DNA of 63,722 nucleotides, counting the filler. It is 7 parts of 7 records of this genome, joined end to end, with 100 filler letters (N's around TTAATTAATTAA, not from the genome) between each part and the next. Parts side by side here need not be neighbours in the genome. Positions count along the whole stretch, not along the records: positions 1 to 27,431 come from SRR2962707_3650; 6 more parts are not named here. One strand, written 5' to 3'. Both the position numbers and the translations under genes were made by a program. Below, piece after piece: positions 1-63,722 of the stretch. The notes under the pieces were generated by a model, which saw nothing but the letters and a program-made list of their open reading frames with translations, was not told the origin of the DNA and made no database searches. Position 1 is the first letter of the stretch. Every line of letters starts with the position of its first letter.

Positions 1-201
1 TGCGCGCAATTCGTCTGCGCCTTCGTCCGCATACGGGCCAGTTTGTGGAACGTTGAAACCAAGAGTAACTGTGCTACCGGTCGGCGCATTGGTGTACCCG
101 GCGTGGCTTCCAGCCGAAAGATACGTTGGCAGAGCAAGGCCAGCACCAGCAATAGCGCCCGTCTTGATCACGCCGCGACGTGTCAGATTGGTCTTGGACA
201 T
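1..201 (-). CDS. ABC transporter substrate-binding protein (branched-chain amino acid/LivJ-like family), Tat-exported; truncated at window start
   Basis: Not in the ORF track. The minus strand from ATG 201 reads MSKTNLTRRGVIKTGAIAGAGLALP...TVTLGFNVPQTGPYADEGADELRA: a twin-arginine signal plus a LivJ-type 'P-x-TGPYA-x-x-G' start. GGAGG RBS upstream. Confidence 0.8.
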   Translation of the reverse strand, partial: MSKTNLTRRGVIKTGAIAGAGLALPTYLSAGSHAGYTNAPTGSTVTLGFNVPQTGPYADEGADELRA

Positions 202-329
202 AAAAATCCTCCCATTTTTTTTGAATTGCGTCGTCGGGCTCCTCTTCCCAACGTCGCTGGCACTTTCGTGCAAAATCATTATTGGAAGGATAAGAAAATA
301 TCGCAACAACAGGCTTAGTTAAAAGAATA

Positions 330-388
330 ATTTTGTAAATTTATGAACAGTATATTATGGTATTCTGTAAATTAATTATTTGCGCAGC
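330..388. promoter_or_regulatory. Candidate ScfR-family operator in the divergent promoter region
   Basis: AT-rich intergenic stretch with TTTGTAAA (332-339), TCTGTAAA (364-371) and TTTGCGCA (379-386). These resemble the TTTGCAAA boxes of RamB/PrpR/PccR regulators. Confidence 0.4.
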
Positions 389-421
389 GCAGAAACGCGT
401 TGAAACGACAGGGAAAATGCC

Positions 422-1726
422 GTGGCCCGCGACACATTGACAGGCAGCCGGATCCGCGAAAGGCGGATCATGCTGGGTTTGAAGCAAGCAGATCTCGCGC
501 GGCGCGCTGATATTTCCGCATCCTATCTGAATTTGATCGAGCACAACCGGCGCAGAATCGGCGGCAAGCTGCTTGTTGATATCGCGGATATCCTGGGCGT
601 AGAGCTTGCGATGTTGACCGAAGGGGCAGGTGCAACCCTGTTGGCGACGCTGCGCGAGGCGGCCAGCGACGCGCCCCAGGCCGGTGCAGAGATGGACCGT
701 TTAGACGAATTTGCGGGACGTTTTCCGGGGTGGGCAGCGCTTTTGGCCCAAAGCCGTCGACGTATTGATACGCTGGAGCGAACCGTTTCGGTGCTCAATG
801 ACCGCATGACACATGACCCGCATTTGGCCGAGGCCTTGCATGAAATGCTCACCACGGTAACAGCGATCCGGTCAACCGCGTCAATTTTGGCTGAGCCGGG
901 AGAGATCGAACCCGAATGGCAGGATCGCTTTCACCGTAACATTAACGAAGACAGCGCGCGCCTGGCGGAGTCCAGCCGAGCTCTGGTGCAATATCTTGAT
1001 ACGGTCGACGATGTGTCCAATGACATTACCGCGCCGCAAGAAGAGGTCGAGGCGGTCCTGAACCGCAATGATCATTGTTTTGATGCCCTGGAAACCGGTG
1101 CGTCATCGGCAAAAGAGGTGTCCCGTAAGGAAAGCGCAGGGTTGTCCCATGTCGCCGATCAAATGTTGCAAGCGAGTTTAGACACCTACGCTGCGGATGT
1201 GGCTGCCGTGCCCCGATCTGTTGTTCTAAGTGGTCTGAAAGCGCACGGTTTCGACCCATTTGTTTTGTCAGAGAAATGGGGATGCAGCCCGCCTTTGGCG
1301 ATGCGCCGGATCGCTGCTTTGGCAAAACCCGCTGGGCTCCCGGCCGTTGCATTGACGATCTGTGATGCATCTGGCACGCTGACACACCGGAAAGCCAGCG
1401 ACGACTTGCAGTTTCCGCGTTTCGGGGCGGCGTGCACCATGCTGCCGCTCTATCAGGCTTTGGCGCAACCGGTATTTCCGGTCCAACGTTTGATCGAGCC
1501 GTCCGGTTCCAGTCTGTCTCGATTTATTGCGTATGCATATGCCATGCCGACGATTGCACCCCGCGCAAATCAGGCACCTTTGATCGAAGCACATATGTTG
1601 GCCGTCGCAGTCGAAACTACCTCATCACAAACGGATGTCATCGGTGTCGGAGTGAATTGTGGGATCTGTCCTCGAGAAAACTGCCTTGGGCGACGGGAAC
1701 CATCAATTTTAAGCCAAGGTTTGTGA
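422..1726 (+). CDS. XRE-family short-chain fatty acyl-CoA regulator (ScfR/RamB/PccR-like) with an internal DHp-like segment
   Basis: N-terminal HTH (QADLARRADISASYLNLIEHNRR), 'PQEEVE' motif, 'FPRFGAAC', and a C-terminal CGICPRENCLGRREP Cys cluster typical of ScfR proteins. Confidence 0.85.
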   Translation: MARDTLTGSRIRERRIMLGLKQADLARRADISASYLNLIEHNRRRIGGKLLVDIADILGVELAMLTEGAGATLLATLREAASDAPQAGAEMDRLDEFAGRFPGWAALLAQSRRRIDTLERTVSVLNDRMTHDPHLAEALHEMLTTVTAIRSTASILAEPGEIEPEWQDRFHRNINEDSARLAESSRALVQYLDTVDDVSNDITAPQEEVEAVLNRNDHCFDALETGASSAKEVSRKESAGLSHVADQMLQASLDTYAADVAAVPRSVVLSGLKAHGFDPFVLSEKWGCSPPLAMRRIAALAKPAGLPAVALTICDASGTLTHRKASDDLQFPRFGAACTMLPLYQALAQPVFPVQRLIEPSGSSLSRFIAYAYAMPTIAPRANQAPLIEAHMLAVAVETTSSQTDVIGVGVNCGICPRENCLGRREPSILSQGL

Positions 1727-1829
1727 CTCCGCTTTTGACTTGGGGGCCATGAATGGGGATAAATGGTAAAAACGTGATATGACGATAAGACATATAGCAG
1801 AGTAGCTACGATTGGGGGGGAGACCAAGA

Positions 1830-2198
1830 ATGGCAAAGACAGTCCTGGTGATCGAGGACGAACCGAATATTATTGAAGCCATTAGCTTTATCCTCTCTCG
1901 GGACGGTTGGACGGTAGATACTCATTCCAATGGGCATGATGCGGTAGGGGTTGTTCAATCCAAAAAACCGGATGTGTTGATTTTGGATGTTATGCTGCCG
2001 GGGCGTAGTGGGTATGATATTTTGCGAGAGTTGAGACAGGATTATTCGCCGCTGCAATTGCCCGTTTTGATGCTGACCGCTCGCGGTCAATCGAAAGATC
2101 GGGAATTGGCAGAACAGGCCGGGGTCAACCGATTTATGACCAAGCCTTTCGCAAATGCAGATGTTCTTGAAGCCGTGCGATCCTTGAGTCCCGTATGA
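1830..2198 (+). CDS. Single-domain response regulator (receiver only)
   Basis: VLVIEDE, LILDVMLPG (acceptor Asp), LMLTA and FMTKPF motifs. About 122 aa with no output domain. ATG 1830 follows a G-rich RBS. Confidence 0.9.
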   Translation: MAKTVLVIEDEPNIIEAISFILSRDGWTVDTHSNGHDAVGVVQSKKPDVLILDVMLPGRSGYDILRELRQDYSPLQLPVLMLTARGQSKDRELAEQAGVNRFMTKPFANADVLEAVRSLSPV

Positions 2199-2488
2199 AA
2201 GAAGACCTAGACCGCCCTTCACCGAGCCAAGCCATTTTCGTCGGGCGCCAAACGTACCGGCGTCGGCGGCTTATGGATGCTGCGCGATTTCTGCCGGTAG
2301 TGGGGGTCTTGCTGTGGTGCGTTCCGCTGTTGTGGGGGGACTCTGGCGATGATCAGGCGGTACATGCCTCAAGCGCGACGACCTATATCTTTGTTGTGTG
2401 GACGGTCTTGATTGGCTTTGGCCTATGGATGTCCTTTCCCCTAAAGGCAGTTGATACTGCAGAAGATGGGCGGAGTGATCCTTTATGA
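2195..2488 (+). CDS. Small two-TM membrane protein, translationally coupled to the RR and the kinase
   Basis: RRRRLMDAARFLP followed by two hydrophobic helices. ATGA overlaps at 2195-2198 and 2485-2488. Confidence 0.75.
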   Translation: MKEDLDRPSPSQAIFVGRQTYRRRRLMDAARFLPVVGVLLWCVPLLWGDSGDDQAVHASSATTYIFVVWTVLIGFGLWMSFPLKAVDTAEDGRSDPL

Positions 2489-5175
2489 CGACGCTGAACA
2501 CGCTGGTTGCAGTGTGTGTCGCGTATGTGATCATGCTGTTTTTGGTGGCCTTCGCAGCCGAGCGATCTGCGATTCAAGGGCGCGTTGGGTGGTTACGGCT
2601 CCCGCTTGTCTATACGTTGTCTTTGTCGATCTATTGTACGGCCTGGACGTTTTACGGTGCGGTGGGCAACGCGGCACGGTCAGGGCTTGAATATCTGACG
2701 ATCTATCTTGGTCCATCTTTGGTTATGATTGGCTGGTGGTGGGTATTGCGCAAACTTGTGCGCATTGGCCGGTCGCAGCGGATCACGTCCATTGCAGATT
2801 TGGTCTCTTCCCGCTTTGGCAAATCCAACTTGCTGGCAATTTGTGTGACGATCCTCGCGGTGATCGGAACGACACCCTATATCGCGCTTCAACTTCAGTC
2901 AGTCACCCTGTCTTTTGAGGTTTTTGCTGAAGCGGCTAGTCCGGGCCAACCGCAGGATCAAGGTATCACGGCATTGTACCTTGCCATGGGTTTGGCCCTG
3001 TTTACGGTGATTTTCGGGACCCGCAACCTTGATGCGAATGAGCGCCACCACGGCGTCGTCATGGCCATTGCGGTAGAAGCGGTGGTGAAGCTTTTTGCCC
3101 TTATGGCAGTTGGTGCCTTTGTGGTTTGGGGGGTCGCAGATGGCGTACAGGATACATTGGCGCGGATTGATGCGTCCAAGTTGGGCACATGGAATGTCGA
3201 TGGTGGGCGCTGGTTTGGCCTGATTGTTTTGTCTGCCGCTGCCTTTTTGTGTTTGCCGCGTATGTTTCAGGTCTTGGTCGTCGAAAATGACGACGAAAAT
3301 CATCTGCGCACGGCAAGTTGGGCCTTTCCGCTATACTTGATGCTTATGAGCCTTTTTGTGCTGCCCATCGCCGTTGTTGGGTTGGAATTGATGCCGAACA
3401 ACTCAAACCCAGACACCTTTGTGCTGACCGTACCCTTGTCTCAGGGGGCCAATGGTCTCGCTGTTCTGGCATTTCTGGGTGGTTTTTCATCCGCAACATC
3501 CATGGTTATTGTCGCGGCGATTGCACTGTCCACCATGGTGTCAAACCACATTGTTATGCCGATCTGGTTGCGCGTTACCGGAAACGGCGCATCGGTGTCG
3601 GGCGATGTGCGACACGTGGTGATGCTGGCAAGGCGGGTGTCGATCGTTGGGATCGTGATGTTGGGGTATATGTACTATCGCATGTCCGGCGGGGGCAGTG
3701 CCTTGTCGACCATTGGTCTTGTGTCCTTTGCAGGCGTTGCACAGGTGTTGCCCGTGCTGTTAGGCGGAATTTTCTGGCGGGGCGCGACGCGGATCGGCGC
3801 CTTTGCCGGTTTGACGGTTGGCTTTGGCATTTGGCTGTACACGTCATTCCTACCAAGCTTTGGCATCAGCATTTTCATGTCTGAATCGCTTTTTGCTCAT
3901 GGGCCGTTTGGGCTGAGTTGGCTAAAGCCTCATGCGCTTTTCGGCATTGGCGGGATTGATGTTCTGTTGCACGCCTTGTTGTGGAGCATTTCGCTCAATA
4001 CTGTTGTCTTCTTTGTCGTATCGATTGCCAGCTTTCCATCGCCATTGGAGCGGTTGCAGGGCGCGCAGTTCGTCAACGTTTTTCAGCATTCATTGGATGC
4101 GCGAAGCTGGTCGGCGGGCGTGGCTCAAAGCGAAGACTTGATGATCATGGCCCAACGAATTTTGGGCCCGCGTGAAACCCACGCCTTGTTTGAGCGAGAG
4201 GCCGACAGGCAAGGACGACGCGGAAAGCTACCGGAGCCGTCACCGGATTTCTTACAGTCCTTAGAGCGAGAGCTTTCTGGTTCGGTGGGGGCTGCCACAG
4301 CGCATGCGATGGTCGGGCAGATTGTAGGGGGCACGGCGGTATCCGTCGAAGATCTGATGGCTGTGGCCGATGAAACGGCGCAGATGATGGAGTATTCTTC
4401 GCGGCTGGAAACGCAGTCCGAAGCGTTGAGCCGGACGGCGCGGCAATTGCGCGAAGCCAACCAAAAACTGACTCGCCTTTCGGTGCAAAAAGACGCGTTT
4501 CTAAGCCAGATCAGCCATGAATTGCGCACGCCCATGACCTCAATTCGCGCATTCTCGGAAATTCTGCGCGACAGCACGGGGCTTTCAGAGGAAGAGCAAA
4601 CCAAATATGCGTCGATTATTCATGATGAAGCCATTCGTCTGACACGGCTTTTGGATGATCTTCTGGACATCAGTGTACTGGAAAATGGCCAGGTTAATTT
4701 GAACCTGCGTCATGGGCTGTTGGGCGACGTGTTGGAACGAGCGGCGGCGGCAGCGGCGGCGGATGAAAACGGGGCTAAGTTACGCATTTCCCGCAGCCTG
4801 GAAGATGAGAATTTGATGCTCTATACCGATCTGGATCGGCTCAGCCAGGTGTTTATTAATCTGATCGCAAATGCGCGAAAATATTGCGACGCCGATGTGC
4901 CCGTGCTTCAGATTCGAGTGACGCATTCAAGCGATCAGGTCACTTTGGATTTTGTCGACAATGGGTCTGGAATTTCGCCGGATGCACAAGACGTTGTGTT
5001 TGAAAAATTTGCCCGTGTCAGCGATCAAAAGGCTGGAGGGGCAGGTTTGGGTCTGGCGATTTGCCGCCAGATTTTGACTCGCCTGGGTGGAGAGATCCGG
5101 TATCTCAAGGGAGAACCCGGCGCGGCATTCCGGGTGGAATTGCCGATTGGAATTGCCGAAACGAATGCCGTTTGA
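2485..5175 (+). CDS. SLC5 (sodium:solute symporter)-STAC histidine kinase, CrbS/CbrA/PrlS-like, no PAS or REC domain
   Basis: About 13 TM segments with YTLSLSIYCTAWTFYGAVG and PYIALQL. STAC-like segment (DLMIMAQRILG...ERELSGSVGAATAHAMV). H-box SHELRTP, N-box NLIANARKY, G1 DNGSGI, G2 GAGLGL. Confidence 0.92.
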   Translation: MTTLNTLVAVCVAYVIMLFLVAFAAERSAIQGRVGWLRLPLVYTLSLSIYCTAWTFYGAVGNAARSGLEYLTIYLGPSLVMIGWWWVLRKLVRIGRSQRITSIADLVSSRFGKSNLLAICVTILAVIGTTPYIALQLQSVTLSFEVFAEAASPGQPQDQGITALYLAMGLALFTVIFGTRNLDANERHHGVVMAIAVEAVVKLFALMAVGAFVVWGVADGVQDTLARIDASKLGTWNVDGGRWFGLIVLSAAAFLCLPRMFQVLVVENDDENHLRTASWAFPLYLMLMSLFVLPIAVVGLELMPNNSNPDTFVLTVPLSQGANGLAVLAFLGGFSSATSMVIVAAIALSTMVSNHIVMPIWLRVTGNGASVSGDVRHVVMLARRVSIVGIVMLGYMYYRMSGGGSALSTIGLVSFAGVAQVLPVLLGGIFWRGATRIGAFAGLTVGFGIWLYTSFLPSFGISIFMSESLFAHGPFGLSWLKPHALFGIGGIDVLLHALLWSISLNTVVFFVVSIASFPSPLERLQGAQFVNVFQHSLDARSWSAGVAQSEDLMIMAQRILGPRETHALFEREADRQGRRGKLPEPSPDFLQSLERELSGSVGAATAHAMVGQIVGGTAVSVEDLMAVADETAQMMEYSSRLETQSEALSRTARQLREANQKLTRLSVQKDAFLSQISHELRTPMTSIRAFSEILRDSTGLSEEEQTKYASIIHDEAIRLTRLLDDLLDISVLENGQVNLNLRHGLLGDVLERAAAAAAADENGAKLRISRSLEDENLMLYTDLDRLSQVFINLIANARKYCDADVPVLQIRVTHSSDQVTLDFVDNGSGISPDAQDVVFEKFARVSDQKAGGAGLGLAICRQILTRLGGEIRYLKGEPGAAFRVELPIGIAETNAV

Positions 5176-5252
5176 CCTTGGCGTTTTAAAGCCCTTGGTA
5201 ACCAAATCACGCGATAAGCATCTGGTGGTAAGGCTTTGGGGTATTCTTGGAC

Positions 5253-6374
5253 ATGGTTAATCCGACACCATCCGGTATTTTGGGGCGCAAAGCCAATTCC
5301 GCTCGTCGACAGCATGAAGCGCGGACAATGACCCCAACAAAAGCTTTGCGTCGTGCATTGTCGCGAACGGCTGATCGATTGTGGGATCTCGCGTTGGTCG
5401 TCCAAGGCGTCGAACGGGGCATTTTTGACCAGGAAGAATGCGTTTCGCAGCTGCCAGAGGATGTGATGCTCATTCTGTTGGAAGGGGGAAATAGGGATTT
5501 GGGACTGGCCGCGATCAGTCGTCCGGTTGTTATGGCCCTTGTTGAGGTGCAAACCATTGGTGTCGTGACCGAGTTAACGGCCGACAACCGACCTTTTACT
5601 TATACAGATGCCGCGATGGTCGCACCGTTACTGGATGGGTGTCTGGAAAACCTTGAGCGGCAGCTTGAAGGCCTGCCAGAGCTGGAACTTATGGGCGGAT
5701 ATCGCTTTGGCGCAATGGTTGACGATGCACGAACCGCCGGTCTGGTGCTGGATAGCGCCGAATACAGGGCATTCCGGCTCCTTGCGGATGTGGAAGGCGG
5801 GCGGAAAAACGGAGAGATCCTGTTTTTGTTTCCTGAGTTGCTTAAACAAGAACCGACGGTCGAAGTCGATGACTCTGAAGGGCCGACAAAAGGTCCGTTT
5901 GAAGACTCGCTAAGCCTTGTACCGTTTCACATTCGCGTCCAGTTGCCTTCGATCCGGTTACCTTTGTCCAAGGCGAGCGGCTTGAAGATTGGCGACGTCT
6001 TGCGACTGCCGCCGGATTTCATCGCTTGTGCCGAAGTTCATGCGGGCCATGGTCAGAGGATCGCATCTGGTCGACTGGGGCAGATGAATGGCCATTGGGC
6101 GATCCGTCTTGCTCTACCAGATCACGGACACGACATTTCGGTCGAACCTGATTTAGACTCACAAGCGGAAATGCTAGCACAAGAGGACGTCTTCCCGCTT
6201 GATAAGGCTCGAGGCTTACCTATCGCGGCCCAGGACACCGAAGCGGGTGGGCCGCTCGCGCATAATGTGGCGGCGTTGGAAGATGATCTTGATTTTGATG
6301 GTTTGGATTTGCCCGACAGTCTTTTGGACGTCGCCGGGCAAATTGAAACTGAAGATTGGGCCGAAAATACCTGA
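5253..6374 (+). CDS. FliM/FliN (SpoA-domain) family protein, orphan
   Basis: C-terminal SpoA-like segment (LPLSKASGLKIGDVLRL...GRLGQMNGHWAIRL) and FliM-like 'RPFTYTDAAMV'. Acidic tail. Start uncertain (TTG 5247 or ATG 5253). Confidence 0.7.
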   Translation: MVNPTPSGILGRKANSARRQHEARTMTPTKALRRALSRTADRLWDLALVVQGVERGIFDQEECVSQLPEDVMLILLEGGNRDLGLAAISRPVVMALVEVQTIGVVTELTADNRPFTYTDAAMVAPLLDGCLENLERQLEGLPELELMGGYRFGAMVDDARTAGLVLDSAEYRAFRLLADVEGGRKNGEILFLFPELLKQEPTVEVDDSEGPTKGPFEDSLSLVPFHIRVQLPSIRLPLSKASGLKIGDVLRLPPDFIACAEVHAGHGQRIASGRLGQMNGHWAIRLALPDHGHDISVEPDLDSQAEMLAQEDVFPLDKARGLPIAAQDTEAGGPLAHNVAALEDDLDFDGLDLPDSLLDVAGQIETEDWAENT

Positions 6375-6388
6375 TCCAGAGACCTGAG

Positions 6389-6814
6389 TTAGCCGCCTGA
6401 GCGCGCGGCCAGTGTTGGTGCCAGACCAGCCAGATCGTAACCTGCCTCGGCCGCGTTTTTCAAAATGTCTTCTACCGGCATGGACCCGGACTGGGACAAA
6501 GCCCAAACAACAGTACATCGCGTCCCGCTGGCGCAATAGGCCAAGACAGGGCCCTTAGCCGCGTCAACGAGCTCAAACTGGCGACCAATATTTTCGGGCG
6601 TCATTGTCTGATGCGTCAAGGGAAGTACATGGAAGGCCATTCCGGCAGCTTCAACTGCCGCGCCTATCGCAGCCGCTTGCAAGGGAATGGGGACTTCGCC
6701 ATCTGGGCGGTTACAGATGACATCTGTAACGCCTGCGGCTTGCAATGCTGGGATATCTTCGACCGAAATCTGGGGCGAGACGTGGTACTTGTCTGTGATT
6801 TTTCTCATGTTCAT
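6389..6814 (-). CDS. TIGR01244/DUF442 family sulfurtransferase (phosphatase fold)
   Basis: VSPQI, ICNRPDGE and PVLAYCASGTR motifs. Confidence 0.88.
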   Translation of the reverse strand: MNMRKITDKYHVSPQISVEDIPALQAAGVTDVICNRPDGEVPIPLQAAAIGAAVEAAGMAFHVLPLTHQTMTPENIGRQFELVDAAKGPVLAYCASGTRCTVVWALSQSGSMPVEDILKNAAEAGYDLAGLAPTLAARSGG

Positions 6815-6825
6815 GCTTTCAGGAA

Positions 6826-7260
6826 TTACTCTGCCGGAACCATCCTGTCCAGCCTTGTGCGAAATGCCGGGGCAATTGCCATACCAGAGATCATAGCGGC
6901 GACAAAAATCCAAGTGCTAAGCCCACCAAAACTTAAAGAAGCGATGGCTGGTCCGGGGCATAGCCCTGCCAATCCCCACCCCATGCCAAAAAAGACAGAT
7001 CCAATGACAAGATTGCGGCCCAGTTTGGGTTCCGGAGGCGGTGGGAACGCGCCGCCGACAATCGGGGTTGAACGAAGTTTTGTGACCCGCCAAGCGATGG
7101 CCATCGGAATCATCGCGCCGCCCATGACAAAGGCTAATGTTGGATCCCAATCACCGAAAACATCCAGCCAACCTTGCACTTTTGTTGTGTCAGTCATGCC
7201 AGATATCAATAAGCCCGCGCCAAAGAAGCCACCCGCGATCAAAGCAAAAAGGTTGCGCAT
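6826..7260 (-). CDS. YeeE/YedE family sulfur-compound transporter subunit (PmpB-like)
   Basis: GLLISGMTD...FGDWDPTLAFVMGGA and FGMGWGLAGLCPGPA motifs. Confidence 0.88.
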   Translation of the reverse strand: MRNLFALIAGGFFGAGLLISGMTDTTKVQGWLDVFGDWDPTLAFVMGGAMIPMAIAWRVTKLRSTPIVGGAFPPPPEPKLGRNLVIGSVFFGMGWGLAGLCPGPAIASLSFGGLSTWIFVAAMISGMAIAPAFRTRLDRMVPAE

Positions 7261-7685
7261 CAGATCACTCCCAAAATGTGTCGGAACAAAACGACGGAAA
7301 ACCCGCCGGCACCGATATAAAAAACCGTGGCAACGATGCCGCGTAGGCTTAACCTCGAAATGCCGCAGACCCCGTGGCCCGAGGTGCAGCCATTTGCGAT
7401 CCGCGTTCCAATGCCAACAAACAACCCGGCTGCGATCAGCACGGCGATATTTGACGTCACATGCGTATCAACGCTGTCGTAAAAAGGGATCAGAAGGATG
7501 GGTAATACCACGACCCCAGCCAAAAAGCTGAGCCTTTCCCATTTCGTCGACAGGCCAGATTGATCGACCAACCCGCCAATGATCCCGCTAGCTCCCATGA
7601 TGCGGCCGTTCGCCAAAAGGTATACGGCCCCTCCGGTACCAATCAGCAGACCGCCGATCAGCCCCCAAATCCAGTCTTGTTCCAT
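7260..7685 (-). CDS. YeeE/YedE family sulfur-compound transporter subunit (PmpA-like)
   Basis: GGLLIG...NGRIMGASG and GTRIANGCTSGHGVCGISRLS motifs. Confidence 0.88.
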   Translation of the reverse strand: MEQDWIWGLIGGLLIGTGGAVYLLANGRIMGASGIIGGLVDQSGLSTKWERLSFLAGVVVLPILLIPFYDSVDTHVTSNIAVLIAAGLFVGIGTRIANGCTSGHGVCGISRLSLRGIVATVFYIGAGGFSVVLFRHILGVI

Positions 7686-7746
7686 TCTTGCGTTTCCTTG
7701 TTTTCCCCGGGTGGGGCCGGGCCTTCGCGGGACCCGGTATTGTCGT

Positions 7747-8610
7747 TTAAAGTTTGTTTACGGGCACTTTCAGAAATACGTTCCCGGCCTCATCTGGTTC
7801 GGGCATATTTCCGGCACGCATATTCACCTGAAGTGACGGTATGATCAGCTTTGGCATTGCGAGCGTCGCATCACGTGAGTCCCGCATCGCAACAAAATCT
7901 TCCGCAGACTTGCCGTTGCCGATATGAACGTTGAGCTCCTTTTGCTCGCGCACAGTCGTTTCCCAAGCGTATTGATCACGTCCTGGGGCTTTGTAGTCGT
8001 GGCCGACAAAAATCCGGGTTTCATCTGGAAGGGCCAGGATTCTTTGAATCGACTCAAACAAGGTTTCAGAGGAACCGCCCGGGAAATCGCAACGCGCTGT
8101 GCCAAAATCGGGCATGAACAACGTGTCGCCGACAAAGGCCGCGTCCCCAATAACATAGGTTAAACAAGCGGGCGTGTGGCCAGGCGTGTGCAAAACATCT
8201 CCGCGCATTTGGCCAATGTGAAGGCTGTCTCCGCCTTGGAATAGTTTGTCAAACTGGGATCCATCGCGCTGAAACTCTGTGCCTTCGTTAAAGACTTTGC
8301 CAAACGTGTCCTGCACGACAGTGATCTGATCGCCGATGCCAATTTTTCCACCCAATTTTTGTTGGATATATGGCGCGGCACTTAGGTGATCTGCGTGCAC
8401 ATGGCTTTCTAGCAACCATTCCAGCGTCAGATCGTTTTTCTCTATAAAGTCGATGATCGCATCGGCAGAACGGGTGTCCGTCCGGCCGGAGGCATAGTCG
8501 AAATCCAAAACACTATCGACCACGGCGCAAGCGCTGCCTTCGGGGTCTTTTACAACATAAGAAATGGTGTTTGTGGCTTCGTCAAAAAAGGCTGTGACTT
8601 CTGGTGACAT
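7747..8610 (-). CDS. Persulfide dioxygenase (ETHE1/Blh-like MBL-fold protein)
   Basis: ESHVHADHLSAA, HTPGHT, FVGDTLFMPDFGTARCDFPGG, GHDY and PSLQVNMRAG motifs. Confidence 0.88.
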   Translation of the reverse strand: MSPEVTAFFDEATNTISYVVKDPEGSACAVVDSVLDFDYASGRTDTRSADAIIDFIEKNDLTLEWLLESHVHADHLSAAPYIQQKLGGKIGIGDQITVVQDTFGKVFNEGTEFQRDGSQFDKLFQGGDSLHIGQMRGDVLHTPGHTPACLTYVIGDAAFVGDTLFMPDFGTARCDFPGGSSETLFESIQRILALPDETRIFVGHDYKAPGRDQYAWETTVREQKELNVHIGNGKSAEDFVAMRDSRDATLAMPKLIIPSLQVNMRAGNMPEPDEAGNVFLKVPVNKL

Positions 8611-8895
8611 GGGACTCTCTCCGTGTTCTGGGATAACATATAATCAATTTTGAATGTGTTGCAAGGGGGAGTTGTTCGTTGCTTTGATTCAGCGCAAGGA
8701 AATGGTCAGAAAATTGCTCTAAGATGTGTTGAACGCGTGCAGGAAGGTGAAATTCTGAGCAGCCATGACCTAAGTTAAAAGAGCAGCGAAATTTGTTGCC
8801 CGGAATTAACGAATTTATGGGCTTGCTTGGGCATTGTCGCGATATAAGAAACCGAGTCATTTTAAATGGCTCTGACAAAAAGGGAGGATTTTGTC

Positions 8896-9105
8896 ATGAA
8901 GACCCTCGAACTTCAGATCGACACAATTGAGCAGCAGATCAGCGCGGCTCATGGGGAAGAACGCAGGCAGCTTATTTCAAAATTGGCGGCGGCCGTGGAT
9001 AAGTTAGCCAAAAAGGGTGGGGCGCTCAATGAGACACGGCGCACACGTTTGGACAATTTGTCGGACGAAGCGTTGGAAGCGCAATTTGATAACATGCCGA
9101 TCTAG
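8896..9105 (+). CDS. Small hypothetical protein
   Basis: GGAGG RBS at 8883-8887. Helical 69-aa ORF ending EAQFDNMPI. Confidence 0.65.
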   Translation: MKTLELQIDTIEQQISAAHGEERRQLISKLAAAVDKLAKKGGALNETRRTRLDNLSDEALEAQFDNMPI

Positions 9106-9210
9106 GGGCGACCAACCCTTGCCATGAAGACCAGATTGGATTCTACTGCACCTAAGCGTAATGCATACTCCTGAGGAGTTCGGCCAGACGTGGTCGAAAC
9201 GGGGTGGTGG

Positions 9211-11190
9211 ATGGAGAAAACGGTCAAATCTTCAGTGGCAGATGGGGTTGCCTTTCTGGTGGTAGAAGACCCTCCGGCAAATGTTTTGTCGGTGGGTTCT
9301 CGTGTCGGCCTGGTTGAACGATTAAAACTGGCGGTCGATGATCCTACGGTTCAAGAAATTGTTCTTTTAGGGCACGGCAGTACCTTTCCAACACAACCAG
9401 ATCTTTCTGAATACGATGAGCCAATAGACGGTCCGTCGTTGTCCGAACTGTGCTTAGCCGTTGAAAACTGTGCTAAACCGGTTGTCGCAGCCATACATGG
9501 CACCGCATTTGGGGGCGCGTTTGAATTGGCTCTCGCGGCCCATTACAGGATAGCGCATTCCCACGCAAAAGTCGGTTTTCCCAATGTTAAATTGGGTATC
9601 ACCCCCAACGCTGGGGGCACGCAACGCGGCGCGCGTTTAATGGGGGCGAAACTTACCCTTGATCTTTTGTTAAGCGGTGTTTCGGTTGCGGTCACTGACA
9701 AGCGCCTGGCGCCGGTGTTTGACTGGATCACAGATAAGCCCTTGGCCCAGGCGGCATTGGCATTTTGTACAACTTTGCGTGCGAAAGAACGGGGGGCCCG
9801 TAAAACTTCGAAGCGGACATTGGGTTTTCGGGATTTTCAGGCCTATTCAGAGGAAATTCGACGGCGACGGGCGCTTCAGGAACCTTTGTTAGAAACCGCA
9901 CCAAAGGAGATCGTCTCTTGTGTTGAGGCCGCGGCTTTGCTGCCTTTTGAAGCGGGGCTAGAATTTGAAACGGTGGCTTTTGAGACCACGTTTTATTCGG
10001 ATCAATCAATAGCGCTACGCCATGCCTTTCAGGCCGAAAGACGTTGCCTTCACGGGATCGCATCGGCGATTGACGGTATCAAAGATCTTAACACGCTTGT
10101 TGTTCTAGGTGGTGGCGTGCTGGCTCTTAGCTTGGTGCGTCTTGGGCTCGATGCTGGCATGACCGTGCGTTGGGGAGTCCGTGATCCGGATGTGCGCAGT
10201 GTCGGGCTTGCGACGTTACGCGCGGAATTTCAACCGCGTGACAAAGGATCTGTTGAGCGCTTGAGCGCAGGTTCAGGCGAGGAAATGGTTGTGGGTGGGG
10301 ATATTATCCTTCTGGCGGCCCCGGGGCAAAGTGCGATTGCGGCCACGCAACCCGTTCCGCGCATCAAAATGTTCTCAGACAGGATTGATGGTGTTGGGTT
10401 GCGGTTTGCGACCCCCATTCCAACAGCGCGCTTAGCTGAAATCATCCGGGGGCCCAATGCCACGGGACAGGACCTAAAGGCGGCGGCGGCCTTGTGCCGG
10501 AAATTTGCGAAACTGCCGGTCATCACCACCTCACCAGGATATACCGTTACAGAGCGGTTGGCGGCGGCCGTCTATCGGGCTGCCGATGGTTTGGTGGATT
10601 ACGGACTCTCGCCATATGCCATTGATGCAGCGCTGTTCCAGTGGGGCTGGACACGGCCACCATTCTTACTCCGCGATATGCGCGGGATCGCGGCGACATC
10701 TCAATTACCTCGTGCCAAGGGCTGTCACAACTGGGGGGCCGTGGTGGTCGAGCTTGGTCGGGAAGGACAGGCCACAGGGGCCGGGTTCTATGATTTTCCA
10801 AATGGGGCCGCGCCGACCCCGTCCAGTGAGGTACAGGCTGCAATTGACAAGCTCCGCCCCTCTGTTGCCAGCCTGTCGCCTGATGATATCGTAAAGCTAA
10901 TAATTGGCGCCATGGCGAATGAAGGGACACGCATGCTGTCCGGGAAATGGTCTCATTGCCCGTCAGATATCGACGTCGCGGCCATGCTGGGATTTGACTT
11001 TCCCAGATTTAGAGGTGGACCCATGCAAGCGGCAGATCAATTCGGTCTCTTCACTTTGGCGAACAGAATGAAGAAACTGGATCACCCAGATACTGCCTTT
11101 TGGACACCGCACCCGATCATCATCGAGCTGATAAAAAACGGGTACAAGTTTTCGGACTTAAATGAAGATTTGTCACAAACGCCTGCTTAG
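9211..11190 (+). CDS. Enoyl-CoA hydratase/3-hydroxyacyl-CoA dehydrogenase (FadJ-like) homolog with degenerate catalytic residues
   Basis: Crotonase motifs (KPVVAAIHGTAFGGAFELALAAHYR, PNAGGTQR) and HAD C-terminal motifs (DIDVAAMLGFDFPRFRGGPM). Start could be 9190. Confidence 0.8.
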   Translation: MEKTVKSSVADGVAFLVVEDPPANVLSVGSRVGLVERLKLAVDDPTVQEIVLLGHGSTFPTQPDLSEYDEPIDGPSLSELCLAVENCAKPVVAAIHGTAFGGAFELALAAHYRIAHSHAKVGFPNVKLGITPNAGGTQRGARLMGAKLTLDLLLSGVSVAVTDKRLAPVFDWITDKPLAQAALAFCTTLRAKERGARKTSKRTLGFRDFQAYSEEIRRRRALQEPLLETAPKEIVSCVEAAALLPFEAGLEFETVAFETTFYSDQSIALRHAFQAERRCLHGIASAIDGIKDLNTLVVLGGGVLALSLVRLGLDAGMTVRWGVRDPDVRSVGLATLRAEFQPRDKGSVERLSAGSGEEMVVGGDIILLAAPGQSAIAATQPVPRIKMFSDRIDGVGLRFATPIPTARLAEIIRGPNATGQDLKAAAALCRKFAKLPVITTSPGYTVTERLAAAVYRAADGLVDYGLSPYAIDAALFQWGWTRPPFLLRDMRGIAATSQLPRAKGCHNWGAVVVELGREGQATGAGFYDFPNGAAPTPSSEVQAAIDKLRPSVASLSPDDIVKLIIGAMANEGTRMLSGKWSHCPSDIDVAAMLGFDFPRFRGGPMQAADQFGLFTLANRMKKLDHPDTAFWTPHPIIIELIKNGYKFSDLNEDLSQTPA

Positions 11191-11402
11191 CCGAGAAAGA
11201 TACCGACAATCACAGTCATCAACCCGATCACTGAGATAAAGAGCGCGCCCATATTTAGGGGCACGACTTTTTGGACGACGGCGCGCAGTTCTTCGTCGCT
11301 TAGCCCTGATTTGCGTGCTTTTGCCACGCGCGCAATGCTTAGGATCAGGCCGATAAGCCCAATCAGAGAAATTGCAGCACCGGTCCAGATAATAGCGTCC
11401 AT
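11187..11402 (-). CDS. Small two-TM hypothetical membrane protein
   Basis: 71 aa, two hydrophobic helices around a charged loop (SDEELR). Confidence 0.7.
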   Translation of the reverse strand: MDAIIWTGAAISLIGLIGLILSIARVAKARKSGLSDEELRAVVQKVVPLNMGALFISVIGLMTVIVGIFLG

Positions 11403-11523
11403 CGCTTCAGCCCTTCATTTTGTTTGACGTTCAGCGCGGTAATCCAAGCTGAGGGCATCTTCAACCCTTGATGACGTTGACAGGGAGCGGTATCGAAAGG
11501 GCCTTATTGCCAGGAGAGCACCC

Positions 11524-11793
11524 ATGGAACCGACAGAAGAACACTCCTCAGACGCAACATACCGTGTGGCCGCCGGCGAATTACGCCAATTTATTGAGCG
11601 GATTGAGCGGTTGGATGCAGAAAAAAAAGACCTGGCTGATCAGCAAAAAGAGGTCATGGCCGAAGCGAAGGGGCGTGGATACGACACCAAGGTCATTCGT
11701 AAAGTGATTGCGCTGCGCAAGCGCGAACCTGACGACATTGCCGAAGAAGAAGCCGTCATGGAAATGTACAAGGAAGCTTTGGGGATGTCTTAA
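11524..11793 (+). CDS. gapR: DUF2312/GapR-like nucleoid-associated protein
   Basis: ELRQFIERIERL...AEAKGRGYDTKVIRKVIALRK...EEEAVMEMY. AGGAG RBS. Confidence 0.88.
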   Translation: MEPTEEHSSDATYRVAAGELRQFIERIERLDAEKKDLADQQKEVMAEAKGRGYDTKVIRKVIALRKREPDDIAEEEAVMEMYKEALGMS

Positions 11794-11899
11794 CATCCTT
11801 TTGTCAATGTAACAGTTTTGTTGCGGTAATTTGACAGTGATCAAGGCGGGCCATTGGCTCGCCTTTTATTATGGGCGCAACGCAATGATCGGAGCATCC

Positions 11900-12868
11900 A
11901 TGACAGAGTCCCCCACGAAACCTTCTGCCGTCAACATTATCCAAACCCCAGCGCCAAGCCGACCGACGCAAAAAAGCAATGCGCCGACGGCTGAGCAAGT
12001 ACGTCATGCTTTTGAGTCTGGGGAGTACCCTTATGATACGCGGCTTTCTCGGCGCAGCTATGAGCGTCAAAAAGCGCAGCTACAGGCCGAGTTGCTTAAG
12101 GTTCAGTTGTGGGCACAAGAGAGTGATCAGAAATTTGTTCTGTTATTCGAAGGTCGGGATGCGGCGGGCAAGGGCGGAACGATCAAACGCTTTACTGAGC
12201 ATTTGAATCCCCGTGCTGCCCGGGTTGTCGCGCTGAATAAGCCAACGTGGGAAGAAAAAGGCCAGTGGTACTATCAACGATATATCCAAGAGCTGCCAAC
12301 GGTTGGTGAAATGGTGTTCTATGACAGGTCTTGGTACAACCGCGCCGGCGTAGAACGTGTCATGGGGTTCTGTGAACCGACCGAGTATCTGGAGTTTATG
12401 CGGCAGACACCTGATTTAGAACGGATGCTCGTGCGCTCAGGGATCAGGCTTTACAAATATTGGTTCTCGGTAACGCGAGAAGAACAAAAGCGGCGCTTTG
12501 ACAGCCGGGCGACGGACCCGCTGAAACAGTGGAAACTCTCCCCGATCGATAAGGCAAGTCTGGGCAAGTGGGATGATTATACAGAAGCCAAAGAAGCGAT
12601 GTTCTTCTACACGGACACCGCAGATGCGCCTTGGACTATTGTGAAATCCAATGACAAGAAACGCGCGCGCCTGAACTGTATGCGCCACTTTTTGTCGACG
12701 GTGGACTATCCAGGCAAAGATCCAAAGATTGCTTGCGCACCAGATTCATTGATCGTCGGTGGGGCCAATCATGTGATCCAACGTTCTGACCATATATTGG
12801 GAACGGCTTTGCATCCGAACGGACGCCACGTCACCGGTGATGAAGCGCCTAAAAATGAGACGATTTGA
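11900..12868 (+). CDS. ppk2: Polyphosphate kinase 2
   Basis: FEGRDAAGKGG Walker A, DRSWYNRAGVERVMGFC and WKLSPID motifs. Confidence 0.95.
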   Translation: MTESPTKPSAVNIIQTPAPSRPTQKSNAPTAEQVRHAFESGEYPYDTRLSRRSYERQKAQLQAELLKVQLWAQESDQKFVLLFEGRDAAGKGGTIKRFTEHLNPRAARVVALNKPTWEEKGQWYYQRYIQELPTVGEMVFYDRSWYNRAGVERVMGFCEPTEYLEFMRQTPDLERMLVRSGIRLYKYWFSVTREEQKRRFDSRATDPLKQWKLSPIDKASLGKWDDYTEAKEAMFFYTDTADAPWTIVKSNDKKRARLNCMRHFLSTVDYPGKDPKIACAPDSLIVGGANHVIQRSDHILGTALHPNGRHVTGDEAPKNETI

Positions 12869-12960
12869 AAACTAGGGCAAGGCTCTTTGGTTTTGATCTG
12901 ATATGAGCACCAGCAAATGCGCCGACTCAGCGCATTTGCTTATCCGTAAGAGTTGGACTC

Positions 12961-14328
12961 ATGTCGATCAATACACTGTCATACCCGGGCCACGCCCGGG
13001 CGCTTCTGGTTTTGGGCCTGCCTTTGATGGGCGGTCACCTTGCGCAATTCGCAATTGGTTTAACCGACACGATCATGATCGGCTGGTATGGGGTTGATGA
13101 ATTGGCGGCGCTGACCTTGGCGACGTCTTGGTTCTTTGTCTTGTTTTTGTTTGGCGCCGGGTTTGCCTGGGCAGTTATGCCCATGGTGGCCAGCTACAAC
13201 GCTTCCGGTGATCAGCAAATGGTGCGGCGGGCAACCCGTATGGGGTTATGGCTTTCGATCCTGTTCTTTTTGGCGGCGTTTCCTTTGCTTTGGTGGTCCA
13301 AGCCAATCTTAATGATGTTTGGTCAGACCGAAGAACTGGCGGCCGAAGCACAGCTTTATTTGCGGATCGCTGGCTTTGGTATGCTGCCGGCATTGTGTGT
13401 GCTTGTCTTGAAAAGCTACCTTGCCGCGATGGAGCGGACTCAGGTCATTCTGTGGATCACAGTTGCCGCGGCCGGGGTGAACATCCTTGGCAACTATGCT
13501 TTGATCTTCGGTAATTTCGGACTGCCTGAGTTGGGCATTCGCGGTGCGGCTATTTCATCCTTGATTGTGCAGCTGGTGTCGATTTTGGGCGTCGCTGGTT
13601 ATGCGGTTCTAACGCTCCCGGAACATGGGTTGTTCCAGCGTTTCTGGCGGCCCGACGCGGAAGTTTTCAGAAGCGTTTTTAAACTGGGATGGCCCATTGG
13701 CTTAACCAGCTTTGCCGAAGTTGGTTTGTTTGTGGGCGGCACATTGATGATGGGCTGGCTTGGTACTGTCACCTTGGCGGCGCATGGGATTGTGATGCAG
13801 ATCGTGTCTGCCACGTTTATGATCCACTTGGGGCTTAGCAACGCGGCCACGGTTCGGGCCGGCGCGTCGCTTGGAAAAGGCGATGTTGAGGGGCTTGCCC
13901 GCACGGCTCATATGGCAATTCTATCTTCTGTTATTGTCGCCTTGGTGACCACATTTGCCTTTCTTCAATGGCCCGAGGTCTTGATCAATCTCTTCTTAGA
14001 CAAGAACGAACCTCAACTGGGGCAGATCTTGTCGATTGGCATTTTGCTTCTGGCGATGGGGGCTCTATTCCAGCTTTTTGATGGGACACAAGCCGTTGCC
14101 CTGGGATTGCTGCGCGGGCTGCAGGATACCACCGTGCCGATGCAGATCGCGGCCTTTTCTTACTGGGTCGTCGGCTTGGGCAGCAGCTATGGGTTTGGGT
14201 TTGTTCTTGGCTGGGGCGCGTCGGGTGTTTGGATGGGATTGATCCTTGGGTTGGTTGTCGCGTCGGCATTGCTGTTGCTGCGTTTTTGGCGCAATGTCCT
14301 GCCCGGTTTACGCAAGGCAGCCCCCTAA
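12961..14328 (+). CDS. MATE family efflux transporter (NorM-like)
   Basis: About 12 TM segments. DTIMIGWYG, LIFGNFGLPELGIRGAA, FQLFDGTQ and LRGLQDT motifs. Confidence 0.9.
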   Translation: MSINTLSYPGHARALLVLGLPLMGGHLAQFAIGLTDTIMIGWYGVDELAALTLATSWFFVLFLFGAGFAWAVMPMVASYNASGDQQMVRRATRMGLWLSILFFLAAFPLLWWSKPILMMFGQTEELAAEAQLYLRIAGFGMLPALCVLVLKSYLAAMERTQVILWITVAAAGVNILGNYALIFGNFGLPELGIRGAAISSLIVQLVSILGVAGYAVLTLPEHGLFQRFWRPDAEVFRSVFKLGWPIGLTSFAEVGLFVGGTLMMGWLGTVTLAAHGIVMQIVSATFMIHLGLSNAATVRAGASLGKGDVEGLARTAHMAILSSVIVALVTTFAFLQWPEVLINLFLDKNEPQLGQILSIGILLLAMGALFQLFDGTQAVALGLLRGLQDTTVPMQIAAFSYWVVGLGSSYGFGFVLGWGASGVWMGLILGLVVASALLLLRFWRNVLPGLRKAAP

Positions 14329-14414
14329 TTCGGCGCTAACATTCCCGCTTGCAACATCGCTCACGCATCGGCAGAACTTTCCCAAGGCATAAAGAGCATG
14401 TGGGGGCATTTGCC

Positions 14415-15185
14415 ATGACGGAATACGCAACTTTTCATGATTTGTCGGAAGCATCAGTGTTCATTTCCGGAGGTGGCTCTGGAATCGGGGCAGCCTTGAC
14501 CGAAGGATTTTTGCAACAGGGCGCAAAAGTTGGATTTGTTCAACGTTCGGATGCGAGCGAATTTGTGGAGGAGATGACCGAGAAATACGGCAACGCCCCG
14601 GTCTTTGTGAAATGCGATGTGACCGATATCCCGTCTCTGAAAACGGCCTTGGCTTCGATTGCGGAACAGAACGGCCCGATTTCGGCCCTTGTGAATAATG
14701 CGGCGAATGACACACGGCATAGCTTGGCTGAAACCACTGTCGAGGATTGGGACACTTGCCAGAATATTAACCTGCGTCACCACTTCTTTGCGGCACAAGC
14801 GGTTGCGCCTGGAATGAAAGCGATGGGCGGCGGGTCAATCATCAACTTTTCCTCGATCACTTACATGATGGGGGCTGCTGGCCTTCCGGGATATGTGACG
14901 GCGAAGGCCGGTATCATGGGGCTGACGCGGGCATTGGCGCGCGAACTTGGCCCGGACCACATTCGCGTCAATGCCGTGATGCCGGGGTGGGTTCTTACAG
15001 AACGTCAAATGGAGCTTTGGGCCAAGCCTGAGTCTTTGGCCGCGCATTTGAAACGTCAATGTTTGCCAGAGCATCTGACGCCTAAGGATATGATCGATCC
15101 AGTTTTATTTCTGGCGTCGAAAACCAGCCGGATGATGACATCCCAGGCGATGGTTGTTGATGGGGGAACGGTGGCAACAGGATGA
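14415..15185 (+). CDS. SDR oxidoreductase, probable aldose (galactose/xylose/arabinose) 1-dehydrogenase
   Basis: SGGGSGIG, VNNAANDTRH, YVTAK (YxxxK) and PGWVLTERQ motifs. Coupled to dgoK. Confidence 0.8.
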   Translation: MTEYATFHDLSEASVFISGGGSGIGAALTEGFLQQGAKVGFVQRSDASEFVEEMTEKYGNAPVFVKCDVTDIPSLKTALASIAEQNGPISALVNNAANDTRHSLAETTVEDWDTCQNINLRHHFFAAQAVAPGMKAMGGGSIINFSSITYMMGAAGLPGYVTAKAGIMGLTRALARELGPDHIRVNAVMPGWVLTERQMELWAKPESLAAHLKRQCLPEHLTPKDMIDPVLFLASKTSRMMTSQAMVVDGGTVATG

Positions 15186-16093
15186 GCATTGATATGAAAT
15201 GGATCGCGGTTGACTGGGGGACGTCGCATGTCCGGGCCTGGGCGATGGACGCGCAAAACACTCCTCTGGAGATGTTTCACAGTGACAAGGGCATGGGTAA
15301 GCTCACGCCTGATCAATACGAAGACGCCTTGGTTGAATTGATGGGTGGCGCGTTGCCAGACCGTCCGCTGGACGTTGTTATTTGTGGGATGGCCGGGGCG
15401 AAGCAAGGGTGGTCCGAAGCGCCGTATGCCCAAACCCCGTGTTTGCCACCGACTGCGGATATCGCCACTCGTGTCTCGGTTCAGAATACCAATCTGAATG
15501 TCTATATCCTTCCGGGGGTCTCTCAGGATCAGCCGGCGGATGTCATGCGAGGAGAAGAGACCCAGATTGCTGGGTTTATGGCCGCCAATCCGCAGTTTGA
15601 CGGCGTTGTTTGTCTTCCGGGTACCCACACAAAATGGGCGCAAGTCAGCGCGGGCGAGATTGTGAGCTTTCGGACCTTTATGACCGGCGAAACCTTTGCA
15701 TTGTTGTCGACCCAATCGGTGCTGCGACATTCAGTAGGGGGCGGCGATTGGGAGCCGGAGATCTTTGGTGAAGCGGTTGGTAAGGCCTATGGTCGTCCCG
15801 GAAGCTTTGCTGCGCAACTGTTCTCTCTACGGGCCGAGTCTTTGCTTCATGATTTGACACCAAGTCAGGCCAAAGCCCGGTTGTCTGGTTTGCTGATAGG
15901 CTTGGAACTGGCGGGATCCAAACCGTATTGGTTGGGGCAGGCTATTGCCTTGGTCGGAGCAAACAGCCTGTCGACGATATACAAAGATGCCTTGGCGCTA
16001 CAGGGGGCCGAGGCTGCCATTGTTGATGCAGAGGCGATGACCTTGGCGGGACTGACCGCTGCCTATTCCAAATTGAAGGATATTTCCAAATGA
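15182..16093 (+). CDS. dgoK: 2-dehydro-3-deoxygalactonokinase
   Basis: IAVDWGTS, DVMRGEETQIAG, PGTHTKW and TFMTGE motifs. Confidence 0.93.
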   Translation: MSIDMKWIAVDWGTSHVRAWAMDAQNTPLEMFHSDKGMGKLTPDQYEDALVELMGGALPDRPLDVVICGMAGAKQGWSEAPYAQTPCLPPTADIATRVSVQNTNLNVYILPGVSQDQPADVMRGEETQIAGFMAANPQFDGVVCLPGTHTKWAQVSAGEIVSFRTFMTGETFALLSTQSVLRHSVGGGDWEPEIFGEAVGKAYGRPGSFAAQLFSLRAESLLHDLTPSQAKARLSGLLIGLELAGSKPYWLGQAIALVGANSLSTIYKDALALQGAEAAIVDAEAMTLAGLTAAYSKLKDISK

Positions 16094-16698
16094 GCCGGGC
16101 AATTATTGCAATTCTACGTGGAATCACTCCTGCCGATGCGGCTGAAGCGGCGCGTGCATTGGTCGACGCCGGGATCACGCGCATCGAAGTGCCGTTGAAT
16201 TCACCGGAGCCGATGACCAGTATTAAGATCATGTTGGAGACTGTGGGCGATGTTTCGCAAATTGGCGCAGGCACCGTCCTGAAGACCGAGCAGGTTGATG
16301 AATTGGCCGCAATGGGGGCCCATCTTGTTGTTTCGCCAGATTGCAACCCCGAGGTCATTGCCGCCACCAAAGCCGCCGGAATGTTGTCTTATCCCGGCGT
16401 GATGAGTCCGACAGAGTGTTTTGCGGCTTTGAAGGCAGGTGCGGACGGGTTGAAATTCTTTCCAGCGTTTCTGGTTGGCTCCAAGGGGATATCGGCCATC
16501 AAGGCTGTTCTGCCAGCGGGCACAGAAACCTATGCTGTCGGTGGTGTTGGCCCTGATGCCTTTGCAGAATGGCACGCTGCGGGAATCACGGGCTTTGGAT
16601 TGGGATCAAATCTTTACAAACCCGGGATGACGATTCCAGAAATTGCCCAACGCGCCGAAGAAGCCGTCGTGGCCTATGACAAGGTGTTCACAGCCTAA
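16090..16698 (+). CDS. dgoA: 2-dehydro-3-deoxy-6-phosphogalactonate aldolase
   Basis: IIAILRG, IEVPLNSP, IGAGTVL, LKFFPA and AVGGV motifs. Confidence 0.93.
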   Translation: MSRAIIAILRGITPADAAEAARALVDAGITRIEVPLNSPEPMTSIKIMLETVGDVSQIGAGTVLKTEQVDELAAMGAHLVVSPDCNPEVIAATKAAGMLSYPGVMSPTECFAALKAGADGLKFFPAFLVGSKGISAIKAVLPAGTETYAVGGVGPDAFAEWHAAGITGFGLGSNLYKPGMTIPEIAQRAEEAVVAYDKVFTA

Positions 16699-16793
16699 GA
16701 CAGCTATTTCGCAATTGTGATTAATTTTTAGGCGGAGCACGGCTTGGGTCCAAGTCTTTTGCGGGATGAGGCGGGTAAATTGTCGCCTTTTGA

Positions 16794-17696
16794 TTGCCCT
16801 GCCTTGAGACTTGCGAAGAAAGAGACGATTTTTGCGGCAAGAAATACCGAGGTGCCCTAATTCTGGACGCAACTACAATACCCAAGGCGCAATCTGTCGC
16901 CTCGCAGCGCGCACGCGGTGCCATTCGGCTTTCTGGTCGGGTGCGGGGAGCGTCGACGGTCATTGATGAATTGCATCAGTCAGGGTCGTTCAAACTGCTG
17001 TTTCCGCGACACTCTGATGCTGCTTTACAGGCCGTTGTGTTGAATACTGCCGGGGGCGTAACTGGTGGGGATCAATTCCGGTTGGCTGTAAAGGCTGACA
17101 CAGACGCGCATATGGTCCTGACAACGCAAGCCGCAGAGCGAATCTATCGTGCCCAGCCGGGCGAAATTGGATCAGTTTGCACGGATCTGACACTTGAAGA
17201 CGGCGCGCAACTTGACTGGTTGCCACAGGAAACGATCTTGTTTGATCGCGCAGCGCTTGACCGGTCCATCAAAATTTCCATGAAGGAGACATCGCGCTTT
17301 TTGTCATGTGAAACTTTGGTGTTTGGTCGCAAAACCATGGGTGAGACCGTTCAAGATCTTTATCTGAGGGACCGCTTCGATCTGCGGATCGACGGAAAAC
17401 TGGCTTTCGCAGACCGCTTGCGTCTCGATGGCGATGCAGAAAAGCAGCTGTTGCGACAAGCGATTTCTGATGGCGCAAACGCGATGACAAGTATCGTTTT
17501 TGCTGCGAAGGATGCGGCTCAAAATATCGACACATTGCGTGAATTACTGCCTGAGACAGGCGGTGCGAGCGCCTTGACCAACGACCTGATTTTCCTGCGG
17601 ATTCTGCGGGAAGACAGCTATTACTTGCGCCAGTCGGTGATACCGGTTCTGGCCCATCTTAACCAAGCGGCCTTGCCGCGCACCTGGATGATCTGA
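16794..17696 (+). CDS. ureD: Urease accessory protein UreD (true start probably downstream of 16794)
   Basis: LNTAGGVTGGD, TTQAAERIYR, WLPQETILF and LPRTW motifs. Confidence 0.92.
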   Translation: MPCLETCEERDDFCGKKYRGALILDATTIPKAQSVASQRARGAIRLSGRVRGASTVIDELHQSGSFKLLFPRHSDAALQAVVLNTAGGVTGGDQFRLAVKADTDAHMVLTTQAAERIYRAQPGEIGSVCTDLTLEDGAQLDWLPQETILFDRAALDRSIKISMKETSRFLSCETLVFGRKTMGETVQDLYLRDRFDLRIDGKLAFADRLRLDGDAEKQLLRQAISDGANAMTSIVFAAKDAAQNIDTLRELLPETGGASALTNDLIFLRILREDSYYLRQSVIPVLAHLNQAALPRTWMI

Positions 17697-17699
17697 TCT

Positions 17700-18002
17700 A
17701 TGCAATTGACTCCCCGTGAAAAAGACAAGTTGCTGGTGGCGATGGCCGCGATTGTCGCCCGTAAGCGCCTCGAAAGAGGTGTTAAACTGAACTATCCAGA
17801 GGCAATTGCATTGATCACAGATGCTGTTGTCGAAGGCGCCCGCGATGGCCGCAGCGTTGCTGATTTGATGGAAGCCGGCGCACAGGTGATCAGCCGGGAC
17901 CAATGTATGGACGGTATCCCTGAGATGATCCACGAGGTGCAGGTCGAAGCCACTTTCCCGGATGGCACCAAATTGGTCACTGTTCACAACCCTATCCGCT
18001 AA
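17700..18002 (+). CDS. ureA: Urease subunit gamma
   Basis: [11 protein letters not shown]...[17 protein letters not shown]. Confidence 0.98.
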
Positions 18003-18032
18003 GAGCGAAACTTGATGTCTGGAGACAAGCGT

Positions 18033-18203
18033 ATGAAATTTTTGGCACCCTTGACGGTTTTTGCTGCAACCCCGGCCCTGGCCCACGACGGCATGCATAT
18101 TCACCCGCATGATGGCGCAAGCTGGATGGTTGTCGCTGCGGCTCTGGCTGTGATCGCAGGCGCGGTTGCGCTACGTGTTGCGACCGCTAAGGCGTCAAAA
18201 TGA
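18033..18203 (+). CDS. Small exported His-rich membrane-anchored protein (HupE/UreJ-like N-terminus)
   Basis: GGAG RBS at 18021-18024. Signal peptide ending ALA, then HDGMHIHPH, then one TM helix. Stop overlaps the ureB start. Confidence 0.7.
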
Positions 18204-18508
18204 TCCCGGGCGAGGTTTTCCCCGCCGCCGGTGATTTAGTTCTGAATGCCGACGCAGACGCGATCACACTGACCGTTTCCAACACGGGGGACCGCCCGGT
18301 TCAGGTCGGGAGCCATTACCATTTTGCGGAATCGAATGTGGCTTTGGACTTTGATCGGGACACCGCGCGCGGCATGCGTCTGGATATCGCTGCCGGCACG
18401 GCGGTTCGGTTTGAACCCGGCCAGCGGCGCGATGTTCAATTGATCCCGATTTCTGGTGGGCGAACGATTTTCGGGTTCAACCAGAAAATCATGGGCGCGT
18501 TGGACTAA
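18200..18508 (+). CDS. ureB: Urease subunit beta
   Basis: [20 protein letters not shown] and [15 protein letters not shown] motifs. Confidence 0.97.
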
Positions 18509-18552
18509 GGGTTTTCTTCACAATTCGGCGTGTTCCGGAAAGGTTAAGATCG

Positions 18553-18957
18553 TTGAAACATGTCAAGGCTTTAGGTCTTTGGGGGATGTTGGTGATTGGC
18601 AGTGGGGTCCAGGCACAAGGCTTGGATTGCACAAACCCGTCGTCTCAGGTCGAAATGACCGGCTGCGCCGCATTATCCTATGAAGCCGCTGACGCTGAGT
18701 TGAATCGGGCCTGGAAAACCGCGATGACGATGGCCAAAAGACTGGACGAAGGCTACGTCCCGGAAGGCCAACCTACGTCTGCGTCGATCCTTCGGGATGC
18801 GCAACGCAGTTGGATTGTCTATCGCGACAAAGCTTGCGAAGCCGAAAGCCTTTTGGCGCGCGGCGGAACGATGCAAAACCAGCTGTTTTATATCTGTCTT
18901 GACCGACAAACACGCCAACGCACCGAAGATCTCTTCTTCTTTGGGCAAGCTTATTAA
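18553..18957 (+). CDS. LprI/DUF1311 family secreted protein
   Basis: Signal peptide, then DC...SQVEMTGCA...ADAELN, LRDAQRSWIVYRDKAC and CL...TRQRT. Confidence 0.85.
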   Translation: MKHVKALGLWGMLVIGSGVQAQGLDCTNPSSQVEMTGCAALSYEAADAELNRAWKTAMTMAKRLDEGYVPEGQPTSASILRDAQRSWIVYRDKACEAESLLARGGTMQNQLFYICLDRQTRQRTEDLFFFGQAY

Positions 18958-18994
18958 TGAAAACGCGTGACACCATTCTGTCTAGGAGCGGAAA

Positions 18995-19621
18995 ATGACT
19001 TTGATGACCCACCCACTGGAAATTTCAACGGCTTACATGAAAGCTGCAAGCGAGATCTATTGCCAGCAAGTTCGCACAGCACATGTGTTCGTAGATGCAG
19101 CGATCCATAACCAACTGGCTATTATTGGTCTGGCGCGCCCGATCGGTCTGGGCGTTACGCCTGCGGCAACGCCTACAAAAGCAAAAGAGGTGCCAAACAC
19201 CAAGTTTGCGTCGGCCCGGCCTGTAAAGAAACCAGCGGTTAAGGTCGCGCCCGCTGCCAAACCAGCGCCTAAACCAAAGGCCGTCGCAGCCAAGCCGACG
19301 CCAACCAAGGCGACTCCGGCCAAGACCGCTGTGCCAAAACCCGCATTGAAATCAGTTGCCGCAACCGCGACGCCAGCGCCGACAAAACCTGCGGCTAAAG
19401 CGGCAGCCCCAGCGACGGCCAAGACAGCACCTGTTGCGCCAAAAGCGCCGGTTGCGCCAAAGCCAGCCGCTGCCAAAGCTGCGCCAAAACAAGCGAGCAA
19501 GCCTGCCCCCAAAACGACCGCAGCTGCGCCAAGTGCCAAACCAGCTACAACACGTCGTCGGACGACTGCCAAACCGGCCGCAGCGCCGGGAACCGGGGCG
19601 AAGCCCTCGACCAAGGAGTAA
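18995..19621 (+). CDS. Hypothetical protein with an Ala/Lys/Pro-rich histone-H1-like tail
   Basis: AGGAG RBS. About 50-aa helical N-terminus, then about 150 aa of AKP/KPAA repeats. The ureC RBS (AAGGAG) lies in its last codons. Confidence 0.7.
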   Translation: MTLMTHPLEISTAYMKAASEIYCQQVRTAHVFVDAAIHNQLAIIGLARPIGLGVTPAATPTKAKEVPNTKFASARPVKKPAVKVAPAAKPAPKPKAVAAKPTPTKATPAKTAVPKPALKSVAATATPAPTKPAAKAAAPATAKTAPVAPKAPVAPKPAAAKAAPKQASKPAPKTTAAAPSAKPATTRRRTTAKPAAAPGTGAKPSTKE

Positions 19622-19624
19622 ACC

Positions 19625-21334
19625 ATGCCCGCCAAGATTGCCCGCGCCGATTATGCCGCGATGTTCGGTCCCACCACCGGGGATAAAGTTCGCCTGGCCG
19701 ACACAGATTTGATCATTGAGGTTGAAAAAGACCTCACAAGCTATGGCGAAGAAGTGAAATTCGGCGGTGGCAAGGTCATTCGCGACGGGATGGGGCAATC
19801 TCAGGTCACGCGCGCTGATGGGGCGGTCGATACCGTTATCACCAACGCTCTGATTGTCGACCATACCGGTATTATCAAAGCGGATGTGGGCCTTAAGGGC
19901 GGTCGCATTGTCAAAATCGGTAAGGCAGGCAACCCGGATACCCAACCGGGTGTCGACATCATTGTGGGCCCCGGCACCGAAGCCATTGCGGGCGAAGGTA
20001 AAATTCTGACAGCGGGCGGGTTTGACAGCCACATCCACTTTATTTGCCCGCAACAAATCGACGATGCATTGCATTCTGGTCTGACGACTATGTTGGGCGG
20101 CGGAACCGGGCCGGCACATGGCACATTGGCCACGACCTGCACACCGGGACCGTGGCACATTGGGCGCATGCTGCAAGCGGCGGATTCTTTTGCGATGAAC
20201 CTGGCTTTTGCAGGCAAAGGAAACGCGTCTTTGCCGGGTGGCTTGATCGAGCAAGTTAAAGGTGGGGCTTGTAGCCTTAAACTGCACGAAGACTGGGGCA
20301 CCACCCCTGGTGCCATTGATTGCTGCCTTGGCGTGGCCGACGACATGGATGTTCAGGTGATGATCCACACGGACACCCTGAATGAATCCGGTTTTGTTGA
20401 AAACACTGTTGCGGCGATGAAGGGCCGGACCATTCACGCCTTTCACACCGAAGGGGCAGGCGGCGGGCACGCGCCCGACATCATCAAGATTTGCGGTGAA
20501 GAGTTTGTGTTGCCAAGCTCCACGAACCCAACCCGTCCTTACACGGTCAACACACTGGAAGAGCATTTGGATATGCTGATGGTGTGTCACCACCTTGACA
20601 AGTCTATTCCAGAAGATGTGGCCTTTGCCGAAAGCCGCATTCGTAAGGAAACTATCGCTGCCGAAGATATCCTGCACGACATGGGCGCATTCTCGATCAT
20701 CGCGTCTGACAGTCAGGCCATGGGCCGCGTTGGTGAAGTGCTGATCCGCACCTGGCAGACAGCGGACAAGATGAAAAAGCAACGGGGGCGCTTGGCCGAA
20801 GAAACCGGCGATAATGATAACTTCCGCGTCCGTCGTTATATAGCCAAATACACGATCAACCCGTCAATTGCGCATGGTCTGTCGCATGAGATTGGCAGCA
20901 TCGAAGAAGGCAAGCGCGCCGATCTCGTGCTGTGGGATCCGGCGTTTTTCGGCGTGAAGCCCGAAATGGTCTTGATCGGTGGGATGATTGTCTGTGCTCA
21001 GATGGGCGATCCGAATGCTTCCATTCCAACGCCACAGCCGGTCTATACCCGTCCGATGTTTGGGGCATATGGGCGCGCGGTTGAAAACTCTGCCGTGACT
21101 TTTGTCAGCGAAGCGGCCCTGTCAGACGACATTCGCGGCAATCTTGGTCTGGCCAAACAGACAGTGGCCGTGCGCAATACACGCAACATCGGCAAGAAAG
21201 ATCTGATCCACAACAGCGCAACGCCAAAGGTTGAGGTCAATCCGGAAACCTATGAGGTCCGCGCGGATGGTGAATTGCTGACCTGTGAACCAGCAACAGA
21301 GCTGCCAATGGCACAGCGCTACTTCCTGTTCTGA
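19625..21334 (+). CDS. ureC: Urease subunit alpha
   Basis: [41 protein letters not shown] and [10 protein letters not shown] motifs. Confidence 0.99.
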
Positions 21335-21499
21335 GATAGGACACCCAATTTGATCAAGCATGTCCGCTAGCCGGATTTGCTTGATCCTACGAACGCCACC
21401 CCGATTTTATTTGCCATTTTAGTGCCTGCAAGACACTGAAGATTGGTCAATTAGCTCTTTAATTCCAGCCCGTACTGCGGGTTTTAGAAAGTCAAAATA

Positions 21500-21994
21500 A
21501 TGACTGAGAACGTTTCTCACACTTTGCGCCGTCAGGGCGACAATTCCGATGCATGGGATGTCTGCTCTCTGAGTTATGAAGATCGGTTTCTGCGCCGCAA
21601 AGTTCTCCATACTGTGAACGGGGCCCATCTGTTGGTGGATTTGGCCCATACAGAGAGCGTGGATCACGGTGACGCGTTCTTGTTGACCGACGGGCGCTCT
21701 GTTGTCGTTCAGGCCGCCGAAGAACCGTTACTCGAGATCACGGGGGATGACCTTGTCCGTATCGCTTGGCATGTCGGCAACCGGCATACCCCGTGCCAAA
21801 TCGAAGCCGGGCGTTTGCTGATCCAACGGGATCACGTGATCGCGGATATGCTGGGACGTATCGGGGCTGTCGTCCGAGAGGTGACAGAGCCGTTTACGCC
21901 AGAGGGTGGGGCCTATGGCCATGGGCGTACACATGGGCATGACCATTCACACAGTCACGGACCCGAGACCCACAGCCATTCCCATGACCATTGA
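21500..21994 (+). CDS. ureE: Urease accessory protein UreE
   Basis: AWHVGNRH, PFTPEGGAY and a poly-His tail. Confidence 0.95.
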   Translation: MTENVSHTLRRQGDNSDAWDVCSLSYEDRFLRRKVLHTVNGAHLLVDLAHTESVDHGDAFLLTDGRSVVVQAAEEPLLEITGDDLVRIAWHVGNRHTPCQIEAGRLLIQRDHVIADMLGRIGAVVREVTEPFTPEGGAYGHGRTHGHDHSHSHGPETHSHSHDH

Positions 21995-22619
21995 TCCTCA
22001 TCTAACTTTACACCAGCTTTTCTCGCCTGCTTTTCCGGTTGGCGCTTTCGCCTATTCCCATGGGCTGGAAGCGGCTGTTCAGACAGGTGTTATTTCCGAC
22101 GTCACGACATTCCGGGCTTGGCTGGACGATGTCCTGACCCACGGGTCAGGATCGGCTGACTCTGTTTTATTCGCCCGCGCCGCACAAGGCGACGATGTGC
22201 TCGACTTGTCCGAGCTGGCCGAAGCCATGACCCCCTCCGCAGAACGGCGCGGCGAAACAATGACACAAGGTCGGGCCTTTTCCGTCTGTGCCCGCGATGT
22301 CTTTGGTGTTGATGTGCCGGATTTGGCCTATCCTGTGGCGGCTGGTCGTGTCGTGCATTTGCTGGGTCTCCCAGTGGAAGATGCCGCGCGGCTGTATCTA
22401 CAAGCGTTTGCGGCCAATATCGTCAGCGCAGGAGTCCGTCTGATCCCGTTAGGCCAGACAGATGGGCAGAGGTTGACCCTTGCCCTTAGTCCGCTTTGCG
22501 CAGAATTGGCGAAAAAGGCGCAAACCGCTAGTCTGGATGACATAGGTGGCTTTGTGCCTATGGTTGATATCATGAGCCAGCGTCACGCAGGCTTGTATTC
22601 CAAGATTTTCCGCTCATGA
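21984..22619 (+). CDS. ureF: Urease accessory protein UreF
   Basis: SPAFPVGAFAYSHGLE, VRLIPLGQTDGQ and SKIFRS C-terminus. Confidence 0.95.
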   Translation: MTIDPHLTLHQLFSPAFPVGAFAYSHGLEAAVQTGVISDVTTFRAWLDDVLTHGSGSADSVLFARAAQGDDVLDLSELAEAMTPSAERRGETMTQGRAFSVCARDVFGVDVPDLAYPVAAGRVVHLLGLPVEDAARLYLQAFAANIVSAGVRLIPLGQTDGQRLTLALSPLCAELAKKAQTASLDDIGGFVPMVDIMSQRHAGLYSKIFRS

Positions 22620-22667
22620 GTACTGCTGCTATGAGCCCCCTGATAATGACTGATCGAGGTTTCTGAT

Positions 22668-23303
22668 ATGCCCTCTCCGAATGGACCGTTGCGTGTAGGC
22701 TTGGGTGGCCCTGTCGGCGCTGGTAAAACGACGCTCACAGCCGCGCTATGCCGTGCTTTGAAAGACCGTGTTTCCATGGCGGTCATCACGAATGACATTT
22801 ACACGCAGGAAGATGCCGAAGCGTTGATGCGCCTTCAGGTTTTGCCGTTGGAACGGATCAAGGGTGTTGAAACAGGGGGCTGTCCACACACAGCCATTCG
22901 CGAAGATGCCTCTATCAATCTGGCGGCTATTGCCGAGTTGAATGAGGCGATCCCAGATCTGGACTTGATCCTGATTGAATCCGGTGGTGACAACCTTTCC
23001 GCGACTTTCAGCCCGGAATTGGCAGATGTTACTATCTATGTGATCGATGTGGCGGCGGGCGAAGAAATCCCGCGTAAAGGCGGCCCTGCCATCACACGGT
23101 CTGATATTCTGGTCATCAACAAGACCGATCTTGCTCCCTATGTAGGGGCGTCTCTTGAAGTCATGGATCGTGACGCAACCCGCATGCGGGCAGGGCGTCC
23201 GTTCGTCTTTTCTTCCTTGCGCAAGGGCGAGGGAGTGGACCAGATTGTTGAGCTTCTGTGCAATATCGGCGGTCTCGCCTTGGCCGACGTCGCGGCAGAA
23301 TAA
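22668..23303 (+). CDS. ureG: Urease accessory GTPase UreG
   Basis: [22 protein letters not shown] and NKTD motifs. Confidence 0.98.
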
Positions 23304-24134
23304 TCAAAGCCGCCAGATGCGCGTGGCATTTGCGCTGAACAGTTTGGCGCGTTCTTCTTTGGACGCGCCGGACATCAGGGCATAAGTGGCGGCGACCCAC
23401 TGTTCCAGTGAGGCGTTCAGCGTGCAGACTGGGCTGTCTGAGCCCCAAACCACACGATCCCAGCCGAAGGCCTGTATCACGTGCTCGACATAGGGGCGCA
23501 ACGTGTCCAGCGTCCAAGAGCCGCCAGTATAGGCCGTAATGCCCGAGATTTTGGCGGCGACGTTAGGGCGTTTGGCCAGCTCCGTGATATCAGACGCCCA
23601 GTCAGAATATCCGTTGCCCGCAATATCCGGCACACCGCAGTGGTCCAAAACAAATTGCGTGCCCGGCGCGGCATCTGCCAAAGCCATGGCCAAGGGCAAT
23701 TGCTGCGCCAATACGCACATATCAAAGGGCAGGCCCTTTTGCCCCATAGCCCGGGTGTTTTCGCGAAACAGGTTCGACTGAGAGAGCGCGTCAGGCACCA
23801 CATGCAGGACACGGCGCAGTCCTTTGACAACTGTCCTATCAAGACCATCCAGCCACGCATCGAAGCCTTCAAGCTCTGGACGGGCCGATGAAATCGCGCC
23901 CAGCATCAAGCTGTCTGGTTCTTGCATCAACTGTTGAACACAGGCCGTTTCAGCATCGATGTCCGCCTCTGCGACATCGACCTCCATGTGGAGCACCCCT
24001 GAAATTCCGACCCGACGGGCCACAAGAGCATAGTCGCGATAGCTCCAATCGCGGTCCAGCGCCGGGGCATCTGCAAGCCAAGGGTAAGACAGCCTGGCTT
24101 TGTCTATCAAATGAAGATGCGTGTCGATCAGCAT
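23304..24134 (-). CDS. Amidohydrolase_2/COG3618 sugar-lactone lactonase-like protein
   Basis: IDTHLH, LDHCGVP, KISG and FGWDRVVWGSDSPV motifs. GGAGG RBS before ATG 24134. Confidence 0.85.
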   Translation of the reverse strand: MLIDTHLHLIDKARLSYPWLADAPALDRDWSYRDYALVARRVGISGVLHMEVDVAEADIDAETACVQQLMQEPDSLMLGAISSARPELEGFDAWLDGLDRTVVKGLRRVLHVVPDALSQSNLFRENTRAMGQKGLPFDMCVLAQQLPLAMALADAAPGTQFVLDHCGVPDIAGNGYSDWASDITELAKRPNVAAKISGITAYTGGSWTLDTLRPYVEHVIQAFGWDRVVWGSDSPVCTLNASLEQWVAATYALMSGASKEERAKLFSANATRIWRL

Positions 24135-24170
24135 GTGGCCTCCAAAAACTCTGTCCAATTCCTACTCGAC

Positions 24171-24227
24171 CTTGACAGGTGTTGAAAGTCAAGTTTAGAT
24201 ATAAAAGCACGTTCCGAATATGAAATT
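24171..24227. promoter_or_regulatory. Divergent promoter region with opposed -35 boxes and a candidate operator
   Basis: CTTGAC-N11-GTCAAG at 24171-24193 gives TTGACA on + and TTGACT on -. Imperfect palindrome TTCCGAATATGAAA at 24212-24225. Confidence 0.4.
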
Positions 24228-24287
24228 CAGATCGTTTTTAGACGGGGCCCGTTGCAAACGGGCGCCGTCGAATAGGGAGGAACTACC

Positions 24288-25595
24288 ATGAAATCATTCG
24301 TAGGCGGCTCGTTGGCCGTATTGCTTGGCCTTTCCGCGGCTCCTGCAGCCTTGGCAGCAGGCGAATTCGATGGCGTGATGATTGATGCAAAGCTTATTGG
24401 CGGTCAGCAGTACGAGGCGCTCTATGCTCGTATTTCTGAGTGGGAGGCCCAGACGGGTGCCAAGGTGAACATCATCTCGTCCAAAAATCACTTTGAACTG
24501 GACAAGGAATTTAAGTCAGACATCGCGGCCGGTACCACCAAATGGTGCGTTGGTTCGAACCATTCGTCTTTTGCCTCGCAATACCCATCGCTTTACACAG
24601 ACCTGTCGCCCTATGTTTCGGCGGAAACGGTAAGTGAATATGTCGACGCCAATATCGCAGCGGCGACTTTGGGGGACCGGTTGGTCATGTTGCCACGGGC
24701 GCAGTTTGACGTATCGGCGCTGTATTATCAAAAATCGCTCTATGAAGACGCAGCGAAAGCAGCAGAGTTCAAGGCGGCTTATGGCTATGACCTGAAAGTC
24801 CCGGAAACCTGGCAGCAAGTGTCGGATCAGGCGAAGTTCTTCACGGATGCGCCTAACTTCTACGGCACACAATATGCCGGTAAAGACGAAGCAATTGTCG
24901 GGCGTTATTATGAAATGGTCGTCGCAGAAGGCGGTATGCTGTTTAACGATGACTTTACGCCAGCCTTCAACTCTGACGCGGGTAAACGCGCTTTGAAATG
25001 GTTTGCGGACCTTTATGACGCGGGTGCGGTTCCTCCGGGAACCACAAACTACTTGTGGGACGATTTGGGCAACGGCATGGCCTCAGGCACGATTGCGTTG
25101 AACTTGGATTGGCCAGGTTGGGCGGGGTTCTTTAACGATCCGTCAGCGTCCAAAGTGGCGGGCAATCTGGGTGTCGCGCCAGCGCCAAAAGGGTCTTCCG
25201 GGGCACGGACAGGCTGGTCTGGGTTTCACGGATTCTCGGTCACCGAAGACTGTGCCACCAAAGAAGCCGCAGCCTCATTGGTCGTTTTCTTGACCAACGA
25301 AGACAGCCAGATGTTGGAAAGCTCGGCTGGTCCGCTTCCGACACGTGACGCCGTCTGGGATCATGTGACCGAACAGGCAAAGGGTGATGCGTTCAAGTCC
25401 GAAGTGCTGGCGGCATTCAAAGAGACGGCCAAAACGGCGTTTGCGGTCCCCGCGACTCCGTATTGGATCGAAGCGACAAACCTGATCTATCCAGAACTGC
25501 AGGCCGCAATTCTGGGTGACAAAACCATCGACGAAGCTTTGGCGGATGCCGAAGAAGCCGTTGATGAAATGATGCAGGAAAACGGGGTCTACTGA
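24288..25595 (+). CDS. Sugar ABC transporter substrate-binding protein
   Basis: Sec signal, CUT1-type SBP size, and two permeases directly downstream. GGAGG RBS. Confidence 0.9.
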   Translation: MKSFVGGSLAVLLGLSAAPAALAAGEFDGVMIDAKLIGGQQYEALYARISEWEAQTGAKVNIISSKNHFELDKEFKSDIAAGTTKWCVGSNHSSFASQYPSLYTDLSPYVSAETVSEYVDANIAAATLGDRLVMLPRAQFDVSALYYQKSLYEDAAKAAEFKAAYGYDLKVPETWQQVSDQAKFFTDAPNFYGTQYAGKDEAIVGRYYEMVVAEGGMLFNDDFTPAFNSDAGKRALKWFADLYDAGAVPPGTTNYLWDDLGNGMASGTIALNLDWPGWAGFFNDPSASKVAGNLGVAPAPKGSSGARTGWSGFHGFSVTEDCATKEAAASLVVFLTNEDSQMLESSAGPLPTRDAVWDHVTEQAKGDAFKSEVLAAFKETAKTAFAVPATPYWIEATNLIYPELQAAILGDKTIDEALADAEEAVDEMMQENGVY

Positions 25596-25607
25596 TCCTG
25601 AACTTGC

Positions 25608-25632
25608 GGACGGCGCAACCACTGCGCCGTCC
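25608..25632 (+). other. Intercistronic stem-loop after the SBP gene
   Basis: GGACGGCGCA-accac-TGCGCCGTCC is a perfect 10-bp stem with no U-tract; probably an mRNA-stabilising hairpin. Confidence 0.6.
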
Positions 25633-25664
25633 AAACTGCACCCTTTGCGCTGAACGGATGCTTT

Positions 25665-26561
25665 ATGACTCGCCCCAAGTTGCCCCCATGGCTGGTGCTG
25701 TTGCTGCCTGCCATTATCATTCTGGCCGCCGTCGTCCTGATCCCGCTGTTGCTGTCGCTGTATTCCAGCTTCACCAGTTATCGGCTGACGCGGCCTGAAA
25801 CGATTACCAATTGGATTGGAACGTTCAACTACGAAAAAGCCTTTAAGGATGACAACTTTTGGGCCGCCTTTGGCCGCACGGTTTTGTTCCTGACGATTGC
25901 TTTGAATTTGGAAATGTTGCTGGGTTTGGGCTTGGCGATAATGGTGTCCAAAGTCACACGCGGCCAACGTGCGCTGCGCACCCTGATGATGTTCCCGATG
26001 ATGTTTTCGCCTATTCTGGTGGGATTTCAGTTCAAATTCATCTTCAATGACAATGTGGGTCTGGTGAACAACGCCCTGCAATCCTTGGGGCTCAGCAACA
26101 CAGCCATCCCTTGGCTGGTGGATGGAAAACTGGCGCTGTTCTCTATCATTTTTGCCGAAGTTTGGATGTCCACATCTGTCTTTGGTATTTTGATCCTTGC
26201 AGGGCTTTTCGCCATACCACAAGATCCGCTCGAGGCGGCCAAGGTGGATGGGTGCACGCCATGGCAAAGCTTTCGATACGTGACATTGCCGTTTTTGATG
26301 CCCTTTATCTATATCGCCATGGCTATCCGGTCGCTGGATGTGGCGCGGGCCTATGACATGGTTCAGATCATGACAAATGGCGGCCCCGCACGACGGACAG
26401 AGCTGTTGTGGACCATGATCGGACGCACCGGCTATGTGGATGCCAAGATGGGATATGCCAATGCGATGGGCTATATTTCGATCTTTTTGGCCATCTTCTT
26501 CACCATCTATTTTTTCAAAAAGCTGACCGCCGCGCGGAACGAGCTTGGCATGGGGGACTAA
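25665..26561 (+). CDS. Sugar ABC transporter permease (MalF-like)
   Basis: EAA motif EAAKVDGCTPWQSFRYVTLP, with about 6 TM segments. Confidence 0.92.
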   Translation: MTRPKLPPWLVLLLPAIIILAAVVLIPLLLSLYSSFTSYRLTRPETITNWIGTFNYEKAFKDDNFWAAFGRTVLFLTIALNLEMLLGLGLAIMVSKVTRGQRALRTLMMFPMMFSPILVGFQFKFIFNDNVGLVNNALQSLGLSNTAIPWLVDGKLALFSIIFAEVWMSTSVFGILILAGLFAIPQDPLEAAKVDGCTPWQSFRYVTLPFLMPFIYIAMAIRSLDVARAYDMVQIMTNGGPARRTELLWTMIGRTGYVDAKMGYANAMGYISIFLAIFFTIYFFKKLTAARNELGMGD

Positions 26562-26564
26562 GAG

Positions 26565-27431
26565 ATGGCGAGTGTTCAAACCCATCGTTCGCGTAAGCGC
26601 CTGTTACGCTTTGCGCATTTCTTTGGTCTGTTTTTTGCGATGTCGATCATCTGCATTCCCGGGCTTTGGATCGTACTGAATTCTTTTCGACCGACAGTCG
26701 AAATCATGGCCAAGCCACCGGTTTGGATTCCCAATGAATTGAATCTGGATCACTACAGATCGATGTTTGGCGGCGACGGGCAGGGCGGTGTTCCCGTCCT
26801 GACGTATTTCCGCAATTCCATGATCATTTCGGTGACCTCTACCTTGATTGCCCTGTTGGTGGGCATGGGGGGCGGATACGCCTTTGCCCGTTTCAAATTC
26901 AAAGGCAAGGCCGCCATATTCGTTGGTCTTATGGTCACGCGCGCTGTGCCGGGTGTGGCGTTATCCTTGCCCTTGTTCATTCTGTTCGCCCGGATAGGCA
27001 TTATCGACACCCATTTTGGTATGATCCTGGCCTATGTGGCGATGAATGTGCCCTTTACCATCTGGCTGATTGATGGGTTTTTCCGTCAGGTGCCACGAGA
27101 ATTGGCGGAAGCGGCGGAAATTGACGGCTGTACTCGCTGGCAGGCTTTCTGGCGGGTCGAGTTTCCGGTTGCCCGGGCCGGGATTGCCAGCGCTGGTATT
27201 TTTGCCTTCCTGACCTCATGGAATGAATACGCGCTGGCCAGCCAACTCACCCGGTCTGTTTATTCCAAGACAATGCCTGTTGGATTGTTGGATTTCACGT
27301 CGGAATTTACCCTCAATTGGGGGGGCATGTGCGCTCTGGCGGTGTTGATGATCATCCCCGCCCTCATCCTCACCTTCCTCGTACAGAAACACCTCATCGC
27401 TGGCCTGACCTTTGGCGGCGTGAAAGGATAA
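26565..27431 (+). CDS. Sugar ABC transporter permease (MalG-like)
   Basis: EAAEIDGC, WNEY and C-terminal GLTFGGVKG. Confidence 0.92.
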   Translation: MASVQTHRSRKRLLRFAHFFGLFFAMSIICIPGLWIVLNSFRPTVEIMAKPPVWIPNELNLDHYRSMFGGDGQGGVPVLTYFRNSMIISVTSTLIALLVGMGGGYAFARFKFKGKAAIFVGLMVTRAVPGVALSLPLFILFARIGIIDTHFGMILAYVAMNVPFTIWLIDGFFRQVPRELAEAAEIDGCTRWQAFWRVEFPVARAGIASAGIFAFLTSWNEYALASQLTRSVYSKTMPVGLLDFTSEFTLNWGGMCALAVLMIIPALILTFLVQKHLIAGLTFGGVKG

Positions 27432-27531
27432 NNNNNNNNNNNNNNNNNNNNNNNNNNNNNNNNNNNNNNNNNNNNTTAATTAATTAANNNNNNNNNNNNN
27501 NNNNNNNNNNNNNNNNNNNNNNNNNNNNNNN
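27432..27531. other. Artificial contig spacer
   Basis: 44 N + TTAATTAATTAA (stops in all six frames) + 44 N. Confidence 0.98.
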
Positions 27532-28620
27532 CAGAATGGTTGGGCTGATCTGTTCACGCAGACCAATAAACATCTGCCATGGCAATGTCTGTTGCTTTGC
27601 AGATCCAACGAATAGGACAACGACGACTTCGTCGAAAGACGTGATAAAGGCAAAGAGCGCCCCCGAGATCACGCCCGGCAAAATCAATGGCATTTGGACA
27701 CGGAAGAAGGTTGTCACCGGATCTGCACCCATATTCGCCGCAGCTCGTGTCAAAGACCGATCAAAACCGACCAAAGTGGCGGTGACCGTAATGATCACAA
27801 AGGGAATGCCCAAAGCAGCATGCGCAAGGACGACGCCAAAATATGTGCCCTGCAGACCGATACGCGAATAGAAGAAGTACATGCCAGCCGCCGAGATAAT
27901 CAGCGGAACGATCATCGGCGAAATCAAAATGGCCATGATCGCCCGACGAAACGGCACATGCGGCTGACTTAGGCCAATCGCGGCAAGCGTGCCAAACCCG
28001 ACAGACAAGATTGTTGCGACAGGAGCAATCATTAACGAATTGCGCAAAGCCTGCTGCCAATCATCAGACGAGAAGAACTCGCGATAGTGCTTGAGCGAAT
28101 AGCCCGCAGGGTCAAAGCGCAGCATTTCCGGCGTAAAGGTAAAGAAGTCTTGCGCGTTAAAGGACAGCGGCATCACGACGATAATCGGCGTGATCAGGAA
28201 AACGAAAATCGCGCCGCAAAGGATCCGAAAGGTATAGAACCAAAGCACCTGACCAGACGTCAGATACGGTACAAGGTTCATGCGATACCGATTGTACGCG
28301 ATCCAATAGGCATACCATCCCGCAAACCACCCAAACGCGCCCCCTAAGACCAAGCCAGGTAGCCCACCCAAAAAGTAACCCGCTACAAGAATGACTGCAA
28401 AGATCGCCCACCGCAGGGGTTTCTCCATGGAGACGTCAAACACTTGAGAGATCAAATATCCAACCGCGGCCAATGCTAGAAAGCCGATAACGATGCCCAA
28501 AATGCCGGAACCGTTCGCAGTACCAATGAACAGCCCAAAGAAGGCACCAGCCAATCCAACCATTGGCATGGTAAAGGACAGGGGCATTTTTTTCGATTGT
28601 GTCAGTACAAGTTCGCTCAT
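27532..28620 (-). CDS. potC: Polyamine-type ABC permease PotC-like (3' truncated at contig edge)
   Basis: PLSFN, LISPMIVP, RAAANMGADP and FITSFDEVVV motifs. Extra N-terminal TM helices. Confidence 0.85.
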
Positions 28621-28625
28621 GTCCG

Positions 28626-30257
28626 TTACCCCAGCTTCACATTGTCGATGCCGACGATTCTGTCATAGGCCCAATAGAGCAACAGAACGACGGCGAGCAG
28701 GATCGCTCCCAAGGCAGCCGCGAGGCCCCAGTTGAGAGAGGATGAAATATGGTAGGCAATCCGGTTCGAGATAAAGGTACCCGTGTTGCCCCCGACGATT
28801 TCCGGCGTGATGTAGTAGCCAATCGAAAGGATGAATACGAGAATTGATCCCGCGCCAATACCTGGCACTGATTGCGGGAAGTAGACGCGCCAGAACGCTG
28901 TCCAATTCGTCGCTCCCAAGCTTTTTGCAGCCCGCAGATAAGTTTGCGGAATGGTCTGCATAACGGAATACATCGGCAAAATCATGAACGGCAACAGAAT
29001 ATGCGTCATGGCAACAATCGTACCGAACTGGTTGTTGATCAAAACAAGCCTGTCCGTATCGGAAACGAGCCCCAGCCAAACCAAGGTATCGTTGATCACC
29101 CCTTGCTGCTGCAACATCACTTTCCATGCGGATGTTCGCACGAGCAAAGACGTCCAGAATGGCAACAATACAAGGATCATAAGCAAGTTGGCGGTGCGTG
29201 GGCGCAAATTGGCAAGGATCCATGCAATAGGATAACCAAGGGCGACACAACTAAGCGTGATCATGACACTCATGAACATCGTCCGTTGAAACAACAGCCC
29301 GTAGATACGCTGCTCTTCTTCGCGGAATTCCGGGCCATCTGTCGTTTGCTGCATATCCAGCGCGTTCAGGAAATAACCAGCTGTGTAGGCCGGGCTATAT
29401 GTCTGAATAACTTGCCAAACTCCAAATTCGCCCCAAGCGTCTTCGATATCTATAAGCGCGTCTTTGATCACAATTGTCTCAAACTCAGCTGAGTCGACAA
29501 GGGCGTCTGCCGCCTTAAGTGCTTCGGCCTGAGGACCGGAATACGATCCCACATTGCTGCTGGACAGGTCTTCGTACAAGGCGGTGTGCATCAAGGACCA
29601 GGGCTCTTCCTTTAAAGGTGTTTTCTTACCTTCTTTCGCAAGGACATTGGCGAATTCGGCATAGGTGGCGGCTGTTTTTGGTAGAACCTCTGCAATGCCG
29701 TCACGCAACACAAAGGGTGGCAGCGACTCATCGCCGGACTTGTCCCAGCCCTTCGCCTCACTCACCCACGAGGGCGAGGCCATCATGTCGATCCAAAGAT
29801 CGGGTTTGTCCCAAGCTTTGTCGAGCTTCTTAAACTGATCTTGATAAACTTCGCCGATGTCGTCCAGTTTACGACCGGATTTGCGGAACAAGGACGACAC
29901 ACCTGTCATCTCATAGTTCAGACGCGTCCCCAACCGGGTATGCTTTTTCTGCTCGGCAGCAATGAAGACATCATAATATGCCGCTTCAAATGTCGCGTCG
30001 TCTGGTAAAATATCGCCATTTGCATCCCAGTCCGCCAGCGCAACAGTGGTACGCGGCAAGGTTTCCGAGACAATCTGGTTTTCAACAGATCGAAACAACA
30101 TGTCCGCGATTGGCGCGATGAAGGAGAAAAGCACAAACAAAAGCAGCGGCGCGATCAGTGCCAGCGCTCGCAATTTTTGACGCCGCAAGGCACGGCTGAG
30201 ACTTTTCTTTAATGGCGTTCCATCGACGGAAAGAACTGGGTTGGTTGCATCGCTCAT
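28626..30257 (-). CDS. potB: Polyamine-type ABC permease PotB-like, with a large periplasmic insertion
   Basis: LGYPIAW, LLPFWTSLLVR, HILLPFMILP, RAAKSLGA and GYYITP motifs. Confidence 0.88.
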   Translation of the reverse strand: MSDATNPVLSVDGTPLKKSLSRALRRQKLRALALIAPLLLFVLFSFIAPIADMLFRSVENQIVSETLPRTTVALADWDANGDILPDDATFEAAYYDVFIAAEQKKHTRLGTRLNYEMTGVSSLFRKSGRKLDDIGEVYQDQFKKLDKAWDKPDLWIDMMASPSWVSEAKGWDKSGDESLPPFVLRDGIAEVLPKTAATYAEFANVLAKEGKKTPLKEEPWSLMHTALYEDLSSSNVGSYSGPQAEALKAADALVDSAEFETIVIKDALIDIEDAWGEFGVWQVIQTYSPAYTAGYFLNALDMQQTTDGPEFREEEQRIYGLLFQRTMFMSVMITLSCVALGYPIAWILANLRPRTANLLMILVLLPFWTSLLVRTSAWKVMLQQQGVINDTLVWLGLVSDTDRLVLINNQFGTIVAMTHILLPFMILPMYSVMQTIPQTYLRAAKSLGATNWTAFWRVYFPQSVPGIGAGSILVFILSIGYYITPEIVGGNTGTFISNRIAYHISSSLNWGLAAALGAILLAVVLLLYWAYDRIVGIDNVKLG

Positions 30258-30260
30258 ACT

Positions 30261-30548
30261 TTACACCCCTTCGACCAAAGTGATCGTGCTGGTAGCTGTG
30301 CGCCGACGAATTTCGGCAACCACTTGATACTCCGGGTCATTATAGGCCCGTTTGGCGGTTTCGAAATTCTCGAATTCTATGACAACGTGGCGGTTCTGAG
30401 TTTCGCCTTCGGGGGTCTCTGACTCACCTCCACGAACAATGAATTTCGCCCCATAACTCTCAAGGATCGGCGTATCGCGCTCGATGTATTCCTTGTAGGC
30501 TTCGGGGTCGTTCACAGTAATATGGCCGATGATATAGCCCTTTGGCAT
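30261..30548 (-). CDS. DUF1330 family protein
   Basis: MPKGYII...YGAKFIVRGG...RHVVIEF...YNDPEYQ...LVEG. Confidence 0.85.
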   Translation of the reverse strand: MPKGYIIGHITVNDPEAYKEYIERDTPILESYGAKFIVRGGESETPEGETQNRHVVIEFENFETAKRAYNDPEYQVVAEIRRRTATSTITLVEGV

Positions 30549-30602
30549 GTTCCAGGACTCCCTGTTGTCCGTCCCCTTTTTGGGGCTCATTTATTATATG
30601 GC

Positions 30603-30630
30603 CAAAGGGGCGGGAAAACCCGCCCCTTTG
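30603..30630 (-). terminator. Stem-loop downstream of the SBP gene (terminator or stabiliser)
   Basis: CAAAGGGGCGGG-aaaa-CCCGCCCCTTTG is a perfect 12-bp stem. Confidence 0.7.
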
Positions 30631-30644
30631 TTTAGATCAAAATC

Positions 30645-31763
30645 TTATTTTGCCAACCAGGACTGGAAGCGCGAGTCGATATCGTCGCGGTAGTCCGCCC
30701 AGAACTCATAGTTGTACAGGAACGTGTTTTGAGCATTCGCTGGATCTGTTGGCATATGTGGACCCATGTCGATGCCAAGATCTGCGTGCTTGCCAACCAA
30801 AGGCGCCGAAGAGGCACGGGCTGGACCGTACGAGATGTACTGCGCCTGATCTGCAAGGCGCTGGGTGTCCGTTGCAAATTTCACAAAGTCTTTGGCACGG
30901 GCCAAACGCTCGTCAGAAAGACCGGTAGGAATGATCCAACCATCAAGGTCAAACACCTGAGCGTCCCACATCATCGCGACCGGCTGCTTTTGCTCTTCGA
31001 TCACCGAGAAGAGACGACCGTTATATGTCGAGCCCATGAAGACTTCGCCATCAGCCAAAAGCTGTGGCGTATCCGCACCAGCAGACCACCAGATGACGCT
31101 GTCTTTGATGGTGTCCAGCTTGGCAAGCGCCTGCTTTTGACCGTCGGATGTTTCGAGAACGTCATAGACATCGTCTTTTGCTACGCCGTCGCAAAGCAAA
31201 GCCCATTCCATGTTGTTGATCGGGCGCTTTTCAAGTGCGCGCTTACCTGGATATGTTTCGAGGTCGAACACATCACAGATTTGGCTAGGTGCGGCGACGC
31301 CCTCGGGAACCATGTCGGTCCGATAACCAAATGTGGTCGAATATACAATCTGAGGAATGAAGCAGTCTGAAACCATCAGGTCGCCAAAGTCATCTTCGGC
31401 AGATGTGCCATCGGGTGCAGCTGCAAGATCTTCTTCTGGATCGATTTCGACAGCCAGACCTTCGTCGCACAGGCGCATCGCGTCGGATGCAACAACATCA
31501 ACCACATCCCATGTTACATTGCCGGCTTCGTTCATAGCGCGCAATTTAGCAACGGCTTCGTTCGAGCTTTCGTCCCAAGTTGTTGTCACACCTTCGTTCA
31601 TTGCAACGTAAGGTTCCGAATAGGCGCGTGTTTGCGACTTTTGATACGCGCCACCCCAGCTAACCAGGGTAAGGCTATCAGACATAGCATGTCCGTCAGC
31701 ATGCGCGCTTACAGCGGCTACCGTGAGGGCAGAAGTTGCCAAAAGTGTTTTGACGATTTTCAT
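30645..31763 (-). CDS. Polyamine-type ABC substrate-binding protein (PotD/PotF-like)
   Basis: Signal peptide, VSWGGAYQ, WDVVD, PGKRAL, YNGR and YGP motifs. Confidence 0.88.
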   Translation of the reverse strand: MKIVKTLLATSALTVAAVSAHADGHAMSDSLTLVSWGGAYQKSQTRAYSEPYVAMNEGVTTTWDESSNEAVAKLRAMNEAGNVTWDVVDVVASDAMRLCDEGLAVEIDPEEDLAAAPDGTSAEDDFGDLMVSDCFIPQIVYSTTFGYRTDMVPEGVAAPSQICDVFDLETYPGKRALEKRPINNMEWALLCDGVAKDDVYDVLETSDGQKQALAKLDTIKDSVIWWSAGADTPQLLADGEVFMGSTYNGRLFSVIEEQKQPVAMMWDAQVFDLDGWIIPTGLSDERLARAKDFVKFATDTQRLADQAQYISYGPARASSAPLVGKHADLGIDMGPHMPTDPANAQNTFLYNYEFWADYRDDIDSRFQSWLAK

Positions 31764-31883
31764 CTCATATCTCCAAAAAACGTCCGAGTTGTATTATTGT
31801 CCGCCTCCCGGGCGTAAAGAAGCGGACATTGATCACCTAACCAAAGAAAAATGACGTTTCTGTTTGGCCAAGTTGACGTGAAA

Positions 31884-32739
31884 TCAGGATGCGTCGAGTG
31901 CTCTGCAATCCTGAGGAAGCCAGCCTATGTCGATCATTTCGCCGGGCTGCAGCCGAACCTGGTCAGGCGCATTCCGTGTTTTAACGACAAAGTTCTCATT
32001 TCCGGCAACCTTCAACCGAGTTCTGAAAATGTCACCCATGTAGATGAATTCCATAACTTCGGCTTTCAGTGTATGCGCGCCCTCTTTGAGGCGCTCTTTA
32101 TTGAATTCCACTCGTTCCGGGCGGATCGACACGCGTGTCGCTTCGCCGACCTTGCCAACATTTACAGGGATCGCATCGATGATCGAGCCATCCTGAAGTT
32201 TGACAAGACAGCTGTCCTTATCAAGCTGTGTAACAACGCCTTCCATGGTGTTGTTCTCACCAATGAACTGAGCAACGAAGCTGTTCTTAGGGGCTTCGTA
32301 CAATTCATCTGGCGGCGCCAATTGCTGAATCCGACCATCTTCGAAGACGGCAACGCGATCCGACATAGTCAGCGCTTCTGTTTGGTCATGCGTCACGTAA
32401 ACAACGGTGATGCCCAGATTGTCTGCAATCCGTTTGATTTCAAACTGCATGTGTTCGCGCAGCTGTTTGTCCAAAGCGCCCAGCGGCTCATCCATTAAAA
32501 CCAACTCGGCTTCAAAGACGAGCGCCCGCGCAAGTGCGATCCGCTGTTGTTGCCCACCAGAAAGCTGGCCTGGCCGACGTCCACCAAAGGCGCCCATCTG
32601 AACCATCTCGAGCGCACGTTTAACTTTGGCTTCCCGGTCTGATTTCCCCATCTTCCGAACTTCCAAAGGGAAGCTCAGGTTTTCGGCAACTGTCATGTGA
32701 GGGAACAGAGCATAGTTTTGGAACACCATGCCAATGCCG
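31884..32739 (-). CDS. potA: Polyamine-type ABC ATPase PotA-like (5' truncated at contig edge)
   Basis: GMVFQNYALFPH, LSGGQQQR, LMDEPLGALD, VTHDQ and a TOBE-like C-terminus. Confidence 0.9.
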
Positions 32740-32839
32740 NNNNNNNNNNNNNNNNNNNNNNNNNNNNNNNNNNNNNNNNNNNNTTAATTAATTAANNNNN
32801 NNNNNNNNNNNNNNNNNNNNNNNNNNNNNNNNNNNNNNN
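32740..32839. other. Artificial contig spacer
   Basis: Same 100-nt N/TTAATTAATTAA/N linker. Confidence 0.98.
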
Positions 32840-32858
32840 GAGAGAGAGAGAGAGAGAG
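32840..32858. repeat. (GA)n microsatellite at contig start
   Basis: Directly visible GAGAGA run. Confidence 0.9.
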
Positions 32859-33034
32859 CTACAGACAGACAGCCAGTGATATAATGTAGGTACATAGCTA
32901 GAGAGGGAGGAGGGAGGGAGGGGCAGAGAGAGAGACAGACGCAGCCAATCCTGCAACGTATTCTTGTTTCTGAAACAATAATGGCGTGATCAAGCATTTG
33001 GGCACAGCGTGCGTCGCTTCTGTTCTTCGACGCC

Positions 33035-36000
33035 ATGTCTGCGAGAAAAGCAGTTGGAGCTAAAGGCGGAGGAGCAGCAGACTCTTACTACGTACGGCTG
33101 CTGCGGCAGCTGTTTTTGGATCAGGCTGGTCAAGAAGTTCAGCTACCGATTCTGCTGCTCTACCGCCGACTTGCTGACTTGGGCGTTGCAGCGAGTGATC
33201 TGGGAAGTTTCCCGGATCAGGTCCAAGACCAGGGGCTTCAGTCGATCGGCTTCCGACTGTTCTTGCAGCTGTGCGGTTTTGTGGATAAGGTGCAGTCTGA
33301 TGAGAGCACCGTCCATGTCGATAGGGAGCAGAAAAAATTGGGCGCCCAACGAAAAGCGCAACGAAGCACACAGAAGAAACAAAGTAAAAGAGGTTTTAAT
33401 GTTCACGACCGGCTGCGGATGCTGAGGGCTGCTCGTCGCAACAAGCAACAACGAGTCTCCCACTCGGCAGAGCATGCAGCTTTGGTGCGCCAGATCAATC
33501 GGAAGCGAGACATGGCAAACAAATCGGAGGCTCTGAATCAGAAACTCGCTGCCCGCTTGGAAGACATGGAGTCGGAGCTTCAGCATGGGATCAGCGACAC
33601 TGCGCTTTGGAGTCCTCACGCTGATGCTGATGGGTCCAACATCGAAAGCAACGTCCGCGACCCACCACGACGTTGTTCCTCTGGTTCACCCGGCCTCCTT
33701 CATGCACTGTCTCGCCGTTCAAGCAATGCCACTCCGAACGCGAACAACATGTCAGCAACTGATAATCAATCTGTTCCCACGACGGAAATACTTTCCACCT
33801 TGTGCCGAAATGTGACTGCCCTCGAAGCTCGGCGCGCAAAAGGTCACCGGGACGTGGAGCAACTTGCCAAGACTGTTGCTTTACTTGAAATAGAAATTGA
33901 CAGCTCGCAAGGTCGAATGGAAGAACTTCAACACGAGATAACGAACGCAAGGGTTATTCGACGGAATCTCCAGGACGAAGTCATCGATTTGCAGAGTAGC
34001 AAATCAGCAGCCTTGATGGTACGTACGTTTGATTGTATGGCCACATGTATGTACGTCTGCCGATCCAATTTATTCGCTGATTGGGTCTTTTCATCTTATT
34101 TTGTGTTTGTTGTTATAGAACGACGACAACGAAGCCGCTGAGTTTGCTCAATTGCAGCTCGAGCTCCGCTATTTGACAGACAGCTGCAGCGAAAAAGCGA
34201 TTGAGCTCCTCGCGATGCATCAAAAGACTCTCGCACAGCGGCAAGATATTGAGGCATGCTTTGAGAGGTTGAGGGAAAATCAGGCGACAATTCGTACTCT
34301 CAGTGATACTCATCGGACATTGTGTGATGCACGTAATGCAGCGACTGCCATTGTGCCGGCGTCGCCAATGGGCATCACAACCCCCACGAAGGTTCCTGTG
34401 TTGCCTCACTCAGCTGAATGGCTGGCCATGGAAATGGCATCTTCGGCTCTTGATCGTACTGGCCCAGATGCCTGGGGACCTGTTACGCCGCTTCACTCAG
34501 CATCCGAAACAAGTGAAGCTGATGAGAGCGATGAAGATCTTGACGTTATGGAAACGAGCCTGTCAATGCGGCAGTTAGTGCACGCAGTCACTTCGCATGC
34601 CATGCAAACTGTTGGTCTGCCGCGAGAATCACCGATTGGTGTTCAAAGTCGACCAATACTCAACGCGACGGCTCCTCGGCCGCCAGTTGTGATAATTACC
34701 AAAAATCGCTGCCAAAGAGGTTCGTTTTCTTCATGAAATTCCCAAACCTTACTCACAGGCGACATGCGTATCGATATACTTGCATTTTTCGTTTCAACTG
34801 GACAATGGTGTGGTTTTTCTTTGTAGCGGAGAGACGATACCAAGCGCAACTGTGGCGGGAACAAACTGGGCCACTGATCGTTGCCACACGACAGCTTGAA
34901 GGTGTCAAGAATCCGCAATCTCGCATGGGCTGGGCAACACTCTTGCTGCGACAGCTTCGTGAAGCCAAGCTCTCTTTTTACAATGGCATTTTGCCACGAA
35001 CACATCATCGTGCTGGTTCTGAACTCAAATATCCCCCGGAGGAGCTTCTTGACCCACTTTTAGTGAACCCAGCTTGGGAAAAAGCTACCAGCGGGGCATC
35101 ACATTGCGCTAAAACCTCACGTTTATATGTCGATGCTATTCGATGCGAAAGATCGAAACTGGACGCAAAGTCTTGCGATGTGACGAAGGCCAAGCAGCTG
35201 AGTTATGAGGCCAACAGGCGACGCAGGAGCAAGAGCTGGTGCGCGGGAATCCGAAACGAGCACCTGTCAGACAGGCCTCAATTTTTGCAGTCCCGTATCG
35301 AAGCCTCTCGGTTTTGTCGAGCTCTTCTGCACTGCCATTCCTTCTTCGTGAGCATGGACGGACCATTAGATGAGCTCGATATTTGTCAAGAGGTGCAAAA
35401 CATCGCAGCACCGCAGGTTGTTAAAACACCTCGTGATCGCCGACGCACAGAGATGCAAGAGCGCGTTGTGCGATCTCGGAAGATCTCTGCAGTAATAAGT
35501 CAAGCTATCGCAAGGGGAACGCTTGAAAATGCAATGCGGGTCATGGCTGTGCAACAAAGGCAGAAAACAACCACGAGCCTCACACGTGCAAACAGTACAA
35601 TCGCAAAAATTGATTGGACCACTTCGCCCACTCGCGGCGGAAGTTTCCGTGTTCCAAGTGATGGTGCGAACAATGACGGCTGCGGCGACTTTGTCTGTGC
35701 GTCATGTCACATGATAAATGCATTTTTCCGGCTGGATTGCGTTTCGTGCAAGGTGCGTGAGAATGAATGGTCACGGTCCGAATGCTTTTGACTTGCCAAC
35801 TCTTGATCAGACAGCCCACGAACAACTAAGTTGGTATTGGTGTGCTTGGGCGACATAGGCTCCGCGCTTTGCTTCAATTTTGGCATCCGCTGCGTCTCCA
35901 AAAGTTTTGGAGCGGCGGATCAAAAAAGCCAAAAGTGCGTGGGTGCGCCGTCGGTCGGCTCGCACTTTTTACCTTGGTACGCAAGATGTTCAACTATTGT

Positions 36001-37416
36001 CTGAAGCAGCGTCACCTCAAACCAAAGCTCGGCAGAAGCACATAGCTTCCACTGGCGGTACGCCTAGTGGAACTTGGAATGTCGTTGAATTCTGTATTGA
36101 GACGGATCGCTTAGGATCAGTTGCAGCTCCCTCCGGAAACCTTTCTGTGATTTCATGCGAGTCATCTAGCACACTCTCTGCGACAATTGAGCGTGCTCGG
36201 CACAGCGATATTCGGCATTGTGTCGCATCAAGTACCTTTATCGCCGCCATTTCTTTTCACCGCATGGTGGCGATTTCCTGCTATCATCGGACAGTTGAAA
36301 TCACAGTTGCCTGCCAGCCTGTCAACCAAGTCGACTTTGAGTCACTGTTGATGCACACTTTTAGCAGTAACTTGGGCGAAAAGGTGGAGAGCCTTTCGCG
36401 CGGCCATTCTCTGGCGCATATGTCCAAAGATGGTACCGGTGCTTCTTCGAAGCGTAGGAAGAAGCAAAAAAGCAAGACCAGCCATAGCCCAAAGACGGGG
36501 GCGAAGGTGCCAAAAGCACAGTCACGCTCTTCTGGCGCGCCAGCTACCAGTGCATTGACGTCGACTAAAACTTTAAGGTTCAAGGCAGAAACGGATGCTG
36601 TCGCCCGACACTTCGCGCAAGCGCTTGCAACAGTAAGTGCGCTTCCTTCCAAGCTTTTCATTCATCATATAAACGACTAGGCTGATGTGTATTGTTGTGT
36701 GTGCCGTGCAAACGAAGTTGGTTCGGGGAACCGACATTTTGTTTTGCTCTACTTTGTAATACCTTGTGTGCAATCCTCGATGTCTGGCCCTTGTCTGCAG
36801 GCAAGGGACGGTTGGGCTGCAAGAGAAATGTTCAAGCGTATCGAGCGAAGGCGTGTTGTAGACAAAACGCGCTTTTTGGACATTCAATGCCAAAAGTGCG
36901 AGATAGTATTCGTGTAGTTGACTCTGACCCATTGACTTGGTTTGCTTGTTGCCTTTGCACGTGTGTTGTGTTATTGTTCAGCATTCTTCTCTGTGTATGA
37001 CCACCAGATACGCCGAGTCGCTACAGTGTGTATTGAAGGAGAGCAATGATGCCCAAGCTCTCTTGCAGGCAGAAGCTCTGCTGCTGCAAGAACGTGCCGT
37101 GAGCAACGGTGAGGTGGCGAGCAAAGATTTAAAAGCGATTCACGATGGCTCATCGCAGTCGTTTGTGATTGCTGACTTTGAAGCGAAAGCAAAGGATGGA
37201 ATCAATACTATGCTTCGCAAAACAGTTGAAGCGCACGCCGAGCTTTCCTTTGAAAGACGCTACGCGCACTTTTTTGATGACGGCGACGATGACGAAGCTG
37301 CAGAGCTGCAATCGACGAAAACCCCAGGAAGTGACCTTCGGTTTGACATTGCGGCGTTTGCGAAGCTTGGCGCTTTTCAAGGCCGGGCTCGAACCAGTTC
37401 GCAGGCCGACATATGA
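33035..37416 (+). CDS. Eukaryotic multi-exon hypothetical protein: coiled coil, RanBP2-type zinc finger, PH-like region
   Basis: Frame-preserving GT-AG introns at 34019-34118, 34720-34826, 35753-35858, 36633-36800 and 36896-37007 join ORFs 33035, 34152, 34733, 35880, 36687 and 36937. More introns probably lie within 36050-36370. Finger: FVCASCHMINAFFRLDCVSCK|APR. Confidence 0.6.
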
Positions 37417-37512
37417 GGAGCTTCTGGGATCACCTTTTCCCATGACTAACTTTATGGGAGCTTCATTCGCACGCACATACATAACATACGCCTGTGACAC
37501 TGACAACGAATA

Positions 37513-39189
37513 TTATCGACCGGTCACCACATTTGTCACTGGTGCTTGCCGCTCTCTTTTGGCACGTCCCCGTGAACCGTTGGCGTTGGCGAATTTGTCA
37601 ACGCTTGACACATTGTAGCGCCTCAAGAGGGTGGAGGGGAGAAGTTCTGCCATGATGCGATTCAACTGAACGAGTTGGCGCTTCCCAACATCTTCCAGAA
37701 ATCCGTTGATGGTGCCACGGAAAACTTTGGCTCCATCTTGTCCTTGGAATGCAAACAACGAAATGCGAATTCATGATTGGTCTTCGATTCGACATCGATA
37801 CAGTCGGGGCGAACTGGTCACTGGAATGGGGGTACATACCTGACATCTCCTTTTGATGCGAGCCTGGCAAGTTTCCGGCCTCAGCCAGCGATGCCAACGT
37901 CGACATGCTGGTCTCGTTTTTAACAAGCTCAACAGCTTCGCGCGAAAGATCTGGAAAGTCCATGAAGTCGTTTAATCGTACGAGAGAATCGTGGAACGAC
38001 GCAGACAAGTCCTCATAATGCAAGAGTAACGTTGCATTCGACCCACTCGAAAGCTCCTGCAGCCGAAAAAGCGAGCCAATAGCGACAGCGAACATGTCAT
38101 GTACAACCAACAATAGTCAAATCACATCACCCTCACACACGTATCCTGCTTTAGTGTGGTCAACGTGAGTGCTCCACGGCCGAACAATTTTAGTTTCACT
38201 CAACGTACCAATGCATGCCAGTATTCATATGCAAAGCGGAGCCGAAGCACTGAAAGGGAAAATTCAACCGGACTCAGGTAGTGACAGCTTTCAACTGGTT
38301 TTCTGACATAGTGGCAAAAGCTGACAGCTGTCGCACGTGGGTCGCGAATGATTGCCAGTGTTTTGCAAGGAGCAGAAAGCGAAGCGTTGAGGCTATGAGC
38401 GACCGATGAAATGCAAGCTTTCATTTGGCGGCTGTAAAGCTCCGAGGTCGCATTGGGGTCCACCAAGACGCAGGCGTGATCACGCTTCAAAGTATGTAGG
38501 AAGTTTCCACCCCGCATGTCGATCTTGGGCAAAATTAAATGCTTTGGCATGAAGGTAAACAACCTTTTCGGACCGCAGCTGTTGGCAACTGTGGCAAGCC
38601 GTGCGGCATTGTGGCGGGCGCCAGGGATTAACTCAACTGCCGAGTTTTTTGTGAAAAGATTCCGTGCAATATCAACCTCCTCATGCGTGCACCCGGGAGT
38701 TCGATTGCACCAGTACTCATCGAGGCGTTTCACGATCATCTCCAACCAGGTAGTGCCACTTTTGGGGATGCCATGAAGGTGATACACGCACTTTCCAAGG
38801 CCGGTTTGAATGAGTCGTGCTTCGACACTATCACTCGATGTCAAATTGGCATTGCGGCGTTCCGCACCTGCTGTGCGATCGTCGCCGTCAGACGAAGACG
38901 AAGAAGCCGAACGAGAGTCAATCTCATTGGTGGTGCTACTGCCGCCACGTCTGCCTCTGCTGGAAGTTGCTGCTCTACTTCTGCTACTTCTGTGTCCAGC
39001 CCTTGCCGACAGCGAGGCATCGTCTGCCCTTACCAGCGTGTGACTTTGTTGTTGATAACGATGCTTTTGATCGAGATGCGTTTTTTTCGGGGCTGCTGAT
39101 GCCAGTATCGGTGAGTGTGTATCAAAACAAAGTAAAGCGCACGTTGCGATAAACACGGAGAGCGCCCGAAGCCGAGAGACCACGCCCAT
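37513..39189 (-). CDS. Eukaryotic sulfotransferase (Sulfotransfer_1-like) with an N-terminal signal/anchor, 3 exons
   Basis: 5'-PSB GIPKSGTTWLE, 3'-PB IIRDPRATAVSF and HYEDL motifs. GT-AG introns at 38057-38208 and 37743-37839. Confidence 0.8.
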
Positions 39190-39562
39190 CCTCCAGCTGC
39201 CTCAACCGAGCGTCAGCAGCAACACAGCGACAGTGTTGTTGGGTGGATGGGCACCACAACGAGCATAACAACTAACAACAGAATCAACACCCAACAGACA
39301 AGCCCTTCCTTCTTCACATTTATTTGTTGAACGGGAAGCAGTGGTCGCCGTACACACGCGCTCGCAGAATGAAAGGAAGAGAGAAAACACAACGCCTCTT
39401 GTAAGGAGCTTGCTGCTGAGTGAGCGCGAGAAACTCGAGAAGGCAGCAGCAGCAGCAGCAGTCTCAAGCGAGAGAGAACGAGTTCGATCGAAGGAAGTAG
39501 AACTACCAACGAAGAACGACAATACTTTCAAGAAAAGAAAGAGGAAAAGAAAATCGTTCTGG

Positions 39563-39588
39563 CACACACACACACACACACACACACA
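39563..39588. repeat. (CA)n microsatellite at contig end
   Basis: Directly visible. Confidence 0.9.
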
Positions 39589-39688
39589 NNNNNNNNNNNN
39601 NNNNNNNNNNNNNNNNNNNNNNNNNNNNNNNNTTAATTAATTAANNNNNNNNNNNNNNNNNNNNNNNNNNNNNNNNNNNNNNNNNNNN
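39589..39688. other. Artificial contig spacer
   Basis: Same 100-nt linker. Confidence 0.98.
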
Positions 39689-39985
39689 CATGTAGTCGTC
39701 GGCGCCGAAGCCGAGGCCGCGAACCTTGTTCTCGATGCCGGCAAGGCCGGAGAGAATGAGGATCGGGGTGGTGATCTTGCCGACGCGCAGCGACTTCAAC
39801 ACGTCATAACCGCTCATATCCGGCAGGTTCAGATCGAGAAGGATGATGTCGTAATCATAAAGCTTACCGAGATCGACCCCCTCTTCGCCGAGATCGGTCG
39901 TGTACACATTGAAACCATCCGACTTGAGCATCAGTTCGATGCTCTGGGCGGTCGCGCTGTCGTCTTCGATGAGCAGAACTCGCAT
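39689..39985 (-). CDS. ctrA: Cell-cycle response regulator CtrA (3' truncated)
   Basis: [22 protein letters not shown]...[30 protein letters not shown] is the hallmark CtrA N-terminus. Confidence 0.95.
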
Positions 39986-40033
39986 TGGTCCCCCTCTCGG
40001 CGATCCTTGGAAACCCAATCGCCGATGGTTTGG

Positions 40034-40153
40034 TTAATCCATGTTTCGGACCTTAAGGCGATTTGGTTAACAAAGGTTAATCGGAATGAAAAAAATTCAG
40101 AAAAATTTACAGGTCGTATTCCAAGTCCTTGGTGTGACTCAATTTTCTGAATC
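40034..40153 (-). promoter_or_regulatory. ctrA promoter region with CtrA-type TTAA boxes and GANTC sites
   Basis: TTAA at 40034, 40053, 40067 and 40077 (TTAA-N6-TTAA at 40067-40080). GACTC at 40136-40140 and GAATC at 40149-40153. Confidence 0.6.
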
Positions 40154-40246
40154 CTGACCGCGCAATCGCGCGGTTCCATCGCGTGAAACCGCCGCCCCGT
40201 ATGGCTTAAGCCGATCCAGAACGGCGGCTATCCAACGCCGTCAGGG

Positions 40247-40261
40247 TTTACGCCGTCTTAA
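40247..40261 (+). promoter_or_regulatory. CtrA box upstream of fliI
   Basis: TTTA-CGCCGTC-TTAA is a 7/8 match to TTAA-N7-TTAA, about 100 nt before fliI. Confidence 0.55.
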
Positions 40262-40361
40262 AGTCTTCGCGGCATGATCATCGAAGGAAGGAGACAGAGG
40301 TCTTCGTTCCACATAATCCGGCTTTTGGCATCGTCCGCCACAAGAGGGAGCTCCGGGGTCA

Positions 40362-41699
40362 GTGCAGGCATTGTTGGCGGAAATTGGCGCGCTTGCCGAC
40401 GTAAGGCATTATGGACGCGTCGTCAGCATTCAGGGTTTGATGGTCGAAGTGGCCGGGCCGCTGCACGCCATGGGCGTCGGGAGCCGGCTTGCCGTGTCGA
40501 ACCGTGCGGGCGAAGAGGTTGTCTGCGAAGTCGTCGGCTTCCGCGATAACCGGGCGCTCTGTCTTCCTTTCGGTGCGCTTTCCGGCATTGGTGTCGGCTG
40601 CAAGGCGGTGCTTTCTTCCGAAGAGCCTCATGTCTATCCGTCGAGCGCATGGCTTGGCCGCGTCGTCAACGCGATGGGCGAGCCGATTGACGGCAAGGGT
40701 CCGATCGCGCAAGGCATCACTCCTTACCCGCTTCGCAATGCACCGCCGCCCGCCCATACGCGCAAGCGCGTGCGCGGCAAGGTCGATCTCGGCGTCAGGG
40801 CGCTCAACACGTTCACGACGGTCTGCCGCGGTCAGCGCATGGGCATCTTTGCCGGGTCGGGCGTCGGCAAGTCCGTTCTGCTTTCGATGCTCGCACGCAA
40901 CACCGCATGCGATGTCTCCGTGATCGGCCTTATCGGCGAACGCGGCCGTGAAGTGCAGGAATTCATCGAGGACGATCTCGGACCGGAAGGGCTGGCCCGC
41001 TCTGTGGTGGTCGTTGCGACGTCGGACGAACCGGCGCTAATGCGGCGCCAGGCGGCCTATCTCACGCTGTCGCTCGCCGAACACTTCCGAGACCGCGACC
41101 AGAACGTTCTTTGCATGATGGACAGCGTGACCCGCTTTGCCATCGCGCAGCGCGAGATAGGTCTTTCTACGGGCGAGCCGCCCACGAGCAAGGGCTATAC
41201 GCCGACGGTCTTCGCCGAACTGCCAAAACTTCTGGAGCGTGCGGGGCCGGGAACCGGCGCCGGCAGCATCACAGGCATCTTTACCGTTCTCGTAGATGGC
41301 GATGATCACAATGAGCCTGTCGCCGACGCGGTGCGCTCCATTCTCGACGGACATATTGTCATGGAACGCTCCATTGCCGAGCGTGGGCGTTATCCGGCGA
41401 TCAACGTTCTGAAATCGATTTCGCGCACCATGCCGGACTGCAACGAGGCGGAGGAAAACGAACTTATCCGCCGCTCCCGCACGCTTCTGGCGACCTATGA
41501 CGACATGGAAGAGCTTATCCGGCTCGGCGCCTATCGTCCGGGATCCGACCCTCAGGTCGATGAAGCCATCTACTATCAGCCCGCGCTCGATGCGTTCCTC
41601 GCGCAGCGCAAGCATGAAGCAAGCACCCTTGAAGAAGGATACCGGGCGCTTGCGGAAATTCTCGACAACGGGCCGCAGCCTGCCGGGGAGACTGAGTGA
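40362..41699 (+). CDS. fliI: Flagellar export ATPase FliI
   Basis: [34 protein letters not shown] and [12 protein letters not shown] motifs. Confidence 0.96.
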
Positions 41700-42109
41700 T
41701 GCGTAACCGCGAATCCCTTATCAGGCTTCACAAGTTCCATGTAGATGAGAAGCGACGCAAAGTTGCCGAGCTTGAGCTGATGCTGGCAGAGTTCCGGCAG
41801 CGCGAACGCGACCTTGAAGCACAGGTCGAGATGGAGCAGCGCAAGGCGGGCATTTCCGATGTTGCCCATTTTGCCTATCCGATGTTTGCGAAATCCGTTA
41901 TCCGCCGCCGTGAAAATATTCTCGAATCGATCGAGGGCATCGAGCTGCAGCTCGAAGTCGCCAAGGACGAACTTGCCGGGGCGTTCCGGGAGTTGAAGAA
42001 ATACGAACTCCTCGAAGACAGCCGCAAGCGCAAGGTTCGCAAAGAGGTCATGCGCGTGGAACAGGCTGAACTCGACGAGATCGCCTTGACGATCCACCGC
42101 CGCCACTGA
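41696..42109 (+). CDS. fliJ: Flagellar export protein FliJ
   Basis: Coiled-coil ORF overlapping the fliI stop. [23 protein letters not shown] and EQAELDE motifs. Confidence 0.9.
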
Positions 42110-42195
42110 CGGCGGCTATTTCTACAAAACGGGCTTTCACCCCATCGCCGGTTCGTTAATATGGCCGCAGACATAACAAGCTGCGGTCAACGCCC

Positions 42196-42681
42196 ATGCC
42201 TTCCTTCGACATCGTTTCCAAGACAGATTTTGCCGAGATCGACAACGCGCTGCAGAACGTGACGCGCGAGATCGAGCAGAGATACGACTTCAAGGGGTCG
42301 CACTGCAGCGTGGAGCGCAAGGAGCAGGAGCTCACGATTGCCGCGGATGACGACCTGAAGCTGAAGCAGATGCACGAGCTGCTGCAGGGGCACCTGGCGC
42401 GGCGGAAGATCGAATCCGGCGTTCTCGACTATAAGGAGCCGGAAAAGGCCGCCGGGCAGAGCGTCAGGCAGAAGGTGGCGATCCGCGAAGGGATCGACAA
42501 GGAACTTGCCAAGCGGATCGTGAAAGACATCAAGGGATCGAAACTGAAAGTGCAGGTCGCCATTCAGGGCGACGAACTGCGGGTCTCCGGCAAGAAGCGG
42601 GATGACCTGCAGGACGCGATTCAGTTTGTGAAGGGGCTGAAAATCGAACAGCCCCTCCAATTCGACAATTTTCGCGATTAG
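42196..42681 (+). CDS. yajQ: YajQ family nucleotide/c-di-GMP-binding protein
   Basis: MPSFDIVS, RYDFKG, IQGDELRVSGKKRDDLQ and QFDNFRD motifs. Confidence 0.95.
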   Translation: MPSFDIVSKTDFAEIDNALQNVTREIEQRYDFKGSHCSVERKEQELTIAADDDLKLKQMHELLQGHLARRKIESGVLDYKEPEKAAGQSVRQKVAIREGIDKELAKRIVKDIKGSKLKVQVAIQGDELRVSGKKRDDLQDAIQFVKGLKIEQPLQFDNFRD

Positions 42682-43001
42682 CCGCGGAAGAACAGCCGCC
42701 GAACGAGATAGATCAGGCTGATGGCGATCAGGTAACCGACGAACCTGATGGCAACGAGCTTCAGCACTTCCATATCCAGGTAATCAGGCAGCGGGTTTGC
42801 AGCGCCCGCATAGAAGTTGCGGCCGATGTTCACCAGTTCGTGGACGACCGTTGCGCCGACTGCAAACACCAGTATCCGCTTGTACTGGCTCATCAGGATT
42901 GCGGCGATGAGCGCGATCACCAGCCCCTGAATCGAATTGACGGTGTCGAACCCCATTCGCGCCCATTCGAGCGCCTGGTTCAGATATTCGGTAATTTCCA
43001 T
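42678..43001 (-). CDS. Small three-TM hypothetical membrane protein
   Basis: GAGGGG RBS before ATG 43001. Hydrophobic helices (QGLVIALIAAIL; FVGYLIAISLIYLVRR). Confidence 0.7.
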   Translation of the reverse strand: MEITEYLNQALEWARMGFDTVNSIQGLVIALIAAILMSQYKRILVFAVGATVVHELVNIGRNFYAGAANPLPDYLDMEVLKLVAIRFVGYLIAISLIYLVRRLFFRG

Positions 43002-43325
43002 CTTGTCCCCCTCAAGCAATACAAAAACGGGAGACCCCTCTCCCGCAACCATGTCCACAGCCTGCCACCACGCAGGCGCTGTGTTCATTCATGAGGGGAG
43101 GTTAGCCCAAAATGGGACAACGTCTAGCTATTTACGCTGCGAAACCGTCAGTCTGCGTCGCAAAACCGTCACGACCGGCGGGCCTCCGCCGTTTTCAGAA
43201 GGGTATGGCGAGGAAACGCCGGGCCGGCACAAACCGGCTTTCAAGATCACTCACGCGCATTGCTGTGCGATGGAGCGATCTCTTTGGTTAACGCCGAGGC
43301 TGCCCGCGTGTCGTGGTCGAAGGCG

Positions 43326-45461
43326 TCAGACGCTGCCGACCGTGCGCAGGCGAACGCGCGGGTGGATTTCATTCTGCGACATGACGAATGTCTGGGGACG
43401 GAAACGCTCGATGATCGAACGCACATAAGGACGCACGCCGGGGCTGGTGAGAAGAACCGGAACGTCGCCGGCGCGAGCGGCTTCCTCGAAACGGTCCCGC
43501 ATGGCCGCAATGAATTCCTGCAGCAGGGAGGGCTGCATCGCGAGCTGCTTTTCCTCGCCCTGACCGACCAGAGATTCGGCGAAGGCTTGTTCCCAGCGCG
43601 GCGAGAGAGTAACGAGCGGAACCGCGTTTTCTCCATCCGTATGGGCGGCGCAAATCTGACGCGCGAGGCGAGCGCGGACATGCTCGGTGATGAGCGTGAG
43701 GCTCTGGGTGTGGCCAACCGCTTCCGCGATGCCCTCCATGATGGTCGGCAGGTCGCGGATCGAAATGCGCTCGTTGAGCAGCGTTTGCAGCACGCGCTGG
43801 ATGCCCGTGACGGTGATCTGGGACGGGACGAGATCCTCGACGAGCTTCTTGTGTTCCTTGCCGAGTTCGTCGAGCAGCTTTTGCACTTCCGCGTAGGAGA
43901 GCAGATCCGCCATGTTGTCCTTGATGATCTCGGTGAGATGCGTGGTGAGAACCGTCGGCGGGTCGACAACCGTGTAGCCGCGGAAGGATGCTTCCTCGCG
44001 CAGTCCCTCGTCGATCCAGGTTGCGGGCAGGCCAAAGGCAGGCTCGGTCGTGTGCAGGCCCGGCAACTGAATCTGGCCGCCATGCGGGTCCATGATGAGA
44101 AGCTGGCCGACATAGACGTCGCCACGGCCGGACTCAACTTCCTTGACGCGGATGACGTAGCTGTTGGCGTCGATCTGCACATTGTCGAGGATGCGTACCG
44201 ACGGCATGACGAAGCCCATGTCGCTGGCGATCTGGCGACGCAGCGCCTTGATCTGGTCGGTGAGCTTCTTGTGGTCCTTGCCGTTGATGAGCGGCAGGAG
44301 CGCATAGCCGATTTCGAGGCGCAGTTCGTCCATCTTGAGCGCGGTGCTGATCGGCTCTTCTGCCACGGGAGCGTCTTCCGCCTCCCTTTCCTTCGCAAAG
44401 GTGAGTTCGTTCTCCTTGCGCTTTCGACTTTTGGTTAGATAGTAGGCGAGCCCACCTGAACCACCCGCGAGAAGAAGAAACGGGATTGCCGGCAGACCGG
44501 GCAGCAGTGCCATCGTGCCCATCACGAAGGACGACATGCCGAGCGCTTGCGGATAACCCGAAAGCTGATCGAAGAGTGCTTTGTCCGCAGCGCCTTCAAC
44601 GCCTGCCTTGGAAACGAGAAGGCCTGCGGCGGTCGAAACGATTAGGGCGGGAATCTGGCTGACAAGGCCGTCGCCGACCGTCAGCAGTGTGTAGGTGTGA
44701 GCGGCGTCGCCGAAGCTCATGCCGTTCTGCGCAACACCGATCACAATGCCGCCGATGACATTGATGAAGGTGATGAGCAGTCCGGCGATGGCGTCGCCGC
44801 GAACGAACTTCGATGCGCCGTCCATGGCGCCGAAAAAGGAGCTTTCCTTTTCGAGGTTCGAACGGCGCTCGCGGGCTTCCTTTTCGTCGATCAGGCCGCC
44901 GGAGAGGTCTGCGTCGATCGCCATCTGCTTGCCAGGCATCGCGTCGAGTGTGAATCGCGCGGCGACTTCAGCGATGCGGCCCGAGCCCTTGGTGATAACG
45001 ACGAAGTTCACAATCACGAGGATCGCAAACACGATCACGCCGATGACGAAGTTACCTTGCATGACGAAGTTGCCGAAGGCCTCGATGACCTTGCCGGCAC
45101 TCGCCGTGCCTTCATGGCCCTGGCCGAGGATGAGGCGCGTTGATGCGAGGTTGAGCGCAAGGCGCAACATTGTCGCGATGAGAAGGACGGTCGGAAAGGC
45201 GCTGAACTCGAGCGGCCTCTGGATAAAGAGCGCCGTCATCAGAACAAGCACCGCGAAGGTGATCGAGATGGCGAGCGAGAAATCGAGCAGGAATGCGGGC
45301 AGGGGCAGGATCAGGACGACGATGATCGCCATGACGCCGAGCGCCAGCGCGAGATCGCCGCGCTTGGCGAGATCGGTCAACAGGCTGCCGGGCGTCATGC
45401 CGGAGAAGCCGAACCCATTCCCTTGTCCTTTTTTCGGCGCGGCGCTGCTCGCGTCACTCAT
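43326..45461 (-). CDS. flhA: Flagellar biosynthesis protein FlhA
   Basis: RLALNLASTR, RIAEVAARFTLDAMPGKQMAIDADL, FFGAMDGASKFVRGDA and TVGDGLVSQIPAL motifs. Confidence 0.97.
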   Translation of the reverse strand: MSDASSAAPKKGQGNGFGFSGMTPGSLLTDLAKRGDLALALGVMAIIVVLILPLPAFLLDFSLAISITFAVLVLMTALFIQRPLEFSAFPTVLLIATMLRLALNLASTRLILGQGHEGTASAGKVIEAFGNFVMQGNFVIGVIVFAILVIVNFVVITKGSGRIAEVAARFTLDAMPGKQMAIDADLSGGLIDEKEARERRSNLEKESSFFGAMDGASKFVRGDAIAGLLITFINVIGGIVIGVAQNGMSFGDAAHTYTLLTVGDGLVSQIPALIVSTAAGLLVSKAGVEGAADKALFDQLSGYPQALGMSSFVMGTMALLPGLPAIPFLLLAGGSGGLAYYLTKSRKRKENELTFAKEREAEDAPVAEEPISTALKMDELRLEIGYALLPLINGKDHKKLTDQIKALRRQIASDMGFVMPSVRILDNVQIDANSYVIRVKEVESGRGDVYVGQLLIMDPHGGQIQLPGLHTTEPAFGLPATWIDEGLREEASFRGYTVVDPPTVLTTHLTEIIKDNMADLLSYAEVQKLLDELGKEHKKLVEDLVPSQITVTGIQRVLQTLLNERISIRDLPTIMEGIAEAVGHTQSLTLITEHVRARLARQICAAHTDGENAVPLVTLSPRWEQAFAESLVGQGEEKQLAMQPSLLQEFIAAMRDRFEEAARAGDVPVLLTSPGVRPYVRSIIERFRPQTFVMSQNEIHPRVRLRTVGSV

Positions 45462-45501
45462 TTATTCGCTTCCTTGAAAAACCTGATACCGGCTGCCGAA
45501 A

Positions 45502-46267
45502 TCAACCGAACTGGGGACGGGCTTCGCCCGGCGTGGGAACCGGGATTCCCTGTTCCCCGTATTCCTTGAGCTTGTTGCGCAAGGTACGAATGGAGATGCC
45601 GAGAATGTTCGCCGCATGCGTGCGATTGCCGAAGCAGTGGTCGAGCGTCTGCAGGATGAGATCCTGTTCGACTTCGGCGACCGTCTTGCCGACGAAGGCG
45701 CGAGAGACCGCGTCCGCAGCGGCTGCTGCCTTCTGGGCGACGCCGTTCAGCGGTGTGTCTTCGAGGCGTGTGCCATCGGGCAAGCGGATGGCGTTGACGT
45801 CGATTTCTTCGGCGGTCGTGAGGAGGACTGCGCGATGCATCGTGTTTTCGAGCTCGCGCACATTGCCCGACCAGCGATGACGCGTGAGGAAGCCGAGAGC
45901 TTCCGCCGAGAGAGCCTTGGGCGGCAAGCCATTCGTCCTGGCATAGCGCGCCGCGAAATGGTCCGCGAGTGCGAGAATGTCGGCGGGACGTTCGCGAAGA
46001 GCCGGAAGCTGCAGGTTCACGACGTTCAGGCGGTAGAAAAGGTCTTCGCGAAAGCGGCCGGAACGGGCTTCGGTCTGAAGGTCACGGTTCGAGGTCGCAA
46101 TAATGCGGATGTTGACCCTGACGGGGCTCTTGCCGCCGACGCGATCGATCTCGCGTTCCTGGATCGCGCGCAGGAGTTTTGCCTGCAGGCGGATATCCAT
46201 TTCGCTGATTTCGTCGAGCAGCAATGTGCCGCCGTCCGCCTCTTCGAACTTGCCGATGCGGCGGGCG
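45502..46267 (-). CDS. flbD: Sigma-54-dependent flagellar activator FlbD (5' truncated)
   Basis: LLDEISEM, FREDLFYRLNV, WSGNVRELEN and HTH GNRTHAANILGISIRTLRNKL. Directly upstream of flhA. Confidence 0.88.
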
Positions 46268-46367
46268 NNNNNNNNNNNNNNNNNNNNNNNNNNNNNNNNN
46301 NNNNNNNNNNNTTAATTAATTAANNNNNNNNNNNNNNNNNNNNNNNNNNNNNNNNNNNNNNNNNNNN
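46268..46367. other. Artificial contig spacer
   Basis: Same 100-nt linker. Confidence 0.98.
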
Positions 46368-46470
46368 CACTCACTCAAACACTCAAACACTCACTCAAAC
46401 ACTCAAACACTCACGCCCATAGTGAGCACAGGGCAGCGCAAGAAAAAGCACACTCACTCACTCACTCACG
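46368..46470. repeat. (CACT)n/(CACTCAAA)n simple repeat
   Basis: Directly visible at the contig start. The complementary (GAGT/GTGA)n tract lies at about 51310-51375. Confidence 0.8.
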
Positions 46471-47548
46471 CACCCACACAGCAGCAGCTGCTGCTGCTGC
46501 TGCTCGCCGCCCACTTTCACAAGGCCACACAACACGCCCTTTATAAACACTTTCACAACGAACCTCTAACCACTGTTCTTTTCCCAACATCTATTTATCA
46601 CTCTTCAACTGCTCTTACTAAATCTCCAGAAATTCTCCCTTGCTCAACCGCCACCCCCCGCCTGCTGACTTTTTTGCCGCTTTCCTGCAGTTTTTGCTGC
46701 TTTTAGGGCTCAAATAGTAAAAACAGTTAAGATAATAAGATAATATGAATATAATCAAGTTAAATACATCGGTATATTACTAATTGTTACGTTGAAAATC
46801 CGCGAGAAAAGCTCAAGAGTGACTGCGAGCAACGTGCTGGATCCAAGGCTGAAAGTTAGGGAGAGGAGAGTAGCGTCGCGTGCGGCGAGGGTGAGAAGGC
46901 GGGGAGAGCGCACGTTGTGGCGGTGTGCGATGCGGTGGAGGGTTTCGAAAAGGGACCGTTGGCTTCGCACCGGTAGAAAACTCTACTGCGTGCCGAATGC
47001 CTTTGTCCCGTACCCTGCAGGGTGGGGTTCACTCAACTTGACTGACTTGACTTACTTACTTGTTGATCGCTACTAATTTTATTAATTGGTGCTGCAATGC
47101 GAATGAGGATGCGAATGCGAATGGTGGTGGCGTGGTTGAGGCTTTTCGCGGGATTTTCGCTTCCGGTGGTGTGGCGCAGGCGGGAATGACAAGGGTCTGG
47201 TGCACAGTGTCGAGGGTGCTCACGGAGGGTCTTGGTGGCGCGACGAGCAGTGGAATGGCCAAGGAGTGTGGCGGTGGCGGTTTCGGAGGGAGGGGGTGGC
47301 GAGGAGGTGGAGCAAGGTGGATGCGGTAATGAATGGCTATTGTGTCGTCGCCAGGCGGTTGCAGAGGTGTTGTGGCCAAGACATTCTGGGGTTCCGAAGG
47401 ATGGGCAGCAAGGTGCACAACTAGTTTCGTGGGGAGAGCTTTTGTGTACGGCGAGCGAGTACGAATCGCGAACGGTGCCCTTGGTTCTCGTTTACTTTGA
47501 GCACCAGGGTAAGCCTTGGCACGACCACGCGGGCAAATGTAGCAACAT

Positions 47549-50500
47549 TTACTCAAAGGCTGGCATAATGCGGTAGCGCTGCGTCTCGTTGGTACATGCT
47601 GGGACACCGCACATTGGACCTTGTGCTTTCGCTTCGTACAAGTCCCAGAACTGGTTGCTGCAGGTCGCGTTGCATTCGCCGATCAACTCCTCCTGCGCAT
47701 GACGACCATGACCATGCATGCAACAAATGAAAACAGTGACGACAAAATACTGACTTCGCTTCCCGCCAAAAAACGCGAGTATACACTGACACCGGAACGG
47801 CACTCCTCACGCACCGGGGAGCTCCCTCCAACACGTGGTCCTGGAGCTCTTGCAAACAGTTCAAGGTTTGATCGATTGAGATCTGCCCACATCTGATGGC
47901 AGTCAACGACAGTAGCACACAACGTCCACAATAATCTTGGTGTGCACGGATGCTCACGACAATCGCACGCCCCACTGCAGGAAGTGCAGCTGTTATCATA
48001 CCTGCTGACGCAACTGTGGGTAATTGCTCGAGATATCGGTATACTCACTGATATCGGCAGTGACATTGAACAGGCAAGGGACCAAGTTGCTTCGATTTTT
48101 GAAAGCGCAACCACAGGCACACTGCTCCGGTGTCGCATCCACATACCTACGTCAAGACATTGCAACAGGTTGGTCAATGAACACTCGCGACGTCAAAAAC
48201 AACCATTGTGCGAGCGACTCTCGACGTACGGCTCAATGGATGAGTTTGCCGTGTTGCACCGGGGCTGCGATATTCCACCACACTTCCACCCATAAATGGG
48301 ATTTTGCTGCGTTTTAGCAGGCTCCTGCTGGGCAACAAGCAACTTCAAGTCTCCTCTGATTAGGACCTGCACCACGAAGCATGTGCAATTTTTTATTGAG
48401 GTGAATGCATTTTTGGGCCCGACGTGAATTATCAGTTCAGTTTCGCTGCCCAAACCTCAGCGGAAAGCCAAAGCTGTTCGTGCACTGCAGACACGTTTTT
48501 CTGCTGCTCTGGATGAGTGTGCGCATCCCACACATTCTTGCCTTCAGAACATTGCACAAGTGCTGTTGTTGTAAGGACGAGGGAAACGACAATCCAAGCT
48601 GGCAAAAGGAAAATCGACAAACGGTCAGCCAACAGGAGCCCACATACCGTCGACACCTGGAAAACTGCTATTGCCGTAGATGTCTTTGCATGGCGTTTCC
48701 ATTGGATTCTTCAAGTCAGAGAAGCAGCAGGTTCAATCACATTGGGAAGAGAAAGCAAAGGCACATTACGATATGAGCAAGCTCATGTGACACCGCGGGC
48801 AGAAAAAAGCCCACCTCGATGCACGGGTCGCCAGGAAAGTCCACAGGTCTTGGTGCCACTGCTGGATCGTCACGGCACATCACAAAGTCAGGGCCCCCAG
48901 CTGGGTTTGCCTATCAACAACACAACCCGATTTCGGAGAATAATCAAAACCCCTGTGTCGAACAGCTGACCAATAGACTGATGCAATCAAGGTACAGGTA
49001 CAGAATCATTGTTGTCACGCGCCAGTTCGCAAGCCGTGGTGTACCAGTCAGCAATGTGTGACACCACACGAGAGCGGCTTCCACGCACAGATTCCGGTAC
49101 TAAGCCACCAGAAATGAAACTGGCAGCACTTTCATACCGACACAGGACAGCTGTTAGACCACTCAAGCACAACCATGAGTTCAGCCAGCAGCCACAGTGC
49201 TAATTCAAAGTCATACCGCATTCCACCCTCCCAGTTTGTGTGTTTGCTGCCTCTCAGCGGCCAGTTGCAACCGAGGTCATCTCCTCCATTATCAGCAGAA
49301 TAGAGCAGAACCGAGTTGTTCCACATGCCTTTGCTCTTCAACGTCGACACCAGTCGACCCATCCACCTGCCAACAGCCAATTCCAAAATATCCAATGCAT
49401 GCCACCCCATGGCAATTTTTGATGAGGAAGACCAAAAACAGTGAGACAGGGTTTCCAGAGGCGTGTGCAAACACAAGGCAGCACGACGCAGCGTGAATAG
49501 ACAAAGACTGAAGTCGACGCACTCATCGGTGGCGGCCAGCATGCCGCGCAGAACGTCGCCTTGCCACCCATTTGGAGCCTGGTACGGAGCATGAACATTC
49601 TGCCACGGGAGGTAGAAGAAAAGCGGCTTGGACTGTGGGGACTGCGGATCGTACGCCTCCAGTGTGCGAAGCGCGTGGTCGCCGTAGATGTCTGCACTAT
49701 AGCTTGTGTTGGAGTATGGGCAATTTCCGCCTGTTCACAAGCGGACGCGTTGGAAAATGAGAACCAAAATGTCAACAGGTCGTGCATGAAAATTCAGCAC
49801 AGATATCAACACGGACAACAAACCCCATCGTTCTGCCGAAAAATGGTCTTGGGCTCCTCCGAGAAACCCAACAAAGTCATCAAAGCCCAGTTGTTGAGGC
49901 AGGTGGCGCCAGCTCTTGTAGCCGGTGTGACCTTTTCCATACCAGTGCGTGGCGTAGCCTGCCTCTCGCATCTTGTGCCCAATTGTCTTCCAGCGCAGGT
50001 CGATATCGTCTCCATCAGCGATACCACTGAGGTACCTGAGCACCCATTGAGTAAGTGGCAATGCACAATACATTCGTATGTGGGCCCACGAATAATTGCA
50101 CGCACATACAAGTGCACACCAGCACAAACCATTCCCAGAATTCGACAGCAGTCACAAGATGTGCTGTCAGCCATACAATTGATCAAAAGATAAATCGCTT
50201 TCCGGAACTTACTCGGAGTGATGAAGCGGAAGTCGCCCTGTGAGCACAGAGCGACGTGTCGGAGAACAGTGCCAGTGCACGTAGTGCCGTTCGAGGATCA
50301 CGCCTTCGTTGGCAGCCGCCGTAATGTTCCCCGTAACATCCAAATTCACAGTGTTTCCATAAAAGGCCACATCATCATGCCCGAGATCGTCCTGAACATC
50401 GGCAGCGCCATCAACAAGACCCAATCAAATACAGTAAAATCAGCAACTGCTACACCTCAAAGCACTTTGCCTATCCAATTCTCAAAGGCGCCCGGAATAC

Positions 50501-51036
50501 CAATACCGGCCTCACCAGCCTGCACAACAAAGACTGACCTGTAAAAAAATGAACACATGAGGCTGCACTTTCCCTTGAGCCAGAGCCGCACGGCGAGCTT
50601 CAGCAACGGGTTCACTGGGTTGGCGCAGCAGGTGCTGAAAGGGCCTCGAGTGAGAGACAGATGAAGGAGCCCCTCCGCCAGGACAAGGCGGGGCTGGGCC
50701 CGGTGGTGTTGGCGCAGTCGAGATGCGACCCTGTAGGCAGATCGCGACCCCGCAGTCGTACACTTCTCCGAGCTCCGTCTTCAGATTGCAGACAACTTCG
50801 GTGTCGTTCACTTGACGCAAGATCCACGCCTTGCACTGCGGAAACTCGTCGCAGGCTGCGCAGCAGGCCGTTGGAGTCGTGGCAGCTGGTCTGTGAACGG
50901 AGTTGCCACGCACGTCGTATCCAGGGTCGAGCGCGGGCCAGGTGCAGGAAGAGGAAGAAAGAGACGAGAGGCCCAGACAAGACGGACAGACAGAGGCTGC
51001 AGCCAGCAACAACAAGACCGGTGTGGCCGCCGCCAT
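47549..51036 (-). CDS. Eukaryotic secreted arylsulfatase (ARSB-like, S1 family) with an N-terminal PAN/Apple-like domain, about 12 exons
   Basis: Signal peptide and CCAACDEFPQCKAW. PHVFIFLQ|DDLG spans intron 50392-50538. Also CSPTR formylglycine motif with LTGR, GKGH, PLFFYLPWQNVHAP, ADNGG, PLRGSKHTNWEGG, HIADW, PCLFNV and the end GPMCGVPAC...FE*. Confidence 0.88.
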
Positions 51037-51425
51037 GCTTGCAGAAGACGTTTGTGCACGCCTCAGCTGCCTCCCCGTCCAGTAGCAAACGAAGGAAAAC
51101 GCAAAACGAAAAGAAGAACACAAAATCACCGCACCCCTCCCATCCCTACCGCGCATTTAAAGGCAACAACAAAAAAAGGCAAACGTTCTTATTTCCACTC
51201 CTTCGCTTCCTTGGCCTTCCTTCCTTGCGAGGCTGTTCCTTTGGTAACTGCAACACGTGCGCTTGAATGGGGGGACGGCCAGAGAAGAAACTACTCTGTG
51301 AGGGCACCGAAGTGGTGAGTGAGTGAAGTGGTGGGTGAGTGGTGAATGAGGGAGAGAGTGAGAGAGAGTGAGTGAAGAAGGGAGGAGGGTGAACTCTCTC
51401 GGCTGGTTCACAGATAGAAGTTCTA

Positions 51426-51634
51426 CAGGCTATGGAATTGTGTTGTATTGCACCTAATTGTATGGTCTATTTTTTGTATTGTATTATTCTGTATTATATT
51501 GTATAATTTTACGTCATTCACCTTACCAGCTAAGCGTACTTATTCAATAATAATTGAAAGAATACACCAACCCCTATTGTGTCACTTTCGTACTACTTTA
51601 GTAAGAATTTCCACCGTGCAGAGCTGCCTTCTGA
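51426..51634 (-). mobile_element. Dispersed repeat copy A (putative non-LTR retrotransposon 3' end), cut by contig end
   Basis: Shares CAGAGCTGCCTTCTGA and TAAGCGTACT/TTAGCGTACT blocks with copies B and C. The minus strand reads QKAALHGGNSY*, followed by a short UTR and an (ATACA)-like tail. Confidence 0.6.
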
Positions 51635-51734
51635 NNNNNNNNNNNNNNNNNNNNNNNNNNNNNNNNNNNNNNNNNNNNTTAATTAATTAANNNNNNNNNN
51701 NNNNNNNNNNNNNNNNNNNNNNNNNNNNNNNNNN
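51635..51734. other. Artificial contig spacer
   Basis: Same 100-nt linker. Confidence 0.98.
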
Positions 51735-51977
51735 AAGTTGGATGACCCGGTCTGCTCAGACAATTGTCACCCCCAATGGGGCAAGACGGTTTTTCTTGGA
51801 AAGGCCGGCTTTTTCGATTCGCCTTGGAAGGCCTACCTGCTGAATGTTTCATATTCAATTCAGAAGGCAGCTCTGCATGGTGAAAATTCTTATTAGTGGC
51901 ACAATAGGGGTGGATGTATTCTTTCAATGAATGAATGAGTACGCTAAGTTGTAGGATGAATGAAATCAAATCAAATT
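51735..51977 (+). mobile_element. Dispersed repeat copy B (putative non-LTR retrotransposon 3' end)
   Basis: Open frame from the contig edge to TAG 51894-51896 (...WKAYLLNVSYSIQKAALHGENSY*), then AGTACGCTAAG and an (AAATC)-like tail. Confidence 0.6.
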
Positions 51978-52044
51978 TCCAATAGATTACAAATTGCTTC
52001 TTCCTGCTGCATTTTTGTGAACGTCGACGACGCACAGTCTAGAT

Positions 52045-55000
52045 CTAGACGTCTTCAACATCGTCATCACCAAGATCGTCCACGACACATGACAGATCAC
52101 CAAATTCATCTTCAACTTCATCGTCAACGAGCTCATTCACGATGCCTAAAAGGTCGCCGAAAGCGTCGTCCCGCTCGGTTGCACTGCCTACCGGCACCGC
52201 CACACATTCTGACGGATTCCCACGGTCAACAGCGCCCTTGAACACCAAAGCTGAATTGTTGGATCTGTTTATGTCACCCCTGTCTCTTCTGTCTTCCTGT
52301 TCTTCACTGAGCTCATCTGCAATTTCACTTAAATCACCAAAGTCACCGCTAAACTCATTGTCGGGTTCCCTGTTGTTGCCCATCGTAGCACTGCTTGCTG
52401 TAACAGAGCCACCGCTCGATTCGTCATGTGCGACCCTTTCAACTACTTTGTTGGTAGCTGCGCCGAGAGAACTGGCTTCAGCTGCTTCTTTGGTTGTGTT
52501 AAGTGGAGCAAGATCCTCTTTTCGGCAAATAAACTGGGGAGGGACATCAAGAAGAAATCGCGACGGAAGCAAATTGTCACCATTTCCAAGTTGGCGGCAT
52601 GTCGACAGGGTTAAAGTTTTTCGTGCTCGTGTAAAAGCCACATAGCAGAGGCGGCGCTCCTCTTCAAGCGACCCACCAAGCAAAGCTGCTACAGCTTCCT
52701 GTCCAGTGGCGGCAGCAAATTGATTTTCTGTGTCAGAGAGTGGGAGGCAAGCCTCGTTCACGCGGATTACAAAAACGTGATCCCATTCCAATCCTTTCGC
52801 CTAAACAAGAAGAAACCATGCATCTCGTATTAGTTGAAGTAAGTATATGAAATAAAACATGCAAAAGGTTTCTATTAACATGTAACTCAAGTAGGATGCA
52901 AACCTGATGAATGGTCATGACATTGAGACCGTCTGCACAGCCTGATCCTTCGACTTCACTGCTTCGAGATTTCGTATCAATATTTGCACTTTGTCCGAAG
53001 CCTGATTTCCGCTTGATATCACCATGCTTTGCTCCGTAGCCACCACTTGCCCATCTTGCGCGACGCTGCTGCTCCTGTTGTTGCCGTTTTTCTTCAGCAA
53101 GCTTCTCTTGTTCCTGGCAAAATATTGTCCGAAGTGCAGCGTCAAATCTACGCGGACCAGTTGCAGCAATTCGAGCCCCAAACATTTTCCCTCCATCGTT
53201 AGCTTGGAGCGCAGTCATATCTTCGTCAGCCTGAGTCAAACGCTTGGCGAGCAAATCCAGCACTCCACATGACTTTGCTTTTTCATGAGAAGACTTTCGC
53301 GCCTTGCCTGCAACAAATTCGTCGTAGGCAACGGCGGTTACTAGCGTCCGTACCATGTCTCCTAAAGGCGGCATAAAAAATGAACACAAACAGTATGTCA
53401 AATAAACCGCGACAGTTCATACAAGAGGCGAAATCAATGCAGTCCTGCGACGGGTGCCATCAGTACTTGAAAAAGCCAACAGTCTGTAGAGGGACGCACC
53501 AACATTGGAATGATCTCGTAGAGCATTTCGTAGCTTGACAAAGCGCTGGTGTAACCCCACAAGTTCAGGCATTTTAATCTTCACGGCGTCAGGTATTCTC
53601 GGGGCGTCATTACCTGTGGCGATACGTTCCAAGAGTTCTAGCGTGGAAAGCCTTGTTCCTCTTTCTGAGTCCAGGCCGTGCGCAAGACTTTGAAGCTCGC
53701 TGATTACTTTCTTTGATACCCCAGACGGAGGTCGGCAGTACACCTGTCAAATCAGAGATTGTCAAGACACGATGCGTAAAGAGAATTCGATTCAACTTAT
53801 CACGCCATGATCACACCACGTCGATGCCACCGCGAGTGAACAGCAGAAACATGCGATGAAGCAACGTCGTCATTGGGTTTCGCGGGAGATGTCAAGCAAA
53901 CGGACCCTGAGCAAAGCATCATTGACTTGGCCCCGAGATTTAATAGGCGCATTCAAGATATCAAAATAAGCAACGATATCTTTTGCCTCGGAACTTTCCA
54001 ATACTTGTCGAAACCCTGAAGTGTCTTTCTCACGCACAGGCAACCCGCGTTTCTTGAAGAAGGCTACTGCATCGCGAACAAGAGCATTCGTCCGCGCCAG
54101 TACACATATTGATGACAATGGGGGCTTCGGCAAGACTTGATGGGCCACGGATGCCGCCACGCGATTGGGATTGGTTTCAACTGCGGGTGATTGTGCGCCA
54201 TTCCACAAAGCGTGAATTGCATTGAAGACTTGGAAGTACTCATGCTCAGGTTTCACACAATTTAGGAGCAAAATCTTGCGTCCTTCAACTTGATTAGATA
54301 GCGTGTTTTGATTTTCCTTCAAGCGATCAGGATTCAACTGAATCAAAGCACTGGCCTAAATGCGCCACAGTATGAAGTTAATGCCAGCGCACAAAAAATC
54401 AGGCAGGAAATTGATTCGTGCATGAGAAAGGTCCTTACAGCTGTCGATATTACTCTTGAGCATCGATAATTTTCCGACAAAAACAATTTCTTGACACCCT
54501 CGTGACCGAAATTCGTCTCAAATACCTGTGAACAATGTCATTTGGCACATAATAAGTTGTTGCATCCAACTAAAGTATGGTCCTACTTGCCGAGAGGGTC
54601 GTGTCTTTTCGTGTAACAGTATCCGCGACTGTCCGACTTCTGTTAAAAAGCACACGTCACCCGAGTTGATACTGACCTGGAAAGCGTTGACGGTACCCGC
54701 ACGCCATCCGTAGATGCACTGATCGTCATCACCACAAACGAGCACACGGCATTGATGGGTTGGTGTCCTCGGTGCACGTGACGCCGTAGGTGCTGTTGCA
54801 ATATTCCGCTTCCTGGCAGATTTGGCTTTGGATGACGACAGATTGCCACCAGATGCTAAAGCCTTCAGCAGTGTAAGCTGGACTTTGGATGTGTCTTGAA
54901 ATTCGTCACAAAGAATGAACTTGAACATCGGGAATCTAGGCAGAAAAGAACAAGCATATACGATTGCAGCCGTGAAGCAAGGAAGCAATATGAACTTCTC

Positions 55001-57285
55001 CTTTCCTGATGCAAATGCATTGCTGACAATCGAAACAACGTACCCGATTGCAGTGCATGGGTATGTCTGTAACAACCTCACCGTCAATGACACCATGTCG
55101 TCAAAGTCAATGGCGCGCATCTCAAATAAGGCCTGCAAAGTTGAACACCACACCGTACAAATCCTGGACTTTTTGAGCCAAATAATCAGAGCAAGGAATT
55201 TTCGGTTACACACAGTGGCACGAGAAAATAGCGTGGCGAACCTGCTGGTATTCATTAAAAACCAAATCGAGGAGCCGTGTTTGTATGCTGGGAACTTTAT
55301 TCACGGGCCATTGGACATTCCGCCTCTGTAAATCAGTGCTCATAAACGCCTTGACCAGGGCAATGTATGCGTTTGCAATGCCAAACGTTTTGCGTACAAC
55401 GTCCTTGATGTGCATACTTTGACGTCGAGGAGATCGTTGAGGTGATGGCGGTGCAACATGTGGCTTGCAGTCTGAACCTTTTACAGGACCTTCGATGTTG
55501 ATATGCTTGGGTGAGGATCGAAGTCGCTTCTTTGGTCCACCATCATCCTCAGCGGTTTCATTGGCAGGTATTGCGTCTAGCGCGCCGAGAATCTTTGGTT
55601 TTGTTAGCACGTACGTGGTTCATGGGCATGTGGTAAATGTGGCTGATTTGCTGAATCTATTGCTATTCACATCCTTCGCCATGCAGGAACTACCCCAATC
55701 AAGAAAAGTACCAACCTCATTATCACTGTCACTTTCAAAGTCATCAGAGGAATCACTATCCAGTTTGTACAGCGATGATGCGCGTGAGAAAGACCTGTCT
55801 CTGCAAGGTGCTTGTTGCTGTGTGGTCGGAACACTCGCAGTTGCAGAAGCATTCGCTGAAGCTTTGCTGGAGGGAGTGTCGCCGACCACCACTGCAGTCT
55901 GTTGAGGTTGCGCAGCCATTGCCAGCTTTTTAACATGCTCTTCTCTCTGGTATCTCATCCAGGCGACTTCAATGCACCTTCCACATACAGTTGTCGAAAG
56001 CACATAACTGAGGAGCTATAGGCACACTGTCGTTAATAAGGAAACGTAATTGCAACAGCGCACGAACCTTCGCAGGAGTTTGTCACGTTTGTATCCCGTG
56101 AGGACGTCTGCCTTTGTGCTCTTCCTTGATCCAGGCATACTCTTCAAAAGGTTCATCTTTTCGAGTTTACCCACATTTCGTTGAACAATTTTGTAACACA
56201 TAGCATGAAAGTTGGTCGCCAGGACCCCTTAAGAATTGCGTTCAAAGTTCAGCAGTCGAAAATAATCATATAAGTCAAACATGATCGCATTGCGGATGAG
56301 TAGGCAAACTTGTTTTTTCTTCAAAAAAAACAGCCAAAGAAAAACACCAACCGTCATTAAAAACACTTTTGATGATGCGATGCCCATAGGCAGTGCAGCT
56401 TCCTTTTCCACCATCCATGATTCGAGAACTAGAACGTGCAGTTTCATTTAAACTGCCCTCCGGAAGAATGTGAGCAATGCGCTCCTTCATTTCACGAGCA
56501 GCCTTGGTGGTGAAAGTTACTGCGAGTACCTCTTCTTCCCGCAAACCGGGTGTGTTTTGGAGGAGCCAAAGGATTCGGGCCACCAACGTACGTGATTTAC
56601 CACTGCCAGCTGGAGCCAACATCATCAAGTGTGAATCACTTGGATGGCAGGCAATAGCCCGTTGCTCTCGTGACAATTTGCGGACAAATTCACGACACAA
56701 TACTTGGCCGCGCTTCTTCTTGGACGCAGGCGTTGAGCGGTGACGCTTTGAACGGTTGTCTTGCTGAGATTGCGCACCCTGGGCTTTTGACATGAAACGG
56801 TCCCAAGAAGCCCCCTGCGACGAATGCGCTGATCCGCGCGACAGTAGAGCTGAGAGAGGGAGGTGTGGACTTCGACCGGCAGATTGTCCTTGGGGGGGTG
56901 CTCTTCGTTGAAACCTTGGAGTTGATAAAGCCTGGGGCGCTGCAGAGGGAATAGGTTGCCTCGAAACAACCCTGTCCCTATTTCGGTTTGCATTGAAAAT
57001 GGAAGACGCTGCTGCTACCGATCGAATCGAATGGCCAGTGGGTGTTGTGCTGCCGTGTGAAGCAATACGGATTGCAAGCCCAGGGTTGTAGGGGAGGCTG
57101 CGGTGCCGACTGGGCGTTACCGTTGACGGTGTGCCGTGCTGCGCTTCTCGTCCACCTTTGTCCCTGGAAACGGCGTTCAGTTTCGAAGGGCATGGTGCCG
57201 AAAAGCGAGGGACAAGAGCGAGCAATTGAGTAGCAGCGCTAAGATGTGGTCCCAGCTTTCGACCTCTACGCGAAGAGTCGTCCAT
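52045..57285 (-). CDS. Eukaryotic UvrD/Rep/Srs2-like SF1A DNA helicase, multi-exon
   Basis: Motifs in order: LSREQ, APAGSGKS, VTFTTKAAREM, NFHA, DFDDM, DEFQD, GDDDQCIYGWR, ENYR, VLARTN, TIHQ|AKGLEW (intron 52801-52903), EEERRLCYVAFTRA. Confidence 0.9.
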
Positions 57286-57711
57286 TGAGCCCTTCCACGA
57301 CAGACTACATGCACACCTGCCGCCACCAATTCGAGCGAAACCCTGCGAAACGTTCTAACTCGACACGCATTGTTGACCAATCTCAGAATGATTCGGTCCA
57401 ACTTAATAAAAAAGAAAACAAAACAAAACGAAAAAAACAAAGCCTCCCCACACAGAAATCCCAGCGAATATGCTCCTCGCACAATTTCACGGCAGGAGAC
57501 CAATGCGAGGCATCCCACTTCCACCTCAACGAACTCTCCGGCACCAGCGGGAAGAAGGAGGACCTTCCACGAGAGTCAAAGCTTCGTAACAGGCTGCTAC
57601 AGCATCGCTGGTTTCGACGAGTCAGGTGGACAACGACGGACGAGAACAAGCAAGTGTGTGTCTGATTCAGAAGCCTTTTTCCGAGAACTTTTAGAAAGTC
57701 CATTTTAGAAA

Positions 57712-57811
57712 NNNNNNNNNNNNNNNNNNNNNNNNNNNNNNNNNNNNNNNNNNNNTTAATTAATTAANNNNNNNNNNNNNNNNNNNNNNNNNNNNNNNNN
57801 NNNNNNNNNNN
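57712..57811. other. Artificial contig spacer
   Basis: Same 100-nt linker. Confidence 0.98.
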
Positions 57812-57865
57812 TCCTTTGTTGTGGCAGTTGTAGTGGCTGCTCTTCCATGAAAGATTTCGAGGCAT

Positions 57866-60800
57866 TTGTCCGATACTCATCCCGACCCATTGTTTCCAAT
57901 CCCACGGCCCACCGGGCCTGGTCCGCCGCTTTCAAGACGTGCTAACCCTTTTGTGCGTGCAGGGTCGTTCTTAGACCGCCTCCAACCTGATCCTGTCTGT
58001 TGCTCTTGTTGCTGCTGGTGCTTGGTGTTGACGAACCCATCTCGCGACTATCGTGGTCGGGCTGCAGACTCTGAGTTCATGCCGCATGAAGAGCGTGGTA
58101 TATTTATGTCCAAGCACAGCAAGATTCCAGCGCCGTCATATGACCGCAGCGAGCGGGCTGATTTGCCTCAAACCCTTGCGCTTGCCGCACTTTCCCGCGA
58201 AATTGAGCTTGATGCGCTGGTGGGTGGTGACCTTGATTCAGCAAAGACCCTCTTTTCTTGGTTCGGCGACGAAGGCCACATTAATGGTGGCGATGGAGGA
58301 AGTTACAGTGAGGCCGCATTTGGTGGACAGTTTGACCACTTGTCTCCTGAGCTAGTCAAAGCCTATTGGCGCGATCCAGATAGTCTTTCCAGAATGTGTG
58401 TGCAGCGCATAGACCAAGAGATTGATACTCAACGTGCCACTAAAAAGAAGCGCAACGCTTCAGCTGCCTGGGGTTTCCTTTGGGGCAAACTACAAGGAAC
58501 TTGGGAATTTACAACCGACACTTGGAATGCCCTGCTTACTTCCATGAACTTTGCGAAGAAACGAGCGAAGGATTCCACACACGACAAGTTGAAGAAAGAG
58601 TGGAAGATATTGTTTGACTACGATTCAACTCCGCAAAAGCCAACAGTTAAAGCCTGGTGCACTTTGGGTGCTGTCGGTCTCGTTCAGAGCACAGATGTAG
58701 ACGAGGAGGAAGAGAATGGAGAAGACTCTACGGCGACAGAGGCTCAAGGTCACGTGGCCTTTGAGCAGAGAACAATGGAAGGCAACGAAGTGCTGTCGTT
58801 GGATCAGCAAGGCAGCTCTGACCGCCTTCGCTCCGCCGATGGGTCTCCGCTCGGTAAAATTGCCAAAGGCACTGTGTGCCGACTCTCTATTCCTCGGAGT
58901 ACTGGATCATCTGCGGGTGGGCGTGCAATGCCGCCAACTCGTGCTGTTGATGCTTATGGAAACCCTGACATAGACGACGATGCCTTTGAATGGGTGGCTG
59001 CGAACGTCGTGTCAGTTTCGCGGGCTGGTGACGCAGCGCGCGTTGCATGGCGAAAAGTCACCGTTTCAGCAAAGTACACCTTGACAGGCTTACTGCCTGG
59101 AGCTGAGCACACACTACGAGTGGTTTCTGCCGTGGCGGCCGACCACCGCGGACGTCAGGAGCAAGTCGTGGCGTTTGAAGTCCCGATCAATGATGCAGAC
59201 ACCGAAGGCAGAGCTGAAGGAACTTTCGAGACGGCTGTTTTACGATTGGAAGATTCAGCGCCCGCGGTTTCTGGCAGAAATGCTGGAGGAGACAAGTCGA
59301 CACCTGTTGCACAGCGAATAGTTGGCTTGGTGTTGGAGGTTGCCGAAGTCGAAGGCAGTGTACGGGCAGCAGGGACTGTCGTGAACTCATTCGACTCAAA
59401 AGACGGATTCAGCGACATCGTCGCCCTGATGCAAGGCATGGACGGGCCTGAGCCTGGGAATCGTCAGTACTACGAGAACCACAGCATGTTAGGACCTGCA
59501 CGAGAAGACCTGAATCTCTCACCTGCCTTGACTGACGTCGAACAAGAAAACCCAGAAGCAACCGTGAAAGATCCACGAGAAAAAGCCCGATTGCGGGCCA
59601 GAGCTCGTACCACTGCACAAGTCAGGGCTACGCTAACCGCCTTCAATCGTGCCTGGAGCACTGGCGGTCAGTTGAACGGGCCCAGTTTGCAAGTTTGCTT
59701 TCGTATTTTAATGCAAGCGACAGGGGTGCGCGTGCATCAGCTTTTTGAACTGCACACCACTCCTAATTTTGAGCGTGGTCGAGATCGACGGTGTTGCATT
59801 CTCCCTGCGGGGCCATCGATTGGCCGTGGACGGCGCGGAGTTGCCTTCGCCCCGAAAGTTGCCGAGGCCCTCCTTGAGCCAAAGAGCCTCAGCACAATCG
59901 CGGATTGGCACCTCCCTCTTCAACAGCTGCTGCGTAAACCTGCCTCGAGAGTGCCGTGCAACAACCTTGCTAGCATTTTTATCTTCGTTGTCCCGTTGCT
60001 TGTGCTGGCGCTGCACGCGTGGGTCTTTGATCCGTCACATGACCTATCCATGCACGCCATCTTTGATCCGCTCGTGCATGATACAAACGTCACGGCTGCA
60101 TGCTGTGCGACATGGGATCTTGGGGCAAATGGGCCGCTTGGAGGGCTTCTTTTTGACCAGTATGCACGCTCTTATATCGGCAACACCTCTTCTGTTCAAT
60201 CAATCGGCGAGTGCTGCACCGCATGTGAGTCTTTTGTACGATCCGGCTCACCTCCGTGCGCTGCGGCTGTATTCGATGAGCAAGCTGGGACGTGTCTCTT
60301 CCACGATGCCCGAACAGTTGCTGCTGTGGCAGCAGATGCAGATCATATTGGCGAAGCAGCGGGTGGCGGGCGGCCGATTACACGGCACGGTCGGCGCCTT
60401 GCCTGGATCGTGGTTCCGCGGGGTCCTGCGTCTCGTGCACTTGACTGGCTGGTCCATCGCGTTGCGCGGATGTTGAGCATCCTGCTTGTGTTGCTGCTGT
60501 GGGTCTGGACGCTTGGCCCTGAAAAATGTCGGATGCGACGTGGCCGAACCGGGGAGGGTGGGCGCCGACCGTCCCCTTTGTCGTGTTGGCGCTTGTGGGG
60601 CGTCGGGCTGCGCGAGGCAATGAACGTAATTCCCTCCTCCACTCTGTACGTTAATGAAGAGTACGTTGATGAGGCGCTTGTGGAGCTGCTTGAAGAAGCT
60701 GAAGAACGTCGACGATGGCCCCTAACGTTTCTTGTCGTTCCTCGCAAACCTTTGACGCCAGCTCAACTCCAAGGGTTCACCAAGTCGCGCGCGATCATGT

Positions 60801-62671
60801 CTACAGAAGCAGGCAGCACGACCCTCCCGAGCGCCAGAACTGTTGGTTCGGGCAGTGAGAGAGGCAGGGACGCAGCGCCCTTAACTGCGTCGGTTGACTC
60901 AATGGCGCATTACGCCAGTGTTTTTGAAGAAGCTTTGCAATCAAACCATTTGCGTTTTGTTGGTACTCAGGCACTTGAACCTTTGTCGCAGTGGGAAATC
61001 CCGGCATTGACAGAGCTGCTGATTCTTGTCGCCGTTAAAGTGGACAGCGAACTTTGCGGTCCACCCTCTCGCGGAACGACCAGTGGTGGGAGCGTGCTGT
61101 CTTTGAAGGATCGAGGGTACGACGACGGTATTTCCTACGCACGTGGGCCGCGTTTTGCTGGTGCGGAGTGGGACCCAGTGCCGAACTGTGGAGGATCAAC
61201 CCTCGGCCCGGGGCGGAGGGGCCCACTGCGCAATGTGCACTGGTTCTTGGCAGGCTTACGCCAGCTCGGCGACTTACGGAATCTTCTTGTTGTGTGGATC
61301 GTAGTCTTGCCTCTGCCACGGTTGCTTGCAGGTTTAAACTACATTCCCATCGCTTTTGTGATGTTAGTGGGAGCGTCACTCGCGGCAACATCGCTCATTC
61401 CTCTAGTTGGAGGGGCGACCTCGCCGTCTCTCGACCTGGTCAAGTCAGCTCTATGGTTCGCAGGGCCAGCAATTGCAGCCCTCTTTTGCAGCACACAATT
61501 TCTGTGGTTCGCCGGATTGTGTCTCGTCATATGCAAGTTTCGTTCTGCGGTCGTTGCTATTGTCACGCTGGCAATCTGTGTGAATTTAGCTGTTCCGGGG
61601 TGGCGGGTTGTTTCCGAATTCGGCTCACCACCGCCTGCAGCGGTGGGACTCGATCTTAGCATCCAACAGTCATTCCACGCCGCTGTCGCTGCAGCGACTG
61701 CGAGTGTGGAGATCAATGCAACCGACAATGCAGCAGTTCCTGCATGGGCAACGAACTCTGGGGGTGCCTTCTTTGTCCCGTCCCCGTTGCAAGCAGAATG
61801 GTTGAATGCTCATGCAGTTCAGTTTGTCCCATCATTCAATGCGTTGGCTGGCAGCCAAGTGGCGCTTGACCCGACAGATCCAGAGTTAGTGTGCACCGTG
61901 CCAACGATTGACTTGGGCACCACCTCTGGCCGCGAGAGCCCGACCACCGTGAGAAATGGATGCACGGTGGATGCCTTCGCTGCGACGTTGCTAAAAACAA
62001 AGGAATCCATGCAGGGACGGCGCAGCTTGAACAGCATAGGCTGCGAGTCGTGCTACGGTGCTGAGCGAAGTGCTGATCAGTGTTGCAACACTTGCACCGA
62101 CCTGCAATCCGCCTATTCCGAACTGGGCTGGGATGCAACACTAATTTCGGGCATGGGCTCTCTTCAGTGCCGCCGGGAGCTTTTTTTCAGGGAACCCAGC
62201 GGCGCAGACACGGCAGCCAGATCCCGGGGTGGGATTTCACGCAGCACACAAGTAACTCATTTGCTGGGTTGGCGCGATCCCTTGAGGCTTGCGCCTCGCG
62301 CTGCCGCCCACATGTGGGCGAAACTTGTTCAACCTGCTTCACATCGGGCTGGTTTGTTGTTGGTGTCACCCGCTAGTGGTTTATCCGAAAACCAGGTTGC
62401 CTGGCTGGGCAATTTTATTAAAGAGTGCCATGAGTTGCGTGAACAGCCGGCGACGGCCAGTGAAGTTTGTGCGGACTCCGAATCGTGTGAATCGCCAAGT
62501 TCAGCTTTTTGTGATGTCAACCAAATTTCTGCATGGGCTGTTCGTGTCCAGGATCAAGGTGGGGACGCAAAACCACAAAGTTACTGGGACGAATCTTATG
62601 GCAGTGGCCGCGACGGAGACTTTCAAAGGGCTCTAACTGGTTTCCTCAACGGTGCGCGCTATTGCCCGTGA
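57866..62671 (+). CDS. Large eukaryotic multi-pass membrane protein with FN3-like, PAN/Apple-like and Erv46/ERGIC3-type Cys-rich modules (true start unclear)
   Basis: 4.8-kb uninterrupted frame. YTLTGLLPGAEHTLRV, ECCTAC...CAAAVFD...TCLFH, several hydrophobic helices, and CESCYGAE...CCNTCTDLQSAYSELGW...QCRRE. Confidence 0.75.
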   Translation: MSDTHPDPLFPIPRPTGPGPPLSRRANPFVRAGSFLDRLQPDPVCCSCCCWCLVLTNPSRDYRGRAADSEFMPHEERGIFMSKHSKIPAPSYDRSERADLPQTLALAALSREIELDALVGGDLDSAKTLFSWFGDEGHINGGDGGSYSEAAFGGQFDHLSPELVKAYWRDPDSLSRMCVQRIDQEIDTQRATKKKRNASAAWGFLWGKLQGTWEFTTDTWNALLTSMNFAKKRAKDSTHDKLKKEWKILFDYDSTPQKPTVKAWCTLGAVGLVQSTDVDEEEENGEDSTATEAQGHVAFEQRTMEGNEVLSLDQQGSSDRLRSADGSPLGKIAKGTVCRLSIPRSTGSSAGGRAMPPTRAVDAYGNPDIDDDAFEWVAANVVSVSRAGDAARVAWRKVTVSAKYTLTGLLPGAEHTLRVVSAVAADHRGRQEQVVAFEVPINDADTEGRAEGTFETAVLRLEDSAPAVSGRNAGGDKSTPVAQRIVGLVLEVAEVEGSVRAAGTVVNSFDSKDGFSDIVALMQGMDGPEPGNRQYYENHSMLGPAREDLNLSPALTDVEQENPEATVKDPREKARLRARARTTAQVRATLTAFNRAWSTGGQLNGPSLQVCFRILMQATGVRVHQLFELHTTPNFERGRDRRCCILPAGPSIGRGRRGVAFAPKVAEALLEPKSLSTIADWHLPLQQLLRKPASRVPCNNLASIFIFVVPLLVLALHAWVFDPSHDLSMHAIFDPLVHDTNVTAACCATWDLGANGPLGGLLFDQYARSYIGNTSSVQSIGECCTACESFVRSGSPPCAAAVFDEQAGTCLFHDARTVAAVAADADHIGEAAGGGRPITRHGRRLAWIVVPRGPASRALDWLVHRVARMLSILLVLLLWVWTLGPEKCRMRRGRTGEGGRRPSPLSCWRLWGVGLREAMNVIPSSTLYVNEEYVDEALVELLEEAEERRRWPLTFLVVPRKPLTPAQLQGFTKSRAIMSTEAGSTTLPSARTVGSGSERGRDAAPLTASVDSMAHYASVFEEALQSNHLRFVGTQALEPLSQWEIPALTELLILVAVKVDSELCGPPSRGTTSGGSVLSLKDRGYDDGISYARGPRFAGAEWDPVPNCGGSTLGPGRRGPLRNVHWFLAGLRQLGDLRNLLVVWIVVLPLPRLLAGLNYIPIAFVMLVGASLAATSLIPLVGGATSPSLDLVKSALWFAGPAIAALFCSTQFLWFAGLCLVICKFRSAVVAIVTLAICVNLAVPGWRVVSEFGSPPPAAVGLDLSIQQSFHAAVAAATASVEINATDNAAVPAWATNSGGAFFVPSPLQAEWLNAHAVQFVPSFNALAGSQVALDPTDPELVCTVPTIDLGTTSGRESPTTVRNGCTVDAFAATLLKTKESMQGRRSLNSIGCESCYGAERSADQCCNTCTDLQSAYSELGWDATLISGMGSLQCRRELFFREPSGADTAARSRGGISRSTQVTHLLGWRDPLRLAPRAAAHMWAKLVQPASHRAGLLLVSPASGLSENQVAWLGNFIKECHELREQPATASEVCADSESCESPSSAFCDVNQISAWAVRVQDQGGDAKPQSYWDESYGSGRDGDFQRALTGFLNGARYCP

Positions 62672-63372
62672 TGTGTTTGGCAATAAGAGAAAATGATGGT
62701 GCCAGTACCAAACCGTGTCTGAATTCGATTCTCTGATGAAATAACTTATCTGCGACTCACTGCATGTATTTGCTGTTGTGTAGATGCCCTTCCTTGTGAA
62801 AATTTACCTGCAGATAACTGCACAGACTGGGCTGCGTTCGTTGCATCTCGACCCCTCTGGCTCTTTGGTGTTCGGTATGTTATTGAACGCCAGGTGTCAA
62901 GTCCCATTCTTTGCAAAGGCCTGAGGATTCGGTGAGCGTGACGCCTAATTTGTTTATTTGCTTTTGTTTTTGCAGTTCTGACGATGCGCAGGCAAGGGCG
63001 GCAATCGACCAACTCAGGATTGTTGAGCGCGTTGTATACTTATGAAAGGAACGCCTGCTTTACAGCGCGCTTCCACGCCACCTCATGAGCGAGCGTTTTC
63101 AGTTGTTGTTATTTGTAAAAAAAAAGAACAGAAAAAAAAATGATTACGTGCTATTCTGCATGCCAGGAGGCCTATCATGCCGCAGCATTCTCAGCGCTGC
63201 TCCACTTTTTTGGTCTTTTTGGTGTTGCTCTCCACTGCCAGCCGCAGCGACAGCTGTGATGTCATCAGGCGCCACAGCACATGCGTGCAGGCCTAAGTGT
63301 CAAACGATAAGGAGGGTTCACGAGTTGTGCTAAAAAAACCTCACAGTTACATTCAGTCCAGGTCCGTCCGCG

Positions 63373-63565
63373 CAGGCTGTAGAAAATACATTGTATTTTA
63401 TTGTATACTTTGACGACCGCTTAGCGTACTCATTCAGTCATTGAAACAAAGTACACCCACGCCACAAACAAGAATTATCACCACACAGAGCTGCCTTCTG
63501 AATAAGATATTAATGGGAAACATTCACAAGGCAGGCTCCTCCATAACAGGCGAATCGCAAAAGCC
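63373..63565 (-). mobile_element. Dispersed repeat copy C
   Basis: TTAGCGTACTCATTCA (63421), CAGAGCTGCCTTCTGAAT (63486), GAAACATTCA and AGGCGAATCGCAAAAGCC match the reverse complement of copy B. Confidence 0.65.
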
Positions 63566-63667
63566 CAGCACATTGGAACAAGGTTCAAGGTACAAGGTGC
63601 CAGGTATAATTTGACTTTACTCATCGTATAGTTTCGTAGCGGACTACGGTCATACGTGATCGGGACT

Positions 63668-63722
63668 TGTATTGTATCGTATTGAATGATTTGACTTCAT
63701 TCATCCCACAAGCTTAGCATAC
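63668..63722 (-). mobile_element. Dispersed repeat copy D (tail end only, cut by window end)
   Basis: TGATTTGACTTCATTCATCCCACAAGCTTAGCATAC compared with the copy B reverse complement TGATTTGATTTCATTCATCCTACAACTTAGCGTAC, preceded by a TTGTA-type tail. Confidence 0.55.

Follow-up and report, generated by a model that had tools for sequence, protein, structure and literature searches.

A kinase-like DHp insert in an ScfR-type transcription factor and its possible docking by the receiver of an SLC5-type kinase system

How might the signal of a histidine kinase reach DNA when the response regulator encoded beside it has no output domain? This question is raised by a gene cassette in the window (the whole 63,722-nt stretch of DNA analysed here), which encodes an ScfR/XRE regulator, a receiver-only response regulator, a small membrane protein and an SLC5 transporter-like histidine kinase. 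The first-pass annotation had noticed a DHp-like segment in the regulator and had proposed either that phosphate passes from the kinase His through the receiver Asp to His140 of the regulator, or that the receiver docks allosterically on the regulator. In the analysis below, receiver docking on a DHp that is associated with the kinase–receiver gene pair gained support, whereas a relay ending on His140 was weakened.

The regulator and its insert

The regulator (422..1726, plus strand; 434 aa) comprises an HTH, a helical linker, the DHp insert, a shortened DIII, a GAF-like domain and Fe–S cysteines. HTH_3 matched residues 11–63 (44.4 bits) and ScfRs residues 305–429 (39.2 bits), both above the cut-off, and the best Foldseek matches were to MtPrpR (E = 1.5e-8). 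The insert (residues 132–199; 815..1018, plus strand) lies between DII and DIII and contains His140, Thr144 and the invariant residues Ile155, Phe170 and Leu181. Such inserts, of about 65–70 residues, are absent from canonical ScfRs; five canonical PccR-like paralogs lacked the segment (69 alignment columns).

We reproduced the gapless likeness between regulator residues 132–181 and kinase residues 670–719, with 15/50 identities and with His140 and His678 encoded at 839–841 and 4516–4518, respectively. Pairwise BLASTP of the regulator segment against the kinase DHp was weak by itself (E = 0.004), and the HisKA profile scored the window's regulator below the cut-off (14.5 versus 26.9 bits, E = 0.037); the profile match looked for was found mostly among orthologs, four of six passing (32.7–38.7 bits), one falling just below (24.4 bits) and one giving no match. 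Since the scores of the window's own protein are weak, the assignment rests on the ortholog family: the best PDB match of a 39-sequence segment profile was the DHp of HK853 (E = 4.7e-5). AlphaFold models of the regulator contain a helical hairpin (helices 133–157 and 164–199), and a Foldseek search with the cut-out segment returned kinase or hybrid-kinase cores in all top nine rows, none reaching E = 0.001. These comparisons confirmed the insert as a genuine DHp by homology; a domain scan found no CA domain in the regulator.

Four cysteines, Cys338, Cys413, Cys416 and Cys421 (1433..1684, plus strand), align with MtPrpR Cys363/447/450/455 and are predicted [4Fe–4S] ligands, laid out as one Cys in the GAF domain plus C-X2-C-X4-C. 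They are conserved in 35/35 class-wide orthologs and in 120–121 of 121 close homologs. Although these cysteines remain, acyl-CoA, the input proposed earlier, was not borne out for this regulator: the MtPrpR stretch with Lys217, Trp232 and Phe240 is deleted, and other pocket residues are changed (His319 to Arg295, Arg338 to Ile313, Lys347 to His322 and Lys410 to Leu387). The Pfam scan of the regulator found no Peptidase_M78 match, and a complete (IrrE-N-like) DIII is absent. The CoA pocket therefore looks lost at the sequence level, so that an input other than acyl-CoA is expected. The Phe, His, Arg and Lys of the pocket are retained by most long orthologs.

Receiver, membrane protein and kinase

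Response_reg (residues 5–117) is the only domain of the receiver protein (1830..2198, plus strand; 122 aa; Asp53 at 1986–1988). Asp53, Lys105 and the alpha1 residues Asp10, Glu11 and Ile14 were invariant in 37 aligned receivers, and 43 receivers from related kinase loci were likewise receiver-only, ending 0–22 residues past the domain. The next gene encodes a small two-helix membrane protein (2195..2488, plus strand), its stop overlapping the start of the kinase gene; a two-TM ORF lies directly upstream of 43/44 related short kinases. CbrX is a helical hairpin in complex with the SLC5 domain of CbrA (PMC13488458), and the two-helix protein is, by topology and position, a probable CbrX-like subunit.

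The kinase (2485..5175, plus strand; 896 aa) matches the CbrA SLC5–STAC structure 10ED over residues 4–460 (E = 1.3e-67), with no transporter-domain match in Pfam and NCBIfam scans. Its HisKA (669–735) and HATPase_c (782–888) domains were found and REC was not, in agreement with the earlier reading of a receiver-only response regulator and a REC-less kinase. Residues ~545–620, which we take to resemble STAC, are common to hybrid relatives; matches from the domain libraries and the PDB did not extend over this stretch. Domain scans gave no PAS match between the STAC-like stretch and DHp, and the start of the DHp at residue 669 leaves no space for one; described SLC5–STAC kinases have a PAS there (PMC7918813). 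Downstream of the kinase lies a FliMN_C (FliM/FliN-family) gene, as in 74/80 close loci.

Co-occurrence of the insert with the short kinase

The receiver gene adjoined the regulator gene in all 80 close loci and was present inside the fetched stretch in 27/30 class-wide loci; no more than 2.3 kb separated kinase and regulator in 79 of the close loci, the contig ending first in the 80th. In a sample of 301 alphaproteobacterial genomes, each of the 35 ScfRs bearing the insert was accompanied by a REC-less short SLC5 kinase (at most 5 kb away in 26 cases and at most 12 kb away in 30); such a kinase was found in just 4/46 genomes whose ScfRs lack the insert; these are raw genome counts that ignore kinship. 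The corresponding figure for the phylum sample was 36/36, with 32 pairs within 5 kb. In five cases the ScfR and kinase genes were unlinked, and the kinase was present in all five.

Conversely, 45 of 46 class genomes with a short kinase encode a DHp-bearing non-kinase partner (ScfR in 35, an exonuclease type in 11, both in one); in the exception, a LuxR-type regulator adjoins the kinase. The exonuclease type is an exonuclease-domain protein carrying a DHp copy, likewise found beside the kinase–receiver pair; this copy has the His in 0/49 sequences and lacks Thr+4, and the profile of the protein matches kinase cores past the DHp. If a DivL-type protein is taken as a whole DHp–CA core lacking the His, this partner fits better than the regulator. 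No further DNA-binding response regulator was found in the cassette in the 80 close or 30 class-wide loci.

Docking face and complex model

Arg at H+10 with Ser/Ala at H+11 occurred in 43/44 short kinases, 29/35 ScfR inserts and 10/11 exonuclease inserts, compared with 0/8 hybrid SLC5 kinases and 2/65 other HisKA kinases. At the published DHp specificity positions (H+8, +11, +14 and +15; PMC3892784), the window's regulator–kinase pair is identical at only one of four (Ile+15). By helix-1 similarity the cognate kinase ranked 4th of 14 parsed kinases in one Ruegeria genome, and came first in two other genomes, among 28 and 26 kinases, respectively. The common docking residues could stem in part from descent of the insert from the kinase.

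The suggested modelling of the DHp dimer with the receiver did yield an interface (ipSAE 0.70 versus 0.01 for the best control, the controls containing no other receiver); the ipSAE mark was attained by 51/78 solved and 2/108 mismatched pairs. Runs shared at least 93% of contacts, partner pLDDT was at least 85, and the interface was the canonical one of alpha1 and beta5–alpha5. Predicted receiver contacts were Ile155, Phe170, Leu181 and Ser151, with His140 also within the interface. The prediction was built without our own alignments and may score through resemblance to solved HK853–RR468 complexes. On this model, the receiver plausibly docks on the insert.

Position by position in 35 orthologs, Ile155, Phe170 and Leu181 were conserved in 35/35 and Ser151 in 31/35, but the His in only 28/35.

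A docking switch as the favoured mechanism

With moderate confidence, we favour a reading in which the receiver, once phosphorylated, binds to the insert and thereby switches the regulator, in the manner of DivK and DivL, to control the divergent ABC transporter–acs operon. The regulator bears a copy of the neighbouring kinase's docking domain, so the receiver probably carries the kinase signal to it by docking. The cassette would then be a two-component system with its output domain in a separate protein. The SLC5 kinase and small membrane subunit would sense a short-chain carboxylate, probably acetate, and the kinase would autophosphorylate at His678; its phosphate would pass to Asp53 of the bare receiver, as intact motifs and linkage suggest. 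Through its usual kinase-binding face, the receiver would dock on the four-helix DHp bundle formed by two regulator subunits, as modelled. Because the insert follows the helix exiting the DNA-binding domain and precedes the opening helix of the ligand-binding core, a helix that transmits the signal in MtPrpR, docking would reposition the HTH domains. By analogy with CrbS/R, from which the direction is guessed, this may turn on the operon. His140 and Thr144 might assist in holding the phosphorylated receiver or in slowly hydrolysing it, phosphorylation of His140 itself being unnecessary to switch. In the Roseobacter form the receiver probably took over from acyl-CoA as the input; longer orthologs would retain both sites.

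Docking is favoured by the co-occurrence with the short kinase, the DHp-bearing partner in 45/46 genomes, the common H+10/H+11 face, the model score and the loss of the CoA pocket, and by the His being less conserved than the docking-face residues and absent from the exonuclease type. Against it, the His is still kept more widely than pure docking obviously needs, the window's regulator retains His, Glu+1 and Thr+4, and specificity identity (1/4) and the Ruegeria rank (4th/14) are low.

Conservation of His140 and alternative roles

The proposed invariance of His140 held among close homologs (121/121) and the best phylum matches (30/30) but not class-wide, where the His was present in 28/35 orthologs, nor among cluster representatives (144/150); several lineages have independently put Phe, Tyr or Gln in its place. 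The tree places at least six replacements, mostly by Tyr or Phe; two His-less representatives are sister to the window's regulator, and locus L151 has an intact cassette whose regulator carries Tyr. A His that must accept phosphate, as in ChpT and Spo0B, is thus not a family-wide trait (replaced in 7/35 orthologs and 6/150 representatives), although the window's regulator has it. Whereas 33/33 parsed short kinases have H-E-x-R-T-P, the window's insert has His, Glu+1 and Thr+4 without the Pro, and the 35 orthologs have His in 28, an acid at H+1 in 8, Thr/Asn at H+4 in 27 and Pro+5 in none.

These counts weigh on a His–Asp–His relay, in which the receiver would pass its phosphate to His140 and the phospho-His regulator would be the active or inactive species, His-less orthologs being derived, docking-only forms. 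Phosphate is known to return from Asp~P to the His of a DHp, His140, Glu141 and Thr144 are intact in the window, and the wide retention of the His and its place in the modelled interface agree with a relay. We nevertheless regard it as unlikely, given the replacements, the H+1 acid in only 7/28 His-bearing orthologs, the missing Pro+5 and the parallel exonuclease output without a His. A combined claim, that the kinase DHp is a portable input module through which the bare receiver controls effectors of unrelated kinds (a transcription factor in the window and, elsewhere, a membrane-bound DEDDh exonuclease-domain protein) and that the receiver phosphorylates the His of His-bearing ScfRs, is similarly doubtful; if the second part were true, the window's regulator would be a transcription factor ending a His–Asp–His relay.

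In HisKA kinases, H+1 is required only for kinase and H+4 Thr/Asn only for phosphatase activity (PMC3510030). Thr, Ser or Asn occupies H+4 in 34/35 orthologs (28/28 His-bearing), while the H+1 acid is found in 8/35, a pattern suiting an insert that acts mainly as a phosphatase or sink for the phosphorylated receiver, resetting or dampening the signal and coupling the two-component system to the amount or ligand state of the regulator. This role, which can coexist with a docking switch, seems rather unlikely as the main one: lacking another DNA-binding response regulator in the cassette, the receiver would in most genomes have no output, neither His nor Thr+4 is present in the exonuclease-type insert, and H+4 is Ser in 7/35.

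It is improbable that the insert is a mere dimerisation element captured from the adjacent kinase gene, the receiver signalling elsewhere. DHp domains serve to dimerise proteins, the hydrophobic character of the three invariant residues would suit positions in a core, and the part of DIII deleted from the short form is the beta-sheet used by MtPrpR in subunit contacts. However, the kinase co-occurs strictly even when unlinked, the polar surface Arg+10, Ser+11 and Glu+14 is conserved in 30–31/35 orthologs, and an unrelated second protein, encoded next to the same gene pair, presents that face as well. Finally, DHp-type phosphotransferases exist and a FliMN_C gene follows the kinase, but a ChpT/Spo0B-type shuttle to a further response regulator, or CheY-like action of the receiver on the FliM/FliN-family protein, is very improbable, as several lineages can do without the His, the cassette showed no additional conserved receiver, and the FliMN gene was seen in only two of loci L123–L182 and none of L346–L377.

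Relation to known systems

Few receiver-only response regulators have a known target. In ChpT and Spo0B, the His is needed and phosphate is handed to a second receiver; the insert resembles them as a DHp without autokinase activity meeting a receiver, but its His is not obligate across the family. PRD-containing regulators, also transcription factors, are controlled by phospho-His, but have a different fold and are phosphorylated by the PTS.

The docking switch is closest to DivK–DivL. Caulobacter DivL has Tyr at the His position and binds DivK~P non-catalytically (PMC4211667). As proposed for the cassette, a bare receiver that has obtained its phosphate from a genuine kinase binds there to the non-catalytic DHp of another protein, in which Tyr can stand in for His; the insert, too, is co-inherited with a single-domain receiver. 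Unlike DivL, a whole PAS–DHp–CA pseudokinase acting on another kinase, the insert is an isolated DHp inside a DNA-binding protein, without CA and usually keeping the His. The regulator shares the XRE HTH, DIII/GAF-like core, four Fe–S cysteines, short-chain fatty-acid gene context and, as candidates, TTTG(C/T)AAA-like boxes with MtPrpR (PMC6765138), RamB of Paracoccus (PMC10370305) and PccR, but differs in the insert, the DIII deletion and the lost CoA contacts. As in CbrXA/CbrB, CrbS/CrbR (MxtR/ErdR) and RpuS/RpuR, an SLC5-like sensor and HisKA kinase are combined with a small upstream membrane peptide and tied to acs and carboxylate uptake; unlike there, the kinase lacks PAS and REC, the response regulator lacks an output domain, separate DHp-bearing proteins are the outputs, and the docking face differs from that of hybrid SLC5 kinases.

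In the literature, we found this kinase-to-receiver-to-DHp wiring described for no DNA-binding regulator; one paper notes just a similar gene linkage, mentioning Pden_1785, without studying it, as an ScfR adjoining a two-component system (PMC10370305). The cassette suggests a predictable target class, non-kinase proteins whose DHp duplicates that of the cognate kinase, docking face included, and would carry the DivK–DivL principle beyond a single cell-cycle pseudokinase, to a transcription factor and an enzyme. It is a candidate acetate/carboxylate regulatory system of Roseobacters and many other Alphaproteobacteria (35/301 genomes sampled), replacing a CrbR-type regulator, and its mechanism is directly testable through natural variants with Tyr, Phe or Gln for His and through forms that have or lack the CoA pocket.

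The divergent operon and its upstream region

The likely target operon begins with an ABC-transporter substrate-binding protein gene (5' part, 1..201, minus strand; start codon read from the sequence), which adjoins the regulator in 72/80 close and 24/30 class-wide loci. In relatives, acs follows the ABC transporter genes, and the L016 operon ends in an acetate–CoA ligase. A sigma-70-like promoter candidate for the operon (278..306, minus strand; 9/12) was the sole match in 150–500 and is weak alone, shuffles giving 0.4 ± 0.6 matches; its –35 and –10 coincide with conserved blocks in 73 aligned upstream regions. Conserved columns of the same alignment contain two candidate operator boxes (332..371), TTTGTAAA (332–339) and TCTGTAAA (364–371), 32 bp apart; the spacing was exactly 32 bp in 36 regions and 31 bp in one, and 36 had fewer than two pattern matches. 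Both boxes, in an AT-rich region, resemble the MtPrpR site TTTGCAAA (PMC6765138).

A DHp-like insert in the ScfR regulator

The cassette comprises four genes on the + strand: the ScfR/XRE regulator (positions 422–1726), the receiver (1830–2198), a small ORF for a two-helix membrane protein (2195–2488) that overlaps the start of the kinase gene, and the SLC5 histidine kinase (2485–5175); the regulator, receiver and kinase genes are positioned as earlier described. We compared the regulator with the kinase DHp without gaps and found 15 identities among 50 positions, with His140 at 839–841 and His678 at 4516–4518. Pairwise evidence of this kind is weak alone, since BLASTP between the two proteins gave an E value of only 0.004 and the HisKA score of the window regulator was under the cut-off, but the ortholog family settles the homology. 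In a HisKA scan of six orthologs, four were over the cut-off, one was slightly under it and one was without a match; a canonical PccR-like control gave no match. A profile of the insert segment, searched against solved structures, returned the HK853 DHp as top match (E = 4.7e-5), with DivL lower (E = 0.024), and the AlphaFold model of the insert is a hairpin with helices at residues 133–157 and 164–199. These sequence comparisons establish the DHp homology that the first-pass annotation had proposed, including by the HisKA profile, which the window protein itself does not pass.

The 69 alignment columns at the insert site were absent from five canonical ScfRs of relatives, the paralog controls for the regulator being drawn from genomes other than the window's. 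The insert separates the end of DII from the first DIII helix, the proposed transmitter of the ligand signal in MtPrpR (PMC6765138, accessible part). Two long canonical ScfRs (loci L372 and L373), examined as possible missed cases, were without the insert. Foldseek with the whole regulator model matched only PrpR, IrrE and HTH proteins, the excised insert segment gave nothing at E = 0.001, and an ESM Atlas search returned only unnamed clusters. The source annotation of one ortholog, P0013, reads 'sensory histidine kinase CreC', and a weak CreC match of the window regulator spans the insert, which is probably the cause of the mis-naming of P0013.

Linkage of the insert-bearing ScfR to the receiver and the short kinase

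Insert-bearing ScfRs, the receiver and the non-hybrid ('short') SLC5 kinase are linked. Among the best 80 loci from named genomes, nearly all from the Roseobacter group, the receiver followed the regulator in all 80 and the kinase was present in 79, the remaining contig stopping before the kinase site. The cassette was also found in Neorhizobium and Paracoccus records. Of 301 evenly drawn alphaproteobacterial genomes, 81 had ScfR matches (114 in total), and 35 of these 81 had the insert-bearing form; a first profile built from Roseobacter sequences only gave 31 orthologs, and a later search added four divergent ones. As raw counts in which kinship is ignored, the short kinase was present in 35/35 insert-ScfR genomes compared with 46/301 overall, and in only 4 of the 46 genomes that have ScfRs but none with the insert. 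The distance between regulator and kinase was at most 5 kb in 26 of the 35 genomes and at most 12 kb in 30; the other five also have the kinase, but with the regulator elsewhere. In a sample of 401 genomes from the phylum, the short kinase was present in 36/36 insert-ScfR genomes (32 within 5 kb), seven of which also belong to the class sample. The second-best insert-profile match was a kinase-length ORF in every genome with both, and in the class sample this ORF was the short SLC5 kinase, which suggests that the insert was most likely derived from that kinase.

Conservation of the histidine

The histidine is invariant among close homologs (121/121) and is present in the best 30 phylum hits, but class-wide it was found in only 28 of 35 orthologs (replaced by Phe in three, Tyr in two and Gln in two). 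Among cluster representatives it was present in 144/150 (Tyr 3, Phe 2, Arg 1), a set taken from the top of 603 by score (E = 1e-10) and biased towards the His-bearing consensus. None of the four divergent orthologs missed by the Roseobacter-only profile has the histidine, so a picture drawn only from close homologs would have been misleading. A FastTree tree built from 40 insert-bearing and five canonical sequences placed the His-less ones at six or more separate points, with several inner nodes weakly supported and two of the His-less sequences being fragments; one Tyr pair was sister to the window regulator. At locus L151, Tyr replaces His inside a complete regulator–receiver–kinase cassette.

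Docking face and complex model

We examined the residues following the DHp histidine (H+n, n residues after it). Arg at H+10 with Ser/Ala at H+11 occurred in 43/44 short SLC5 kinases and 29/35 ScfR inserts, and in 0/8 hybrid SLC5 kinases and, across three genomes, 2/65 further HisKA kinases (of the 79 loci in this last control, 11 were not parsed). The inserts have Glu at H+14 (30/35) and Ile at H+15 (35/35); H+8, H+11, H+14 and H+15 are among the specificity-switching positions in CrdS (PMC3892784, as far as accessible). The docking face of the kinases is nearly invariant. Counting against the shared-face argument, the Roseobacter docking face has drifted. Only Ile+15 of the four specificity positions is common to the window pair. 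When kinases were ranked by helix-1 similarity, the cognate one took first place in two genomes (among 28 and 26 kinases) and fourth among 14 in a third.

When two insert chains (residues 104–201) were modelled with the receiver, the complex scored 0.70, compared with 0.01 for the best control, the controls using the cognate receiver only; the mark for this score was reached by 51/78 solved pairs and 2/108 mismatched pairs. At least 93% of contacts agreed between runs, with a partner pLDDT no lower than 85. In the model, regulator residues 139–155, 166–177 and 181–189 face α1 and the β5–α5 loop of the receiver, the textbook kinase–receiver interface, and all three invariant residues (Ile155, Phe170 and Leu181) are included. 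Interface columns were more conserved than others (0.60 versus 0.44, P = 0.011) but mostly correspond to helix 1. The model predicts that the receiver docks on the insert, as the first-pass annotation had suggested, although the pass may come from likeness, because kinase–receiver complexes are solved.

A second, His-less partner and the mechanism

Short kinases without an insert-ScfR usually adjoin the same receiver type and a protein roughly 700 residues long that combines a hydrophobic N-terminal part with a PAS domain, a DHp-like segment, one more domain and a DEDDh exonuclease domain (for example, L153:5259–7409, L161:1575–3707, L166:8696–10795, L216:5708–7816 and L349:3534–5660, among other loci). 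This partner was found in 11/301 class genomes, with the kinase present each time, and adjoined 18 of 25 phylum kinase loci that have no ScfR form; among the remaining seven, several stop at contig edges. Altogether, 45 of the 46 short-kinase class genomes have one partner or the other, and one genome (G091) has both around a single receiver and kinase. The sole exception, G059 (loci L159/L371), has no DHp-bearing partner, and a LuxR-type regulator lies directly behind its kinase, with a bare receiver also flanking. In all 49 exonuclease-type sequences, the first exonuclease motif is intact and the DHp has Ala/Ser at H+11 and Glu/Asp at H+14, with Arg at H+10 in 33; the histidine is present in none, and Glu occupies its site in 33. 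Since this partner lacks the histidine, a module that works with it cannot depend on phosphotransfer to it, and no other argument speaks as strongly for docking as the mechanism that the two outputs share.

We rate allosteric docking of the receiver on the insert as the main reading, at somewhat better than even confidence. The data show the DHp homology, the linkage of the genes, the pattern of conservation and the lost CoA residues; docking of the receiver comes from the model, and the signal sensed, the phospho-dependence, the direction of control and the operator are inferred. The proposed relay from kinase to receiver to His140 is consistent with the conserved histidine of close homologs but is weakened by the class-wide losses and the His-less second partner, and we regard it as unlikely. 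Apart from the histidine, the H-box of the inserts has decayed. The motif H-E-x-R-T-P is present in 33/33 parsed short kinases; among the 35 inserts, an acid at H+1 occurs in 8, Arg/Lys at H+3 in 5 and Pro at H+5 in none, and Thr/Ser/Asn at H+4 is kept in 34. In HisKA kinases, H+1 is required for kinase activity and H+4 for phosphatase activity (PMC3510030, accessible portion). We consider a main role as phosphatase or phosphate sink unlikely, slightly below the relay; docking, relay and phosphatase or sink can overlap. A purely structural insert is very improbable, and other routes are the least probable of all.

The logic of docking has its closest precedent in DivK–DivL, where it is known (PMC4211667, accessible part), and the finding therefore counts as a variation on known logic; the difference is that here an isolated DHp would be the input of a transcription factor, which is not known. 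CheY–FliM and DivK–DivL are given as single-domain regulator examples in the available text of PMC12471899. A literature search, covering mostly papers outside subscription, found neither an ScfR described as having a DHp nor an account of this circuit, and a text-term search of the accessible portions of PMC5715377, PMC9100948, PMC12632250 and bioRxiv 10.64898/2026.02.27.708494 found no mention. Pden_1785, an ScfR gene clustered with a two-component system, was left unstudied in the accessible part of PMC10370305.

Ligand site

An acyl-CoA/Fe-S input had also been proposed. By alignment, all four Fe-S cysteines (predicted ligands) are kept in the window regulator, but its CoA-contact residues are lost: a deletion removes the stretch with MtPrpR Lys217, Trp232 and Phe240, and the positions of His319, Arg338, Lys347 and Lys410 are taken by Arg295, Ile313, His322 and Leu387. 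Most orthologs of 520–540 residues retain the Phe, His, Arg and Lys of the CoA site, which makes dual input plausible in the long forms and unlikely in the window protein. Among insert-bearing ScfRs (loci L127, L130, L131, L135, L146, L123 and L124, and the window gene at 422–1726), DIII shrinks stepwise, the proteins going from about 530 to 430 residues; CoA-contact residues are lost in the process and the Fe-S cysteines stay.

Candidate target operon, kinase sensor part and neighboring genes

In 72/80 close loci and 24/30 class-wide loci, the regulator has a divergent ABC-transporter operon next to it. An acetate–CoA ligase gene is the last of this operon in L016 and was seen in 21/80 loci, many of which stop short of its site. 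In the intergenic region, conserved TGTAAA boxes with a spacing of 32 bp lie upstream of a promoter-like site and form a candidate operator; at least one box was found in 22/23 distant intergenic regions (raw count). In ten loci (L001, L010, L011, L017–L019, L022, L023, L030 and L034), the contig stops just past the ABC operon, some 5.7 kb upstream of the regulator, and so many contig ends suggest a repeated element there.

The kinase N-terminus matches the CbrA SLC5–STAC structure, and the transporter part was not recognized in Pfam and NCBIfam searches. A two-helix ORF lies just upstream of 43/44 related short kinases; that at 2195–2488 is probably a CbrX-like subunit, CbrX likewise being a small two-helix membrane protein that precedes its SLC5 kinase, CbrA. 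CrbS/R, a hybrid relative of the window kinase system, activates acs for acetate use (PMC5715377, accessible part). Directly behind the window kinase lies a FliM/FliN-family gene (5247–6374), found there in 74/80 close loci; FliM was ranked low as a receiver target, with the gene in only two wider loci.

Elsewhere in the window, the – strand at 6389–8610 presumably encodes a metallo-β-lactamase-fold persulfide dioxygenase, two YeeE/YedE-type membrane proteins and a small sulfurtransferase, to judge from what the translations resemble. On the + strand, 57953–62668 is an ORF of 1572 residues with a short and doubtful Pfam match.
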